Source: Candidatus Dadabacteria bacterium (GTDB taxonomy: Bacteria > Desulfobacterota_D > UBA1144 > Nemesobacterales > CSP1-2). From it: a stretch of DNA of 64,000 nucleotides. The stretch spans positions 320,001-384,000 of the forward strand of contig CAWDVW010000007.1 in the NCBI GenBank assembly GCA_963805855.1. The letters run 5' to 3'. The position numbers were made by a program, and so were the translations under genes. The notes beneath the pieces were generated by a model. It saw nothing but the letters and a program-made list of their open reading frames with translations, had not been told where the DNA came from and did no database searches. Each line of letters opens with the position of its first letter. Positions within the stretch are counted from its first letter, which is position 1. Below, piece by piece: positions 1 to 64,000 of the stretch.

Positions 1-60
1 GCGATAAGAGAGGGAGGAAGGACAGTGGGTGCCGGTGTTGTAACGAGTATTATTGAGTAG
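1..60 (+). CDS. tuf: Elongation factor Tu, 3' end (partial)
   Basis: Manual translation from base 1 gives AIREGGRTVGAGVVTSIIE*, the EF-Tu C-terminus; it lies directly before rpmG. Confidence 0.96.
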   Translation, partial: AIREGGRTVGAGVVTSIIE

Positions 61-71
61 GGAGACATTAA

Positions 72-230
72 ATGGGAGACAATACAGTAATTATCGCGCT
101 CGCTTGCAGCGAATGTAAGAGAAAGAACTATACGACAAGAAAAAATAAGAGAAACCACCCTGACAAACTTGAATTTAAGAAGTACTGCAAGTGGTGCCGA
201 AACCATACCCTTCATAAAGAGACTAAGTAG
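72..230 (+). CDS. rpmG: 50S ribosomal protein L33 (Zn-ribbon, C+ form)
   Basis: Manual translation [52 protein letters not shown]; CxxC...CxxC; GGAG RBS; tuf-rpmG synteny; not in the ORF track. Confidence 0.96.
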
Positions 231-630
231 GAACTGATCCCCAATCGGTCCACGTACTGATACCTGTTCGGGGGGCCGGGCCTTACAATCTGTGAAATTT
301 GAGTTTTGGGGATTGGCATGTCTTTCGGGGCTGATCTCTGTGTCAGCTCTAGGTCCGTTCGGCAAGCCGACCCTGCATTCCATGCGGCAAAATGTCTTAT
401 GTCATTTGACACAAAAAGGTCGTCATTTCGAACGAAGAGAGAAATCTTTCCTTGGCTTTTGTATTTACCGACTGAACTACAAGATCTCTCACAGCTCCTT
501 CGCCTTGGCTCAGGAAGGGGTTCGAGATGGCAAATTGGCGATATCGACATAACAGGTGGTGAACCCTGAGGACATTAGGGGCACCGATCCCGGGTCGCTC
601 GTTTGCCCATTTGGGGAAACGGCCGTACGA
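227..630. repeat. REP-like palindromes (GTAG-type) upstream of the inserted surface-protein gene
   Basis: GTAG-GAACTGAT-cccca-ATCGGTCC at 227-251 and GCCCATTTGGGGAAACGGCCGTAC at 605-628; related copies at 3121-3250. Confidence 0.55.
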
Positions 631-657
631 AACAAAATCAAAAATTATAAATAACGC

Positions 658-687
658 TTGACAATTAGCATCAAAAGGTGATATAAA
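658..687 (+). promoter_or_regulatory. Putative sigma70 promoter of the surface-protein gene
   Basis: TTGACA (658-663), 18 nt spacer, TG-a-TATAAA (682-687). Confidence 0.5.
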
Positions 688-689
688 TT

Positions 690-1547
690 ATGAAACTTCT
701 TAGGGAGGATTTGAACTATAAAATGGATAAAAACCCTGTGAAAAACCAAAGACTTAGAACGTTTCTTACACTAATTTCATTCTGCTGTTTTTTATTGTTT
801 ACCACAAAAGCCCAAGCACTTGTTTATTGCGTTATTCCTAATCCAATGATGGGTAGTGGTTGTAGTGCGCCGTCTCTGCCACATGCACAGGTGGTAATAC
901 TTGTGGTGCTCCCTGTAACACGGGTCCAAATGGAAACATATGCCCTACAATAGCTGATGCTCTTACTTGTATAGACAACGAACACTCCTGATGCTAACTG
1001 CAGAAATTAGGGTTGGTACGGGTACTCATACTGGGCCTGGCACTGCTAGCTCTATAGACAACACTGCGGCAGCCACTCAGGGTATTGACATACTTGGCGG
1101 TTTTGCCTCTAATTGCTTCGACAGGACTGATGATCCGATTGACCCGACAAATACTATTATCGAGGCTCCTATGCCTGGGGGTATGGGTGACAGGGTATTT
1201 CTTATTAATAATACTACAGCTAATCTCTCTGGAGGTAACATTCAAGGTCTTACAATTACCGGGGGAGATCCCACAGCAGCATGTGCCGCGTCTGGTAAAA
1301 CAGGAGGGGGAGTTTGTCTTACATCAAATCGGGTGATGGTGGGGTAATTTTACATCAAATTTTAACATATATGACAGCAATGATGCAGATGTTGGTGGCG
1401 GGATTGCTGTTATACCACAATCAAGAGGGCGATATCAATGCAACTTTTGAGCAGGATGTCATAACATTCAATGATGCTTTGAGCGGAGCAGGGTGGTGGT
1501 ATTTTCTTCTTGCGCGCCTGCGGGTGATACTGTCAACGCGTCAGTGA
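690..1547 (+). pseudogene. Frameshifted N-terminal part (signal peptide, Cys-rich cap, beta-helix repeats) of the large surface protein that continues in 1493..3088
   Basis: Signal peptide ending TKAQA; coherent segments alternate between frames (CTGGNTCGAPCN..., EIRVGTGT...GLTITGG...GGGVCL, NDADVGGGIAV, NDALSGAG, GGGIFF). Confidence 0.7.
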
Positions 1548-3088
1548 GCAAGACAGAAATAGGCAATAATACCGCTTTTACATTTGGGGGGGGAATTGCT
1601 TTATTTGGTGATGGAAATATAAACCTAGATCCAGTAGTCAACAATGTAATTCATAACAACATCGCTTTTGGACCAGAAGGTGGTGGGGCTGTTGCTGCAA
1701 CAACTGGCGGTGTTAGTTCTAACTACACTATAAAATTCGTAAATAATACAATATCCGACAATATGGCTGTTGGCGGTGCAGCGGCATTAGGCGGCGCGCT
1801 TTTCGTGGATAACACCGCTGGGGGTACGGTAAATTGGACGCTCCCAAATGATATCATAAAGTTTAATAGTAGCAGTGGTGACGGAGATCAGGTAGCTCTA
1901 ATGCCCACAATGAGTGGCGCAACTATGGCGATCCGTTTTTCCGATATCAGTCAAGGCGTAGGCAATACCGATATTGTTGGTTTTGGTGCAGGAGTTGGAT
2001 TTGTTAACTTAGTAGCAGCTAATGTTGATGCAGACCCACTATTTGTTGACCGGTTTAATGCCGATTATCATATCGAAGCCGATTCTCCGATCGCTGATGC
2101 CGGTACAAAAACTGCGATAGCAACGGTCGCTGGGGCGGAAGCGAACCCACCCTCGGAAGACTTTGATGGAGTGCCGAGGGATATATCGATAGGCGCTTTT
2201 GAGCCACCACCTTCGCCCACCCCGACTCCGACTGGATCACCAACACCGACACCGATCCCGTGTACAGCGGATGATGAATGTCCAGCGGGGGCTATCTGCG
2301 GTGACTTCGTAGATGATATGGGCGTATGTGTGGCTGGATGTACAGCAGACCATCCGTGCCCCGAGGGGGAGGTATGTGACCCTCCGGACGCTACGGATGT
2401 AGACCCGGGAGTGTGTGTGGTACCAACACCAACACCAACACCTACTCCTACACCCACTCCTACTCCAACTCCTCCGGTTTCACCAACCCCTACACCGATG
2501 CCAACAACACCACCAAATATGGAAACATTCCCGAATGCCAAGAACGGAAAGCTCGTGACCATAGAATCGGAAGAAGGTACGATTCTCTCCGATGTAAAAC
2601 CACTGTCAAAGAAGGTTCAGGGTTGCCCTGACGGGTTCAACGGCCAATTTCTTAGCTTCCTAGTAGGGTCTTATCAATATGTAGTTAGTGGAATCAATCC
2701 GGGGGATGAGACTACGGTTATAATCGATTTTCCACCGGGAACAATCATTAATTCATATTTTAAATTTGGACCCACGCCGGATAATCCGCAACCCCATTGT
2801 TATGAGTTCTTGTTTGATGGACAAACGGGGGCACAGATATTTGGAACTACCGCTGTCGTTCATCACATAGATGGAGCGCGTGGTGACGATGATCTGACTC
2901 CTAATGGTGTAATCGTGGATCCAGCCGGCCCGGCACTATTGAGTGACGAACCACCCAACACCTCAGGTAACGGATGTTCAATGGCTCAAACGGTTTCCTC
3001 TCAGACGGCACTACTTAATCTGTTAGTACCTCTGCTTCCGGCATTTGCCGTTGGACTGAGGGGCTTGAGACGAAAAAAGAAGAAGTAA
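1493..3088 (+). CDS. Surface protein, C-terminal part: parallel beta-helix, choice-of-anchor Q-like, PT linkers, Cys-rich module, choice-of-anchor U-like, C-terminal GC/TM/basic sorting signal
   Basis: GGGIAL/NNTISDN repeats; DPLFVD..DYHI...SPIADAG...DFDGVPR..IGAFE; YFKFGPTPDNPQPHCYEF...DGARGDDDLTPNGVIVDP; tail SGNGCS...LLVPLLPAFAVGLRGLRRKKKK. Confidence 0.8.
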   Translation: MVVFSSCAPAGDTVNASVSKTEIGNNTAFTFGGGIALFGDGNINLDPVVNNVIHNNIAFGPEGGGAVAATTGGVSSNYTIKFVNNTISDNMAVGGAAALGGALFVDNTAGGTVNWTLPNDIIKFNSSSGDGDQVALMPTMSGATMAIRFSDISQGVGNTDIVGFGAGVGFVNLVAANVDADPLFVDRFNADYHIEADSPIADAGTKTAIATVAGAEANPPSEDFDGVPRDISIGAFEPPPSPTPTPTGSPTPTPIPCTADDECPAGAICGDFVDDMGVCVAGCTADHPCPEGEVCDPPDATDVDPGVCVVPTPTPTPTPTPTPTPTPPVSPTPTPMPTTPPNMETFPNAKNGKLVTIESEEGTILSDVKPLSKKVQGCPDGFNGQFLSFLVGSYQYVVSGINPGDETTVIIDFPPGTIINSYFKFGPTPDNPQPHCYEFLFDGQTGAQIFGTTAVVHHIDGARGDDDLTPNGVIVDPAGPALLSDEPPNTSGNGCSMAQTVSSQTALLNLLVPLLPAFAVGLRGLRRKKKK

Positions 3089-3120
3089 TCTGGGCGCGTG
3101 CACATAAACATACCGCTTAT

Positions 3121-3250
3121 GGACTGATATCCAATCAGTCCGCGGCCCATATGGGAAACGGGTCGTCGTATAGGGCGTAAGACTAATATTCTGGGGACCG
3201 ATTCCGAATCATCCCTCATACAAATGCCCATCTGGGAAACTGGCACGACA
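3121..3250. repeat. REP-like palindromes downstream of the surface-protein gene
   Basis: GGACTGAT-atcca-ATCAGTCC at 3121-3141; GCCCATnTGGGAAAC at 3145 and 3226, matching the copy at 605. Confidence 0.55.
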
Positions 3251-3544
3251 TGATCAATTTGGAAATATGATTAAATATCTTACTAATTTGCCGATGAGTT
3301 CTTGACAGTTGTTTGAACATTAGTAATAATATAAGGTTCAAGTTACTTATAGTGAGCGCCAATCTTAAATAGAAATTCTTGTGGGAAAAAATTCTCTTTG
3401 GTATAATTATATTGTTCAGTCATTATCGGTAATGTCGTTACCTCTTAATATTCTATCACAATACTTTACGGTCATCTAATTAGGAATACATTTGGAGAGT
3501 TTTTGATCTATTATATCATAGAAGCTACATATAAGGCGTGCGAA

Positions 3545-3618
3545 AGGGCAGTAGCTCAATTTGGTAGAGCACTGGACTCCAAATCCAGCGGTTGGGGGTT
3601 CGATTCCCTCCTGCCCTG
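3545..3618 (+). tRNA. trnW: tRNA-Trp (CCA)
   Basis: Acceptor stem AGGGCAG/CTGCCCT, D-arm GCTC/GAGC, anticodon arm CTGGA-CTCCAAA-TCCAG, T-loop TTCGATT; canonical position before secE; 3' CCA not encoded. Confidence 0.97.
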
Positions 3619-3636
3619 GATTGCCTAGGAATCATT

Positions 3637-3840
3637 ATGGAAAATCCAAGAGAATATTTAAATAAAGCGGTTGACTTTTTCAGTGACGTCGAAGTCGAAA
3701 GTAAGCGAGTAACGTGGCCCTCTTTAAAAGAAACGGTAAGATCCACTGGTGCAGTCGTATTGATCTCGGCAATTCTGGCGGCCTTTTTAGGTTTAGTGGA
3801 CTTTTTGTTTTCAATAGCAGTTAAATCTATCTTGAGCTGA
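3637..3840 (+). CDS. secE: Preprotein translocase subunit SecE
   Basis: ESKRVTWPS motif plus one TM helix; start moved to ATG 3637 because the track start overlaps the tRNA. Confidence 0.95.
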   Translation: MENPREYLNKAVDFFSDVEVESKRVTWPSLKETVRSTGAVVLISAILAAFLGLVDFLFSIAVKSILS

Positions 3841-3866
3841 TAAGGACGACGGAGAAAATAATTTTC

Positions 3867-4424
3867 ATGAAGAGTAGGTGGTATGTGGTTCATACAAATA
3901 CTGGTTTCGAAGACAGAGTGAAGACTTTGATCGAAGACAGGGCTAGGTCTGAAAGTCTTGGTGACTTAATAAATGAGGTGCTAATTCCCACTGAAACCAT
4001 AGTTGAACCGGTCAAAGGGGGGAAGAAGAAGACCTCTGTTAGAAAATTTTTCCCTGGATATATATTGGTAAAAATGGAACTCAACGATAGGAGCTGGCAT
4101 TTTATCAGGAGTATTCCGAAGGTAATAGGTTTTGTGGGGGGTAAATTAAGGGATGGGATGATTGATCCTGACTCGGTTCCTGCCATACAGGAAGATGAGG
4201 TTACGAAGATTAAACAGCAAATACGGGAAGGGACACTGAAGCCTAAGCCGAAAATTTCCTTTGAGAGAGGGGAAACGGTAAAAGTCATCGAGGGACCATT
4301 TGCAAACTTTACCGGTGTAACAGAGGAAGTAAACCCTGATAAGGGAAAGGTTCAGGTTCTTGTGACGATTTTCGGCAGAACTACGCCAATTGAACTAGAT
4401 TTCAATCAAGTGGAGAAAATATAG
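3867..4424 (+). CDS. nusG: Transcription termination/antitermination factor NusG
   Basis: [16 protein letters not shown] domain [18 protein letters not shown]. Confidence 0.98.
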
Positions 4425-4425
4425 T

Positions 4426-4842
4426 ATGAAGAAGGTGATAGGAGAAATTAAGCTCTTGATACCTGCAGGTAAAGCAACACCCTCGCCTCCGGTTGGTCCA
4501 GCGCTTGGACAGAGGGGGTTAAACATTATGGAGTTTTGTAAGGCGTTTAATGCACAAACCTCAAAGCTAAATGACTTGATACCGGTGATAGTAACGGTAT
4601 TTGCAGATAGGTCATTCACATTTGCTACTAAATCTCCGCCGGCATCCTATTTGCTGAAAAAAGCTGCAGGCATCGAAAAGGGCTCTGGTGAGGTTCCTCG
4701 TGTGAAGGCGGGTAAGATTACAAAAGATCAGATAAAAGAAATCGCGGCAAAAAAAATCGAAGATCTAAATACCGATGACATGGAAATGGCTGAACGGATA
4801 ATTGAAGGAACTGCTAGAAGCATGGGGATCGAAGTGGTTTGA
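4426..4842 (+). CDS. rplK: 50S ribosomal protein L11
   Basis: [26 protein letters not shown]. Confidence 0.98.
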
Positions 4843-4845
4843 CAC

Positions 4846-4923
4846 GATCCAGGATGCATGATGCATGATGCAGGATAACGAATAGAATTTTAATCATGAA
4901 TCGTGCATCGTGAATCTGGCATC
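4846..4923. repeat. Inverted heptamer-repeat stem-loop
   Basis: gatccag-gatgcat-gatgcat-gatgcag-gat ... atcatga-atcgtgc-atcgtga-atctggc-atc. Confidence 0.7.
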
Positions 4924-4943
4924 ATTTTTTAAATGGAGGGATA

Positions 4944-5666
4944 ATGGCAAGAGGCAAGAAGTATTTAAACGTTAGCAGTAAAGTTGATCTGGCGCATGCC
5001 TACAGTCTTAATGAGGCGCTGACTCTTTTAGAAGAGACGAAAACCGCGAAATTTGATGAGACTGTGGATATTGCTGTCAAACTTGGGATAGACCCGCGCC
5101 AGGCAAATCAGCAGGTTCGAGGAGCAATGGTACTACCTCACGGCATAGGTAAGAAAATCAGGGTCCTCGTATTTGCGACTGGTGAAAAGGTTACAGAGGC
5201 GGAGGAGGCTGGTGCAGATTATGTAGGGTCTGAGGAGCTGGTGAATAAGATCACTAAGGAAAATTGGCTGGACTTTGATGTTGCAGTTGCTACGCCTGAC
5301 GTAATGAGCTTAGTCGGGAAGCTAGGTAAGATACTCGGTCCTAGAGGACTGATGCCTAGCCCGAAGGTCGGCACCGTTACGTTTGATGTTGCTAAAATGG
5401 TTAAAGAGGCAAAAACAGGGAGGATCGAGTTTAAAAACGATAAGGGCGGTGTAGTTCATGTTCCAATCGGAAAGATATCTTTTGGCCAAGACAAGTTAAG
5501 GGATAATCTCCTTGTGTTTATGGATAACTTAACAAAGATGAAACCCTTGTCATCAAAAGGCGCATTCATAAGAAAGGTGGTAGTCTCAAATACGATGGGG
5601 CCTGGGATTAAGGTTGATATTGTTAGTATTCGTGAGGCGTTAAAGGGGTTCGAAATTGCGGCTTAG
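4944..5666 (+). CDS. rplA: 50S ribosomal protein L1
   Basis: [20 protein letters not shown]. Confidence 0.98.
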
Positions 5667-5749
5667 AGTTGATAATTATTATATTAATTGTCGCTTTGGT
5701 GGAAAGCTTTTTCTAACATGGTTATTTAAGTTAAATCAGGGAGTTTGAT

Positions 5750-6289
5750 ATGTTGAATAAAGCCTTGAAGCAGGAATTAGTACGAGAAATTAACGACCGG
5801 TTTAAAGCTCGTCCTACCGTTATGGTCATTGAGTATAAGGGGCTTAGTGTAAAGGAAATGCAGGGTCTTAGAAAGCAGCTTAAAAAGGCAAAGGCAGAAT
5901 TAAGGGTAGTTAAGAACTCGCTTCTTAGGATAGCTTCTAAAGAGACCGGGATTGAAATGATAAACGACCTTTTTGACGGTCCGACGGCAGTTGCCATTTG
6001 TGATGATGATCCGGCACCTGTTGCAAAAGTATTCGTTGATTCAATGAAGGCATACCCTGCAGTGCGGCTTAAGGGCGGGATAGTCGATGGCAAAGTGGTT
6101 GGATCTGAGGAGGTCACGAGATTATCCAGACTTCCGTCAAAAGAGGTCTTATTGTCTCAATTTGTCGGTATGCTTTCCAATCCGATTGCAAATTTCATCG
6201 GTGTACTTACGGAGCTTCAGAGAAGTTTACTGTATGTGCTTAATTCTTTGAAGGAATTAAAAGAGAAAGACGAGAAAGAAAAAGGATAG
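5750..6289 (+). CDS. rplJ: 50S ribosomal protein L10
   Basis: VVKNSL, GPTAVA, LPSKEVLL; synteny. Confidence 0.97.
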   Translation: MLNKALKQELVREINDRFKARPTVMVIEYKGLSVKEMQGLRKQLKKAKAELRVVKNSLLRIASKETGIEMINDLFDGPTAVAICDDDPAPVAKVFVDSMKAYPAVRLKGGIVDGKVVGSEEVTRLSRLPSKEVLLSQFVGMLSNPIANFIGVLTELQRSLLYVLNSLKELKEKDEKEKG

Positions 6290-6341
6290 TATAAGATATC
6301 AAGGTTTAAATCTTTAGATTAAACAAGGAGGACGTAAAAAA

Positions 6342-6737
6342 ATGGCAGAGATTACAAGAGCCGACGTGATTTCGTACCTCGAGGGTGCGAGCATGCTAGA
6401 GATCTCGGATTTAATTAAAGAGGTTGAAGAGAAGTTTGGTGTAAAAGCTGCGGCCCCTCAGATCTCAATGGCACCCGTAGGCGTTGCCGCGGCTGGAGCT
6501 GAAAGTGCACCTGCGGAAGCTGAGAAGACCGAGTTTAACGTAATATTGAAGGCGATAGGCGAAAATAAAATTCAGGTTATCAAAGCGGTTAGGGAAGTAA
6601 CTTCCCTCGGTCTGAAAGAGGCAAAAGAGCTCGTTGAAGGGGCTCCAAAGACAGTAAAAGAAGGCGAGAAGAAAGAAAATGCGGAAGCGATCAAGAAGAA
6701 ACTCGAAGAAGCAGGGGCTACTGTAGAGATTGATTGA
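6342..6737 (+). CDS. rplL: 50S ribosomal protein L7/L12
   Basis: [21 protein letters not shown]. Confidence 0.98.
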
Positions 6738-6841
6738 TCACGAGGTTCTCGAACGAGTGAAATCAAGGGTTTTGATTTCTATTTCAAAAACATTGCCAAT
6801 TCACCGAGCGTAAGAATTGGCATGTAACAGGGGGTTTCAAG

Positions 6842-9800
6842 GTGAGTAATAATGGACAAGGCATGTTTAGGATGAGAAAAAGTTTTGCAAAGATCTCTCG
6901 GGTTCTGGAGATACCTCACCTGCTGGATGTGCAGATAAAATCGTATAACGATTTTCTTCAAGCAGATATAAAACCTGACGATCGACTGGATATTGGCCTA
7001 CACCACGCATTTAGTATTTCATTTCCTATTGAGGATTATAATGGTAAAGCATCTCTGGAGTATGTGGGCTATAGGATCGATAAGCCTAAGTATGAAGAAA
7101 GCGAGTGCAGGCTTAAGGGTTACACTTTTGTTGTACCACTTTATGTTACCTTTCGACTTGTAATATGGGATACGCCGTCGGAGGGCAATCCTGAGAGAAC
7201 AATCAGGGATGTTAAGGAGCAGGAGGTTTATTTTGGCGAGATCCCGCTCATGACGGCGAGCGGTGCATTTATTATAAACGGTACGGAAAGGGTCATAGTA
7301 AATCAACTGCATCGGTCTCCGGGCGTGTTCTTTGATCAGGTTAAGAAAGACCTGACCTCGGGAAGGGTGTCATTCACTGCAAGGATTGTTCCTCAAGATG
7401 GCAGATGGCTGGACTTTGAGTTTGATTCAAAGGAAATTCTTCACGTTAGGATTGACAGGAAGAAGAAGTTTCATGTCACGGTACTTTTGAAGGCACTTGG
7501 GCTTAATGCGAAGCAAATAATGAACTATTATTATCCAGTAGAAACAGTTTATTTTGACTCTGATGGGTTAAAAAAGAGTATGGATCCTGATGTTCTTGCT
7601 TTTCAGAGGGCGAGCTCGGATATCATCGACTTAAAAACAAAAGAGGTAATTGTCAGAAAGGGTAGAAGATTTGTTCCGAATCTAATAGAGAAGATTAAAA
7701 AAGCAAGAATAGAGCGCATCTCTATTCAGGAAAGCGAATTGATAGGTAGGCCATTTGCCGAGGATGTTGTGGATGAAGAGACGGGTGAGGTATTGGTCAA
7801 TTTTAATGAAGAAATAACAGAGGAAAGTTTGAAGACTTTGAAAGAGAAGGGCATAAAAGAAATAAAGACCTTCTATATTGATAACATCTCGGTAGTCGGT
7901 TCAATTAGGAGCACACTATCAGCGGATAAAGTAGAAACTAAAGAGGACGCAATCACCGAAATATACAAGAAGTTCAGACCCACCGATCCTCCGACGCCTC
8001 AGGTGGCGGAAAACTTCTTTAACAATATGTTCTCTAACATAGATACCTACAGGCTATCTCAGGTAGGCCGACTCAAAATAAACTACAAGCTCAATCACGG
8101 AGTACCTGACGATGTTCTGACCTTGAAGGAAGAGGATATCTTGGAAACAGTTAGGTATTTACTTAACCTGCGAGGAGGAAGGGGTTCGACCGATGATATA
8201 GACCATTTAGGTAACAGGAGGGTGCGGACGGTAGGGGAATTAATTCAGGATCGATTTTATGCAGGGCTTGAAAGGCTTGGTAGATCGGTAAGAGAAAAGA
8301 TGGGCTACCAGGCGATAGAAAATCTCATGCCCAGTGAGCTTTTAATTCCGAAAACCGTCATCACTGTTGTAAAGGAGTTTTTCGCTACCGGTCAGCTCTC
8401 TCAATTCATGGATCAAACAAATCCACTGTCTGAGATCACTCATAAGAGAAGGCTGAGTGCACTCGGGCCTGGCGGTCTTACACGCGAAAGGGCAGGATTT
8501 GAGGTACGGGACGTGCATTCATCACATTACGGAAGAATTTGTCCGATTGAAACCCCTGAAGGGCCTAACATAGGACTAATATCGAGCCTGGGGACATACG
8601 CAAAGATAAATGAATTTGGATTCATACAGACACCATACAGGGTATTGAAGAACGGGAAGGTCACGAATGAGATTGTTTACTTGAATGCCTTAGAAGAAGA
8701 GAAATATATAATTGCCCAGGCGAATGCCCCCTTGGATGACGAGGGCCGGTTAGCATTGGACTTGGTTTCAGCTCGTCACAGGGGTGAATTTCTCATGATT
8801 GAACGTGATAAAGTTCAACTTATGGATGTGTCACCGACTCAGCTAGTTTCTGTGTCTGCGTCATTAATACCGTTCCTAGAGCACGATGATGCGAACCGGG
8901 CTCTTATGGGTTCGAACATGCAGAGGCAGGCTGTTCCGCTGCTTCGCACTTCTTCCCCCATCGTCGGCACCGGTTTTGAGGGTACAGTGGCAAAGGATTC
9001 TGGCGTAACTGTGGTTGCTAAGAGGGACGGAATTGTTGAGTATGTGGATGCCGCACGCATAGTTGTACGGGCTACTAGTAATGAGGGCGAAGACGGCGGC
9101 GTCGATATCTACAATCTCGTTAAATTCCAAAAGTCTAATCAAAATACATGTTGGAATCAGAGGCAGATCGTTAAAAAAGGGGGCAATGTTGCTAAGGGTG
9201 ATGTGATTGCTGATGGTCCGTCCACTGATTTCGGAGAACTTGCGCTGGGACAGAATGTTTTGGTTGCATTTATGCCATGGGGTGGATACAACTTTGAGGA
9301 TGCGATCCTTATTAGCGAGAGGCTTGTTAAAGAAGATAGGTTTACATCTATTCATATTGAAGAGTTTGAATGTATAGCCAGAGAAACCAAGCTGGGGCGC
9401 GAGGAAATTACCAGGGACATACCTAATGCAGGTGATGAAGCATTAAGAAATTTGGATGAAAGTGGAATTATTAGAATAGGTGCTGAGGTAAAGCCCGGGG
9501 ATATATTAGTGGGGAAGATTTCGCCAAAGGGCGAAACGCAGCTATCACCTGAGGAGAGATTATTGAGGGCTATCTTCGGAGATAAAGCGGGAGATGTGAA
9601 AGATACCTCGCTGAGGGCGTCGCCAGGGGTTACGGGTACCGTAATTGATGTAAAGATGCTTTTATCCAGGATAGTCGATAAGGATGAACGTGCCAAGAGC
9701 ATTGAGGATCTTGAGATTACAAAGCTCAAGCAGGATAAAGATGATGAGATAAGAATATTAAAAGAGGATGCTTTTCAGCGGATCAAGGAATTGCTTGTTG

Positions 9801-10948
9801 GTAAGATTGCATCTGCGAGACTTATAGTAAACAGGAAAACGGTCCTAAAAAAGGGAGATAAGATCACAGAGGACATACTTCGCAACATATCATTTGAGAA
9901 GATCGCTGATATCAGTATTGAAAAGGGCGAATCAATTGAGACCGACGTTAACAGGGGTATTGAAAGAGCACTTGAGCAGATTGATTTAGTCAAGCTCGTT
10001 TATGATCAAAGGATATCCAAACTCGTACGTCCAGATGAACTCCCTCCTGGCGTGCTCAAAGTTATTAAGGTTTATGTCGCTGTAAAGAGGAAACTCCAGG
10101 TAGGAGATAAAATGGCAGGTAGGCACGGAAATAAGGGGGTTATATCTAAGATTTTACGACAAGAGGACATGCCTTACCTGCCGGACGGAACCCCTGTGGA
10201 TATGGTCCTTAACCCACTTGGTGTACCGTCGAGGATGAATGTCGGTCAGGTTCTGGAAACCCATCTTGGCTGGGCAGCTCAGAAAGTGGGTGAACAGTTA
10301 AATGAACTTATTGAAAAAGCGGTTGATTACAATTCTCTCAGAAAAAAGATAAAAGAATTATACGATTCGAGGAAGATGAGTAAGTTTATCGATGAATTGA
10401 GTAATGAGGAATTGTTCGAGGTTGTCAAGACACTTAAGGACGGCATTCCGGTTGAGTCACCCGTCTTTGACGGAGCAACTGAAGGTGAAATAAAAGAAAT
10501 GCTTATCTCGGCAGGTCTCCCAGAGGATGGCAAGACAATACTATTCGACGGATTTACTGGTGAACCTTTTGATCAAAAGGTTTCAATTGGGGTGATGTAT
10601 ATGCTTAAACTACATCATCTTGTAGAGGAAAAGATTCATGCTCGGGCCATTGGTCCTTATTCGCTTGTGACTCAACAACCGCTGGGAGGAAAAGCCCATT
10701 TTGGTGGGCAGCGACTTGGAGAGATGGAGGTTTGGGCACTTGAAGCATATGGAGCAGCGTACACCCTTCAAGAGTTTCTGACCGTTAAATCTGATGATGT
10801 AGTGGGAAGGACGCGAATATTCGATTCGATCGCGAAGGGCGACAAGAGATTCGAACCCGGTCTACCTGAGTCGTTTAAAGTCCTCCAAAAGGAGCTACAG
10901 GCCTTATCGTTGGATGTCGACCTCATGGAGGATGTTGTTGACAGTTGA
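6842..10948 (+). CDS. rpoB: RNA polymerase beta subunit
   Basis: [39 protein letters not shown]. Confidence 0.99.
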
Positions 10949-10989
10949 TGAGTATATGTACAAATACTTAAGTGGGAGGTAGGGAATAA

Positions 10990-13900
10990 TTGGATATTGA
11001 AAACCTATTTGAGAAACCAAAAAATCCTTCGGAATATAGGGCTGTAAGGATTTCAATTGCATCGCCTGAGAAAGTTAAGGAGTGGTCTTCTGGTGAAGTC
11101 AGAAAACCTGAAACAATAAATTACAGGACTTTCAAGCCTGAAAGGAGTGGGCTATTCTGTGCAAAAATCTTTGGGCCTGTGAAAGATTACGAATGTCTTT
11201 GCGGTAAGTATAAGAGATTAAAGCACAGGGGTCACACATGCGAAAAGTGTGGGGTTGAAGTCATATCGAGTAAGGTCAGACGTGAGCGAATGGGCCATAT
11301 TGAACTCTCTTCGCCTGTTGCGCACATTTGGTTTCTTAGAAGCATACCGAGCAGAATAGGAATGCTACTAGATATGACTCTAAAGGAGTTGGAGAAGGTA
11401 CTTTACTATGAGGCATATGTGGTTCTTGATCCAAGTAGTGCTCCGCTAAAATTTGGTGAGGTTCTCAGTGAAGATAAGTACAGAAGACTCTTAGAGGAAT
11501 TTGGTCCAAGTTTTAAGGTTGGAATGGGTGCAGAAACCATAAGGGAAATGCTGAAAAAGATTGATCTTGTTGAGCTTTCTGAGCAGCTAAAGATGGAATT
11601 AATGAGTGTGACCTCTCCTATAAAGAGGGCTAGAATAGCGAAGAGGCAAAGAATTGTCGAAGCCTTTAGACAATCCAAAAACAAGCCGGAGTGGATGATT
11701 CTCACTAGAATTCCGATACTTCCGCCGGACTTAAGACCTCTGGTACCTCTTGACGGTGGCAGATTTGCTACATCTGATTTAAATGATCTATACAGGAGGG
11801 TTATAAATCGGAACAATCGTCTAAAGAAACTGCTTGAGCTTGGAGCCCCAGATATCATTGTGAGAAACGAGAAAAGGATGCTCCAGGAGTCGGTGGATGC
11901 ATTATTTGAGAACGGTCGCCGGGGAAGGCCTGTTCTGGGTCATAACCATCGTCCTCTAAAGAGTCTAAGTGACATCATTAAGGGTAAACAGGGAAGGTTT
12001 AGGCAAAATTTACTCGGGAAGAGAGTCGATTATTCTGGTCGTTCAGTGATTACGGTCGGACCGGAGTTAAAGCTCCATCAATGTGGTCTTCCTAAGCAGA
12101 TGGCCTTAGAGCTTTTCAGACCATTTATCTATCAGAAACTCGAACAATGGGCAGCTGCATCGACTATCAAGATTTCAAAGAAATTAGTCGAGCAGGAGGC
12201 ACCCATCGTGTGGGATGCCCTGGATGAAGTTATTAAGGAGCATCCTATTTTGCTAAACCGCGCTCCCACGCTTCACAGATTGAGCATTCAGGCATTTGAA
12301 CCCATTCTAATTGAGGATCTCGCGATACAGATTCATCCACTGGTATGTCCTGCTTATAATGCTGATTTTGACGGAGACCAGATGGCTGTCCACGTACCAC
12401 TTTCTATTGAGGCGCAGACCGAATGTAGGACACTCGTAATGTCCACGAATAACATCCTGTCGCCTGCGCATGGAAAACCGATCATACTTCCTACCCAGGA
12501 TATAGTTCTTGGTGTTTATTATATGACTAGAGAAATGGTGAATGACAAAGGCGAGGGCAAGATGTTCTCTAGTATTGAAGAGGTCAGGATGGCCTATGAC
12601 TCGGGCGAGATAGGGCTCCATGCAAGGGTAAAGGTCCGGATCGATGAGACAATGCATGATACGACTGTAGGAAGAGTGCTTCTCTATGAGATAATGCCCA
12701 GGGTAATACCGTTTGATCTAGTGAATAAGGTTATGACAAAACGCGCTATCGAGGAATTGATTGATGGATGTTTTAGGATTGCAGGAGGTAAGAGCACCGT
12801 GCTTCTTGCTGACCGGCTGCGTACATTAGGCTTTCAGTATTCTACCAAAGCGGGTATCTCAATCTCGATAGATGATATGAAGATACCTATTAAGAAGAAG
12901 ATGCTTCTAGATAAGGCTTATGAAGAGGTTGTTAAGGTGCAAAATCAGTACTCGCAGGGTTTAATCACGGATGGTGAAAGATATAACAAGGTAATAGATA
13001 TCTGGGCCAAGACTAGCGACGAGGTCGCGCAAGAGATGATGGATGAACTATCTCTCGAAGTTTTAAAGGACGGCAAAAACAAAGATACAAAGGTTCCAAG
13101 TTACAATCCTATATACATGATGATTGATTCGGGCGCAAGGGGAAGTCAAACCCAGGTTCGTCAGCTAGCTGGGATGAGGGGACTGATGGCAAAGCCTTCC
13201 GGTGAAATAATCGAAACGCCAATCACATCAAATTTTAGGGAAGGATTGACGGTACTTCAATACTTCATTTCGACGCATGGAGCAAGGAAGGGTCTTGCCG
13301 ATACGGCTCTCAAAACCGCAAATGCCGGTTACCTTACGAGGAGGCTAATTGATGCCGCACAAGAAGTAATGGTTACCGAATACGATTGCGGGACAAACGA
13401 AGGTATCACTGTTGGAGATCTAATTGAGGGTGGTGAGATAATTGATAGGGTAAGCGAAAGGATCTTGGGCCGTGTTGCCGTTGAAGATATTAAGGATCCA
13501 CTGACCGGTGAAGTTATTGTCAGAAGAAATGATGAGATAGATGAGCATGTTGCTAAGAGGATAGACGAGACAGGGAGCATAAGTGAGGTGAGGATTAGAT
13601 CGGTCTTAACCTGTGAGTCTCGACATGGCGTTTGCATCTTGTGTTACGGAAGGAATCTTTCTGCGGGGAAGCTCGTGAACATAGGGGAAGCTGTAGGTAT
13701 CGTAGCCGCACAATCAATTGGAGAGCCGGGAACTCAGCTTACTATGAGAACGTTTCATATTGGAGGGGCTGCCAGCCAGAGGGCTGCCGAGAGTACCCTC
13801 GACAGTCAACACGAAGGAATCGTCAAGCTATATGGAGTGCGTACGGTAAAGAATAAGGAAGACAAGTTAGTCGTAATAAATCGGACCGGGATCTTAGCCA

Positions 13901-15075
13901 TAGTTGATGAAAAGGGCTATGAGCGCGAAAGATATCCCTTAGTTTTGGGTGCACGATTAGGCGTTGATGAAGGAAAAAAGGTGAAGGAGGGAGCACTCTT
14001 AGCGGAATGGGATCCCTACACCACTCCGTTTATCTCCGAGATTACTGGTAAAGTGAGTTACCAGGACTTAGAGCAGGGGATCAGTCTAAAAGAGCAGGTC
14101 GACGAGGTTACAGGCATATATAAGAAGGTTGTTATTGAATCAAAAAGTCCTGACCTGCATCCTGCGCTGGTTGTGACTGATGGCGGTGGGAAACAGGTTC
14201 CATATTCGGTCCCGATAGGAGCTATTATTGAGAAGAATGAGGGAGAACTCATTTACGCTGGAGACATCGTCGCGAAAATTCCTAGGGCAACGGCAAAGAC
14301 AAAGGACATAACAGGCGGGCTTCCTAGAGTCGCGGAACTTTTCGAGGCAAGAATTCCTAAGGACCCGGCAGTCGTCAGTGAAATAGATGGAATTGTATCT
14401 TATGGGAAGGACCTCAAAGGAAAGCGAAGATTAGTCGTAACGCCCGATATTGGGGAAGCTAAGGAGTACCTTGTCCCTCGGGGGAAACATGTACTTGTTA
14501 GAGATGGCGAAAGGGTTTCCTCGGGAGATCAAGTTGTGGATGGTGCCATAAATCCACATGATATTCTCAGAATCCGTGGAGAAAAGGCGCTGGCCAGATA
14601 CCTTGTAGATGAAATCCAAGAGGTATATAGATTGCAGGGCGTTAAGATAAATGATAAACATATTGAAGCTATTGTAAGACAGATGCTAAAGAGGGTAAGG
14701 ATTAAAGATCCGGGCGACACATCTTTTCTTGTGGGTGAGGCGGTGTCAAAACAGGAGTTTTTTGAGGAGAACGAACGAGTAATTTCTCAGGATGGAAGAC
14801 CAGCTTCGGCTGAGCCTCTTCTATTAGGTATAACGAGGGCTTCGCTCAGCACGAGCAGCTGGCTATCGGCAGCGTCATTTCAGGAGACGACTAGGGTTCT
14901 TACAGAAGCTGCCTGCGAGGGAAAGGAGGATCAATTAAGGGGACTCAAGGAAAATGTGATTATGGGAAGATTGATTCCTGCAGGTACGGGTCTTCCAATG
15001 TACAGATTTATCGATGTCGAGGTGCCGGTCCCTGAAATTCCTGTGCCAGTCCCGGTTGAAGAAGAAGTTACCTGA
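10990..15075 (+). CDS. rpoC: RNA polymerase beta' subunit
   Basis: NADFDGD catalytic motif, N-terminal Zn ribbon, GLKENVIMG. Confidence 0.99.
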
Positions 15076-15168
15076 TTATGCTTAAATGGTATTTAGGATT
15101 AGATTAGCAGTCTTAGAGGCTCAAAAACCTCCTAGTCCTGTAATATCAACTCCTGTTGCTTTCTCGGT

Positions 15169-17886
15169 ATGAGTGACAAGACCAAATTGATTCTTGAAAA
15201 AACCTATAACCCTAAGGTCGTAGAGGAGAAATGGTATAGTTTCTGGACAGAAAAGGGTTATTTTACGGCATCCACAAAGTCTAAAAAAAAGCCTTTCACG
15301 ATAGTTATCCCACCCCCTAATATTACGGGCTCACTTCATATTGGTCATGCCCTAAATAACACACTTCAGGACATTTTGGTACGTTACAAGAGAATGAAGG
15401 GGTATGAAGCTCTCTGGGTGCCGGGAACGGATCATGCCGGCATCGCAACTCAAACAGTCGTAGAACGAGAGCTGATGAGAGACGGTATAAAGCGAAGCGA
15501 TATGGATCGTGAAGAATTTGTAGATAAGGTTTGGAGGTGGAAAGGACAATACGGTAAGAGGATAGTCCAACAATTAAAGAGGTTAGGGGCTTCTTGCGAC
15601 TGGTCAAGAGAAAGGTTTACGATGGACGAAGGGTTTTCACTCGCAGTCAGAGAGGCGTTTGTTAGACTTTATGATGAGGGTCTGATTTACAGGGGCCATT
15701 ATCTTGTGAACTGGTGTCCGAGGTGTGAGACCGCTCTTTCTGATTTAGAGGTTATAAGAGAGAATACAAATGGGAAGCTTTATTATATCAAATACCCGTT
15801 CGTACTCAATGACAAAAGTAAAAGAGAAGAGGGCTACATAGTTGTAGCTACTACAAGACCGGAAACAATGATGGGTGATACAGCCGTCGCGGTCAACCCA
15901 AGGGATGAGAGGTATAAGGGGATGGTGGGGAAAAAGGTAATGTTACCTGTCGTGAATCGTTTAATCCCGGTGATTGCTGATGAGGGTGTTGATATTGAAA
16001 TGGGTACCGGGGCTCTGAAAATAACTCCCGCTCATGATTTCGCAGATTTCGAAATTGGTAACAAGCACAATCTTCCGAGGATGCAGGTTATTGACTTTAG
16101 GGGTGTTATGAATGAAAACGCTGGGAAATATAGAGGCCTAGATAGATTTGATTGTAGAGCACGCATAGTAGAAGATTTTGAGAAGGACGGTCTACTTGAG
16201 AAGGTCGAGGATTATCTGATCCAGCTGGGGAAATGCTACAGGTGTGGAACTGTGGTTGAGCCCATGCTATCCCTGCAATGGTTTGTCAGGACAAAATCAC
16301 TGGCAGAGCCAGCACTGGCCGCGGTTGAAGAAGGGAGGACAAAAATCATTCCGGAGGGTTGGAATAACACATATTTTGAATGGATGCGAAATATCAGAGA
16401 CTGGTGCATATCAAGGCAGATTTGGTGGGGTCACAGAATCCCTGCCTGGTTCTGCGAGGGCTGTGATGAGATAACCGTGTCGGTGGAGGAACCGGCGCAG
16501 TGCGGTAAATGTGGATCAACGGATTTAAGACAGGAGGAAGATGTACTCGATACATGGTTCAGTTCCGGTCTCTGGCCTTTTGCGGTTTTGGGCTGGCCGC
16601 AGCAAACGGAAGAACTTCAGATCTTTTATCCCACAACTGTACTTGTCACGAGTTTTGATATTCTTTTCTTCTGGGTTGCGAGGATGATGATGATGGGGAT
16701 AAGGTTTATGGGCGACGTTCCATTCAGGGATGTTTATATCCACGCCCTTGTTAGGGATGAACAGGGTGAGAAGATGAGCAAGACAAGGGGAAACGTAATT
16801 GACCCTTTGGAAATAATGGACGACTTCGGTGCTGATGCGCTAAGATTCAGTCTAACTGCACTGGCTTCTCAGGGTCGCGACATAAAGCTATCACTACCTG
16901 TTATTGAGGGCTACAGAAACTTTATGAATAAAATATGGAATGCCTCTAGATTTGTCCTTATGAATTTGGGTCATGGAGAAAGGAACCGTTGGTCGGTTTC
17001 CGAATATAATATGGATCTATCAATTGCCGATAGGTGGATACTCACCAAATTGAACATGATGCTAGAGGAAATAGAAGATTGTTTCGATAAGTATGAATTT
17101 GATAAGGCCGCCCGAATTATTTATCAGTTTGTATGGGGTGATTTTTGCGACTGGTATATTGAAATAGTTAAACCGGCGCTGTATGGAAATAATAAAGATG
17201 CGAAAAGAAGAGTACAGTTGATCCTTGTCAATGTGTTATCATCTGCTTTACAAATTCTGAGCCCCATCGCACCTTTTATAACGGAAGAGATTTATGAGAG
17301 ATTACGGGAATTCGGATTTAATCTCCAGACACCCGAAGGAAATGATGCTGAGAGCATAGCAATGAGTTCATACCCGAGCTTCAACCGCGATTATATTCAC
17401 GAAGAGGAATATAGAGAAATAGAGTTTGTAAAAGAGGTGATAGTTGTTATAAGGAATTTAAGAGCGGTGGTGGGATTGCACCCTACTGATAAGGTAAAGG
17501 TATTCTTGCGTCCGGACAATGAAAAGAATCTTGAAAGGGTAAGACGTAATAATGAGATAATAATTAAACTTGCTGGAGCCTCCTCGCTCGAGTTTTCAAA
17601 GAACGGAAAGCCAAAGAAATCTGTTGCTCAGGTCATAAATGGGATGGAGGTATTTCTTCCGGTTGAAGGATTAATAAATGTTGAGAAAGAAGTTGGAAGA
17701 ATAATGAGGGAAATAGAAAAGGTCAAAAAAGATATCGATACTACGAGGAATAAACTCTCAAATGCTAACTTCCTCGATCGTGCCCCGGAGGAGGTCGTTG
17801 AGAAAGAGAAGGAGAAATTTGAGGAGCTTTCACTTAAAAAAAAGAAAATGGAAGATGTGCTCAATAAATTGAGCGAGATAGGTTAG
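15169..17886 (+). CDS. valS: Valine--tRNA ligase
   Basis: PPPNITGSLHIGH, DWCISRQIWWGH, KMSKT, C-terminal coiled coil. Confidence 0.98.
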   Translation: MSDKTKLILEKTYNPKVVEEKWYSFWTEKGYFTASTKSKKKPFTIVIPPPNITGSLHIGHALNNTLQDILVRYKRMKGYEALWVPGTDHAGIATQTVVERELMRDGIKRSDMDREEFVDKVWRWKGQYGKRIVQQLKRLGASCDWSRERFTMDEGFSLAVREAFVRLYDEGLIYRGHYLVNWCPRCETALSDLEVIRENTNGKLYYIKYPFVLNDKSKREEGYIVVATTRPETMMGDTAVAVNPRDERYKGMVGKKVMLPVVNRLIPVIADEGVDIEMGTGALKITPAHDFADFEIGNKHNLPRMQVIDFRGVMNENAGKYRGLDRFDCRARIVEDFEKDGLLEKVEDYLIQLGKCYRCGTVVEPMLSLQWFVRTKSLAEPALAAVEEGRTKIIPEGWNNTYFEWMRNIRDWCISRQIWWGHRIPAWFCEGCDEITVSVEEPAQCGKCGSTDLRQEEDVLDTWFSSGLWPFAVLGWPQQTEELQIFYPTTVLVTSFDILFFWVARMMMMGIRFMGDVPFRDVYIHALVRDEQGEKMSKTRGNVIDPLEIMDDFGADALRFSLTALASQGRDIKLSLPVIEGYRNFMNKIWNASRFVLMNLGHGERNRWSVSEYNMDLSIADRWILTKLNMMLEEIEDCFDKYEFDKAARIIYQFVWGDFCDWYIEIVKPALYGNNKDAKRRVQLILVNVLSSALQILSPIAPFITEEIYERLREFGFNLQTPEGNDAESIAMSSYPSFNRDYIHEEEYREIEFVKEVIVVIRNLRAVVGLHPTDKVKVFLRPDNEKNLERVRRNNEIIIKLAGASSLEFSKNGKPKKSVAQVINGMEVFLPVEGLINVEKEVGRIMREIEKVKKDIDTTRNKLSNANFLDRAPEEVVEKEKEKFEELSLKKKKMEDVLNKLSEIG

Positions 17887-18024
17887 AATCCGATTTTTCT
17901 GATGCATTTGTTTAACTGGGGAATTCACTATAAGCGAGTGCATGTTTACATAGGAGTCAGTGCAGTAATAGTCAGATATTGTGAGACGGACTCGTAAAAA
18001 GTAGTCGCTTTGCTTATCTTAACG

Positions 18025-18270
18025 TTTCTTTCTAACTTCTTTGTCTTGATACTCAATATAGATCCTGACTTTCGTCAGGACATGGTTCAGCACAGGTACA
18101 AAGAAGCAACCCTTCGACGGCGCTCAGGACAGGCCCTTGGATACTTCGACTAACTAAGGACTACGGGCTCAGGGCAGGGCTTCCCCTTGTTGTCATTCCC
18201 TAATTCCTCAATAGGGAATCCATGCTTTTAGCTCTGGATCCCCGTCTACTAATTTCGCAGATGACATAAC
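18025..18270. repeat. Composite cluster of short palindromic repeats between the convergent valS and purF
   Basis: Interrupted TTCTTTGTCTTGATAC...TACAAAGAA, CCCTTCGACGGCGCTCAGGACAGGCCCTT, and a GTCATTCCC...GGGAATCCA...CTGGATCCCC...GATGAC unit; related units at 37672 and 57760-58140. Confidence 0.65.
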
Positions 18271-18436
18271 GACTACAAAAATTGGTCCAACCGTAATCCG
18301 CAAATTCTATTATACGTCTTCGTTTCTGGTTTTCTTTACGCAATTTTTGGAAGGCTATTTGTGAGTGTTATTTGTAGGAATTTCCACGGTAGGGGTGTCC
18401 GCAAGTGTTTTTGCACATCTTATTATCCGAGGTTGG

Positions 18437-19852
18437 TTACCGGTCAAATAGATGGAACTGTTTGAGTGGTTTTTTGAAGTCCGCTATTGGTACGCGGTAG
18501 TTCCCGGTGAAGCAGGCATTACAGAAGCTCTCCTTATTGTCAAGTGATTTATAACTTGATACCGCCTTCATAACACCATCGAGACTTAGATATCCAAGAG
18601 TATCAGAGGTTATATATTTATTTATCTCTTCGACATCAAGAGAGTTTGCAATCAGTTCCTCTTTTGTAGGGGTGTCTATGCCATAGTAGCAGGAGAATTT
18701 CATAGGGGGCGAGCTTATCCTCATATGAATCTCTTTAGCGCCTGCAGCACGAATCATCTTTACTATTTTTCTGCTTGTAGTTCCTCTGACAATTGAGTCA
18801 TCCACTATCACAACCCTTTTGTCACGAAGTACCTCTTTGATTGCGTTTAGCTTTAGCTTGACCCCGAAATTTCTTATTGATTTTCGCGGTTCTATAAATG
18901 TCCTACCCACATAATGGTTCCTTAGTAGTCCAAGCTCCAGAGGGAGACCCGATTCTTCAGCATAGCCTATCGCCGCAGGAACACCGGAGTCGGGGACAGC
19001 AGTCACAATGTCTGCGTCGGATGGTTGTTCTCTCGCTAATTGTTTCCCCAGCTCTTTTCTCACCTGATATACGTTTCTATCAAAGACCTGGCTATCGGGT
19101 CTCGCAAAGTATATAAATTCGAAAACGCAGTGAGCGTGTTTGACCTTTTTGAAGGGTTTAAATGATTCAAGTCCCTTTTTGCTGACAACCAAGATCTCGC
19201 CGGGCTCAACCTCTCTGGTGAACTCGGCTTCTATCAAGTCAAAGGCGCATGTCTCAGAGGCTATAACCGGGGCATCATGTAGCTTTCCTAAGACAAGTGG
19301 TCGAAAACCGTACGGATCTCGAGCGGCAACCAGATAATCTGGTGTGAGGAATAAAAGAGAATAAGCTCCCTTACATCTCATCAATGACTCGATAATGCTT
19401 CTTACTAAATTCTCCTCTTTGGATCGGGCAATCAGATGTACTATAACCTCCGTATCAGTTGTAGATTGAAAGATAGCACCATCCCTTTCCAGTTCCTCCC
19501 TTAAAGTTCTTGCATTCGTAAGGTTGCCATTATGCGCAATAGCGAGATGTCCCTTGGAATAGGTGATGACTATGGGCTGTGAATTCTTACTATGACTTGA
19601 TCCCGTGGTGGAGTATCTCACGTGACCTATTGCATTTCTCCCTGGAAGCCTGTCAATCGCCTGTTCAGTAAAGATCTCGGATACGAGACCCATTTCCCTG
19701 TGCGAGTATAGGTTTTGACCGTCTGAGGTCGTTATACCGGCGCTTTCCTGACCACGGTGTTGTAGGGCGTGAAGACCAAGATATGTGAGGTTTGCTGCCT
19801 CGGGATGGCCAAATATTCCAAATACACCACACTCTTCTTTTAGCTCATGCAT
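18437..19852 (-). CDS. purF: Amidophosphoribosyltransferase
   Basis: EECGVFG (Ntn Cys), [12 protein letters not shown] loop [11 protein letters not shown]; start set at MHELK, overlapping the purL stop. Confidence 0.98.
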
Positions 19853-22064
19853 AGCTTTTGAATAAATTCTCAAGTCCGGTATTCCAGACTCTATGGGCAT
19901 CCAACATATCAATGTCCAGAAGCCCATCAATTAAGAATCTATCTCCTCGAACCTCTCCTATTATCTCCATCGGAACGCTGTAAGTTTGGCATATGCTCTC
20001 CAAATGGGGCAAATCCGTTCTATCCAGTGATACCAATGCCCTTGATTGGGATTCTGAAAAAAGTATTGCATCCTCTCTCACATGGTGATTGTTATCTATT
20101 TTGATCTTTGCTCCAATGGGTCCAGACGGGGTGAAGCAGGATTCAGCAAGAGCAATTGCCAAGCCCCCTTCCGAAAGATCGTGTGAAGACTTTATTATAC
20201 CGTTTTTAGATGCTTCAAGCAAAGTTCTGACGAGATTAGATTCTGCTTCTAGATCTACTTCAGGTGGACTACCACAGACAAGTCCGTGGATCTGACTGAG
20301 GTACTGACTACCCCCAAGTTCTTCTCTGGTTTTCCCGAGGATTACTATTATATCCCCCTCATTCTTAAACCACTGTGTAAGATGGTTTTCGGCATCTTCA
20401 ATGAGTCCTACCATTGCGACGGATGGAGTTGGATAAATTGCCTTAGCCCCAGTTTCGTTGTAAAGGCTTACATTTCCGCTCACAATTGGAGTACCGAGAA
20501 AATTGGCGGCTTCTGCTAGCCCCTCAACCGATTTAACGAATTGCCACATAATTTCAGGATTTTCCGGACTTCCGAAGTTAAGGCAATCTGTGATAGCTAA
20601 GGGCTTTGCCCCTGAACAGGCAAGATTTCTTGCGCTTTCTGCAACTGCTATCATCGCCCCAATGTAAGGGTCAAGATAACAGTACCTTGAGTTGCAGTTA
20701 GCGGTAAGTGCTATGGCCTTCGTTGTTCCTTTGATTCTTATTAATGCCGAATCGGAGCCAGGGGGGGTGATTGTATTAGTTCTCACCATGTGGTCGTATT
20801 GTTCAAAGATCCATTTCTTATTCGAAAGTGTAGGCGATGAAAGAAGCTTTAAAACGACGGATCCTAAATCATTTGGTATTGGAATTGATGATAGTTTTAA
20901 TTTTACCGAATCTTTCATGTAAGCCGGCTTTTTAAAAGGCCTTGAATATACTGGCGCTTCCATTGTGATTAAGCTGATCGGAATGTCTGCAACAATACCT
21001 TCATTTCCGACTATCTCCAGCCTGTTATTACCTGTAACTTCTCCAATCACACTGAAATCAAGACCCCACTTCTTGAATATTGCTTCGGCAATATTTTCCT
21101 TTCCTTTTTCTGTAACAATAAGCATCCTCTCTTGAGACTCTGATAGCATGACTTCATAGGGAGTCATTTTCTCTTCTCTCTTTGGTACTTTATCGATGTC
21201 GATTGTAATTCCAGTACCCGCGCGGCTTGCCATTTCAGTTGAAGAAGATGTTAATCCGGCAGCTCCCATGTCCTGAATGCCTATCACAATGCCAGTTTTA
21301 AAGAGTTCAAGACAGGCTTCTAACAGTAGCTTTTCCGTAAATGGGTCGCCCACCTGTACCGTAGGTCTTTTTTCCTCTGCTTCTTTACTAAATGTTTCTG
21401 AAGCCATAACTGCCCCATGAATTCCGTCCCTACCTGTCTTTGAACCGACATAAATAACTGGATTTCCAACTCCCTTCGCGGCGCCCCTGAATATTTTATC
21501 CTTTTTCGTGATTCCAAGTGCAAAGACGTTTACAATGGGGTTTCCATCATAGCATTCGTCGAAATAAACCTCTCCACCCACAGTTGGAATACCAATGCAA
21601 TTTCCATAGCCTGCTATACCGGAGACCACGCCCTCTAGCAGATATTTCGTCTTTTGAAGTTTAGGATCACCGAATCTGAGTGAATCGAGAAGTGCGATTG
21701 GTCGCGCACCCATAGTAAAAATATCCCTCAGAATACCTCCGACACCGGTGGCCGCACCCTGATAGGGTTCTATATACGACGGATGGTTATGGCTCTCCAT
21801 CTTAAAAACAACGCAAAGATCATCACCGATGTCAACAATCCCCGCATTTTCTCCCGGCCCCTGAATAACCCTTTCCCCTTTGGTTGGTAATTTCTTTAGA
21901 TGCGCCTTAGAGCTTTTATATGAACAGTGCTCAGACCACATTGCGGCTAATATGCCGATTTCAGTTACATTAGGTTCCCTTCCAATGTGGGCTACAATCT
22001 TATGATATTCATTCTTAGTTAGACCGTGATCTAGGGCAAGTCTTAGATTATTCAATTTGGACAT
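19845..22064 (-). CDS. purL: Phosphoribosylformylglycinamidine synthase subunit PurL
   Basis: [24 protein letters not shown]. Confidence 0.98.
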
Positions 22065-22297
22065 ATTTGGAGATAATTATACCTGTTAAAAAAAAGGGAA
22101 TTGGTGCTATGTACAACGTCTGCATTATTGTTTACAGAAATTTTGAGTACTATTTAATGTCTCAGGATAGATAGACTTAATACCGTGAATTCATTTTTAA
22201 ATTCAGGTGAAAAGTAAATTCCTATTGAATTGAAATTCAGAATATTTAATATACAGAATAAAATTTAGGTATTAGGATAGCAATTAAGTTATATAGC

Positions 22298-23170
22298 GTG
22301 GACGTTATTTTCATTGTGACTAGAAGACGAAAATTTCTCAAGTTATTAATTTCTGCACCGGCTCTTATCCTAGTTTTTCTTTCTTTTCCGTCAGACGTGC
22401 TTTCACGACCGGTGACATCTGACCAAATTTATGAACTCACAGTTAAGATCGAGAAAGATCCAAACAATGCAGAGTTATATCTCCGAAGAGGTGAATTATT
22501 AAGGGGACTAAAGAAGTGGGATGCTGCATTGGTAGATTTAGAGCACGCGGGCAGCCTTGATAATGAACTTAAAGTTGTCGACTTGGCTAAGGGTCGGTTA
22601 TTTTTAGAAGCTGGCTGGAGCCGGGTAGCAGAATTTTATCTTTCACGCTATCTAACTTTTAAACCGGATCATCCTGACGGTTTGCTCCTGCTGGCCCGTT
22701 GTGTTGCAAAACAGGGCAGGGGAAATGAAGCGGGCGAAATATATACTAAATTCATCGGTATAACAAAAAATCCAAAGCCCGACTATTACCTGGAAAGAGC
22801 CGATGCCCTGGCTTCTGCGGGTATGAAGCCGGAAGCATTAAAAGGACTTGATGAGGGTCTGGTTAGGTTTGGGCCTGTTACGTCACTTCAGAAAATGGCT
22901 ATCGATATAGAACTTGGGGATAAGGACTATGACTCTGCGTTATCAAGGATTAATTCCCTTATAAAGAGTTCTCCACAAAAAGAGCGTTGGCTGCTGCTCA
23001 GAGGTGAAACGCTTGAAAAGGGAGGTCGAATAAAAGAAGCAAAAGAATCTTATGACGAGGCTCTGAAAAATCTTGATTCTCGTCCACCTAATAAACGAAG
23101 GACTAAATATTTTGCAGAGCTGGAGAAGGAAATCCGTGAAGCTATCACGCGTATAGAAGATAAGACTTGA
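22298..23170 (+). CDS. Exported tetratricopeptide-repeat protein
   Basis: Hydrophobic N-terminus; repeated TPR-like helices (AELYLRRGEL, PDYYLERADAL, WLLLRGETLE). Confidence 0.8.
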   Translation: MDVIFIVTRRRKFLKLLISAPALILVFLSFPSDVLSRPVTSDQIYELTVKIEKDPNNAELYLRRGELLRGLKKWDAALVDLEHAGSLDNELKVVDLAKGRLFLEAGWSRVAEFYLSRYLTFKPDHPDGLLLLARCVAKQGRGNEAGEIYTKFIGITKNPKPDYYLERADALASAGMKPEALKGLDEGLVRFGPVTSLQKMAIDIELGDKDYDSALSRINSLIKSSPQKERWLLLRGETLEKGGRIKEAKESYDEALKNLDSRPPNKRRTKYFAELEKEIREAITRIEDKT

Positions 23171-23232
23171 ATATTCCGAAAAATCGTGATAAAGTCGCTT
23201 GAGAAATAGCATCTTGTACTGAAGGATGAAAA

Positions 23233-25842
23233 TTGAGCGATAAACTGAAAGGGCATGGATTCTTACATAGAATCTTAATAAAATATCTCTTCGTTGTATC
23301 CATAATTTTTTTATACAATGCTATATGTGTAAGTGCTGCAGAGGATTTACTGATACCTCAGGGATCAATTTGGAAATATCTGGATGATGGATCAAACCAG
23401 GGAACTTTATGGAATGATCCCAATTTCAATGATTCGGCCTGGTCTTCTGGACCCGCACAGCTAGGTTATGGAGACGGTGATGAAGCAACAGTTGTAAGTT
23501 TCGGTCCCAGTTCCACCAACAAAATTACAACTACCTATTTCCGTCATAGCTTTCAGGTCACAAATGCTAATGCATACAACAGCCTAAATTTGCGTGTTTT
23601 GCGGGATGACGGAGCAGTCGTCTATCTGAATGGAAACGAGGTGTTTCGAACCAATATGCCCGGTGGAACAATTTTTTCAACAACATTTGCGTCGTCTGCA
23701 ATAGGTGGAGCGGAGGAGTCAACATTCTTTGAAGCTTCGATAGATCCTGCATTATTAGTTGATGGCGATAATGTGCTGGCGGTAGAAGTTCATCAGGCTA
23801 ACCTCACTAGCTCAGATATTAGTGTCGACTTGGAGCTTATTGCATCTGACAGTTCGGTTCTTCTCACGCGTGGACCCTACCTCCAGATGGGTACGCAAGA
23901 CGCTGTTACTTTGAGATGGCGGACTAATTCCCCGTCGACCAGTCAGGTACGTTACGGAACGAATCCTGCGAACCTGGAGTTTACAGAGGACAATACGAAC
24001 ACAGTCGCCGAACATGAGTTGCGTTTAAACAGCTTGACTCCGGATACGAAATACTACTATTCTGTGGGTACTACCGACGTAACGCTAGCCGGTGGCGATG
24101 CGGAGCACTTTTTTGTTACCGCGCCTCCCGCAGGATCATCCAAACCGACCCGCATATGGGTAATCGGTGACTCGGGAACAGCAAATTCAAATGCGCAAGC
24201 TGTGCGCAATGCATATGAGGCGTTTAGCCTAGGTCAGGACACGGACCTCTGGTTCATGCTGGGTGATAACGCTTATGATAATGGTACAGATCTAGAATAT
24301 CAGGCCGCTGTTTTTGATATGTATCCTGATATTCTCCGCAATACTGTTCTGTGGCCGACCCTGGGAAACCATGATGGGCACTCAGCAGATTCCCAAACCG
24401 AAAGCGGTCCCTACTATGATATATTTACGCTGCCAAGACAAGGAGAATCAGGCGGCGTTCCTTCGGGGACAGAAGCCTATTATTCCTTTGATTATGGCGA
24501 CATACACTTTATATGCTTGGATTCCTATGACAGCGATCGGTCACCGAATGGTGCAATGATGACATGGCTTCAGGATGACCTTTCGCAAACGAACGCTAAC
24601 TGGATAATAGCATATTGGCATCACCCTCCTTATTCCAAGGGGTCGCATGATTCTGATACTGAATCACAATTAATAGATATGAGGCAAAATGCATTGCCCA
24701 TCCTAGAGGATTTCGGGGTGGATTTGGTGCTGTCAGGACACAGCCACGTCTATGAGAGGAGTTACCTGATTGACAGTCACTACGGAACTTCAGACACCCT
24801 TCAGCCATTCATGGTTCTAGACTCAGGAGATGGTAATGTTAACGGAGATGGGGAATACGTGAAGCCGACACTCGGCCCTTCATCACATGAGGGTTCGGTT
24901 TATGTTGTCGCCGGCAGCTCAGGTAAAACAAGCAGCCTGCAGCCGGATGCTCCACATCCTGTGATGTTTGCAACGCTTCCAGAGTTGGGCTCGCTTGTAG
25001 TGGATATAAATGGGAACAATTTAGAGGCCAGATTCTTAGACAGTGATGGTAACTTCTTAGATGATTTTACGGTTGTAAAGGGATCGACAGGACCGACATG
25101 TGGAAATGGCATAAAAGAGTCAGGGGAAGAGTGCGATGATTTAGATTTTGGTACGGCTTCTTGTAGCGACTACGGATGTGCAAATGGAACCTTGACTTGT
25201 AACTTATTGTGCATGATTGATAGCTCATCTTGCCCAAGCTGTCCCATATGTGATAACGACGGGTTATGTGAGGAGGGCGAAGACTGTAACTCATGCGCTA
25301 ACGATTGCATATCGGGGGCGGGGGCAGTATGTGGTAATGGGATTTGTGAGGCAGGAGATGGTGAAGATTGTTTGTCCTGTCCGCAGGATTGCAGGGGGAA
25401 ACAATCTGGTAAGCCCTCAGGTCGATACTGCTGTGGCGATGGTGATGGACAGAATCCCCTATTCTGTGCCGATTCCATATGTACATCTAGCGGTTTTTCA
25501 TGCACTGATGTCCCCGCATCGCCTTTTTGCTGCGGAAACCTTCAGTGCGAAGGAATAGAAGACGGTTTCAATTGCGAGGTAGATTGTGGTCCCCCACCTG
25601 TTTGTGGCGATGGCAATTGTGATCCAGGTGAGACCTCTTGCTCGTGCGAAGCTGATTGTGGTGTCCCGCCTCCCAACGAGGGAAACTGTACGGACGGGAT
25701 TGATAACGACTGCGATTCGTTTGTTGATTGTGCTGACGGAGAATGTGCAGGAATCCCCGAATGCTGCCTTCCCAAAGGTGACTCATGCACTTCGAACTTT
25801 GATTGTTGCTCTAACAAGTGTAGGGGAGGGAAATGTAGGTAG
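23233..25842 (+). CDS. Secreted purple-acid-phosphatase-like metallophosphoesterase with N-terminal beta-sandwich, FN3 domain and Cys-rich C-terminal repeats
   Basis: GDSG, LGDNAY, GNHD, HHPPY, GHSH motifs; TRGPYLQ FN3 start; CGNGICE/CGDGNCD repeats. Confidence 0.88.
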   Translation: MSDKLKGHGFLHRILIKYLFVVSIIFLYNAICVSAAEDLLIPQGSIWKYLDDGSNQGTLWNDPNFNDSAWSSGPAQLGYGDGDEATVVSFGPSSTNKITTTYFRHSFQVTNANAYNSLNLRVLRDDGAVVYLNGNEVFRTNMPGGTIFSTTFASSAIGGAEESTFFEASIDPALLVDGDNVLAVEVHQANLTSSDISVDLELIASDSSVLLTRGPYLQMGTQDAVTLRWRTNSPSTSQVRYGTNPANLEFTEDNTNTVAEHELRLNSLTPDTKYYYSVGTTDVTLAGGDAEHFFVTAPPAGSSKPTRIWVIGDSGTANSNAQAVRNAYEAFSLGQDTDLWFMLGDNAYDNGTDLEYQAAVFDMYPDILRNTVLWPTLGNHDGHSADSQTESGPYYDIFTLPRQGESGGVPSGTEAYYSFDYGDIHFICLDSYDSDRSPNGAMMTWLQDDLSQTNANWIIAYWHHPPYSKGSHDSDTESQLIDMRQNALPILEDFGVDLVLSGHSHVYERSYLIDSHYGTSDTLQPFMVLDSGDGNVNGDGEYVKPTLGPSSHEGSVYVVAGSSGKTSSLQPDAPHPVMFATLPELGSLVVDINGNNLEARFLDSDGNFLDDFTVVKGSTGPTCGNGIKESGEECDDLDFGTASCSDYGCANGTLTCNLLCMIDSSSCPSCPICDNDGLCEEGEDCNSCANDCISGAGAVCGNGICEAGDGEDCLSCPQDCRGKQSGKPSGRYCCGDGDGQNPLFCADSICTSSGFSCTDVPASPFCCGNLQCEGIEDGFNCEVDCGPPPVCGDGNCDPGETSCSCEADCGVPPPNEGNCTDGIDNDCDSFVDCADGECAGIPECCLPKGDSCTSNFDCCSNKCRGGKCR

Positions 25843-26098
25843 TCTCTTAAAGGTGTTTTCAGTCGAGGTCTTAAGATTGCGTTTCCTGTAGATCGTCCCG
25901 GCCTTATTGAGTTTTTGATATAAAGACGATCCAGAGCCCTTCAGAATATCTTGCTGATCTCATCTGTCGCGAAAATTAGGACGAAATTTAAGCTTTAAAT
26001 CTACTTAACAACCTTGCTCTTCTCATAGAATCTAAGGGAATTGTTATATTTCTGATTTGGAAAGGAAATTAAACTCTGGTAGCTTTTTGCGATTTTAC

Positions 26099-27172
26099 AT
26101 GGAAAAGAAGAGAATACTTGTAGCTATGAGTGGAGGAGTTGACAGCGCGACTACTGCCGCCCTCTTAAAAGAGGAAGGACACGAGGTCGTTGGTGTAACC
26201 ATGCAGCTTTGGGACTACGGGGATGCCGACGGTGGTTGTTGTTCTGCGGACGATGTTACCGACGCGAGGAGGGTAGCCGATCAAATCGGTATCCCTCACT
26301 ATGTTGTTAACTACATGGAATTGTTTAAGAAATATATTGTTAGCGATTTCGTGAGCAAATATGAATCTGGGCAGACCCCGATTCCCTGTGTTCTCTGTAA
26401 TCAATTCATGAAGTTTAATTTTCTCTTAACGAGGGCATTGGAGCTGGGTGCAGATTACCTTGCAACAGGCCATTACGCTAGGATTGAAAGGGGGGAGAAA
26501 AATGGGACTTTTTATCTGGGAAAGGCTTTGGATGATGACAAAGACCAGTCGTATTTCCTTTTTACTCTGTCACAAAAGGAACTGAGGCACCTAATCTTTC
26601 CCTTGGGTTCCAAGAGAAAAGCTGAGGTTCGAGAAATAGCTAGGCGGATGAACCTCAATGTGGCCAGTAAACCCGAAAGTATGGGTGTATGTTTTATCAC
26701 CGGTGAAAAGTACAGGGATTTCCTTGATGATTATTTGAAAAGGGGTAAACAAAGGGGTCTGATCGTGGATGGAGATGGAAATAAACTTGGGGAGCACAAT
26801 GGGATTGCCTCATATACCGTTGGCCAGAGGCGGGGCCTCGGAATAGCAAAGGGCAAACCTATGTATGTTATAAGGATCGAACCGGAGGAAAACAGAGTAT
26901 ACGTTGGAGAGTCAAAAGATTTATTGAGGTCGGCCCTAGTTGCTGATAATGTCACGTGGGTGGGTGGGGTTCCAAGCGGTGAAGTTGATGTGAAGGCTAA
27001 AATACGTTACAGGCATCCAGCGAATGAATGCATTTTAAAGACTGAATCAGGTGATAGTGCATTTGTCCAATTTAGAGAGCCGCAGCGTGCCATTACGCCT
27101 GGACAGGCGGTCGTTTTTTATAAGGAGGACAGGGTGTTGGGTGGCGGATGGATTAAAGAGGTCATCCGGTAA
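26099..27172 (+). CDS. mnmA: tRNA 2-thiouridine(34) synthase MnmA
   Basis: AMSGGVDS, PCVLCN, ATGHYA, KDQSYFL, YTVGQRRGL, TPGQAVV. Confidence 0.97.
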   Translation: MEKKRILVAMSGGVDSATTAALLKEEGHEVVGVTMQLWDYGDADGGCCSADDVTDARRVADQIGIPHYVVNYMELFKKYIVSDFVSKYESGQTPIPCVLCNQFMKFNFLLTRALELGADYLATGHYARIERGEKNGTFYLGKALDDDKDQSYFLFTLSQKELRHLIFPLGSKRKAEVREIARRMNLNVASKPESMGVCFITGEKYRDFLDDYLKRGKQRGLIVDGDGNKLGEHNGIASYTVGQRRGLGIAKGKPMYVIRIEPEENRVYVGESKDLLRSALVADNVTWVGGVPSGEVDVKAKIRYRHPANECILKTESGDSAFVQFREPQRAITPGQAVVFYKEDRVLGGGWIKEVIR

Positions 27173-28464
27173 TGAAGAAAATTTCGGTGGTAACCCTAGG
27201 TTGTAAGGTTAATCAGTATGACACTGCAGCTATCCTGAATCGACTACCGGAGAGCAGGTATAAGAGGGTTCCGTTCTCTGAAGGCGCGGACGTATATGTA
27301 ATCGATACATGTACTGTAACACACAAGGCCGACTCGGAGGCAAGGAATTACATTTATCGTGCCAGGAGGGCAAATCCCGATGGTATCGTAGTTGTAACAG
27401 GTTGTTATTCACAGGTATCGTCGGACGAGCTTAGGAATATTAATGGAGTCGATTATATTGTAGGCAACTCACATAAGTTTTCTTCTCTCCTTAAGGTTAT
27501 CCGGCATGGCAAGAAGCAATCCGAACCCTATGTCTTCGTGTCGGATTTTCTGAAAGAGAAACATAGACAATTTGAATCTCCCGACATAAGGTATTTCCCG
27601 GACCGAACGAGGGCTTTTCTGAAAATTCAGGATGGTTGCAATTACAGGTGTTCTTTCTGTGTTATACCGTTTGCACGGGGCAGATCCAGAAGCCTGGGCG
27701 TTGCTGACGTATTGGAACGGATGAAGAAGCTTGCCAATGAGGGTTACAAGGAAATTGTGCTTACCGGTATCCATCTTGCCAGTTATGGAAGGGATATCGA
27801 ATCGAATCTCCTGGAATTGCTGCGAGAAATCGAGAGGTCTAAGGTCTTGAAATGGGTAAGGCTCAGCTCGCTTGACCCCGCGGATATCTCTCGTGAGCTG
27901 ATCGAGTTCGTTGCATCTTCAGAGACGATATGCCCGAGTTTTCATGTGGCACTTCAGAGCGGGGATCGCGAGGAATTGAGAAGAATGAGACGGAGATACA
28001 GCCCTGACAAATTCAAATATGTCACTGATCTTATACGTGAGAAGCTTCCTGATGCAGCAATCGGTACAGATGTTATGGTGGGTTTCCCTGGTGAAACCGA
28101 CCGTGAATTCGGAAATACCTTCGATTTATTGCGCGAATCACCATTAACCTATTTTCATGTCTTCCCTTATTCGGACAGAAAGGGAACGGCAGCCTGCAAG
28201 ATGTCAAACAAGGTGCCTGTAGAGTTAAAAAAGATGAGGAGCCGGACTCTACGGGATCTGGGTACAAAGAAGAAGCATAAATTCTACCGAGGTTTTATCG
28301 GTAGAAGGATGCCTGTGATAGTGGAGAAGGGAGCCCGAGGGACTTCACGAAATTACATGAGTGTTGTGATTCCGAATGTGAATTTGAAAATTGGTCATGA
28401 GGTTGAAGTTGAGATTAAGGATGTAAATGGCGGGCACGCCATAGGTTTACTGCGATCACATTAG
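27172..28464 (+). CDS. mtaB: t6A37 tRNA methylthiotransferase MtaB
   Basis: TLGCKVNQYD, CTVTHKAD, FLKIQDGCNYRCSFC, HVFPYSDRKGT; TAATG overlap with mnmA. Confidence 0.93.
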   Translation: MKKISVVTLGCKVNQYDTAAILNRLPESRYKRVPFSEGADVYVIDTCTVTHKADSEARNYIYRARRANPDGIVVVTGCYSQVSSDELRNINGVDYIVGNSHKFSSLLKVIRHGKKQSEPYVFVSDFLKEKHRQFESPDIRYFPDRTRAFLKIQDGCNYRCSFCVIPFARGRSRSLGVADVLERMKKLANEGYKEIVLTGIHLASYGRDIESNLLELLREIERSKVLKWVRLSSLDPADISRELIEFVASSETICPSFHVALQSGDREELRRMRRRYSPDKFKYVTDLIREKLPDAAIGTDVMVGFPGETDREFGNTFDLLRESPLTYFHVFPYSDRKGTAACKMSNKVPVELKKMRSRTLRDLGTKKKHKFYRGFIGRRMPVIVEKGARGTSRNYMSVVIPNVNLKIGHEVEVEIKDVNGGHAIGLLRSH

Positions 28465-28499
28465 TCCAAGCCGTATTTTTTTAACAACCAATCCTTTAA

Positions 28500-29414
28500 A
28501 TGAAAGCAATCCTAAAATATATATTTTATTTTATAATAATTCTTCAATTTCCTACCGGATGTTATGCCGGGAATACATCCGGCCTGATAACCAGGGATGA
28601 AATCTGGAATGATCCCCAGAGAACTATTAAGATCTGGGTACTCTCTGATATTCAACCTAGGAACAACGAAGATAGAGATGCATTCAAGGATGCTATCACA
28701 GACGTCAACAATAACATCCCTGGTATAGAAATGGCTATAGTCGCCGGTGATATTGCCAATAGAGCTAAACCTGAAACGTATGATTGGTACCTGTCAACCA
28801 GGGAGCTTTCATACATAAAAGACTGGAATGAGATTGCTGGTAACCATGATTTGAAGACAGATTTGGGAAAACTCTTTCGAGAAGAAATTAATCAAAACTT
28901 TAACTATTCTTTAACGAAGGGGAATATTCTGTTTATATTCATGTCTGACGAGGAAAGGGGAAAACCGACCGAAATATCCGATGAAACGTTTAATTGGTGG
29001 AAGGACTTAGTTATCAACAATCAGGATAAGATCATTGTGGTGGTAACTCATGCCCCTCTCGACGGAAGTGGAATTCCCTTTTCCAGATTTAGGGATAGAC
29101 AAATAATTGATTCAGGAAGGTTTACTGACGTGCTAAAAAAATATAAGGTGGACCTCTGGCTGTCCGGCCATCTCCATTTACCTCATTATCTCGCAAATGT
29201 AGTGCAAAAAGAAGAGTACAATGGAACAATGTTTGTTAGCATATCGTCGATCAGGCCCGAGTTCTTAGATATTAAGCATTCCGAGTCGAGAGTGATTACT
29301 TTTTTGTGCGGTTGGGATTATGCACTTATTCAGGCTAGAGACCACGACAAGAGACAATTTGACGAAAATTTGAGTTCTGTGTATCAACTGTCGAAGAAGT
29401 ACAGATGTGAATAA
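28500..29414 (+). CDS. Exported calcineurin-like metallophosphoesterase
   Basis: LSDIQ, AGD, GNHD, THAP, SGHLH motifs; signal-like N-terminus. Confidence 0.85.
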   Translation: MKAILKYIFYFIIILQFPTGCYAGNTSGLITRDEIWNDPQRTIKIWVLSDIQPRNNEDRDAFKDAITDVNNNIPGIEMAIVAGDIANRAKPETYDWYLSTRELSYIKDWNEIAGNHDLKTDLGKLFREEINQNFNYSLTKGNILFIFMSDEERGKPTEISDETFNWWKDLVINNQDKIIVVVTHAPLDGSGIPFSRFRDRQIIDSGRFTDVLKKYKVDLWLSGHLHLPHYLANVVQKEEYNGTMFVSISSIRPEFLDIKHSESRVITFLCGWDYALIQARDHDKRQFDENLSSVYQLSKKYRCE

Positions 29415-29428
29415 TAGCCCATAGGACC

Positions 29429-31033
29429 TTAAATAAGCCTTCTTTTTCGTTTCAAGTAATCAACGAGGAGGAACTTCCCCAACCGGGTAGGCGTCGTGAA
29501 AAATGCCCTTCCCCTGTTTATCCGAGTCATATCCTCTACAAATCTTCTTAGAGAGGAGCTATCGTCAAGCATGAATGTATTAATCGTGATTCCCTGCCTG
29601 CTTAAGTTTTTAACCTCTTTCAGTGTTTCAAACGTTGCTCTTGGGCTCAGCCCTCCAAAAAACATAGGTAGCTCAACTTGCAGGTACCCGTCCAAGAAGT
29701 ATGCCGTTGGCTGGCCATCGGTAATGAGGATTATTTGCCTGTTTGGTGTTCTATGTTTTCTTATAAGCCTAGAAGCCAGTTTTAAGGCTTCCTGTATATT
29801 CGTAAAAGGGTCATTTGAATCCCATGTTGTTTTTACAAGCTGGTCAGTGGAGAGGACCCTGGCTCTTGTTGAAAAGCCGACAATATAGAAATTATCCCTT
29901 GGGTATCGTGTCCTTATGAGATTATCGAGTGCCAGCGCCACACGTTTTGCGGCCGGAAACCTTCCCTGAAAGCTCATTGACCAGCTCAGGTCCAAAAGAA
30001 CCGCAGTCGTTGATTGTGTGTGATACTCCATGTCGTAGACCTTAAAATCTTCTGGCTCCACTTTTATGGTATTTCCACTCACTCGGCGAAGGAGAGATTT
30101 TTTAAGTGTGCCGACGACATTCAGGTTAAAGGGGTCGCCAAACTCATACTCCTTTGAGTTTTCGGGCTTCACCGCACCAAAACCTTGTTCTGTGGTCTCA
30201 TGACCACCAAATTGATGTTTGTTCATCGATGAGAAGATATCCCTCAGCGCTCTTTCCCCTATTTTTCTGATCCCTTTTGGAGTTAGCTCTATTGTTTTTA
30301 CAGATTTTTTTATCAAACCTGAATTTTCCAAATATGGCTTAAGGTCCTTAAGGAAAATAAAAGAATTGTATCCTTGCTCGCTTAATATTCTCCTTAGGTC
30401 CTCAAGATTTATCTTGTCAAAAGAACCCGATATGAGGTTGTGTTCAATTGTTTCAATTTCCTCAAATTTTCCTATTAGCTCTAGGGTCTCATCAAAGCCA
30501 ATAGAGCGATCTCCACGAAATTTGTCACCATATCTATTGATGAAACTTTCCACTTGCATAATTTTATCCAATTTTTGCTTCAGCTCTTCGAAGCTGCTCT
30601 TCGCGTCGGGGCTGAGAAAATCATAGTTTGAAAGAGCTCCGACCGCTAAACTAATTTGTTTTGGAAGATTCTCAAGGAAATTCTCCCTGTTTTTATGTTC
30701 GGAAGAGTTGTTAGATAGTTTCTTCCTTATTTCGCTTAACTCTGTATCTACGATTTTCAAAAGCTCCTCATGTATTTTTGATAGGGAATTTTGAAGATTG
30801 TAATTTTTGAATTGAGCCTCTCTGAATTTGGAGAATTCAGAGCGGAGATCATCAATTCCCATTACACGTATGTTTGATCCACGTATACCTTGTTTAAGCA
30901 TCCACTCAAAAGCTTCCTCGGGTGACCAACCCTCCATTAGAAAATTTGCAAATTCCTGCAAAAGATCCTGAGAGTGGAAATTAAACTCCTTTTTAAGACC
31001 GTCCCATTTCAAGTACCTGAAGGTCGTATTCAT
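29429..31033 (-). CDS. vWA domain protein (Rv0959-like partner of the AAA+ ATPase)
   Basis: MIDAS DLSWS, TNIQEAL, ILITDGQPT. Confidence 0.88.
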   Translation of the reverse strand: MNTTFRYLKWDGLKKEFNFHSQDLLQEFANFLMEGWSPEEAFEWMLKQGIRGSNIRVMGIDDLRSEFSKFREAQFKNYNLQNSLSKIHEELLKIVDTELSEIRKKLSNNSSEHKNRENFLENLPKQISLAVGALSNYDFLSPDAKSSFEELKQKLDKIMQVESFINRYGDKFRGDRSIGFDETLELIGKFEEIETIEHNLISGSFDKINLEDLRRILSEQGYNSFIFLKDLKPYLENSGLIKKSVKTIELTPKGIRKIGERALRDIFSSMNKHQFGGHETTEQGFGAVKPENSKEYEFGDPFNLNVVGTLKKSLLRRVSGNTIKVEPEDFKVYDMEYHTQSTTAVLLDLSWSMSFQGRFPAAKRVALALDNLIRTRYPRDNFYIVGFSTRARVLSTDQLVKTTWDSNDPFTNIQEALKLASRLIRKHRTPNRQIILITDGQPTAYFLDGYLQVELPMFFGGLSPRATFETLKEVKNLSRQGITINTFMLDDSSSLRRFVEDMTRINRGRAFFTTPTRLGKFLLVDYLKRKRRLI

Positions 31034-32424
31034 CTATAGATAATTTTTCCCTGGACAATCTCTTTGTTTAGCTTATTGCTTAGATGAAGTCCCTCAAGGA
31101 TTAGCTCGATGGCTGAAGCTGTTTCTGCTGAGGAACCGTCGATTTCAAGCCTGTTGATGCATTTCTCCAAGCCCTTTATTTCTTTAAGTCCGACGAGATA
31201 TTCGTCTGAAGGCATTGTATTAGCTACTTCTACGTACCCGTGTTCAAAGCTTTCAAGTAATTCGGTAAATATGTTATGTGTGGGGAAGTAAGAATCGAAT
31301 ACGTTCTTAATCGCGCGTTTGATGAGATTATCTATTACATTGACCTCGGATGTATCCTCGCCCAAGTATTCCAATTCGATTTTTCCAGCGGTAGACGGAA
31401 TCAGCGCTGGTAAATCTGTAATTCGTGGTGCAACCTCTCTTTCTCCGATGTTAATTGCCCTTTTCTCTGCGTTTGCAATCATCGTTTCGTAATTGGCGAT
31501 TGTAGTTCTTACGCTTACACCCGAGCGTTGATTTATTTCGTGCGATGCCCGAGCTTGGAAAGTAATCTCAGCGATTATATTCTTTATAAACTTGGGAACC
31601 TTCACGCAATAACCATCCCGTGGCAATATTCGCGCTTCCTGCTTCATAATCTTAATTTCATCCTCAATGGTTGCTGGATAATGAGTTCTTATCTGTGCCT
31701 GAAAACGATCTTTAAGTGGCGTAATGATTCTTCCTCTATTCGTGTAATCCTCGGGATTAGCGGTGGCTACTATGCAGATATCAAGGGGAAGGCGTATTTT
31801 ATATCCTTTAATTTGAATGTCTTTCTCTTCCATTATATTGAAGAGGCCAACCTGAACTTTCTCGACGAGGTCTGGCAATTCGTTTATCGCGAATATTCCC
31901 CTATTACTTCTCGGAATGAGGCCGAAGTGGATTGTGAGTTCATCAGAGAGGTATCTTCCTTCTGCAACTTTTATTGGATCAACTTCTCCTATGAGATCCG
32001 CAATGGAAACATCCGGTGTGGCCAGTTTCTCTCCGTATCTATCCTCGCGTTTTATCCAGGAGATTTCCGTATCGTTTCCTAAACTGCTTACTATATCCCT
32101 AAGTTTTGATGCCGGAGCATAAGGATTATCATTTATCTCACTACCTTCGACAATTGGTACCTCCTCGTCAAGAAGATTTATCAGACTTCTGATCAATCTT
32201 GTTTTTGCCTGACCTCTTTCACCTATGAACATTATGTCATGACCTGCTAGTATTGCGTTTTCCAGTTGAGGTATGACGCTGTCTTCATATCCGATTATGT
32301 TTGGGAAAATTTGTTCTCTTCTTTTAAGCTTACCTATCAAATTCTTCCTCATTTCCTCCTTTACCGACAAAACTTTGTACTCGGTTGACCTTAGCTCACC
32401 AATGGTGCTCGGCTTTTGATGCAT
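31030..32424 (-). CDS. Mg-chelatase-like AAA+ ATPase (Rv0958-like)
   Basis: Walker A GERGQAKT, INELPDL, ANPEDYTNRGRIITPLKDRF. Confidence 0.88.
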   Translation of the reverse strand: MHQKPSTIGELRSTEYKVLSVKEEMRKNLIGKLKRREQIFPNIIGYEDSVIPQLENAILAGHDIMFIGERGQAKTRLIRSLINLLDEEVPIVEGSEINDNPYAPASKLRDIVSSLGNDTEISWIKREDRYGEKLATPDVSIADLIGEVDPIKVAEGRYLSDELTIHFGLIPRSNRGIFAINELPDLVEKVQVGLFNIMEEKDIQIKGYKIRLPLDICIVATANPEDYTNRGRIITPLKDRFQAQIRTHYPATIEDEIKIMKQEARILPRDGYCVKVPKFIKNIIAEITFQARASHEINQRSGVSVRTTIANYETMIANAEKRAINIGEREVAPRITDLPALIPSTAGKIELEYLGEDTSEVNVIDNLIKRAIKNVFDSYFPTHNIFTELLESFEHGYVEVANTMPSDEYLVGLKEIKGLEKCINRLEIDGSSAETASAIELILEGLHLSNKLNKEIVQGKIIYR

Positions 32425-32727
32425 GTACTGTTTTCCTCCTCATTCTTTACAAAACAAGAATAATTGTAATTTTAGCTGGAGATTGTAGTTGTTGAAATGA
32501 AAATATGATATTGAAAGATTGTGGAATTTTAGTGTTTTTTTCAAATTTATATTTTTCGTTATTACGACTATATACATTCTTAATTAACTCATCCGAATAA
32601 TTATCATTATATGAAGCCTTTCTTCAAATTACAAATAAATAAATTAATATTCCTTTTTTCACTGAATAGAAAGTTGTGCAGAAACAAGTAAAGTATTTCC
32701 ATTTATGGTTGAAATATATGGGTCTAA

Positions 32728-33426
32728 ATGAAAGGATTTTATATCGGGAGAAAGACTGTGGGAAAGGAATTCCTCAGGTCCATACTCAAATTTGTTAAAG
32801 ACACCGAACGTAGAGTAGCTAAATTTGCTGACTCGACAGATGATGAACTTGTCGAGCTTTTCGTAAAGGAAAACAATCAAGGTGCATTTGAAGAGATATT
32901 TAATCGATATGTGGATAAGATCTATGGAATTTCACTACGGATAACTCGTAATCCAGCTAGAGCTGAAGAGGTTCTCCAGGAGGTATTTCTTACTCTAATA
33001 ACAAAGGCGGACACGTTTCGTGGAGAAGCAAAGTTCTCAAGCTGGCTCTATAGGGTCACCGTAAACACGAGCTTTATGCATCTAAGAGCCGAAAAGAAGT
33101 ATGAAAGTACGCTAAGTTTAGAGAATTATGTTCCTTATGACGAAAAAGGGACATTGATGGGAAGGATTAAAGCAAAGGATTGGAGCAGCAGACCCGATAT
33201 ATTAATTTTTAGAAAAGAGGGTCTTGAATTAATTGAGAAAGCAATTAACGAGCTTCCTGAGTCCTATAGGGTTGTTTTCCATCTAAGGGATGTGGAAGGA
33301 TTGTCGAATGAGGAGATTTCGAATATACTTGATTTATCCATACCCGCCGTGAAATCCAGACTGCACAGGGCAAGGCTATTCTTAAGAGATAAGCTTTCAG
33401 ATTATTTTGATGAATGGGTAGGCTAA
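32728..33426 (+). CDS. ECF RNA polymerase sigma factor
   Basis: AEEVLQEVFL, FSSWLYRV, LSNEEIS...AVKSRLHRAR. Confidence 0.93.
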   Translation: MKGFYIGRKTVGKEFLRSILKFVKDTERRVAKFADSTDDELVELFVKENNQGAFEEIFNRYVDKIYGISLRITRNPARAEEVLQEVFLTLITKADTFRGEAKFSSWLYRVTVNTSFMHLRAEKKYESTLSLENYVPYDEKGTLMGRIKAKDWSSRPDILIFRKEGLELIEKAINELPESYRVVFHLRDVEGLSNEEISNILDLSIPAVKSRLHRARLFLRDKLSDYFDEWVG

Positions 33427-33430
33427 CATA

Positions 33431-33667
33431 ATGTTGTGTAAGGACATAGTAGAAAACATAATGGGATACATCGAAGCCGAGTTAGATTATGAGACTCTGG
33501 TTGAGTTGGAGAAGCATCTGGATATGTGTCCCGAGTGCACGGCTTTTATAAGAACATATAAGAGGATGCTTAGCCTGACGGGTAGACTCAGAGAAAAATC
33601 ATTTGTCACGCCGGAAGTGAGGTCAAGACTCAAGGAGTTGTTATTGTCTAAGATAAAATCCCAGTAA
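33431..33667 (+). CDS. Soluble zinc-binding anti-sigma factor (zf-HC2/ZAS)
   Basis: N-terminal Cys plus HLDMCPEC (HxxxCxxC); directly after the ECF sigma. Confidence 0.9.
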   Translation: MLCKDIVENIMGYIEAELDYETLVELEKHLDMCPECTAFIRTYKRMLSLTGRLREKSFVTPEVRSRLKELLLSKIKSQ

Positions 33668-33748
33668 GGGGATGTGACTTGGATTAACTATTTAGTGAAA
33701 AATTTGATCAGTACCACGCCTAGACTTCTAGATATTTAACAAGCATCA

Positions 33749-34243
33749 TCACTTGTCCAAATCCTTTAATTCCCTATCGACCATCTTAAGATATTCCTTA
33801 TCTTCTTTGGCATTTTGCACCTTTTCGATATTTATTTCTTGCCCCGTGGTGACTTTTGATCGGTGCAAAAACAACCCTATGCCGATACCACCTAAGACTA
33901 CTGCCAACGCAGGTAATATCCACAACAGCAGATTTACTCCCTTTACCGGAGGATAGCCGAGTATACTGTCGCCATATCTATTCACGAAATAATTGATTAT
34001 TTCCTCTTTGCTCTCTCCCGCTTCTAACTTCTCTCTAATTATTGAACGCATGTCTTTTGCAAGCTCCGAATTTGATTCAGCGACACTCTGTCCCTGACAG
34101 ACGGGACACATTAGTAGATAGGAGATTTCACGAGCCTCGTCATCAATGCTCTCAGAGAACGAGACCGATTTTGATACGAAGGTGGCTAAAACAATAAGTG
34201 TAAATACGATAAAAACCTGTTTTTTACTTATGTGTTTAAGCAT
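33749..34243 (-). CDS. ccmH: Cytochrome c biogenesis protein CcmH
   Basis: LMCPVCQGQSVAESN, YFVNRYG, TM helix. Confidence 0.92.
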   Translation of the reverse strand: MLKHISKKQVFIVFTLIVLATFVSKSVSFSESIDDEAREISYLLMCPVCQGQSVAESNSELAKDMRSIIREKLEAGESKEEIINYFVNRYGDSILGYPPVKGVNLLLWILPALAVVLGGIGIGLFLHRSKVTTGQEINIEKVQNAKEDKEYLKMVDRELKDLDK

Positions 34244-34251
34244 ATATTAAT

Positions 34252-34818
34252 TTAATTACCTTTCCGGGTTAACCCGTCTGTGTCATGATTTAAGAGTGCT
34301 TTTCCTAGATAGAAGTCAATAATTTCCTCGTTAAGGGGACCGGTATATTTTTCAGTTATTTTCCCTGAAGGATCAATAAAGTAGGTTTCAGGAACTCCTG
34401 CAACACCATAATCAACCCCAATTTGACCCCCGGGATCCTTTCCATTTGGATAACTCCCTCCATATTTCTTAACGTATGAGAGCGCGTTAGCATCGTCGTC
34501 CCATATGTTTACGCCGAGAAAAGCCACTTGTTTATCCTTATATTTCATCCATGAGGATTCAAGCGCCGGGGCTTCATCCCTGCACGGTATACACCATGAT
34601 GCCCAGAAATTTAGTAGAACGGCTTTACCTTTAAGGTCTGAAAGCTTTACAGTGCTGCCGTCGAAGAGCGCAAGTGCAAAATCTGGCGCCTCATACCCGA
34701 CGAGAGGAGATTTTTTAATGATGGTTCTATTCCCAAATATTGCATAACCCATGATGCTTAAAATGAGTATAATAGCAACGAATATCGCTAATCGACTGAA
34801 TATGCTCAGGAGTTTCAT
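34252..34818 (-). CDS. TlpA/CcmG-type thiol-disulfide oxidoreductase
   Basis: NFWASWCIPC, GVPETYFID, N-terminal membrane anchor. Confidence 0.9.
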   Translation of the reverse strand: MKLLSIFSRLAIFVAIILILSIMGYAIFGNRTIIKKSPLVGYEAPDFALALFDGSTVKLSDLKGKAVLLNFWASWCIPCRDEAPALESSWMKYKDKQVAFLGVNIWDDDANALSYVKKYGGSYPNGKDPGGQIGVDYGVAGVPETYFIDPSGKITEKYTGPLNEEIIDFYLGKALLNHDTDGLTRKGN

Positions 34819-34926
34819 CGGTTATTCCTCATCCGCTTCATTAATAATATCTCGTCAGTATGTTTTTATAATATTGATATAATACCAGCAAATAACTGGT
34901 TAAAAAATCCATTTAAAGTGCAAATC

Positions 34927-35192
34927 AGAAAAGTAATGCCTGGCCGCTTATGCCAGGCTTCTTCTCTGCAAACTCAGCGGGCACCGTGAGGGCTGTTTCA
35001 ACAATCCTGTATTCACTGAAAGATCTCTCACATTTAGTTCGAGATGACAGGTCGGGAGATAAAATATTCCAAATCCCAGTGAAATTTCGAGAAGAGCAAG
35101 TAATCTTTCTTTTGAGGTCATTGCTAGGATCTCCATGACCAAACAAGCTCTCTGTAACTAGCAAAGGTCTTAGTCATGAGTTCGCTGAGTTA
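34927..35192 (+). ncRNA. Candidate structured non-coding RNA of unknown family
   Basis: Nested complementary segments (see findings); the imperfect pairs are G-U only on the + strand; extended -10 TGaTATAAT at 34875-34883. Confidence 0.4.
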
Positions 35193-35235
35193 TGTTTGAT
35201 TGAGATTGGCAAGGATAATCCAGACAGGTCAATTT

Positions 35236-35727
35236 CTATTTTTGTTGATCAGCCTGATTATTTGTGTTTTTCTGACCTGGTTTAAAGCTGCAACCACTGA
35301 GCGTAATATAACAAATCAACCCGTTTTCCTTGAAGTCTTTATTTTCTATCGATTGATACTCACCCTGTAAAGATATTACATCCCCGGGTTCGGTTTGAGA
35401 TAGTACTGTTTTAAAATCGTTCGAATTACAAATACATCCTACTGCATAACCAGGCTTGGAAAAGATATCTACAGTAAACATGTCTTCGTTATTCATACAA
35501 ATTGATAAATTCGATACTTTTTCACCGACTGTTATTTTAGTTGCTATTTGTTTATCTGAATATAGCTGAAAAGCAGAACTGGGGTCACCCGCGTAGAGCT
35601 TACACGTTTCTTCAAATGATGGTATTTCCACCGGTTTATTTTCTTGTGCCATAACCTGCAGCAGTGAGATGGCAAAGAAAAACAGTAGAAAAAATATCAT
35701 TATTGTTGAAAACCGGCGATTAATCAT
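35236..35727 (-). CDS. Secreted hypothetical protein, probable OB-fold (tRNA_anti-like)
   Basis: Signal peptide; Y...A...YSDKQI..KITVG and PGDVISLQG pattern. Confidence 0.55.
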   Translation of the reverse strand: MINRRFSTIMIFFLLFFFAISLLQVMAQENKPVEIPSFEETCKLYAGDPSSAFQLYSDKQIATKITVGEKVSNLSICMNNEDMFTVDIFSKPGYAVGCICNSNDFKTVLSQTEPGDVISLQGEYQSIENKDFKENGLICYITLSGCSFKPGQKNTNNQADQQK

Positions 35728-35817
35728 ATTTTAATGAAAGTGTCAGAGATTTGTGGGTGAAAATAAAATATTATATCTCGTACGTTAAGTCAATAGCTAT
35801 CGGAAGTTATCACGAGT

Positions 35818-36441
35818 TTATTTCTTGCTGGCTCTCAAACCAACAAGTTTCCAAAGACCATGGGTGAAGTTAATTATCTTTTCAACCTTAAAATTTGATA
35901 TTTCAACCAGAGAATTCAATTCGTTTGATGAATATATTTTTACATGATATTTGCTCAAGAGTTTCAAAATAATGTTAAGTAACTTGAACTGGAAGGAATC
36001 CCTGCACCAGTCCACTATAATCAGCTTTCCATTCGGCCTTAGCAACCGATAAAAATTATTAAGTACTCTAAGTGGTTCGGGATAGTAATGTAATGCACTG
36101 ACGCAAAGTATTTTTGAAAAGTAGTCGTCTGAAAAATCGAGATCATGAACGTCCTGATGGCTTATAAAAACGTTCTCAAATTTAATTAAACGGCCCTCAG
36201 CTATATCAAGCATTTCCTTTGAGATATCGGTCAAATAGAATTTTCCCTCGCCTTTCGTTTTGGAGATTATCGTCTCGATGAGTAATCCAGTACCTCCACT
36301 CGCATCCAGAATAATGTCATCCGCTTTTGGTTCTAACAATCCGATAGCAACCTTATGTGTTGCTTCAAGGTATCCCTCCCACCTCTTGTCATAATAATGG
36401 GCAACGTAGTCGTATTTCTCTTTAGCTCGATTTAAACTCAC
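35818..36441 (-). CDS. Class I SAM-dependent methyltransferase
   Basis: ILDASGGTG, DISKEML, LLRPNG. Confidence 0.88.
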   Translation of the reverse strand: MSLNRAKEKYDYVAHYYDKRWEGYLEATHKVAIGLLEPKADDIILDASGGTGLLIETIISKTKGEGKFYLTDISKEMLDIAEGRLIKFENVFISHQDVHDLDFSDDYFSKILCVSALHYYPEPLRVLNNFYRLLRPNGKLIIVDWCRDSFQFKLLNIILKLLSKYHVKIYSSNELNSLVEISNFKVEKIINFTHGLWKLVGLRASKK

Positions 36442-36800
36442 TTTTACTGAATATATTTTGCCTTTAAAATATTAAATCCAAAATTGCTTAGGCTTAAATG
36501 AGACTCCGTTCGTGAATGGAAATTTGGTTATCATGCCAAAGATAGTGCAACTGATGACAGCAAGCGGAATGAGGAATTAGATTTCCGAATTATAGTCGTG
36601 ACAAGATGACGCAATCGGGTGGCGAGTCGAAATGGCGGATTGTGTTGAGAAATTGAAATTTAATGGTGTGCTGCTCATCGTTTATTCTCTGACAGTTTTC
36701 GTATTTCCAAGATTTTTGCGGAAATCGAATTATATAAGATGGTATAATAGTAAGAATAGTTCCAATTGCTTGATGGCAATTGAAGAACATCAAGGGAAAA

Positions 36801-37520
36801 ATGAGAGTTCAAATAGCGTTAATCAGTGGATGCAATTGTGGGGGATCATGTAGCTGTTGCAATGATTCATCCGTAAGAGTAGATTCACTTTCCGAAAGAA
36901 TTGATACCAAGAATTCCGGGTTACACAGGAGGGCCCTTTTTCTTTCCTATTTCACAGTTGGATACAATTTCCTGGAGGGAATAGTATCAATCTTTGCAGG
37001 CCTTCTAGCTGGAAGTATTGCACTTGTAGGATTTGGTCTCGATAGCTTTGTCGAATCTCTCTCAGGCGGGGTAATGATCTGGAGGTTCAGTCAACATGGA
37101 CGAGTATCCGAAGAGGAAGAGGCGAAGATAGAGGCTAAGGCCACAAAACTCGTTGCCGTTGCATTCTTTTTCCTCGGTGCGTATGTATTATATGAATCTG
37201 CAAAGAAGTTATATTTTCAAGAAATCCCCGATCCAAGTGTTTTGGGGATTATCATCGCATTTATTTCTATTATAGTAATGCCCATTCTCTTCTATATGAA
37301 ATACAAAACCGCGAGAATGATTGAAAGCAGGAGTTTGTTAGGGGATTCAAAACAAACGCTCGCCTGTGTTTTTCTATCTGCAGCATTGCTTGTTGGATTG
37401 GGGCTTAACTACCTTTATGGCCTCTGGTGGGCAGACCCGCTGGTCGGATTTATGATAGTGGTATTTCTAATAAGAGAAGGTTATAACACTCTAAAAGAGG
37501 CGAGACTTTGCAGCTGCTAG
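36801..37520 (+). CDS. Cation diffusion facilitator-like transporter with Cys-rich termini
   Basis: YNFLEG, SIALVGFGLDSFVE, WWADP; N-terminal CNCGGSCSCC and C-terminal CSC. Confidence 0.88.
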   Translation: MRVQIALISGCNCGGSCSCCNDSSVRVDSLSERIDTKNSGLHRRALFLSYFTVGYNFLEGIVSIFAGLLAGSIALVGFGLDSFVESLSGGVMIWRFSQHGRVSEEEEAKIEAKATKLVAVAFFFLGAYVLYESAKKLYFQEIPDPSVLGIIIAFISIIVMPILFYMKYKTARMIESRSLLGDSKQTLACVFLSAALLVGLGLNYLYGLWWADPLVGFMIVVFLIREGYNTLKEARLCSC

Positions 37521-37819
37521 TTGCCAAGGTTATGTATCGGTTAAGATCGAATGCTAATTAACGGATATTTTTTCTGATTGCCTTCGAAACTTAATAAGGG
37601 TTTTACATCGCCGGTTAGTTCAAAATACCCTAAGATTCTCGACGAGTTTTCCCTTTGAGTAGGTCACGAGTCCCTTCGATTGGACTCAGGGCAGGCTTGC
37701 TCGTGACAGACGTTGTAGAAGGACTGTCCTTCTCGTCTGTTGAAGGTATATATATCTTTCGCAGCCAGCTGGTCTAGACAAGCTTATGTATTAATGCGTG
37801 GCAATTTCCAAATTCAGGC

Positions 37820-37847
37820 TTGACATTGTTCGTATTTCCATTATTCT
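37820..37847 (+). promoter_or_regulatory. ars operon promoter, probably giving leaderless arsR mRNA
   Basis: TTGACA (37820), 16 nt, TATTCT (37842-47); ATG follows after 6 nt with no RBS. Confidence 0.55.
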
Positions 37848-37853
37848 AAAACT

Positions 37854-38201
37854 ATGGAATTACACGCCAGCAACGAAAACATAGCAAATTATGCAGATAT
37901 GCTATCGGCAATGGGCACGGAGGCACGGCTCAGGATTATGAGGCTTTTGCTTTCGGCTTATCCTGAAGGCGTGGTTGTCGGTGAGATTCAGGCGGCACTT
38001 GGAATTCCAGGATCGACCCTGTCGCATCACCTTGAAAGGTTAAAACGCGTCGATCTGATTAAGATCAGACGTGACAAACAATTCTTATGGTATTCGGCAA
38101 ATTCCAAGGCGCTGGAGGATTTGCTCTCTTTTCTTTTCGCCGAGTGCTGTTCTCGTAGTCGTGCCGTGAGACCTGAGACAATTGCATCGATTTGCAAATA
38201 G
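37854..38201 (+). CDS. arsR: ArsR/SmtB family regulator with C-terminal CC
   Basis: RLRIMRLL, STLSHHL, FLFAECC; upstream of arsM. Confidence 0.9.
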   Translation: MELHASNENIANYADMLSAMGTEARLRIMRLLLSAYPEGVVVGEIQAALGIPGSTLSHHLERLKRVDLIKIRRDKQFLWYSANSKALEDLLSFLFAECCSRSRAVRPETIASICK

Positions 38202-38211
38202 GAGGTGTTTC

Positions 38212-39072
38212 ATGAGTTCCACTAATAGAGACGAAGTACCTGCGGGAGGCTCAGGAGTTGATGACAGTCTTAAGGAGACTGTGAGGAAAAAATATAGTAA
38301 ATTAGCGCAACAGATTGCTGGTGAGGGTAGTTCCTCATGTTGCGGAGGTTACGGAGGGCAAAAAAAGTTTGATTCCATTACGTCTACTTTATATCAATCT
38401 GATCAATCGGCTGGAATCCCAATCGAAGTTTTACTAATATCCCTTGGTTGCGGTAATCCGACTGCGCTTGCCGAGCTCAATCCGGACGAGATTGTGCTTG
38501 ATCTTGGGTCGGGCGGTGGAATAGATGTATTACTGTCAGCGAAGAGGGTAGGGCCGACTGGTAAGGTATTTGGAATTGATATGAGTGATGAGATGCTGGC
38601 ATTGGCTCGTGATAATCAAAGAAAATCTGGGATTGAAAACGTAGAGTTCCTGAAAGGCGAAATTGAAAATATTCCGCTTCCAGACGGTGTTGTCGACGTT
38701 ATCATCTCAAACTGTGTTATCAACCTCTCGGTAAACAAGGATCGCGCACTAAAAGAGGCCTTCCGTGTACTGAAACCAGGCGGTCGTCTTGCGGTATCAG
38801 ATATAGTATTCAGAGGGACAATGCCTGTTGAGATTCGAAGGAACGTAGAACTCTGGATAGGTTGCATTGCTGGTGCCCTCGAGGAAACCGAGTATAAACC
38901 CAAATTGGAGCGGGCTGGTTTCGTCGATATTAGTGTGGAGGCTACACGTATCTACAATGTCGAAGATGCGAGAGGTTTTCTCCAGGATTCAGGGGTAGAT
39001 TTAGATAACCTTGCGACACCCGTCGATGGAAAAATCATGAGTGCATTTGTACGCGCTAAGAAACATAGCTAG
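38212..39072 (+). CDS. arsM: Arsenite methyltransferase
   Basis: SSCCG, SLGCGNP, LDLGSGGGID, ISNCVINL, WIGCIAGA; GGAGG RBS before ATG 38212. Confidence 0.93.
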   Translation: MSSTNRDEVPAGGSGVDDSLKETVRKKYSKLAQQIAGEGSSSCCGGYGGQKKFDSITSTLYQSDQSAGIPIEVLLISLGCGNPTALAELNPDEIVLDLGSGGGIDVLLSAKRVGPTGKVFGIDMSDEMLALARDNQRKSGIENVEFLKGEIENIPLPDGVVDVIISNCVINLSVNKDRALKEAFRVLKPGGRLAVSDIVFRGTMPVEIRRNVELWIGCIAGALEETEYKPKLERAGFVDISVEATRIYNVEDARGFLQDSGVDLDNLATPVDGKIMSAFVRAKKHS

Positions 39073-39125
39073 GTGCCGGGGGACAACCGTTTAAACTATA
39101 GTAGTGTTTATTCGATAGGAAAAAT

Positions 39126-39563
39126 ATGGCCAAGAAAAAAGTACTGTTCGTATGTGTTCACAATAGTGCGCGTAGTCAATTGGCCGAAGAATTGCTCAGA
39201 GAAATTGCCGGAAATAGATTTGAGGCTGAAAGCGCAGGATTAGAACCTGGCGTACTGAATCCTTATGTTGCAGAAGTTTTAAAGGAAGAGGGAATAGATA
39301 TAACCGGCAAGAAAACTAAATCGGTATTTGACCTATTAAAAGCAGGAAGGCATTACACGTATGTTGTAACAGTATGTGATGAAACATCGGCAGAGGCATG
39401 TCCGGTATTCCCCTCATGTGAGGAACGATTTCACTGGAGTTTCCCCGACCCGTCAAAATTTGTCGGGACCGATGAGGAAAAAATTGAGCAAGTGAGGGAA
39501 ATCAAGAATCTAATCAAAGCGAACATAGAGGCGTGGATAAAGGGTAGGGATAGTGCTTCCTGA
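39126..39563 (+). CDS. arsC: Arsenate reductase, LMW-PTP/thioredoxin type
   Basis: CVHNSARSQ P-loop, VCDE...CPVFP, HWSFPDP. Confidence 0.9.
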   Translation: MAKKKVLFVCVHNSARSQLAEELLREIAGNRFEAESAGLEPGVLNPYVAEVLKEEGIDITGKKTKSVFDLLKAGRHYTYVVTVCDETSAEACPVFPSCEERFHWSFPDPSKFVGTDEEKIEQVREIKNLIKANIEAWIKGRDSAS

Positions 39564-39697
39564 ACCCTTTACAGTTTCAACGGTTTTGCTTCCTTGCCTC
39601 GTGTAGGCCAATGCTAAATGTCAATCCCGATTGGAGATTATCCAACACTTTTGACTATTCTCCCAATTCGTTAAAGAATAAAACCTCTCAGCTATTC

Positions 39698-40543
39698 CTA
39701 CCGATGCGGCATGCCTCCTCCAGGTCCCATACCGTGATCTGGTTCCATTCCATCGTGAAAGCCATCGTGATTCATGTCACCATCATGAAATCCGTCATGG
39801 TTCATATCATCGTCGTGAAAACCATCGTGGTCAAAGTCGTCATCATAATATCCATCGTGGTTGGCATCTTCAACGTTCCCACATATGTAATCGGGGTCAT
39901 GAAAATCCATAGTTCCATTCCCATTCGTGTCTACTTCTTGAAGCGGGTTATGCATGGGCATGGCAAAGCTATGGTCGGAATGTAAGGTGATCGCTCCCAG
40001 GTCGACAGGATTATTCCCCGAAGATAGGCAGAACTGATCGTCAAAATCTCCTATATGCTCCGGACCACACTGAAACGCCATAAAATCCCGAAATTCATCC
40101 ATCATTCCAGGGCCGGTATGGGCTGTAAAGCTCATTGTATAACAATCGTCAACTGGGAGATTAAGACTAAACCCTCCGGTTGCGGGGTCAGTATCAGTTT
40201 CATGGACTGAGCCATTTCTTCCCATTGCACTCACGATGAATGTTCCAGCTTGCCCTGTAGCATATGCACTGCAAGGCGAAATAAGGTCATAAAGATTCAT
40301 ACCTAAGATAATTGTTTTGTTAGTGCCCGGGTAAAATTGCATTGCTATTCCTTCACTGACAACTCCGGTGACTTCTCTCGTTTGCATTCCTGGCATAGAC
40401 CCATCATCCCCTTGGTGGTCTCCCCCTCCATCACAAGCGGTGACAAAAAATACACTGAAAAGAATCAATATTAAAAAGCCTAATTGTGGACACTCTATGT
40501 TCGGCATACGCCTTTTTCTTAGGACTCTTAATTTGTGAGACAT
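39698..40543 (-). CDS. Hypothetical lipoprotein with His/Asp/Met-rich EF-hand-like tandem repeats
   Basis: Lipobox FVTAC; C-terminal DANHDGYYDD-DFDHDGFHDD-DMNHDGFHDG-DMNHDGFHDG; AAGGAG RBS. Confidence 0.75.
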   Translation of the reverse strand: MSHKLRVLRKRRMPNIECPQLGFLILILFSVFFVTACDGGGDHQGDDGSMPGMQTREVTGVVSEGIAMQFYPGTNKTIILGMNLYDLISPCSAYATGQAGTFIVSAMGRNGSVHETDTDPATGGFSLNLPVDDCYTMSFTAHTGPGMMDEFRDFMAFQCGPEHIGDFDDQFCLSSGNNPVDLGAITLHSDHSFAMPMHNPLQEVDTNGNGTMDFHDPDYICGNVEDANHDGYYDDDFDHDGFHDDDMNHDGFHDGDMNHDGFHDGMEPDHGMGPGGGMPHR

Positions 40544-40581
40544 ATCAAATCGCTCCTTATTTTTAGTTTCTTGATTTGTGC

Positions 40582-40598
40582 TGCAATTAATATGCCGA
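40582..40598 (-). promoter_or_regulatory. Putative sigma54 promoter
   Basis: Minus strand TCGGCATATTAATTGCA = GG-N10-GC, about 40 nt upstream of ATG 40543. Confidence 0.6.
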
Positions 40599-41016
40599 GG
40601 ATTTATTCAATAGTTCTTCATGATTTGAGGGTGGTTACTGCAAAACCTTTGTACGAATTCACTACATTGGACATGTTTTAGGTTCGTTGAAGTTTTTGCT
40701 CATAATGGGTGGAGTAACTATAAAAGCCTTTGTTGAGATGCTCGTCGAACAAACTTTAGCTCAAGAAGCTGTCCGACAATTAGAATTAGTGGATGGGATG
40801 CCCCATTTTGGAGACAATAATTATGTGAAAGTTGTGGCTTGAAATTGGAATCTTTGTTATCCAATACTTCTATCAGAGTCTGATATTCTAGATCGTAAAG
40901 TGGTCTTCGAGCACTGCACTGCCTTTTCGGAATGTTAATTCGCTATATACAGTATCATCACAATAAGCGGTATCTTCATGATTGTACGAAAAATGTCTCA
41001 ATTCTCTGCGACATGG

Positions 41017-41481
41017 CTATTTACTTGGTAATAATGCCTTATAAGTATTTTTAGATAGCCGAACGGTAACCTTCTCAGTTTGAGGGCAAATTCCCTCGCC
41101 TTTATCATCTTCTACCGTTTTCATGCTTGCCCCATCATGTTCAAGTTTTCTAAGCTCTCGTCTGAGTGTGGTAAGCTCCGCTAATTTCTGTTCGAGATCA
41201 ATGTTCCGCTGTCTCAAAAGTTCTCGAACATGACTGCATGGCGCGAACCCTCTATTCCCTAAAGCAAGGATCTCTGTGATTTCTCTCAAGGTGAATCCTA
41301 GACTCTGGGCTTTTTTTATGAAATTAATCCACCTTATTATATCTTGAGAATAAACCCTGTAGTTATTCCTCTCTCGTTTTGGTTTGGGCAAAAGACTTAT
41401 TTGCTCATGATAGCGGATGGTTTTAGGCTTCGCCTTAGTCTATTTGGCTACCTCACCGATGAAAATCGGTTTCTCTTTCAT
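41017..41481 (-). pseudogene. MerR-family metal-responsive regulator with an in-frame TAG at codon 14
   Basis: MKEKPIFIGEVAK*TKAKPKTIRYHEQISLLPKPKRERNNYR...AQSLGFTLREI...PCSHV...ICP; stop at 41440-41442. Confidence 0.85.
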
Positions 41482-41520
41482 ATATCTATCCTTCAGATCA
41501 ATTAATTTGCATCTAAGATC

Positions 41521-41552
41521 ACTATAAACTTTACAGTATAGCGGAAAGTCAA
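41521..41552 (-). promoter_or_regulatory. MerR-type promoter/operator
   Basis: TTGACT, 20-nt spacer, TATAGT; ACTTT...AAAGT dyad overlapping the spacer. Confidence 0.7.
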
Positions 41553-41808
41553 GTCCTCTTTACTGGGCTCATACTGAGATTCTATCTTGTTCATAGCCAA
41601 AAGGACAACCCGATTATATTCCCGCGGTAAAACCACGGGGATTCAAAAGGTAAAATTAATAAACGTCTCCCTGGCTACTGAGCATTTTGGGATGTGAGAT
41701 CAGATGTTAGAATATAGTATCAAATAAGGGAAATTTTTGTATTATGGACCTGAATTATATTCTTATTGATAGGTTGGTCCCAGTTTAATTGATTTTGGAT
41801 TACGAAAT

Positions 41809-42480
41809 ATGCGCATTTTGATGGTTGAGGACGATAGGAAGACGGCTGCTTTTATCAGCAAGGGATTGTCTGAAAATGGATTTATAGTGGATATCGCTGG
41901 TAATGGCGACGAAGGGCTACTCCTCGCACAAAGGCGTGAATACGACCTCATTATCCTCGATGTAATGCTCCCGGAGAAGGATGGATGGTCTGTTATGACG
42001 GAAATAAGACGTGGTAGCAATCCCATTCCGGTTCTTTTTCTTACGGCTCGCGACTCTGTTCACGACCGAGTAAAAGGACTAGAACTTGGAGGAGACGACT
42101 ATCTGGTCAAGCCTTTTGCATTCTCCGAACTACTTGCCCGCATACGCTCTGTGCTTCGTCGTGGCTCATCCAGGCAATCAGAAATAGTTTCGATTGCAGA
42201 TCTGGAGATAGATCTTGTGAGGCATAAAGCCACACGCGGCGAGAAACAACTTGGCTTGACAGCGAAGGAATTTGCTCTTTTGTCTCTTCTGGCGAGAAGA
42301 AAAGGCGAGGTTCTGTCACGAACTTATATCGCGGAACAGGTGTGGGACATGAATTTTGATAGTGACAGCAATGTTGTCGATGTGGCGGTTCGAAGACTTC
42401 GTAGAAAAGTGGATGACCCTTTTACTGAAAAGCTGATTCGCACTATCCGTGGTGTAGGTTATGTTATCGAAGACTCCTGA
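41809..42480 (+). CDS. cusR: Heavy-metal response regulator (CusR/CopR/CzcR type)
   Basis: [47 protein letters not shown]. Confidence 0.9.
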
Positions 42481-43921
42481 GAAAATAATAAAAAAGATAT
42501 ATTCTCCAATCGTATCTTGGTGCCAGTCGATCACCGGAAGGCTAGCTCTTCTCTACACATTGTCAGCCCTTGGTATGCTTACCCTGGCTACAATATTTTT
42601 GTACTGGGAGCTTAAAACCAATTTGGAATTGGATGAGAACCAGTTCCTGGCGGACAAAATTAATGTTATACGAGTTATTCTAAGCAACCATCCCTCCAAT
42701 CCACTAGCCCTGGATGAAGAGGTCAAATTAGAGGAAGCGGCTCACAAGTTTGCAATTTACTATTCAAGGGTATTAGACGAGAAAGAGCACACTCTTATTG
42801 AGACCCCTCAGATGGCTAACATAATTACTAAGGATCTGTTTCCGCAACCAATTGGTCTTGTGGAAAAGCCTGTAGAAGGGGTAAAATGGAAATCGCCTAA
42901 CGGTAATTTCTACCTACTAATGGCAGCTTGGGCGGAGCTCGATCATTCCTCTGGGGAAAAGCGACTTCTCCAGTTAGCACTAGATGTGTCAAAAGAAGAA
43001 ACCCTGATACATGATTACCGTCGAAACGTAATAGTTGTAATTCTTATAGGTGTCTTATTCTCAGCTGGAGCAGGCGTATCGATTGCGCGTAAAGGGATGC
43101 AGCCACTGCGGGAGATAACAAGTCTTGCACGACGAATCACAGCAGTCCAGCTCGGGGATCGGATTGATGCGGCGCGATGGCCAAGGGAGTTGAAAGACCT
43201 TGCCACTGCGTTCGATGAGATGCTCAACCGTCTTGAGGATTCGTTTACTCAACTATCACAGTTTTCCGCAGACCTGGCCCATGAACTACGCACCCCTATT
43301 AATAACCTCTTAGGCGAAGCTGAGGTTGCTCTTTTAAGATCCAGAAGTCCCGACGAGTATCGTCAGGTCATTGAATCTAGCCTGGAGGAATATGGAAGGC
43401 TCTCTCGAATGATCGACAGCCTACTTTTTCTGGCACGTGCTGAATGCAAAGATGCCCAAATTAATCGATCCGTGCTCGAAGCACATGAAGAGATCGAAAT
43501 TGTTCGTGAATTTCACGAGGCTTTTGCCGAAGAGAAAGGGATCAATGTCGTCTGCCATGGAAACGCTCGCCTGAATGTGGATTCAATCTTATTTCGTCGA
43601 GCCGTGAGCAACCTGCTTTCCAATGCGCTCCACTACACCCTCCCTGGAGGAAAGATTGCCCTTTGCGTAAAGCAATTGGATGGTCAAGGTGTTGAAGTCA
43701 TCGTAAGTGACACCGGTTTCGGAATTGGACAAGAACATCTTCCAAAAGTTTTTGATCGCTTCTACAGAACCAACCTTGCAAGGTCTCAATGCCCTCAAGG
43801 CTCTGGGTTGGGATTGGCTTTGGTCAAGTCCATTATGGACCTCCATGGCGGTACAGTTGCGATTCAGAGCGTGCCTAGTATGGGAACGATGGTTATACTG
43901 AGATTTCCCCAGCAAACCTAA
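42461..43921 (+). CDS. cusS: Heavy-metal sensor histidine kinase (CusS type)
   Basis: Two TM helices, [29 protein letters not shown]. Confidence 0.88.
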
Positions 43922-43933
43922 GACCAAAGAAAA

Positions 43934-43949
43934 ATTACAAAATTGTAAT
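43934..43949. promoter_or_regulatory. CusR/CopR-box-like palindrome
   Basis: ATTACAA-AA-TTGTAAT just after cusS, followed by GTCAT half-sites. Confidence 0.7.
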
Positions 43950-44134
43950 CCTCCCGTCATCTTCCTGTCATTCAGTGGCAATAGAATTTCCAAAGTTAGA
44001 CAGAAAACGGTTCAAGGAATAATCATGATTTTGCGTTTTCCAGGAAGCTTCAAAGTGAGCCTTTTTTTCTAGTCCACCTTATTCGGGTGCCAATGTCATT
44101 CCGACTTTTTCAACCTAGTCAAAAAGGATGAAAT

Positions 44135-45691
44135 ATGAAGAAACTCAAGATTGGAATAATAGATTTTATAACTAAAGCACCAAATCGATCCTTGTGGGCA
44201 CGTCTCATGCATGCTAATCTCGCCGGAATTATGCCCCAAGTTATTGCCTGCTGGTGTGAAAGCCTTGGGCATGAGGTCTCGTTATTCCTATATACTGGCA
44301 TCGAGGACCTTGACAAAGAAGTGCCGAAAGACGTTGATGTCGTTTTTATTAGTGCATTTTCGCAATCTGCTTTGCAGGCATACGCATTAAGTAGTAGGTA
44401 TAGGCGCGACGGAGTGATCACCGTGCTAGGTGGCCCCCATGCTCGTTGTTATCCAGAGGATGCACAGAAGTACTTTGACTATATTCTGGGTATGACAGAT
44501 GAAAAACTATGCCGGGATCTGCTGCAGGGCTGCGCGCAACAACGACCCCTCGGGCAGTACTTGTCCGCACCTAGACAGCCAACGACTCTTCCGGGAGTCC
44601 GCGAACGCTGGAAGTATATCTCACAAGCGCTTGTAAAGGCCCCTTGGATAAAGGTTGTGCCAATGATCGGTAGTATGGGATGTCCTTATACCTGCAGTTT
44701 TTGCATTGATGCCAATCAGCCTTATCAACCCCTCGAATTTGATGTAATAAGGGACGATCTACGATTCTTACTAAAGAAGTTTGACCGGCCCCTCGTAAGC
44801 TGGTATGACCCGAATTTCGGTGTTAGGTTCGATGATTATATGGAAACGCTGGAGGAAGCGGTTCCAGCTAACAGTGTAGATTTTATTGCGGAGAGTAGTT
44901 TATCCATCCTTTCGGAGCCACACCTAAGACGCCTACAACATAATGGATTCAAGGCTATCTTACCTGGAATTGAATCTTGGTTTGATATGGGGAATAAGTC
45001 AAAAACCGGTCAGAGGCAGGGAATGGAGAAACTCATTGTTGTTTCAGAGCATGTGAACACGATTTTGCGCTATATCCCTTATGTGCAGACAAACTTTGTA
45101 ATTGGACTGGATAGCGATGAAGCCCCTGAATCATTTGAGTTAACAAAAAGATTTGTAGATATGTCACCTGCAGCCTTTCCTGCTTACCCACTTCTAACGG
45201 CTTTTGGCCAAGCTGCTCCAATAAATCTTCAATACCAACGCCAGAATCGGGTTATACCATTTCCTTTTCATTTCCTCAATAACAATCACGCTATGAATGT
45301 AAAGCCAAAAAACTATTCCTGGCCCGAATTTTATGATCATTTGATTGATCTGGCCGAGTATTCATTTTCATGGCGATCTATTTACAACCGTTTCCGCGCG
45401 ACTACTTCTAGAATACCAAGATGGATGAACCTTATGCGTGCGGTATCAAGCGAGGGATTTGGGAGAATCAAATTTTATCGAAAAGTTCGAAGCCTTCTGG
45501 ATACCGACAGAAAATTCAGAGACTACTTTGAAGGAGAAACCATCGATCTTCCGCAGTTTCACGCGAGTATTATTAAGAAAGACCTCGGTAAGCTATGGGA
45601 ATGGCTACCGTCGGGAGCACTGTATCACGACCCCAATGCTTATCTCAACGCGGAGCTACAAAAGAAAAATGAGCAGCGACTACGTGCTTAA
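44135..45691 (+). CDS. Cobalamin-binding-domain radical SAM protein
   Basis: N-terminal Rossmann-like domain with VLGGPH; GCPYTCSFC motif. Confidence 0.88.
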   Translation: MKKLKIGIIDFITKAPNRSLWARLMHANLAGIMPQVIACWCESLGHEVSLFLYTGIEDLDKEVPKDVDVVFISAFSQSALQAYALSSRYRRDGVITVLGGPHARCYPEDAQKYFDYILGMTDEKLCRDLLQGCAQQRPLGQYLSAPRQPTTLPGVRERWKYISQALVKAPWIKVVPMIGSMGCPYTCSFCIDANQPYQPLEFDVIRDDLRFLLKKFDRPLVSWYDPNFGVRFDDYMETLEEAVPANSVDFIAESSLSILSEPHLRRLQHNGFKAILPGIESWFDMGNKSKTGQRQGMEKLIVVSEHVNTILRYIPYVQTNFVIGLDSDEAPESFELTKRFVDMSPAAFPAYPLLTAFGQAAPINLQYQRQNRVIPFPFHFLNNNHAMNVKPKNYSWPEFYDHLIDLAEYSFSWRSIYNRFRATTSRIPRWMNLMRAVSSEGFGRIKFYRKVRSLLDTDRKFRDYFEGETIDLPQFHASIIKKDLGKLWEWLPSGALYHDPNAYLNAELQKKNEQRLRA

Positions 45692-45851
45692 ATGCCGTAC
45701 GTCATGGCTGCTCTTGGGGTGCGTTTACGATGCACAACTCAGGCTAGACTAGCTGCTACTGTTATATTATGGAGTGGTAAAACGGTCATATACATATTTG
45801 AAGATTCAAGCCTTTTTCGGTTTTCTGAATTTTATTCATCAAAAACTATTA

Positions 45852-46634
45852 TTAGTCCGTTACCGTTGGTACGGATTGGAGTTTCCTGCCGATTATTATT
45901 CCGTAACCAACGTACTTACTCTGGAAAATTTGTTCCGATTTTTTTATTCTAAAAAATCCATTTATTCCCCATGTTCTTAAGATTTTTAATATGATTTTGA
46001 AACGCTCCTTTACCCCCAATTTATCCTTTATGTTTATTATCCATTTTGGGAATAGGTAAGATTTATCCACTGTCTTCACATCTATGAGCCCGGCTCTCTC
46101 AAACAGATCTTTCCATCCCTCAATCGTCTCAGGTTTTTCACCTTCAATCTTGTCGAGGGGTTGCTTCATCTGCTCAGGCGTATCCTCTTTCCAGCAGATA
46201 TCGTGGATCCCTACATATCCTCCAGGACGTACGACTCTCACCATTTCAGCGATCGCTAGTTTTTTTTCAAGAACACATGTTGTGCACTCTGAAATTACAA
46301 CATCAAACGTGTTATCAGTAAAAGGTAAGTCGTGCGCATCAGCTTTTTTGAATTCAACAGTTAAGTTTTTTTCTTTCCCTTTCCTTCTGGCTTTTTCAAT
46401 CATGTAATCGGAGGCATCTATTCCGATAACGTGACAAGAGAAGCTCTCTGCCAAGTAACAGGCGCTGTGACCAGTTCCCGAAGCTACATCCAGAACTTTT
46501 GAGTTTCTTCCGACATGGCATAGTTCTGCGAGCTCTTTCGTTATTTCCAATTCCCCGGGATGGAAAATTTCCAATCCCAAATCTTGGCTTTCAATGAGAT
46601 TTTCTAGAGAGGGTTTTGCGTCTAGCGATTTCAC
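45852..46634 (-). CDS. Class I SAM-dependent methyltransferase
   Basis: FHPG, VLDVASGTG, LPFTDNTFD, VRPGG. Confidence 0.88.
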   Translation of the reverse strand: MKSLDAKPSLENLIESQDLGLEIFHPGELEITKELAELCHVGRNSKVLDVASGTGHSACYLAESFSCHVIGIDASDYMIEKARRKGKEKNLTVEFKKADAHDLPFTDNTFDVVISECTTCVLEKKLAIAEMVRVVRPGGYVGIHDICWKEDTPEQMKQPLDKIEGEKPETIEGWKDLFERAGLIDVKTVDKSYLFPKWIINIKDKLGVKERFKIILKILRTWGINGFFRIKKSEQIFQSKYVGYGIIIGRKLQSVPTVTD

Positions 46635-46660
46635 ATTCGTTTAATCAATGTCTTGTTAAA

Positions 46661-46895
46661 GGAAAGGCCGAATCATCGAAGGCAGCGATTCTAGTTCCTC
46701 TTGATGACGTATAAACCATTTTCCGTCGCTGTAAATATGCTGATACGCGACGCTTGGCGCTTCTCGAAAGGATTGACTATCTTGTGCACTCGTCTTCATG
46801 CCTGCCTAGACGGGCTGAAGCATAAGAGGATCAGCCTAACTCCTCAATAGCGAACCGCGTAAAAGGACGAACTCATCCGGCTACTGATCCGGCGC
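46661..46895 (+). mobile_element. Orphan structured segment resembling an IS110/IS1111 non-coding end (bridge/seek-RNA-like); no transposase present
   Basis: Two stem/internal-loop modules (see findings); the IS110 resemblance is from recall and unverified. Confidence 0.45.
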
Positions 46896-46928
46896 AGGAA
46901 TTCTAAACTACCATTCCCCCGAAATATG

Positions 46929-47468
46929 CTATTCCTGTTTTTCAGGAGGAGCTTGTTCCTTGCTCTCCATTTTCATCATTTGACCAGGCATCATAGGTGT
47001 CGGGGCCATAATTTTTTTGAAATTTTCCACACCAATTGTTTTTCTTATTGATACAAGGCCGTTTACGTAGAGATCAGCCATGGCAAGACTGATATCGTTA
47101 GAGTTTTTGATTTCCTCTTTTACCTTCGAGGGGTCAAAATTGGGGTCGTGCAACATATCCATGACCTTAATGTGGGAGATTTTAAAATCAGCATCTTTTT
47201 GAACGATCGGATACAGATACGTTTCATTTATCTTCGACAGCTCCTTTTTCTGTTCGTCGTTAAGATCCAGATTATTCGCTTTCATCAAAAGATGGTGAAT
47301 CATCATGCCATACATCGAAGTGTGCTTTCCCCCCATCATCCCGTGCATTCTCATCATACCCGGACCAGGCATACCCTTCTGTCCCGGTTTTTGCTGCACA
47401 GGGCCCTCTGCAAATGAGAAATTGGCCAAACACATTATGACAGCGATTGAAATTATAAATCTTCTCAT
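46929..47468 (-). CDS. Spy/CpxP-like Met-rich periplasmic protein
   Basis: Signal peptide, GM-rich stretch, LDLNDEQKKEL (LTxxQ-like). Confidence 0.75.
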   Translation of the reverse strand: MRRFIISIAVIMCLANFSFAEGPVQQKPGQKGMPGPGMMRMHGMMGGKHTSMYGMMIHHLLMKANNLDLNDEQKKELSKINETYLYPIVQKDADFKISHIKVMDMLHDPNFDPSKVKEEIKNSNDISLAMADLYVNGLVSIRKTIGVENFKKIMAPTPMMPGQMMKMESKEQAPPEKQE

Positions 47469-47637
47469 ATTTATTACCTCCTGAGTCCAATTATCATTTC
47501 AAATTGGTCTTATTTTACTTATTTAGATTTAAACCTATTTTGTGACGGTGTCAACATATTCAATCTCATGAAATCTCACTTCATCTACATTTTCTGTAAA
47601 TCCGTTCTGAGATAAAAATTTACTCATTTATGCTTGT

Positions 47638-47799
47638 TCATCTCTCAATTCTAAGAAATTTCGCATTTATGGCGACGATTACTGTACTCAGTGACATTAG
47701 CACAGCGCCTAGTGCTGGGCTCAGAAGTATTCTTAAAGGATATAGAACCCCTGCAGCGAGAGGGATAGCAACTACATTGTATCCGGTAGCCCAGGCAAG
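47638..47799 (-). pseudogene. copB: C-terminal remnant of a CopB-like P1B-type Cu ATPase
   Basis: Manual translation [53 protein letters not shown] (YN and MSLST motifs); the rest of the gene is absent. Confidence 0.85.
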
Positions 47800-47886
47800 G
47801 GATCCTGCCGGAATCAAGAAATAATCGGCTTTCCCTCCAGGGGGAAAATCCCTGTCCGGGGAACTCTCACTATTGTTGCTTTTGCT

Positions 47887-48441
47887 TTAAGGTTCATGAT
47901 GATGCTCATGAATATTTCCCTGGTCATGATTGGGCGCTTTTTCCTTTTCTATCATCGCTTTATATTCTTCGGGAGTCAGGTCGGGAAGCTGCCTCAGGAA
48001 GGCTACAATTGACCATAGTTCTTCTTCACTGTGAGTGGGTCCAAAGGCGGGCATTCCTGTCATTTTAATTCCGTTCTTGGTAATCCAATAGAGCTCCTCT
48101 GAGCTCAATTCCTCAATGACATCGGCGAGGTCTGGCGGTTCGGGATATAGTCCTTTCCCTATTTCGGAGGGTTTGACACCTGGAGCACCATGACATCCGA
48201 CACACATTTCATTATAGTGATTGAATCCCGTCTTAACCATTGAGTCATCATCAAGCGAAGGAACGGTAATACCTCCTGCATGGGATCTGATTGACTGTTC
48301 TGTCGCAGTGTTCAATATAAATTCTGTAAGTTTTGTGTGGGGCTTAGTAGCTGCGACATCATACTTCCCCATGTAGATGAAGATAAAAAAGCCTACGATA
48401 ACAAGTATAATAAAAATTAAGATTGTCCATATCACTTTCAT
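47887..48441 (-). CDS. Membrane-anchored monoheme cytochrome c with His-rich tail
   Basis: CVGCH, GIKMTGMPAF, HEHHHEP. Confidence 0.88.
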   Translation of the reverse strand: MKVIWTILIFIILVIVGFFIFIYMGKYDVAATKPHTKLTEFILNTATEQSIRSHAGGITVPSLDDDSMVKTGFNHYNEMCVGCHGAPGVKPSEIGKGLYPEPPDLADVIEELSSEELYWITKNGIKMTGMPAFGPTHSEEELWSIVAFLRQLPDLTPEEYKAMIEKEKAPNHDQGNIHEHHHEP

Positions 48442-49083
48442 CTCTTACCTCCTTATTGCAAAGTCATTATCTATTATCTTGATTCATATTACCATAACAT
48501 GATTATTTATTATCATATAAATTGTTATTGAGTCATGAAGCAAGGAATTGGGAGTCCTTGTTATCTGCCATGAACTTATTTGATGGTGGCATCACGACGG
48601 TGTGATAGTGAATGGCAATACAGAAAGCAGCGACCTGTACACATTTTCTCTATTCAGAGAGTGATATGGGTTTCTCGTTTTTTTATGAATAATCTGAAAA
48701 AATGTAAGAAGTGCAAGTGATGCCGATTTCGAGTTCAAATAGAAACTTCAAAGTCTAAAATGCTTTTCTCTGTGTAGTAAAGTAATAGTTTATGAATACG
48801 TTGTAATAGCCTGTAAATATTATATGATTATTAAATTATAGTTTTTTAAATGCTCAACTTTCTTCACTTCCCTATTGCAAATAGTCAGTGGAATTTTAAA
48901 AGGTGTTAAAATCATAAACGTCAAGACCTCCTACCGTTGGACCTACTTTTCAATTACTAATATCAATTTCATCAATGTGACTCAAAAAAAGTAATTTTAT
49001 GCGCAATCCGGTAGAATATTATGCGGGTTAGTGTTCATTCATAGGTTTTATAAGAAATTTATTTCACAAAGGGCTTGAAAAAC

Positions 49084-49551
49084 ATGATAGTAAAGTCATT
49101 GTATCTTATTTTCCTAGTACTCGCATTGATTAGTTGCAGTGCTGACAAAGGGGAGTGCCCATTTTGTTATGTAAAAATGCCACACGACGCAAGGGTCATG
49201 GTTTCAGTTGAGGGCGAATCGACACCTAAAATGGCTTGTAGCATCACCTGCGTTCTCAATTATCAGAGAACAACTGGAAAGGAAATTAAATTTCTACGCG
49301 TTTCTGACTTTTATTCCGGAAACTTTTTGAACCCCCAAAAGGCATTTTATGTAATAGGAAGCGATGTAAATCCTTTTCATAAATACTTGCATAGTCATCT
49401 TTTCTCCGACTCTAGGACTCCATTTTATTTGGATTGGAGTAGGTACACACCGACGGTACTTGCCTTTGCCTCCAGAGACGATGCTGAAAAATTTCAAAGA
49501 GATCATGGGGGGAGAGTTGCTACATCTTCCATACTACAGCTAGATAAATAG
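49084..49551 (+). CDS. NosL-family copper-binding lipoprotein
   Basis: Lipobox LISC; CPFC..KM, CSITC, AFYVIGSD, AFASRDDAEKFQRDHGG. Confidence 0.8.
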   Translation: MIVKSLYLIFLVLALISCSADKGECPFCYVKMPHDARVMVSVEGESTPKMACSITCVLNYQRTTGKEIKFLRVSDFYSGNFLNPQKAFYVIGSDVNPFHKYLHSHLFSDSRTPFYLDWSRYTPTVLAFASRDDAEKFQRDHGGRVATSSILQLDK

Positions 49552-49686
49552 TTATCTTTTAGACCCAGAGAAAAATCAAATATATAATAAGAAAGTATTC
49601 TTTTTTTATATAGTCCTATCGGCTCAATGCTAGTTTACCCGTTTTTACCGCCGGTTAGGATTCGGAAAATAGCCTATACAATTAGA

Positions 49687-50694
49687 CTAAGTCTTTACAT
49701 TCCTTAGAAATTCTGCTGTTTCTTCCGGAAGGGAAGTATTTATGAAGATTCCCGAGCCGATTTCAAACCCGGCCACTGTTGTGAGTCTTGGTATGATCTG
49801 AATATGCCAGAGGTAATAGCTCTTATTTTCGTCGTCCACGGGTGCAGTATGGATCACGAAGTTAAAGTCAGGATTATTGAGTGACTTATAAATCTTTAGT
49901 AGGGTGATTTGTAACATGCTTGCAAGGTCAGGAATGTCTTCGGTAGGGATGTTGCCAAAGGAGGATAAATGCCTTCTCGGAGCTATCCATGTTTCAAAGG
50001 CGGAACGGGAAGCAAAGGGATGAAAAACAACGAATTTATCCGTTTTTAAAACTATTCGTTTTTCAGCCGTCAATTCATCCTCACATATATCGCAGTATAT
50101 GCACCTTCCTGTATCGTCGAAGTACGCAGTAGCAACTTCATACTTTTTTCTTACGTGCATTGGCACTACGGGAGTTGCCACAAGCTGTGAATGGGGATGA
50201 ACCAGCGAAGTACCGGCCGATTCTCCGTGGTTCTTAAAAATTATAATCAGCTTAATCATAGGGTCTTTTTTTAATGCGTTATATCTTTCCCTATACGCCC
50301 TTAAAATATCCTCTACCTCTTTTTGATTCATGAGAGGGATGAGCCTATTATGGTATGGGCTTTCAATAATTACCTCGTGGGCGCCGATACCGTCCATTTT
50401 TCTGAAAAACTTGTTTTCCTTTCTTTCTATTGTTCCTCCGCGTACTAGTGCGGCGTACTTATTGGGAGTTACTCTTACAAGCCAGTTTGACTCACTGGCT
50501 TTATTTGATTCGGTATAAGCAAGCACTTCTGGAGGGGTCTGGGATTCGTTGCCTGGACAAAATGGGCAAGAAGCAACAAATGGGGGCAATTCTTCTTTGT
50601 CACCCCTTCTTATAAAGTCATGCGGTCTCTTACCCCTTTCCGTCGCAATAATCACCCATTCTTTAGTGGTAGGGTCTTGTCGAATCTCCGGCAT
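49687..50694 (-). CDS. galT: Galactose-1-phosphate uridylyltransferase family (GalT)
   Basis: ERGKRP, CPFCPGNE, GTSLVHPHSQ. Confidence 0.9.
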   Translation of the reverse strand: MPEIRQDPTTKEWVIIATERGKRPHDFIRRGDKEELPPFVASCPFCPGNESQTPPEVLAYTESNKASESNWLVRVTPNKYAALVRGGTIERKENKFFRKMDGIGAHEVIIESPYHNRLIPLMNQKEVEDILRAYRERYNALKKDPMIKLIIIFKNHGESAGTSLVHPHSQLVATPVVPMHVRKKYEVATAYFDDTGRCIYCDICEDELTAEKRIVLKTDKFVVFHPFASRSAFETWIAPRRHLSSFGNIPTEDIPDLASMLQITLLKIYKSLNNPDFNFVIHTAPVDDENKSYYLWHIQIIPRLTTVAGFEIGSGIFINTSLPEETAEFLRNVKT

Positions 50695-50962
50695 AATTTA
50701 ATTCCTTATTCTAGGTATTCTGATAGATTATCATGAGAGTCTATTTGGGCCTAAATTTACGACTTATCCTCGGGATATCTTTTAATTCGATTCAGATAAC
50801 TTCTCATCAGCCTAATTGCGTTTTTGTAATCCCTGCCCAAGGTAAATTGCTGCCACAGGCATACGTGAGAATGGTAACAATTATTAGCAATATAACGTTT
50901 TCCATTTAGATATCCAGTTGTTTTAAAATCTTATAAATTTCCTTATAGATGTCAGTGTTTTT

Positions 50963-53900
50963 TCAATCTTCGATTTTTGATAGGCCCCTTCCCCTCCAGA
51001 TTTCATAAATTGCAGGGATTATGATGAGTGTGAGAATCGTTGATGTTACGAGGCCACCCACCATAGGTGCTGCAATACGTTTCATTACGTCGGCGCCTGC
51101 CCCGTGACTCCACATAAGTGGAAGAAGCCCCATTATCATTGCCATAACGGTCATCATTTTCGGTCTAACCCTTTGTACCGCTCCGTCGTGTATGGCCTTT
51201 GCCAGGCTCTTTGAATCTTTTTGCCCTTCTTTAATCATCTTCTCATAAAACTCATCGAGGTAGATGATCATTACCACCCCTGTTTGAGCGGCAAGCCCAG
51301 CAAGAGCGATAATCCGACCCATGCCGCGACACTCATATTATATCCCAGAATATACAGGAGCCATATACCGCCGACAAGGCGAAAGGAACAGAAAGAATTA
51401 CATAAGTTTCCGTGATTGAATTAAAATTCAAGAATAAAAGGAGAAAGATTATTAGAAGAGTAAGAGGTACTACTAATTTCAGTCTCTCTTTTACCCTGTG
51501 CAGATATTGATACTGTCCGGCCACTCCATGTGATATCCCGGCGGTAGCTTTACATTTTCTCAACAACTTTTTTCGCTTTTTTTACATAACCCAATATTCC
51601 TTCCCCTCATGTCAACATAAACATAGCCAACCTTTTGCCTCCTCCTTTTTTATCTCCGGATGGGCCCGATTGAAATACGAATATCGGCCAACTGGTCTAT
51701 TGGAATCTGCGCGCCAGAGGGTGTGGAACAAAACTCTTTCAAGCTCCTTATGTCCATTCGTAGTTCCCTTGATATCTAACATTTACAGGATATCTCTCCG
51801 GACCTTCGATAGTCCTTGTAATATTATTACCCCCAATTGCTGTTTCTATAACATCTTCTACATTCTCAACATTCAGTCCATAGCTGCTGCTTGATCGCGT
51901 TTGATACTCAAAGTCCAAGAAGTATCCACCCGTTATCCTTTCTGCAAACACACTCCTCGTTCCCGGGAATCCCTGAAGCGCACCTTCTATTGTATTTCCT
52001 ATTTCCTCGATTTTTAAGCTAGGCCCAAAAACCTTTATCCCGATAGGTTCTAAAGCCCGTTGTTAGCATCTCAACGTTTGCTTTTATGGGCATCCAGAAT
52101 ATGTTCGCCATTCCGGGAAATTTTACATTCTGATTCATTTCAGATACCAGCATGTCCCATGTCATTCCTTTTCGCCACTCGCTCCTTTGGCTTGAGGGTA
52201 ACCACAGTTTCAACCATGCTGAGAGGGGCCGGATCAGTAGCCGTCTCCGCGCGACCAATTTTTCCGAAACACCCGCTCAACCTCGGGAACTCCATTAGCA
52301 TTTTATCCTGGGTATGGAGAATTTTCGCGGCTTCGGTTATAGAGATTCCCGGCACTGCGGTACGGCATGTAGAGTATCGTCCCTTCGTTCAATGCGGAGG
52401 CATGAATTCGGAGCCGAGCTGGAGAAAGGGAAAAATGGTTAAGATCAGAATTACAGCTGATGCTAATAAAACTGTTTTTTTGAAACGGAGAACTAACGTT
52501 ACCACAGGATCATAGAGCTTTATAAGTAATCGGCTTATCGGGTTTTCTCTTCCGGCCTGATTTTTCCCTTTATCAGAAGGACGATTAAAGCGGGGTGATC
52601 GTTATTGCTAGAAGAGGGCAAAGAACATGGAAAATGTTTTTGTGAAGGCGAGGGGTTTAAATAGCCTTCCCTCCTGGGATTCCAATGTAAATACAGGTAA
52701 GAAAGAAACCGTTATGATAAAAAGTGAAAAGAAAATCGGTCTTCCCACCTCTTTCATCCCATCGAGAATAACATCGAGTCTTCGTCCTTTTCCCCTCTGT
52801 CTGCCATTTCTCGAGCTTCTTGTGCACATTCTCCACAAGCACTATTGAGGCATCGACCATAGCCCCTATAGCAATCGCTATTCCACCGAGAGACATAATA
52901 TTAGAGGTTAGCTTCATGTAGTACATGGGTATAAAGGCCATTAAAACGGCGAGCGGGATCGTCAGGATAGGAATTATCGAGCTCCTGAAAGTGAAAAAGA
53001 AAAATCACAATGACGATACTTACTATAATACTCTCCTCAATGAGTTTTCCCTTCAGCGTCTCGATAGCGCGGCGATGAGGTCAGAGCGATCGTAAGTGGT
53101 TACTACTTTACACCCTTCGGGCAGAGACGGCTTTATATCTTCGATTTTTTCTTTACCTTTCGATAACATTGAGAGCATTCTCGCCGTAGCGCATAATGAC
53201 GATTCCTCCTACCGTTTCTCCTTTTCCGTCTAGCTCGGCTAGCCCCTTCTCATATCGGATCCGAGCTGCACGTTTGCGATATCCCGTATATAGACAGGAG
53301 TACCATTACCATTTGTGCCCACAAGGACCTTCTCGATGTCTTCAACCGATTTTATGTATCCCCTTCCCCTTACGAAGAATTCTGTAGTGGCGAACTCGAC
53401 AACCCTTCCTCCCACGTCGTTATTGCCCTTCCTAATTGCTTTTATAACCTGATTTATCGGTATACCATATGCGAAGAGTTTATTCGGATCAATTTCTATC
53501 TGATATTGCTTTACAAAGCCTCCCACACTTGCAACCTCAGCAACCCCGGGTACAGCTTCAAGCCAATACCGAAGATACCAATCTTGGAATGAACGCAGTT
53601 CGGCTAGATCGTTTTTTCCGCTTTCATCTACAAGGGCGTATTCAAAGACCCATCCAACCCCTGTTGCGTCCGGTCCTAATGTGGGGGTGACCCCTTCGGG
53701 AAACTTTCCTGTAACTTCGTTCAGATATTCAAGTACACGGCTCCTTGCCCAATATATATCCGTCCCATCCTCGAATATTATATATATAAAGGACAGTCCA
53801 AACATCGACTGTCCGCTAACAAACTTGACTTTGGGGGCGGCAATCATAGTGGTGACAATTGGGTATGTAATCTGGTCTTCAACGAGGTCTGGACTACGAC

Positions 53901-54063
53901 CTTCCCATTCGGTAAATACTATAACTTGGGCGTCAGAGAGGTCTGGAATTGCATCCAGTGGTGTATTTTTCATCGCCCAGAATCCCCAGCTGGCAACGAA
54001 TAATACGAAGACTACAGTTAAGAATTTGTTCCTCGCAGTAAACTCAATAATTTTCTCTATCAT
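50963..54063 (-). pseudogene. cusA: CusA/SilA heavy-metal RND transporter with many frameshifts
   Basis: DAIPDLSD, LGPDATGVGW, NIMSLGGIAIAIG, AETATDPAP and RPKMMT segments in different frames. Confidence 0.9.
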
Positions 54064-54104
54064 TTCTCTTCCCCTTAGTATGTTTTCCGTTGAGTTTTAG
54101 TTTC

Positions 54105-55611
54105 TTAATTCCATTCACATTCATAAATCAATGGATATGTCTCTGGCCTCGACTCTTGGGTCTTTCCCGGCTCCTTTTCGAATTCCATCTCATATGTAGG
54201 TTCACTTTTTTCTGGTGGATTCTCACCCCAAGTTGCCACCGCGGCCTGGATCTGGCTCTCCGCATCAATCAGGAAATTTGCGCGGGACACAACGGCGTCT
54301 CCTTTATTTAAGCCTCTCAGTACCTCATAATAATCATCGACTTTTTGACCTAGTTCGACCCTTCTTATCTGCATTTTCCCTTCCCCCATGTCCACAAAAA
54401 CGAGGTCTTGTTTTCCCGTTCGTAAAACCGCGCTGGCGGGGATGGTCAATTTTTCGCCCAGCGGAATCTCGATCTCGACATTGGCGTACATTTCAGGGAG
54501 GAGTTTTAAATCAGGATTTGGAAACTCTATTCGGACTTTTGTTGTCCTGGTCTCAGGCTGAAGGTGCGGCCATATGAACGTGACCTTTCCAGTGAAGACT
54601 TGGCCTGGAAGAGAAGCAACAGTCATCGAAACTTCTTGACCCAGCTTAACGAGCGAAATTTCATTCTCGTATATGTCCGCGTTAACCCAAACGTTGCTAT
54701 GATCTGCAATCTTATAGATTATTGTGTTTGGTTCTACAAACATGTTTTCAAAGGCGTTCTTGTACATGACATGACCCGAGATGGGAGAATAAATCACAAG
54801 GCTCTTCTTTACCTTTCCGGTTTGCTCTAGATCCCTGATTTGCTGTTCTGAAATGTCCCAGAGCTCTAGTCTCCTCTTCGAAGCTTCTAACAGGGAGTTA
54901 GCGCTATCTGAGATCTCGACGAATTTGCTGTCTCCTAGAATCCTTTTAGATTTTAGGGCAAGAAGATATTCCTCCTGGGTCGAAACAAGTTCGGGGCTAT
55001 AGATTGAAAATAGGGAGTCTCCTTTTTTTACGTGCTGCCATGTGTAATCAACAAACACCTTTTCAATCCATCCGCTTATCTTTGTGTGTATCTGCTCGAT
55101 CTTGGTTTCATCGAGCACTACCATTCCCACGGTACGGATGACCTTTGTCATATCTCGGGTGGTGACGGGCTCTCGTCTTAACACCGATGATTTGCTGCCG
55201 TTCCGGGGATACGATAAATTTGGACGGTGAATCCATACCTTGCTTGTCCGAAGAAGATTTTTCCATGCTCATTCCAGGCATATGATGCATTCCCTGCATG
55301 TCGTTCAATTTCTCACGCGGTTTTTCTTCATTCGAAGTTTGTTTTTTCATCACCGGTACTAAATCCATCTTGCAAATTGGGCAGGTTCCGGGATCTTTAA
55401 GCCTCACGGATGGATGCATTGTGCAGGTCCAGTATTCGATGTCTCCTTCTTCAGTAAGTACGGGCCTATACTGATGTTCATGGCCTTTAGAAAAGAGGGG
55501 AATCTCTTTCAAAACGGGGATCTTGTAGCCGAATTTGTAGAGAACTATGGCAACAAAAATTATGACGATGAAAACGGAAGCAATCTTTAGCATTTTTTTT
55601 CTATTAATCAT
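54105..55611 (-). pseudogene. cusB: CusB-like membrane fusion protein, frameshifted near 55175
   Basis: YWTCTMHP...CPICKMDL metal-binding domain in one frame; YSPEL, LLPEMYA, FLIDAES in another. Confidence 0.88.
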
Positions 55612-55619
55612 TTCAGTGT

Positions 55620-55718
55620 CCTCCCAATTAATTTCCTCCCCCACGAGTGGGGGAGGATTAAGGTGGGGGTTTACCTGCACCCCCATCCTCACCTTCCCCC
55701 TCAAGGGGGAAGGGAAGA
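55620..55718. repeat. Purine/pyrimidine-tract REP-like double hairpin between cusC and cusB
   Basis: CCTCCCCCACGAGTGGGGGAGG and CCTTCCCCCTCAAGGGGGAAGG hairpins with linkers in inverted arrangement. Confidence 0.75.
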
Positions 55719-56979
55719 GCCGTTTGATTGCGTCAAGTCCACGCCCGTAATTTCCTCCAGTCTCGCAATTGCCTTGTGATACTGTGCTAGCTGTCTGTAG
55801 TATTCAATTTCGAAGTTGAAAAGGGTCGTAAGGTTATTCAGGAGCGTGAGAAAATCTATGTCCCCGACCTGATAGCCAGATATCGCCGAATTAAGGGATA
55901 GATTTGATTGAGGTATGATGCCATCCCTGTACAGGTCGATAAGATTCTCTGACGTTTTGGCGGAGAGGTAATTATCATTTATCATGAACAAGACGTCTTG
56001 CTTTTCACTAGAGTATTCTGCCCTTGCTGCACTCAATTCTAGAGCTGCTTCCTGAACACCAAACCTCTGTTTACGCCAAAAATAGAGGGGCACTCTTAAA
56101 CCCACGTCTACTTCCCGATACCCTGGATTCCGCCACCCATCATGCCCATAATTCCCGGTGAAACACCTATGGAGAAGTCGGGATAGTATTGTTTCTTGGC
56201 CAGGTTTAGCGCTTCCGTTTCACTCTCCACAATCTTTTCTCTCATTTTCAGGATAGGAGAGTTATCTTCAATCAGTTTATAAAGATCCTTTGCCGTTAAG
56301 TTTAGGGCTGGTTTCTCTAAATCTTCCGGGGCCCCTAACGTATCCACAGGGGGCCGATTGAGAATACTGTTTATCTTTGATTCAATAACCCCTTTTTGCT
56401 GTCGGAGAATCTCAAGCTGTTCGATAAATTTAGAGACCTCTACCTGCGCCCTTATGACATCCTGCTGAATCCCAAGTCCCACCTCGTACTTCGCCTCAGA
56501 AATCTTAAGAAATTTCTCTGATAGCTCCTTATTCTTTTGCGTGATTTCGATTGACTTAACAATCAGGTACCAGTCATAATACGCCTGCTTAAGATCCGCT
56601 GTTACCTTCCTTAAAACCGCTTCGTAAGATTGCTCTTGTGCTTCAGCCTTTTGTTTGGCGACCTTTTCTTTGAGGGAAAGCTTTCCGGGAAATGGTAGTT
56701 CTTGAGTAAATGGAAACCGTAACATACTATTGCCGAATTCATTGAGGGTTATACGGTCAAATTCCACGTTTTGCCACCTGACTCCAATAGTTGGGTCAGG
56801 CAACGAGCCTTCCTGCGAAGGCCGCTTGGTAGACGCTTCCCACCGAGCCCTCGCAGCTTTTATGTCGGGGTTGTTTGAAGGGCCTCTTCTACAAGTGATT
56901 CTAGCCTTACAGGTTGATTTGCGTGAGAATTGGCTCCTAAAAAAACCGTAACAATTATCATTCCTAAGAAAATTTTCAT
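55701..56979 (-). pseudogene. TolC/CusC-like outer membrane factor, frameshifted
   Basis: MKIFLG signal peptide at 56979 with GGAGG RBS; LPDPT, QELPFPGKL, YYPDF and YQVGDIDFLTLL in successive frames. Confidence 0.85.
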
Positions 56980-57262
56980 CTTAACCTCCCTAGTCAAAAA
57001 CTCTCGACCTTAAACAATTAATCAAATATACGCCAAACAAAGCATGCTTATCAACGTCGATATGATATTTTATTATTAAGCATAATCTCTTACCCCTAAT
57101 TTTTTAAGGTTTCACAAAGAATCCTTTCCATACTATTTTTCAAATCTGAATTACAAATCTGTTATTTTGGAGCGCCTCTGTAGGGGTTTCTTATTGCGGA
57201 AGAAATGCAGTGCCACGCATTTGCCGCAACTCTCCTGTACAGAGGAAGTGTAGAGGTCAGAA

Positions 57263-57658
57263 TTAAAGTAAAAGGGAAGAGTTTGAAACGTATAAATCTG
57301 GTGGGTCGTGCTCTCTTACACTGATACTCAAGCTTGACTTACGACATTTATTTATTTCAGGGCTCGTATTGTTTACGAATGAAACATCTAATCTTAGATC
57401 TTTGAACGCTAGATGGTCATTCTGCGGAGCATTAGGAAGTGATTCAAAACAGCACCTAAAAGCCCCGTGATTCATAACATGTTCGTTTAAATAATAATCA
57501 GAAGCATCGCTCTTGTGTTGATTTTGAGCATGAACTTCCGTCTTCATGGAATGGCAATTCGAGTTACTTGAGGGAACTGAAGCATAGACCGATGTTGAAC
57601 CGAAGCCCGAGTAGCATGCAAGTAAAGTCAGAACCAAAACCAGGTTTAGATTCTTCAT
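57263..57658 (-). CDS. Small exported ORF upstream of cusCBA (CC ... HDPP; loosely DUF2946-like)
   Basis: Signal peptide, His/Cys/Met content, C-terminal REHDPPDLYVSNSSLLL; promoter TTGACA-17-TATATT at 57696-57668. Confidence 0.65.
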   Translation of the reverse strand: MKNLNLVLVLTLLACYSGFGSTSVYASVPSSNSNCHSMKTEVHAQNQHKSDASDYYLNEHVMNHGAFRCCFESLPNAPQNDHLAFKDLRLDVSFVNNTSPEINKCRKSSLSISVREHDPPDLYVSNSSLLL

Positions 57659-57700
57659 CTGTATCAAAATATATTATTGAAAATTGCGATTGTCAAGGTC

Positions 57701-58297
57701 AATGAAACTTCCTGCGGCAAGCTGCAGGGTATCATAATAGAAACTGAATGTCTTAGATCTCATTGCAAGAGACTCGAAAAGTCTCGAAGCAATCTCCCTC
57801 GAAATTGGCAGAGCCCTTAGTTATGCATCACATTTTAGGTTTAATCTAGCAGATTGCTTCGCCAGTCTTTCGCTGCGCTCCGGCTTAGGCTCGCAATTGT
57901 AAATGTTAGATATTTCGTGGACAAAATCCTAACAAGAATAAATTTCCTGGAAATTTGCTTATCCGTCATCCTCGAATGTTTTAATCGGGGATCCATTGTT
58001 TAATCTTTCATTTTCTTTGTCTTGATACAAAGAAACAAAAATCAAGGGCTTACAAAAAACGCTTGCGTATCGAGCGAATGCGAGATATCTATTGCTATAA
58101 TTAATTAGTTCTCTCAGTCACTTTGCTCCTTCGAGATGACAGTAATGATTGTCACTTTTCTTAACGCTTCCGGAATTGATTTTGGCAATTTTTTGAATGC
58201 CCGTTTAAGAACTAAGATACTGTCCTCGAATTACGTAACATCTACAGCAATGACAGGGAAGGGGGGACCCTGTAGCAAGCTACAGGAAATTCACTGG
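57701..58297. repeat. Cluster of REP/MITE-like palindromes at the right edge of the metal island
   Basis: CCTGYRGCAAGCTRCAGG at 57711 and 58269; TCATTGCAAG...GAAGCAATCT / AGATTGCTTC...CTCGCAAT pair; GTCATCCTCGAA...TCGGGGATCCA; TTCTTTGTCTTGATACAAAGAA. Confidence 0.7.
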
Positions 58298-58432
58298 CTA
58301 AAGTTGGATATTACCGATGGGAGGAGGAGTAATTATCATCTGGAACTTTCGATGCCCCCATGTAAATGTCTTGAAACTCTCAAGCTATAAATAATTTCAT
58401 ATGATGTTAATATAAGCCTAGATGAAATAATC

Positions 58433-60610
58433 ATGAGCAAGTTGATAATAGCTTCAAACAGATTGCCCATAACGATTACTAAGAGAAAGGGGAAATTTAA
58501 GGTTCAATCAAGTACCGGCGGTCTGGTAACAGCATTAGGCGGATTAGAGGATTCTCAACGGCACGTATGGATAGGATGGCCGGGCATTTCTATGAGTCCT
58601 TCTAATCCCGAAGCAAACGATATAAAGGCCTTATTGGAACCCGAGGATTATCACCCGGTTTTTCTCTCCAGACACGACATTGATGATTATTATCACGGTT
58701 TTTGTAACGAAACGATTTGGCCTCTTTTTCACTACTTTGTCCAGTTTGCCGTGTATGATAAGGATTATTGGAAAGCCTATAAAAGGGTGAATGAGGCATT
58801 CTGTGATGAGATAATGGAGATAGCTGGGCCGGAGGACGTTATCTGGATACATGATTACCATCTTATGATTCTGCCTAAGCTCTTAAAGGAAAAGTTGCCA
58901 GGGGCAAAAATTGGATTCTTTTTGCATATACCGTTTCCGTCTTCCGAAATCTTCCGCTTGATTCCCTGGTGCAAGGATATCATAGAAGGCCTTCTCGGGG
59001 CTGACTTAATAGGGTTTCACACCTTTGATTACGTCAGGCATTTTCTAGAAAGCGTCCGACGTATATTGGGATACGAGCATGCGCTTGGTCAAATCACGGT
59101 GCATTCCCGTGCTGTAAAGGTTGATGCCTTTCCAATGGGGGTGGACTACGAAAAATTTTCAAGCGCCGTTCACAATCCGGATGTTCAAAAGAGAGTTAGA
59201 AGTCTGCGGCAGGAAATAGGCGAGGAGTTTAACATAATCCTATCGATTGATAGGCTTGATTATACGAAAGGAATTCCTCAAAGGCTGGAAGCATTCGATC
59301 TCTTTTTGAAACGAAACCCCGGCTACAAGGGCAAGGCGATATTAATATTGGTCGCAGTACCGTCCCGCACAGAGGTTAAGCGTTACAAAATATTAAAACA
59401 ACAGGTAGACAATCTCGTTGGAGATATAAATGGTCGACATGGCAAAATTGGCTGGATTCCTATTTGGTATTTGTATCGGTCATTCCGATTTAACGACCTC
59501 GCAGCCCTATACTCTATTTCCGATGTTATTTTTGTTACGCCCCTGAGGGATGGTATGAACTTAATTGCTAAGGAGTATGTTGCAACTAAAAATGATGGAA
59601 ATGGAGTACTCATACTGGGAGAAATGGCTGGAACGGCAAAGGAGTTAATCGAGGCCATTATCATAAATCCAAATGATGTAGAAGCAACAGCAGATTCTCT
59701 GAAAGTCGCATTAGAAATGCCTACTGACGAACGGGCTAGTCGAATGGAAACTATGAGACTCAGACTTAAGCGTTACGATGTCAGAAGGTGGGTAAGCGAT
59801 TTTATGGAAAAGCTCGATCATATCACGGATGTTCAGAAGCAGATGAAATCAAGAGTATTATCACCGGATTTTAGAAGGAAAATAACAGAAGGGTATTCAG
59901 AGGCTCAAAATCGCTTATTCTTGCTGGACTATGACGGCACATTGATGCCATTCAATGAAAACCCAGAAAGGGTAGAGCCAGACCATGATCTAGTTGAGAC
60001 ACTGACGTCTCTGGTTTCCAGGCAAAATAATCAATTGGTCGTTATTAGTGGTCGGGGCAGAAAAACCTTAGAGGGATGGGTTGATAAATTAACCGATGGC
60101 TTAGTCGCAGAACACGGGGTATGGATTAAGGACGAAGAGTGGAAAGCTATCGAAAACCTCTCGGATGAATGGAAGAAAGACATCAGGCCGATACTCGAAA
60201 CTTATGTCGATAGGACTCCGGGCTCATTTATTGAAGAGAAGGATTATTCTCTAGTCTGGCATTTTAGAAAAGTCGATCCGGCATTGGCCATGGTTAGGGT
60301 AGGGGAGTTAAAGGAAATTCTTTTACATATAACTGGAAGCTTTAATGTAGGGGTTCTCGAGGGTAACAAGGTGATTGAGATCAAGAATGCTGAGGTAAAT
60401 AAGGGTAGGGCGGCGCGGTATTGGCTTTCTAAGGCGAAATGGGATTTTATATTATCGATTGGCGATGATTCCACAGATGAAGATATCTTTGAGGCGCTCC
60501 CAGATTGGGCATATTCGATTAAAGTCGGCTTAGGCCCATCAAAGGCAAGATTTACTATCCCTTCCTTTATCGAAGTGAGAGAGCTACTAAAGGAATTGGC
60601 AGTCGTGTGA
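58433..60610 (+). CDS. Bifunctional trehalose-6-phosphate synthase/phosphatase (OtsA-OtsB fusion)
   Basis: SNRLP, WIHDYHL, DRLDYTKG, RDGMNLIAKEY; HAD motifs LDYDGTL and GDDSTDE. Confidence 0.96.
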   Translation: MSKLIIASNRLPITITKRKGKFKVQSSTGGLVTALGGLEDSQRHVWIGWPGISMSPSNPEANDIKALLEPEDYHPVFLSRHDIDDYYHGFCNETIWPLFHYFVQFAVYDKDYWKAYKRVNEAFCDEIMEIAGPEDVIWIHDYHLMILPKLLKEKLPGAKIGFFLHIPFPSSEIFRLIPWCKDIIEGLLGADLIGFHTFDYVRHFLESVRRILGYEHALGQITVHSRAVKVDAFPMGVDYEKFSSAVHNPDVQKRVRSLRQEIGEEFNIILSIDRLDYTKGIPQRLEAFDLFLKRNPGYKGKAILILVAVPSRTEVKRYKILKQQVDNLVGDINGRHGKIGWIPIWYLYRSFRFNDLAALYSISDVIFVTPLRDGMNLIAKEYVATKNDGNGVLILGEMAGTAKELIEAIIINPNDVEATADSLKVALEMPTDERASRMETMRLRLKRYDVRRWVSDFMEKLDHITDVQKQMKSRVLSPDFRRKITEGYSEAQNRLFLLDYDGTLMPFNENPERVEPDHDLVETLTSLVSRQNNQLVVISGRGRKTLEGWVDKLTDGLVAEHGVWIKDEEWKAIENLSDEWKKDIRPILETYVDRTPGSFIEEKDYSLVWHFRKVDPALAMVRVGELKEILLHITGSFNVGVLEGNKVIEIKNAEVNKGRAARYWLSKAKWDFILSIGDDSTDEDIFEALPDWAYSIKVGLGPSKARFTIPSFIEVRELLKELAVV

Positions 60611-60745
60611 TCCTCGGTGTTGTGAATAGCTGTTCGATTCTCTGTAATAAAAAAATGTGTCTTTTGTCTTATCTTCGGACATATTTGTTGTAAAAGTTAA
60701 GAGTTAATCATAAAATTGTGCATTGTTTAGGACGTTTACAAGCTA

Positions 60746-60774
60746 TTGACATAATAGTCCATATCCTCTAAAAT
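60746..60774 (+). promoter_or_regulatory. Near-consensus sigma70 promoter of the radical SAM gene
   Basis: TTGACA, 17 nt, TAAAAT; AAGGAGG RBS before ATG 60813. Confidence 0.75.
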
Positions 60775-60812
60775 TGATGTTAATTTAAAAGACAAAACAA
60801 GGAGGGTATATA

Positions 60813-62723
60813 ATGGATTTAATTAGAATGCTGGAAAAGACATTGAGTACATCTTCTAATTTAACTTGGAAGGGCTTGAAGGCTGTAAATGAATTTATGC
60901 CTGCTAAACCCTTTCAGCCAAACTGGGCACATGCACCGCTACCTAAATCACAAAAGAGAACTAAGCCCCCTCTTGGATTGCCTAGGGAAACCGATTCTCT
61001 TTGCCCGAAATGTGTGAGAGAATTGAGGGATGATATACAAGCAGACCGTATAAACTGGCAGGATGTGATAAAAACCAATCCAGGAATGATAACAGCTCGT
61101 ATCTACGAGGATGATGGAAAGGTTCTGATGGAAAAAACCTGCGAAAGACATGGACGATGTGAAGATTTAATCGCTATTGATAAAGACTTTTTCTTACATA
61201 TGGAATCACTATTTATGGGCGATGACATGCCAATTCCCGAAAATATGCTTCGCAACCATGGTGCTTCATCAATTAAATACAGCCGGGGAGCCTGCCTCAA
61301 TGTAGACCTCACAAATCGTTGTAACATGATGTGTAGGCCCTGCTACATGGACGCAAACCAGGTTGGATATGTACATGAACTTACAATTGACGACGTTAGA
61401 AAAATTTTGACAGACGCCGCAAATTTTAAACCAAGACGGCAGACAGCCGTAATGTTTGCGGGTGGCGAACCCACCATTTCGCCTATTTTTCTTGAGTCAT
61501 GCAAGATCGCAAGGGAACTCGGATTCTTTTCCGTCCAAGCCGCGACAAATGGTTTGAGATTTGCCCTTGAGCCGGGTTTTGCTGAAAAAGCAAAGGAGGC
61601 CGGCTTACGAATAGCTTATCTTCAGTTTGACGGCGTTAGTAATCAAGCGCATGCTCATAGAAAAATTGCTAACCTTTTCGATGTAAGGCAAAGAATTATA
61701 GAGAATTGCCGTAAAGCAGGAATAAATGTCATGATAGTTCCAACCATTGTTAACACGGTCAATAATGACCAGGTTGGACCGATACTCGATTTCGCAATCA
61801 ATAATGTTGGAACGATTGCGGGGATAGCCTTTCAGCCTGTGTCATTTACCGGGAGAGACGATGACATACCCGATGATCAGAGGAGAAGAGAGAGGTACAC
61901 GACTTCTCACCTGGCTCACGAGATTTCAAAATATACGGACGGAGTTATAGACCCGATGAGGGACTGGTTTCCCCTTTCGGCGCTTGCGCCATTTGCAGAT
62001 GCTGTAGACCTAACCAGGGGTATGGACGATTCCTGGGGCTCAATGAAATGTGGATGCCATCCAAACTGTGGTGCTGGTTTTGTTCTATTGGTTAATAAGC
62101 AAACCAAGGAAGTTGTTCCGGTGACAAAGATCATTAATTTCAAACAGTTGTTAAAAGACATGCTTGATATAGCAGATAATTATCGCGGTCCCAAGTGGGC
62201 AATGGCGCAAATGGGTCTATCTCTCATGAGGAACTACAAGCCTGATGAAGCTCCCAAGGGATTAGACTTCCGTAAGCTCGTAAATATCTTCCTTGAGCAA
62301 TCGGGCGCTAAAAACTTTGGATCGCCGACCAATCCTGAATTCGATTGGGGTATTATGTTTATTGCAGCGATGTGGTTTCAGGATGTATATAATTATGACT
62401 TCAGACGAACTGAAAGGTGTGTAATACCGTACGGAACTCAGATGGGAGAAATTTCCTTCTGTGCGTATAATACAGGAATCGGGTGGAGGTGGATTGTAGA
62501 AAAGGAATTCCAGAATGCAACAACAAAAGAGTGGTTTAAGGAAAAAGGAAGGCACCCAATCTATGCGAACCAGAAACCAATAGATCTTCCTGAATACGAA
62601 ACACCCGTTGACTTAAACGGGAATCCGGTACAATGGAAGGGAAGGTTGTCAAAGGTTAAATCGCCGGAATCCATAAATGGAAAAGACAAAGCAGTGGAAG
62701 AGGGTGTATCGGTTACTACATAA
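60813..62723 (+). CDS. Radical SAM protein homologous to tetraether lipid synthase Tes/GDGT-MAS (MJ0619 family)
   Basis: SLCPKC...KTCERHG, DLTNRCNMMCRPC, GGEPT, AYLQFDG, FQPVSFTGR, CHPNCG, MWFQDVYNYD..R..RC...FCAYN. Confidence 0.82.
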   Translation: MDLIRMLEKTLSTSSNLTWKGLKAVNEFMPAKPFQPNWAHAPLPKSQKRTKPPLGLPRETDSLCPKCVRELRDDIQADRINWQDVIKTNPGMITARIYEDDGKVLMEKTCERHGRCEDLIAIDKDFFLHMESLFMGDDMPIPENMLRNHGASSIKYSRGACLNVDLTNRCNMMCRPCYMDANQVGYVHELTIDDVRKILTDAANFKPRRQTAVMFAGGEPTISPIFLESCKIARELGFFSVQAATNGLRFALEPGFAEKAKEAGLRIAYLQFDGVSNQAHAHRKIANLFDVRQRIIENCRKAGINVMIVPTIVNTVNNDQVGPILDFAINNVGTIAGIAFQPVSFTGRDDDIPDDQRRRERYTTSHLAHEISKYTDGVIDPMRDWFPLSALAPFADAVDLTRGMDDSWGSMKCGCHPNCGAGFVLLVNKQTKEVVPVTKIINFKQLLKDMLDIADNYRGPKWAMAQMGLSLMRNYKPDEAPKGLDFRKLVNIFLEQSGAKNFGSPTNPEFDWGIMFIAAMWFQDVYNYDFRRTERCVIPYGTQMGEISFCAYNTGIGWRWIVEKEFQNATTKEWFKEKGRHPIYANQKPIDLPEYETPVDLNGNPVQWKGRLSKVKSPESINGKDKAVEEGVSVTT

Positions 62724-62729
62724 TGTAAA

Positions 62730-62768
62730 AAATGGGGACAGACACTTATTAATAAGTGCCTGTCCCTG
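62730..62768. repeat. REP-like hairpin or possible terminator between convergent genes
   Basis: GGGACAGACACTTATT-AATAAGTGCCTGTCCC inverted repeat. Confidence 0.65.
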
Positions 62769-62894
62769 ATTCATTAGTTTGATTTTCCTCCGCTACCACT
62801 AAAACTCGCGTTTCGACACATTTCATTCCCCATCAATAGTCGTTTTTACATATTGCATCGTCCATTTGAAAAATAACGGTGGAATATAGGGCTA

Positions 62895-63239
62895 TTAATA
62901 TCCAAAAAATACGGACGCTCCGATAAATCCGGGGATGACATAGAAGAGTGGCACATAATTTCCGTAGGCTTTACCGTAGTAATGACGTGAATGATAATCA
63001 TGGTTCCTGTGGTGGCCATGTCGATTAAAACGACCGTAATGATTTTCTTGATTATTTTGGTGCCAATGACCCTTATGATGTCCTGGGTTTCCATCGTGGC
63101 CTTTGTAGCTATGATCAGCACGATGTTCATACCTTCCCCTATGGTTTTTATGCCCGTCTGAGGATTTGGCTGCACCAATGTTCGTCGCGGCTAAGGAAAA
63201 TATCAACATAAGTATCGGCACGATAAAAAGTCTGTTCAT
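62895..63239 (-). CDS. Small secreted His/Gly/Arg-rich protein
   Basis: Signal peptide, H-rich low-complexity core, hydrophobic tail; AAGGAG RBS. Confidence 0.7.
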   Translation of the reverse strand: MNRLFIVPILMLIFSLAATNIGAAKSSDGHKNHRGRYEHRADHSYKGHDGNPGHHKGHWHQNNQENHYGRFNRHGHHRNHDYHSRHYYGKAYGNYVPLFYVIPGFIGASVFFGY

Positions 63240-63569
63240 GTTCTTTCTCCTTTTCGTACGTTTTTGCTGATATTAACCCTATTTTATTCATAAGGTTTCA
63301 ACGGTGCTCCACTTAATTTAGCTGCAGAGGAAAGTAGCTTTGATATAAACGAACTTATTGTTCTGAATTGATGATTTAACTAGTGAATTTCCTGTAGCTT
63401 GCTGCAGGGAGTTTCATTCAAAAGACATTCTAAAAGGTAATTTTGATGAAGCCGAGTATGTTCTTATAAGTATTGGTTGTCGCCGGGAGTGGGTCTGAGT
63501 TTTCGAGGATGGTTTAAATCGGAAGGATAACCGCATCGGCTATCCTTCTCAATTATCTCATGTGTATCT

Positions 63570-64000
63570 TCAAACAGCCTGTTTTAATTTTTCCTTAACT
63601 TTTCGTTCTAATGAATCCTTATACTCCTCAATGTCTATTTTGATCCTTGCTACTCCGGTTTGAATCGCAGCCTGGGCTACTGCGACTGATTCCCAAACAA
63701 GGACCCTCGGATCAAATGGCTTTGGCACTATGTATTCGGGCCCGAAGTCGAAATGCGTTTCGCCATAGGCTTTTGCCACCGTATGGTCTGCTCCCTTTTT
63801 TGCAAGGTCTGCTAACGCATGTGACGCAGCGATCTTCATTTCTTCATTAATGGCCCTGGATCTTACATCTAGTGCGCCACGAAAGATGAATGGAAAGCCA
63901 AGTACATTATTTACCTGATTTGGATAATCTGATCTGCCCGTGGCCATGATGATATCCTTCCTTGCGTCTTTTGCGTCTTCGTATGAAATCTCTGGATCTG
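63570..64000 (-). CDS. NAD(P)-dependent malic enzyme, 3' end (partial; no PTA fusion)
   Basis: PDPEI...[37 protein letters not shown]. Confidence 0.92.

Follow-up and report, generated by a model that had tools for sequence, protein, structure and literature searches.

The gene we investigated occupies positions 60813..62723 on the forward strand of the window, by which we mean the whole 64,000-nucleotide stretch of the Candidatus Dadabacteria contig that was analyzed. It is a real coding sequence of 636 amino acids that starts with ATG, preceded at a distance of 6 nt by a ribosome-binding site that can be read from the sequence (AAGGAGG, 60800..60806, forward strand). A sigma-70-like promoter (TTGACA, 17 nt, TAAAAT) lies at 60746..60774 on the same strand. 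The initial annotation described it as strong; 11 of its 12 positions do agree with the consensus, but the evidence does not go beyond this match, and the scanned region contains 25 sigma-70-like sites where 13.2 are expected from shuffled sequences. A palindromic hairpin with a 14-bp stem (62735..62766, entered without a strand and listed as terminator-like on the minus strand) separates the stop codon from the downstream gene, which runs convergently. The upstream gene (58433-60610) encodes a trehalose-6-phosphate synthase/phosphatase fusion (Glyco_transf_20, E = 7e-162; Trehalose_PPase, E = 1.4e-45). In this genome we found no lipid genes beside the gene. Salt-marsh metatranscriptomes contain contigs identical to parts of it, two of 151 nt (X20) and one of 237 nt (X21); we do not count these as transcription, as such libraries can hold DNA.

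The encoded protein combines a rubredoxin-like zinc ribbon (Pfam Zn_ribbon_HMPTM, PF23545, E = 1.9e-13; residues 57-121, 60981..61175, forward strand, as are all the segments that follow) with a radical SAM core (Radical_SAM, PF04055, E = 4.4e-20; residues 166-328, 61308..61796). Alignments place the remnant of an N-terminal auxiliary [4Fe-4S] segment at residues 141-160 (61233..61292), and alignments together with the numbering of Lloyd 2022 place a C-terminal auxiliary-cluster region at residues 413-553 (62049..62471). Every motif named in the initial annotation is present in the open reading frame, including QFDG (271-274), FQPVSFTGR (340-348), CHPNCG (415-420), MWFQD (520-524), RC (535-536) and FCAYN (549-553). 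In the clade to which the protein belongs, the rubredoxin-type ligands C64, C67, C110 and H113 (C64X2C67X42C110X2H113, compared with C9X2C12X20C33X2H36 in Tes/GDGT-MAS) and the cysteines of the radical SAM motif C170x3C174x2C177 are invariant (121/121 sequences each). Residues C419, C536, C550 and M520 align with the ligands of the C-terminal cluster, [4Fe-4S]C, of the archaeal glycerol dibiphytanyl glycerol tetraether synthase GDGT-MAS, M520 corresponding to the labile Met439, and Y540 aligns with Tyr459; all five are invariant in 121/121 or 54/54 clade members. According to Lloyd 2022, Met439 and Tyr459 both show complete conservation in 1000 archaeal homologs. The clade has further invariant residues in the C-terminal region (C413, C415 and H416) and in the N-terminal remnant (His149).

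Judged by profile and fold matches along its whole length, the protein is a full-length homolog of archaeal Tes/GDGT-MAS, as had been proposed from the motifs. Among NCBIfam models it matches the Tes equivalog NF045702 best (E = 2.1e-104, 349.9 bits, covering positions 2-484 of the 486 in the model; 350.4 bits in a search of the whole genome), although the score does not reach the cut-off of 450 bits, which the control genomes of M. jannaschii, S. acidocaldarius and M. acetivorans all pass. Generic radical SAM families score at most 76 bits. Residues 93-574 align with residues 36-511 of the GDGT-MAS chain in PDB entry 7TOL (E = 1.3e-76, 261.5 bits). The AlphaFold model (pLDDT 74.2, pTM 0.80, with low confidence in the cluster loops) matches 7TOM in Foldseek with E = 2.3e-32 and a target-normalized TM score of 0.83 over 538 columns; MoaA follows with a TM score of 0.51. 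The protein thus shares with the archaeal enzymes (MJ0619, 7TOL/7TOM; MA_1486; Maeo_0574) the domain order, the fold, the CxxC...CxxH site, the CX3CX2C motif, the cysteines of the C-terminal cluster and the equivalents of Met439 and Tyr459. Identity to GDGT-MAS in the structural alignment is only 28-29%, however, and the differences are considerable: the bacterial protein lacks the cysteine triad of the N-terminal [4Fe-4S] cluster, has 22 residues inserted into its rubredoxin domain, carries the additional C413, C415 and H416, reads MWFQD where GDGT-MAS has MHFMD, and is extended by about 55 residues at the N terminus and about 60 at the C terminus. Unlike the hosts of archaeal Tes, its host shows no archaeal lipid genes.

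The second-best family, TrsS (NF045646), raises the question of whether the substrate is a lipid at all; a cofactor or a peptide could be modified instead, as in TrsS or as the old HMPTM label would imply. The protein has the N-terminal zinc ribbon and the radical SAM core in common with TrsS, and the absence of flanking lipid genes in this genome would fit a non-lipid substrate. The TrsS match covers residues 93-380 only, however, leaving the C-terminal half unmatched, and its 208.1 bits are far below the cut-off of 490, whereas the predicted fold matches 7TOM into the C-terminal domain that forms the lipid pocket. Lloyd 2022 reports that MJ0619, formerly annotated as 7,8-dihydro-6-hydroxymethylpterin dimethyltransferase (HMPTM), was later shown to be GDGT-MAS, and that its HMPTM activity could not be corroborated. 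The proposal in the initial annotation that placement among HMPTM-like proteins would speak against Tes was therefore confused, as HMPTM is the old label of GDGT-MAS. Given also the lipid genes that recur as neighbors in three phyla (see below), we consider a non-lipid substrate quite unlikely.

The most conspicuous departure from the archaeal enzymes is in the N-terminal auxiliary segment. When aligned to 7TOL by phmmer, the bacterial protein has no counterpart of the CpydCglC stretch of M. jannaschii and reads MLRNH, a gap, and GASS. According to Lloyd 2022, the M. jannaschii stretch holds the ligands C73, C77 and C80 of the N-terminal cluster, [4Fe-4S]N, which a His also ligates. In our census the CxxxCxxC triad is found in 120/120 canonical bacterial Tes sequences (here named type A, about 560-590 amino acids) and in 0/121 members of the clade that includes the protein studied here. 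The missing cysteine-rich segment that had been noticed from the sequence is thus a property of the clade. As judged by the absent ligand triad, the whole clade has lost one of the four Tes metallocofactors.

This clade, here named type B, is a very large group of bacterial proteins of about 625 amino acids, and by sequence comparison the protein belongs to it. The spacer in the rubredoxin site also separates the two types, with 42 residues in 121/121 type B sequences and 20 in 117/120 of type A. In our tree types A and B form separate groups (SH-aLRT 100), and a very long stem of 4.56 changes per column leads to clade B; the tree is from a quick, unfinished IQ-TREE run that comprised bacterial sequences only, without archaeal Tes, and had a very long outgroup branch. 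A stem of this length would be consistent with an altered function. The best 120 matches in our protein searches are all bacterial, and type B is found, besides in this lineage, in Acidobacteriota, Polyangia and Latescibacterota; the Protein Atlas label reads 'radical SAM, mostly Acidobacteriota'. Its cultured carriers include Labilithrix luteola DSM 27648 (L052) and strains of Sorangium or Polyangium. As had been surmised, the host is not an acidobacterium. Type A members from the phylum of this genome score 452-553 bits against NF045702 (543.4 for L091), a type A protein matches 7TOL with 408.5 bits versus 261.5 for type B, and some type A proteins from Thermodesulfobacteriota and Terriglobia metagenome-assembled genomes are titled 'tetraether lipid synthase Tes' at NCBI. 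Between the protein studied here and a type A Tes from a sister genus, identity is 35% over 531 columns. Fused long forms were not among the proteins of 1114-3180 amino acids that we examined, which is weak evidence.

Both types belong to the same protein family and occur within one bacterial family with one type per genome: sister genera of this lineage carry type A with the triad, and no genome there has both. A strict mutual exclusion of the two types holds in this family but fails in Acidobacteriota, where at least three genomes encode both (G168, G264 and G347), in the latter two with the genes 4-6 kb apart. The presence of A and B in the same acidobacterial genomes argues against simple redundancy. 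The gene between types B and A at loci L106 and L107 encodes a BNR/sortilin-like protein and is no lipid gene. A Tes-family match was present in 153/251 sampled Acidobacteriota genomes (the tally includes three unpublished genomes), and only 37 of the 153 have type A.

In relatives, the gene sits in lipid gene clusters; the description of the gene as stand-alone applies to this genome only. At locus L009, whose protein is 75% identical, a fusion of AMP-binding, PP-binding and acyltransferase domains, a GT2 glycosyltransferase, a DAGK_cat lipid kinase and the Tes-like gene follow one another in this order, separated by gaps of 3-85 bp. In G007 the order is Tes-like gene, GT2, a radical SAM gene, an open reading frame of 120 amino acids, the ligase/carrier/acyltransferase fusion and DAGK_cat, and a B12-radical SAM gene is also next to the Tes-like gene. 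The B12-binding protein encoded at 44135-45691 in our window was considered as an ortholog of the latter and rejected (BLASTP, 26.6 bits). Within the family of this genome, the fusion gene occurs in 7/10 Tes-bearing genomes and in 0/4 of the Tes-less genomes searched. It appeared exclusive to type B in a first sample (3/3 type B, 0/38 others); however, it was then found in the type A genomes G002 and G004, and either type can thus accompany the same fusion. In other phyla we examined 80 loci: 9 have an AMP-binding gene nearby, 6 a CDP-alcohol phosphatidyltransferase gene immediately downstream, and 6 an LpxL-type acyltransferase gene nearby; taken together, at least 17/80 loci have lipid gene neighbors. 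In contrast, the adjacency to the trehalose gene, once read as a hint at a stress role, is shared only by the same-genus genome L094; in two further genera of this family it is absent, and the Tes-like gene lies in lipid clusters there. As this adjacency is confined to the genus, a stress role lacks comparative support.

Type B could be a lipid-tail enzyme with the Tes fold that performs a reaction other than end-to-end dimerization, such as intramolecular macrocyclization only, a mid-chain cross-link or another C-H functionalization, possibly on a dedicated glyco- or phospholipid made by the co-clustered fusion, lipid kinase and GT2. The distinctness of clade B and its long stem would fit this explanation, as would the altered cofactor set with the extra invariant C413, C415 and H416, the occurrence of type B beside type A in some Acidobacteriota, and the clustering with a further uncharacterized radical SAM protein and, in G007, a B12-radical SAM protein. 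Moreover, macrocyclic archaeol and GDGT are both products of GDGT-MAS itself (Lloyd 2022). However, the residues associated with C-C coupling, the equivalents of Met439 and Tyr459 and the cysteines of the C-terminal cluster, are invariant, and types A and B replace each other genus by genus in the family of this genome. We therefore regard a different reaction as possible but doubtful.

The gene content of the host, whose genome is 93.8% complete, bears on the type of lipid. HGD-D and DUF2229, which we take to be the marker domains of PlsA/Ger, have no matches in this genome, and thus no ether former of the PlsA/Ger type was found. PcrB/GGGPS has just a sub-threshold match of 21.4 bits, and the open frames with NAD_binding_4 are all 308-365 amino acids long, with no ElbD-like multidomain protein among them. 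With regard to iso-fatty-acid synthesis, the E1_dh marker of the branched-chain keto-acid dehydrogenase has one match of unclear specificity. The missing PlsA/Ger-type, GGGPS and ElbD-like genes weigh against the suggestion that the organism makes true tetraethers, either branched (brGDGT) or isoprenoid. The suggestion draws on the homology to Tes, on the proposal that Tes homologs function in brGDGT synthesis (Zeng 2022), and on S. usitatus, which has a Tes homolog and makes brGDGTs (bioRxiv 10.1101/2022.04.07.487437). Judging from its published match to MA_1486 (40% identity, E = 1e-139), however, the S. usitatus homolog is probably of type A and not of type B. Tetraethers, and with them the brGDGT production that had been envisaged, appear improbable for this organism. 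As neither genes of the PlsA/Ger type nor GGGPS were found, an ester-linked product of the diabolic-acid type would be expected instead of a tetraether.

Our preferred reading, to which we give a probability of about one half, is that the protein is a type B member of the Tes family that acts on membrane glycerolipids and yields an ester-linked membrane-spanning or macrocyclic product of the (iso)diabolic-acid type, not GDGT. In the mechanism that we envisage, the radical SAM cluster would cleave SAM, and the resulting 5'-deoxyadenosyl radical would take a hydrogen off a lipid tail at its terminal carbon. A sulfide in the C-terminal [4Fe-4S] cluster would hold the carbon radical until a second SAM-dependent abstraction, on another tail, allows the C-C bond to form. 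The enzyme would operate with two [4Fe-4S] clusters and one rubredoxin-type site, compared to three clusters and one such site in GDGT-MAS. An ester-linked substrate is in line with the observation in Lloyd 2022 that GDGT-MAS itself bound ester phospholipids, and with K. versatilis, which has only a Tes homolog and makes iso-diabolic tetraesters (Chen 2025, as cited in FEMS Microbiol Ecol 2026, PMC13023045). The proposed reaction is the one put forward for Mss, a radical SAM enzyme suggested to link pairs of acyl tails in ester lipids, yielding diabolic acids. Mss was shown to make membrane-spanning lipids in Thermotoga and Thermoanaerobacter; it belongs to a different family, which its published description calls 'remotely related' to Tes (Sahonero-Canavesi 2022). 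Several observations speak against our reading: the score of 349.9 bits is below 450, identity to GDGT-MAS and to type A is low, the stem of clade B is long, a cofactor is lost, A and B co-occur in some genomes, and the gene has no lipid neighbor in this genome. In addition, Sahonero-Canavesi 2022 detected Tes homologs in just 3/14 of the acidobacteria that produce iso-diabolic acid and in no other producer that they tested, and the work on Thermotoga and Thermoanaerobacter assigns the reaction to Mss, an enzyme not named as a Tes. In the literature we found no assayed member of clade B.

The class itself is not new. Publications on bacterial Tes homologs across many phyla date back to 2022 (Zeng 2022; Environ Microbiol 2025), with their function unconfirmed, and the protein described here is one more member of the large, already noticed type B group, whose function is putative. 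More tentatively, type B might constitute a functionally distinct subfamily that couples lipid tails with one fewer Fe-S cluster and that, together with the fusion, the lipid kinase and GT2, builds unrecognized ester-linked membrane-spanning glyco- or phospholipids in many phyla. If this were the case, then type B could be the missing synthase for iso-diabolic acid or for brGDGT precursors in aerobic bacteria without Mss. Earlier screens, with their minimum of 30% identity to archaeal Tes, may have overlooked it. The role of the N-terminal [4Fe-4S] cluster is given as unknown in Lloyd 2022, and a natural Tes without it would demonstrate that the chemistry can proceed in its absence. Palaeoclimate proxies in wide use are based on the lipids concerned, brGDGTs and diabolic-acid lipids, for which knowledge of the bacteria and enzymes that make them is incomplete. 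Should type B couple acyl tails, then screens by identity to archaeal Tes would need revising, and the range of candidate producers would be greatly widened, taking in Polyangia, Latescibacterota, most Acidobacteriota and the salt-marsh and soil lineage described here.

The forward-strand gene at 60813..62723 is an intact open reading frame of 636 aa, and its product is a true full-length homolog of the tetraether synthase (Tes). Of the NCBIfam models, the Tes equivalog NF045702 ranks first (E 2.1e-104, with positions 2-484 of its 486 matched); the score of 349.9 bits lies below the curated cut-off of 450 bits. The model for TrsS, a related radical SAM family with a cut-off of 490, ranks second at 208.1 bits, the intein-containing Tes model gives 198.9 bits (cut-off 1700), and generic radical SAM families reach at most 76 bits, far lower than the Tes and TrsS models. 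The sole strong match to a solved structure is GDGT-MAS (MJ0619) of M. jannaschii (7TOL/7TOM, E 1.3e-76, 261.5 bits; residues 93-574 against chain 36-511 of 7TOL). The AlphaFold2 model, built on 54 clade members, has a mean pLDDT of 74.2 and a pTM of 0.80, confidence being low for the loops that bind clusters and for the final 50 residues; Foldseek superposes it on 7TOM over 538 columns (E 2.3e-32, target-normalised TM 0.83, 29% identity), the second fold being MoaA at TM 0.51. The profile scores and both matches to GDGT-MAS thus bear out the homology proposed in the initial annotation, whose quoted motifs are all present. By Pfam, residues 57-121 form a zinc ribbon of the HMPTM type and residues 166-328 the radical SAM domain. 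Some relatives carry the JGI label 7,8-dihydro-6-hydroxymethylpterin dimethyltransferase, a superseded annotation of MJ0619 itself that Lloyd 2022 failed to corroborate (PMC9433317). Just past the window (L087:6878-10036, equal to C7:386878-390036 of this genome, G000; reverse strand), an 840-aa PqqD, radical SAM/SPASM and class I methyltransferase fusion adjoins a DUF2064/CofC-like gene; it gives a weak Tes-model match and has no bearing on the present finding.

GDGT-MAS holds four metal sites: a rubredoxin-type iron (C9X2C12X20C33X2H36), [4Fe-4S]N bound by C73, C77, C80 and a His, the radical SAM cluster, and [4Fe-4S]C with a labile Met439; Met439 and Tyr459 show full conservation in 1000 archaeal homologs according to Lloyd 2022 (PMC9433317). 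The protein studied here keeps the radical SAM motif (C170X3C174X2C177) and, in the alignments, C419, C536 and C550, with M520 and Y540 corresponding to Met439 and Tyr459. Its rubredoxin site is C64X2C67X42C110X2H113, with a spacer of 42 rather than 20 residues. The C73/C77/C80 triad, however, has no counterpart: the aligned residues are MLRNH, a gap, and GASS, so that the Cys-rich segment described as missing in the initial annotation is indeed absent.

These differences extend across a bacterial clade (type B) and set it apart from canonical bacterial Tes (type A). In a motif census, upstream of the radical SAM motif the CxxxCxxC triad was found in 0 of 121 type B and 120 of 120 type A sequences, which supports the variant cofactor set suggested earlier. 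The rubredoxin spacer is 42 residues in 121/121 type B and 20 in 117/120 type A proteins; CxCHxxC occurs in 121/121 type B sequences, whereas type A has HxHC or CHxHC contexts; and the Met motif reads MWFQD in 120/121 type B but MHFMD, the M. jannaschii form, in all 120 of type A. Among the best 120 database relatives and our protein 199 positions are near-invariant, and type B has C413, C415, H416 and, in the remnant segment, H149 as additional invariants. The type A protein of locus L091, 35% identical to ours, matches 7TOL with 408.5 bits and with its triad aligned. A quick maximum-likelihood tree with 49 rows recovers type B as one group (SH-aLRT 100, stem 4.56 changes per column), within which our family's type B sequences form a clade of their own (support 96) next to the remaining type B rows (support 96). 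We draw no conclusion on the root, because archaeal rows are absent from this tree and its careful search is unfinished.

Among 120 genomes of the phylum, 12 match the Tes model at E <= 1e-40, all in the order of G000, and none has two matches. Six (G002, G004, G012, G013, G014 and G015) score above the cut-off at 452-553 bits, with complete ORFs of 583-590 aa; five (G000, G005, G006, G007 and G008) score 325-350 bits, with ORFs of 626-657 aa; and G016 has a third, TrsS-like kind. This 469-aa protein (L098:1462-3643) scores 358 bits with the TrsS and 357 bits with the Tes model, and a methyltransferase-like ORF comes after it. Within the family, genera g1, g4 and g5 have type B, and g3 and g9 type A. 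Farther afield, type B proteins with 52-58% identity are encoded by MAGs whose titles read Polyangia/Myxococcales, Latescibacterota, Acidobacteriota (Vicinamibacterales, Thermoanaerobaculia and Polarisedimenticolia), Gemmatimonas and Pseudomonadota; cultured carriers are Labilithrix luteola and isolates of Sorangium and Polyangium. In an even sample of 251 acidobacterial genomes, 153 match at E <= 1e-60 and 37 exceed the cut-off; three of the carriers are unpublished (G269, G147, G172), and leaving these out gives 150 of 248. Both types are present together in at least three genomes (G168, G264, G347), and therefore types A and B are not simply interchangeable everywhere. The gene pairs of G264 and G347 span 4-6 kb and enclose a BNR/sortilin-like gene. 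In these two-type arrangements (L106:6255-13491 and L107:5990-15480), type B and type A share a strand, and the BNR/sortilin-like gene, of ~1060 aa, is on the opposite one.

The upstream neighbor of our gene encodes a trehalose-6-P synthase/phosphatase fusion and is separated from it by 202 bp. The proposed link to trehalose and stress is unsupported: this neighbor recurs in the same-genus genome G005 (L094) and is not seen in the other two type B genera. The gap contains AAGGAGG (60800-60806, forward, from sequence reading) and TTGACA, 17 nt, TAAAAT (60746-60774, forward). The promoter of the initial annotation is no more than a sigma-70-like pattern match (11 of 12 consensus positions), of which the 6-kb scanned region holds 25 instances against 13.2 expected from shuffles. 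Behind the stop codon, a palindrome with a 14-bp stem (62735-62766) precedes a convergent small gene; the genes downstream are those for a small secreted protein rich in His, for malic enzyme, and for thiol-disulfide and cytochrome c maturation. The small protein (62895-63239, reverse strand) has a signal-peptide-like start, a His-/Gly-/Tyr-rich body and no Pfam match, and is also found downstream of the Tes-like gene in locus L007. Elsewhere in the window (50966-56803, reverse strand), a CusCBA-like heavy-metal RND efflux operon (outer-membrane factor, HMBD protein, CusB-like fusion protein, AcrB-family pump) is disrupted by several frameshifts, be it through decay or through indels of the assembly: pieces of the pump lie in all three frames, and a break at 56105-56110 divides the OEP gene.

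In the family's other two type B genera the gene lies among lipid genes. In locus L009, with a Tes-like protein that shares 75% identity with ours and does not differ from that of G008, the order is an 849-aa AMP-binding/PP-binding/acyltransferase fusion, GT2, a DAGK_cat lipid kinase and the Tes-like gene (gaps of 3, 3 and 85 bp). This block (L009:2623-10390) sits between smpB and dtd, which are adjacent in G000 (C7:669537-670725); the cluster was therefore either gained by insertion or lost in one piece. In G007 the order is Tes-like, GT2, a 379-aa radical SAM protein, a 120-aa ORF, the same fusion and DAGK_cat, with a B12-radical SAM gene divergently upstream. The window encodes a 518-aa protein (44135-45691, forward) with weak B12-binding, radical SAM and TIGR04013 matches; sequence comparison rejected it as the ortholog of the G007 gene. 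GT2 scores 197-208 bits with HpnB and 184-188 bits with CruG, both lipid glycosyltransferases and both below cut-off. The orthologs in G000 are dispersed: the fusion at C7:188247-190820, the kinase at C2:283095-284081, and GT2 with a 371-aa radical SAM gene at C2:544986-547713 (L099:4986-7710, forward), a pair that directly follows the Tes-like gene in G007 (L100:9548-11936). The fusion is present in type B genomes G000, G005, G006, G007 and G008 and type A genomes G002 and G004; it was not found in type A genomes G012, G013 and G014, in the Tes-less family members G001, G009, G010 and G011, or in 33 genomes sampled from the other families of the order (the survey left out G003). Tes-family gene and fusion agree in presence or absence in 8 of 9 genera, which as kin are not independent. 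Among 80 loci from other lineages, an AMP-binding gene occurs at 9, often 20-142 bp upstream, a CDP-alcohol phosphatidyltransferase directly downstream of the Tes-like gene at 6, and an LpxL-type acyltransferase at 6, with 17 loci having at least one of these. These counts, from crude ORF clusters within 6 kb labelled from one representative each, are minimum values: the contigs are often short, and in high-GC DNA the picking of ORFs was unsuccessful for 24 of the 80 Tes-like genes.

The class of Tes homologs is known. Zeng 2022 counted 456 bacterial homologs and put forward a role in brGDGT synthesis, citing identities of 40-42% (Solibacter, Koribacter) and 32% (Edaphobacter aggregans) (PMC8941075), and Lloyd 2022 placed bacterial homologs in a similarity network (PMC9433317). 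Sahonero-Canavesi 2022, using thresholds of >=30% identity and E <= 1e-50, detected Tes homologs in no more than 3 of 14 acidobacteria that produce iso-diabolic acid and showed that Mss, another bacterial synthase, makes diabolic acids (PMC13159169). A 2025 study in Environ Microbiol listed homologs in 281 bacterial MAGs, 10 of 262 Desulfobacterota among them, and considered bacterial Tes activity not confirmed (PMC11868695); Chen 2025, as relayed by FEMS Microbiol Ecol 2026, linked a Tes homolog to the iso-diabolic tetraesters of K. versatilis (PMC13023045). In the main texts searched, we found neither an assay of a type B protein nor a statement on a bacterial subgroup without the N-terminal cluster. 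At NCBI, some type A proteins bear the name 'tetraether lipid synthase Tes', and type B proteins only that of 'radical SAM protein'. Our protein and GDGT-MAS are 28-29% identical in structural alignment, and therefore 30% identity thresholds of earlier screens may have excluded type B genes. The features that define type B, together with its lipid gene clusters, add modestly to this picture.

A tetraether or branched GDGT product, as first envisaged, is unlikely in this host. The G000 genome (93.8% complete) yielded no HGD-D or DUF2229 domain, which we take to be markers of the ester-to-ether enzymes PlsA/Ger, and no multidomain NAD_binding_4 protein; for the archaeal ether-lipid enzyme PcrB/GGGPS it gave only a sub-threshold match of 21 bits. 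Ester lipids do fit the fold, since the pockets of crystallized GDGT-MAS contained two phosphatidic acids from E. coli (Lloyd 2022, PMC9433317). Membrane-spanning lipids are a plausible but unproven product; if the enzyme couples lipid tails, it would use ordinary ester-linked glycerolipids as substrates and form diabolic-acid-type tetraesters or macrocycles, not tetraethers.
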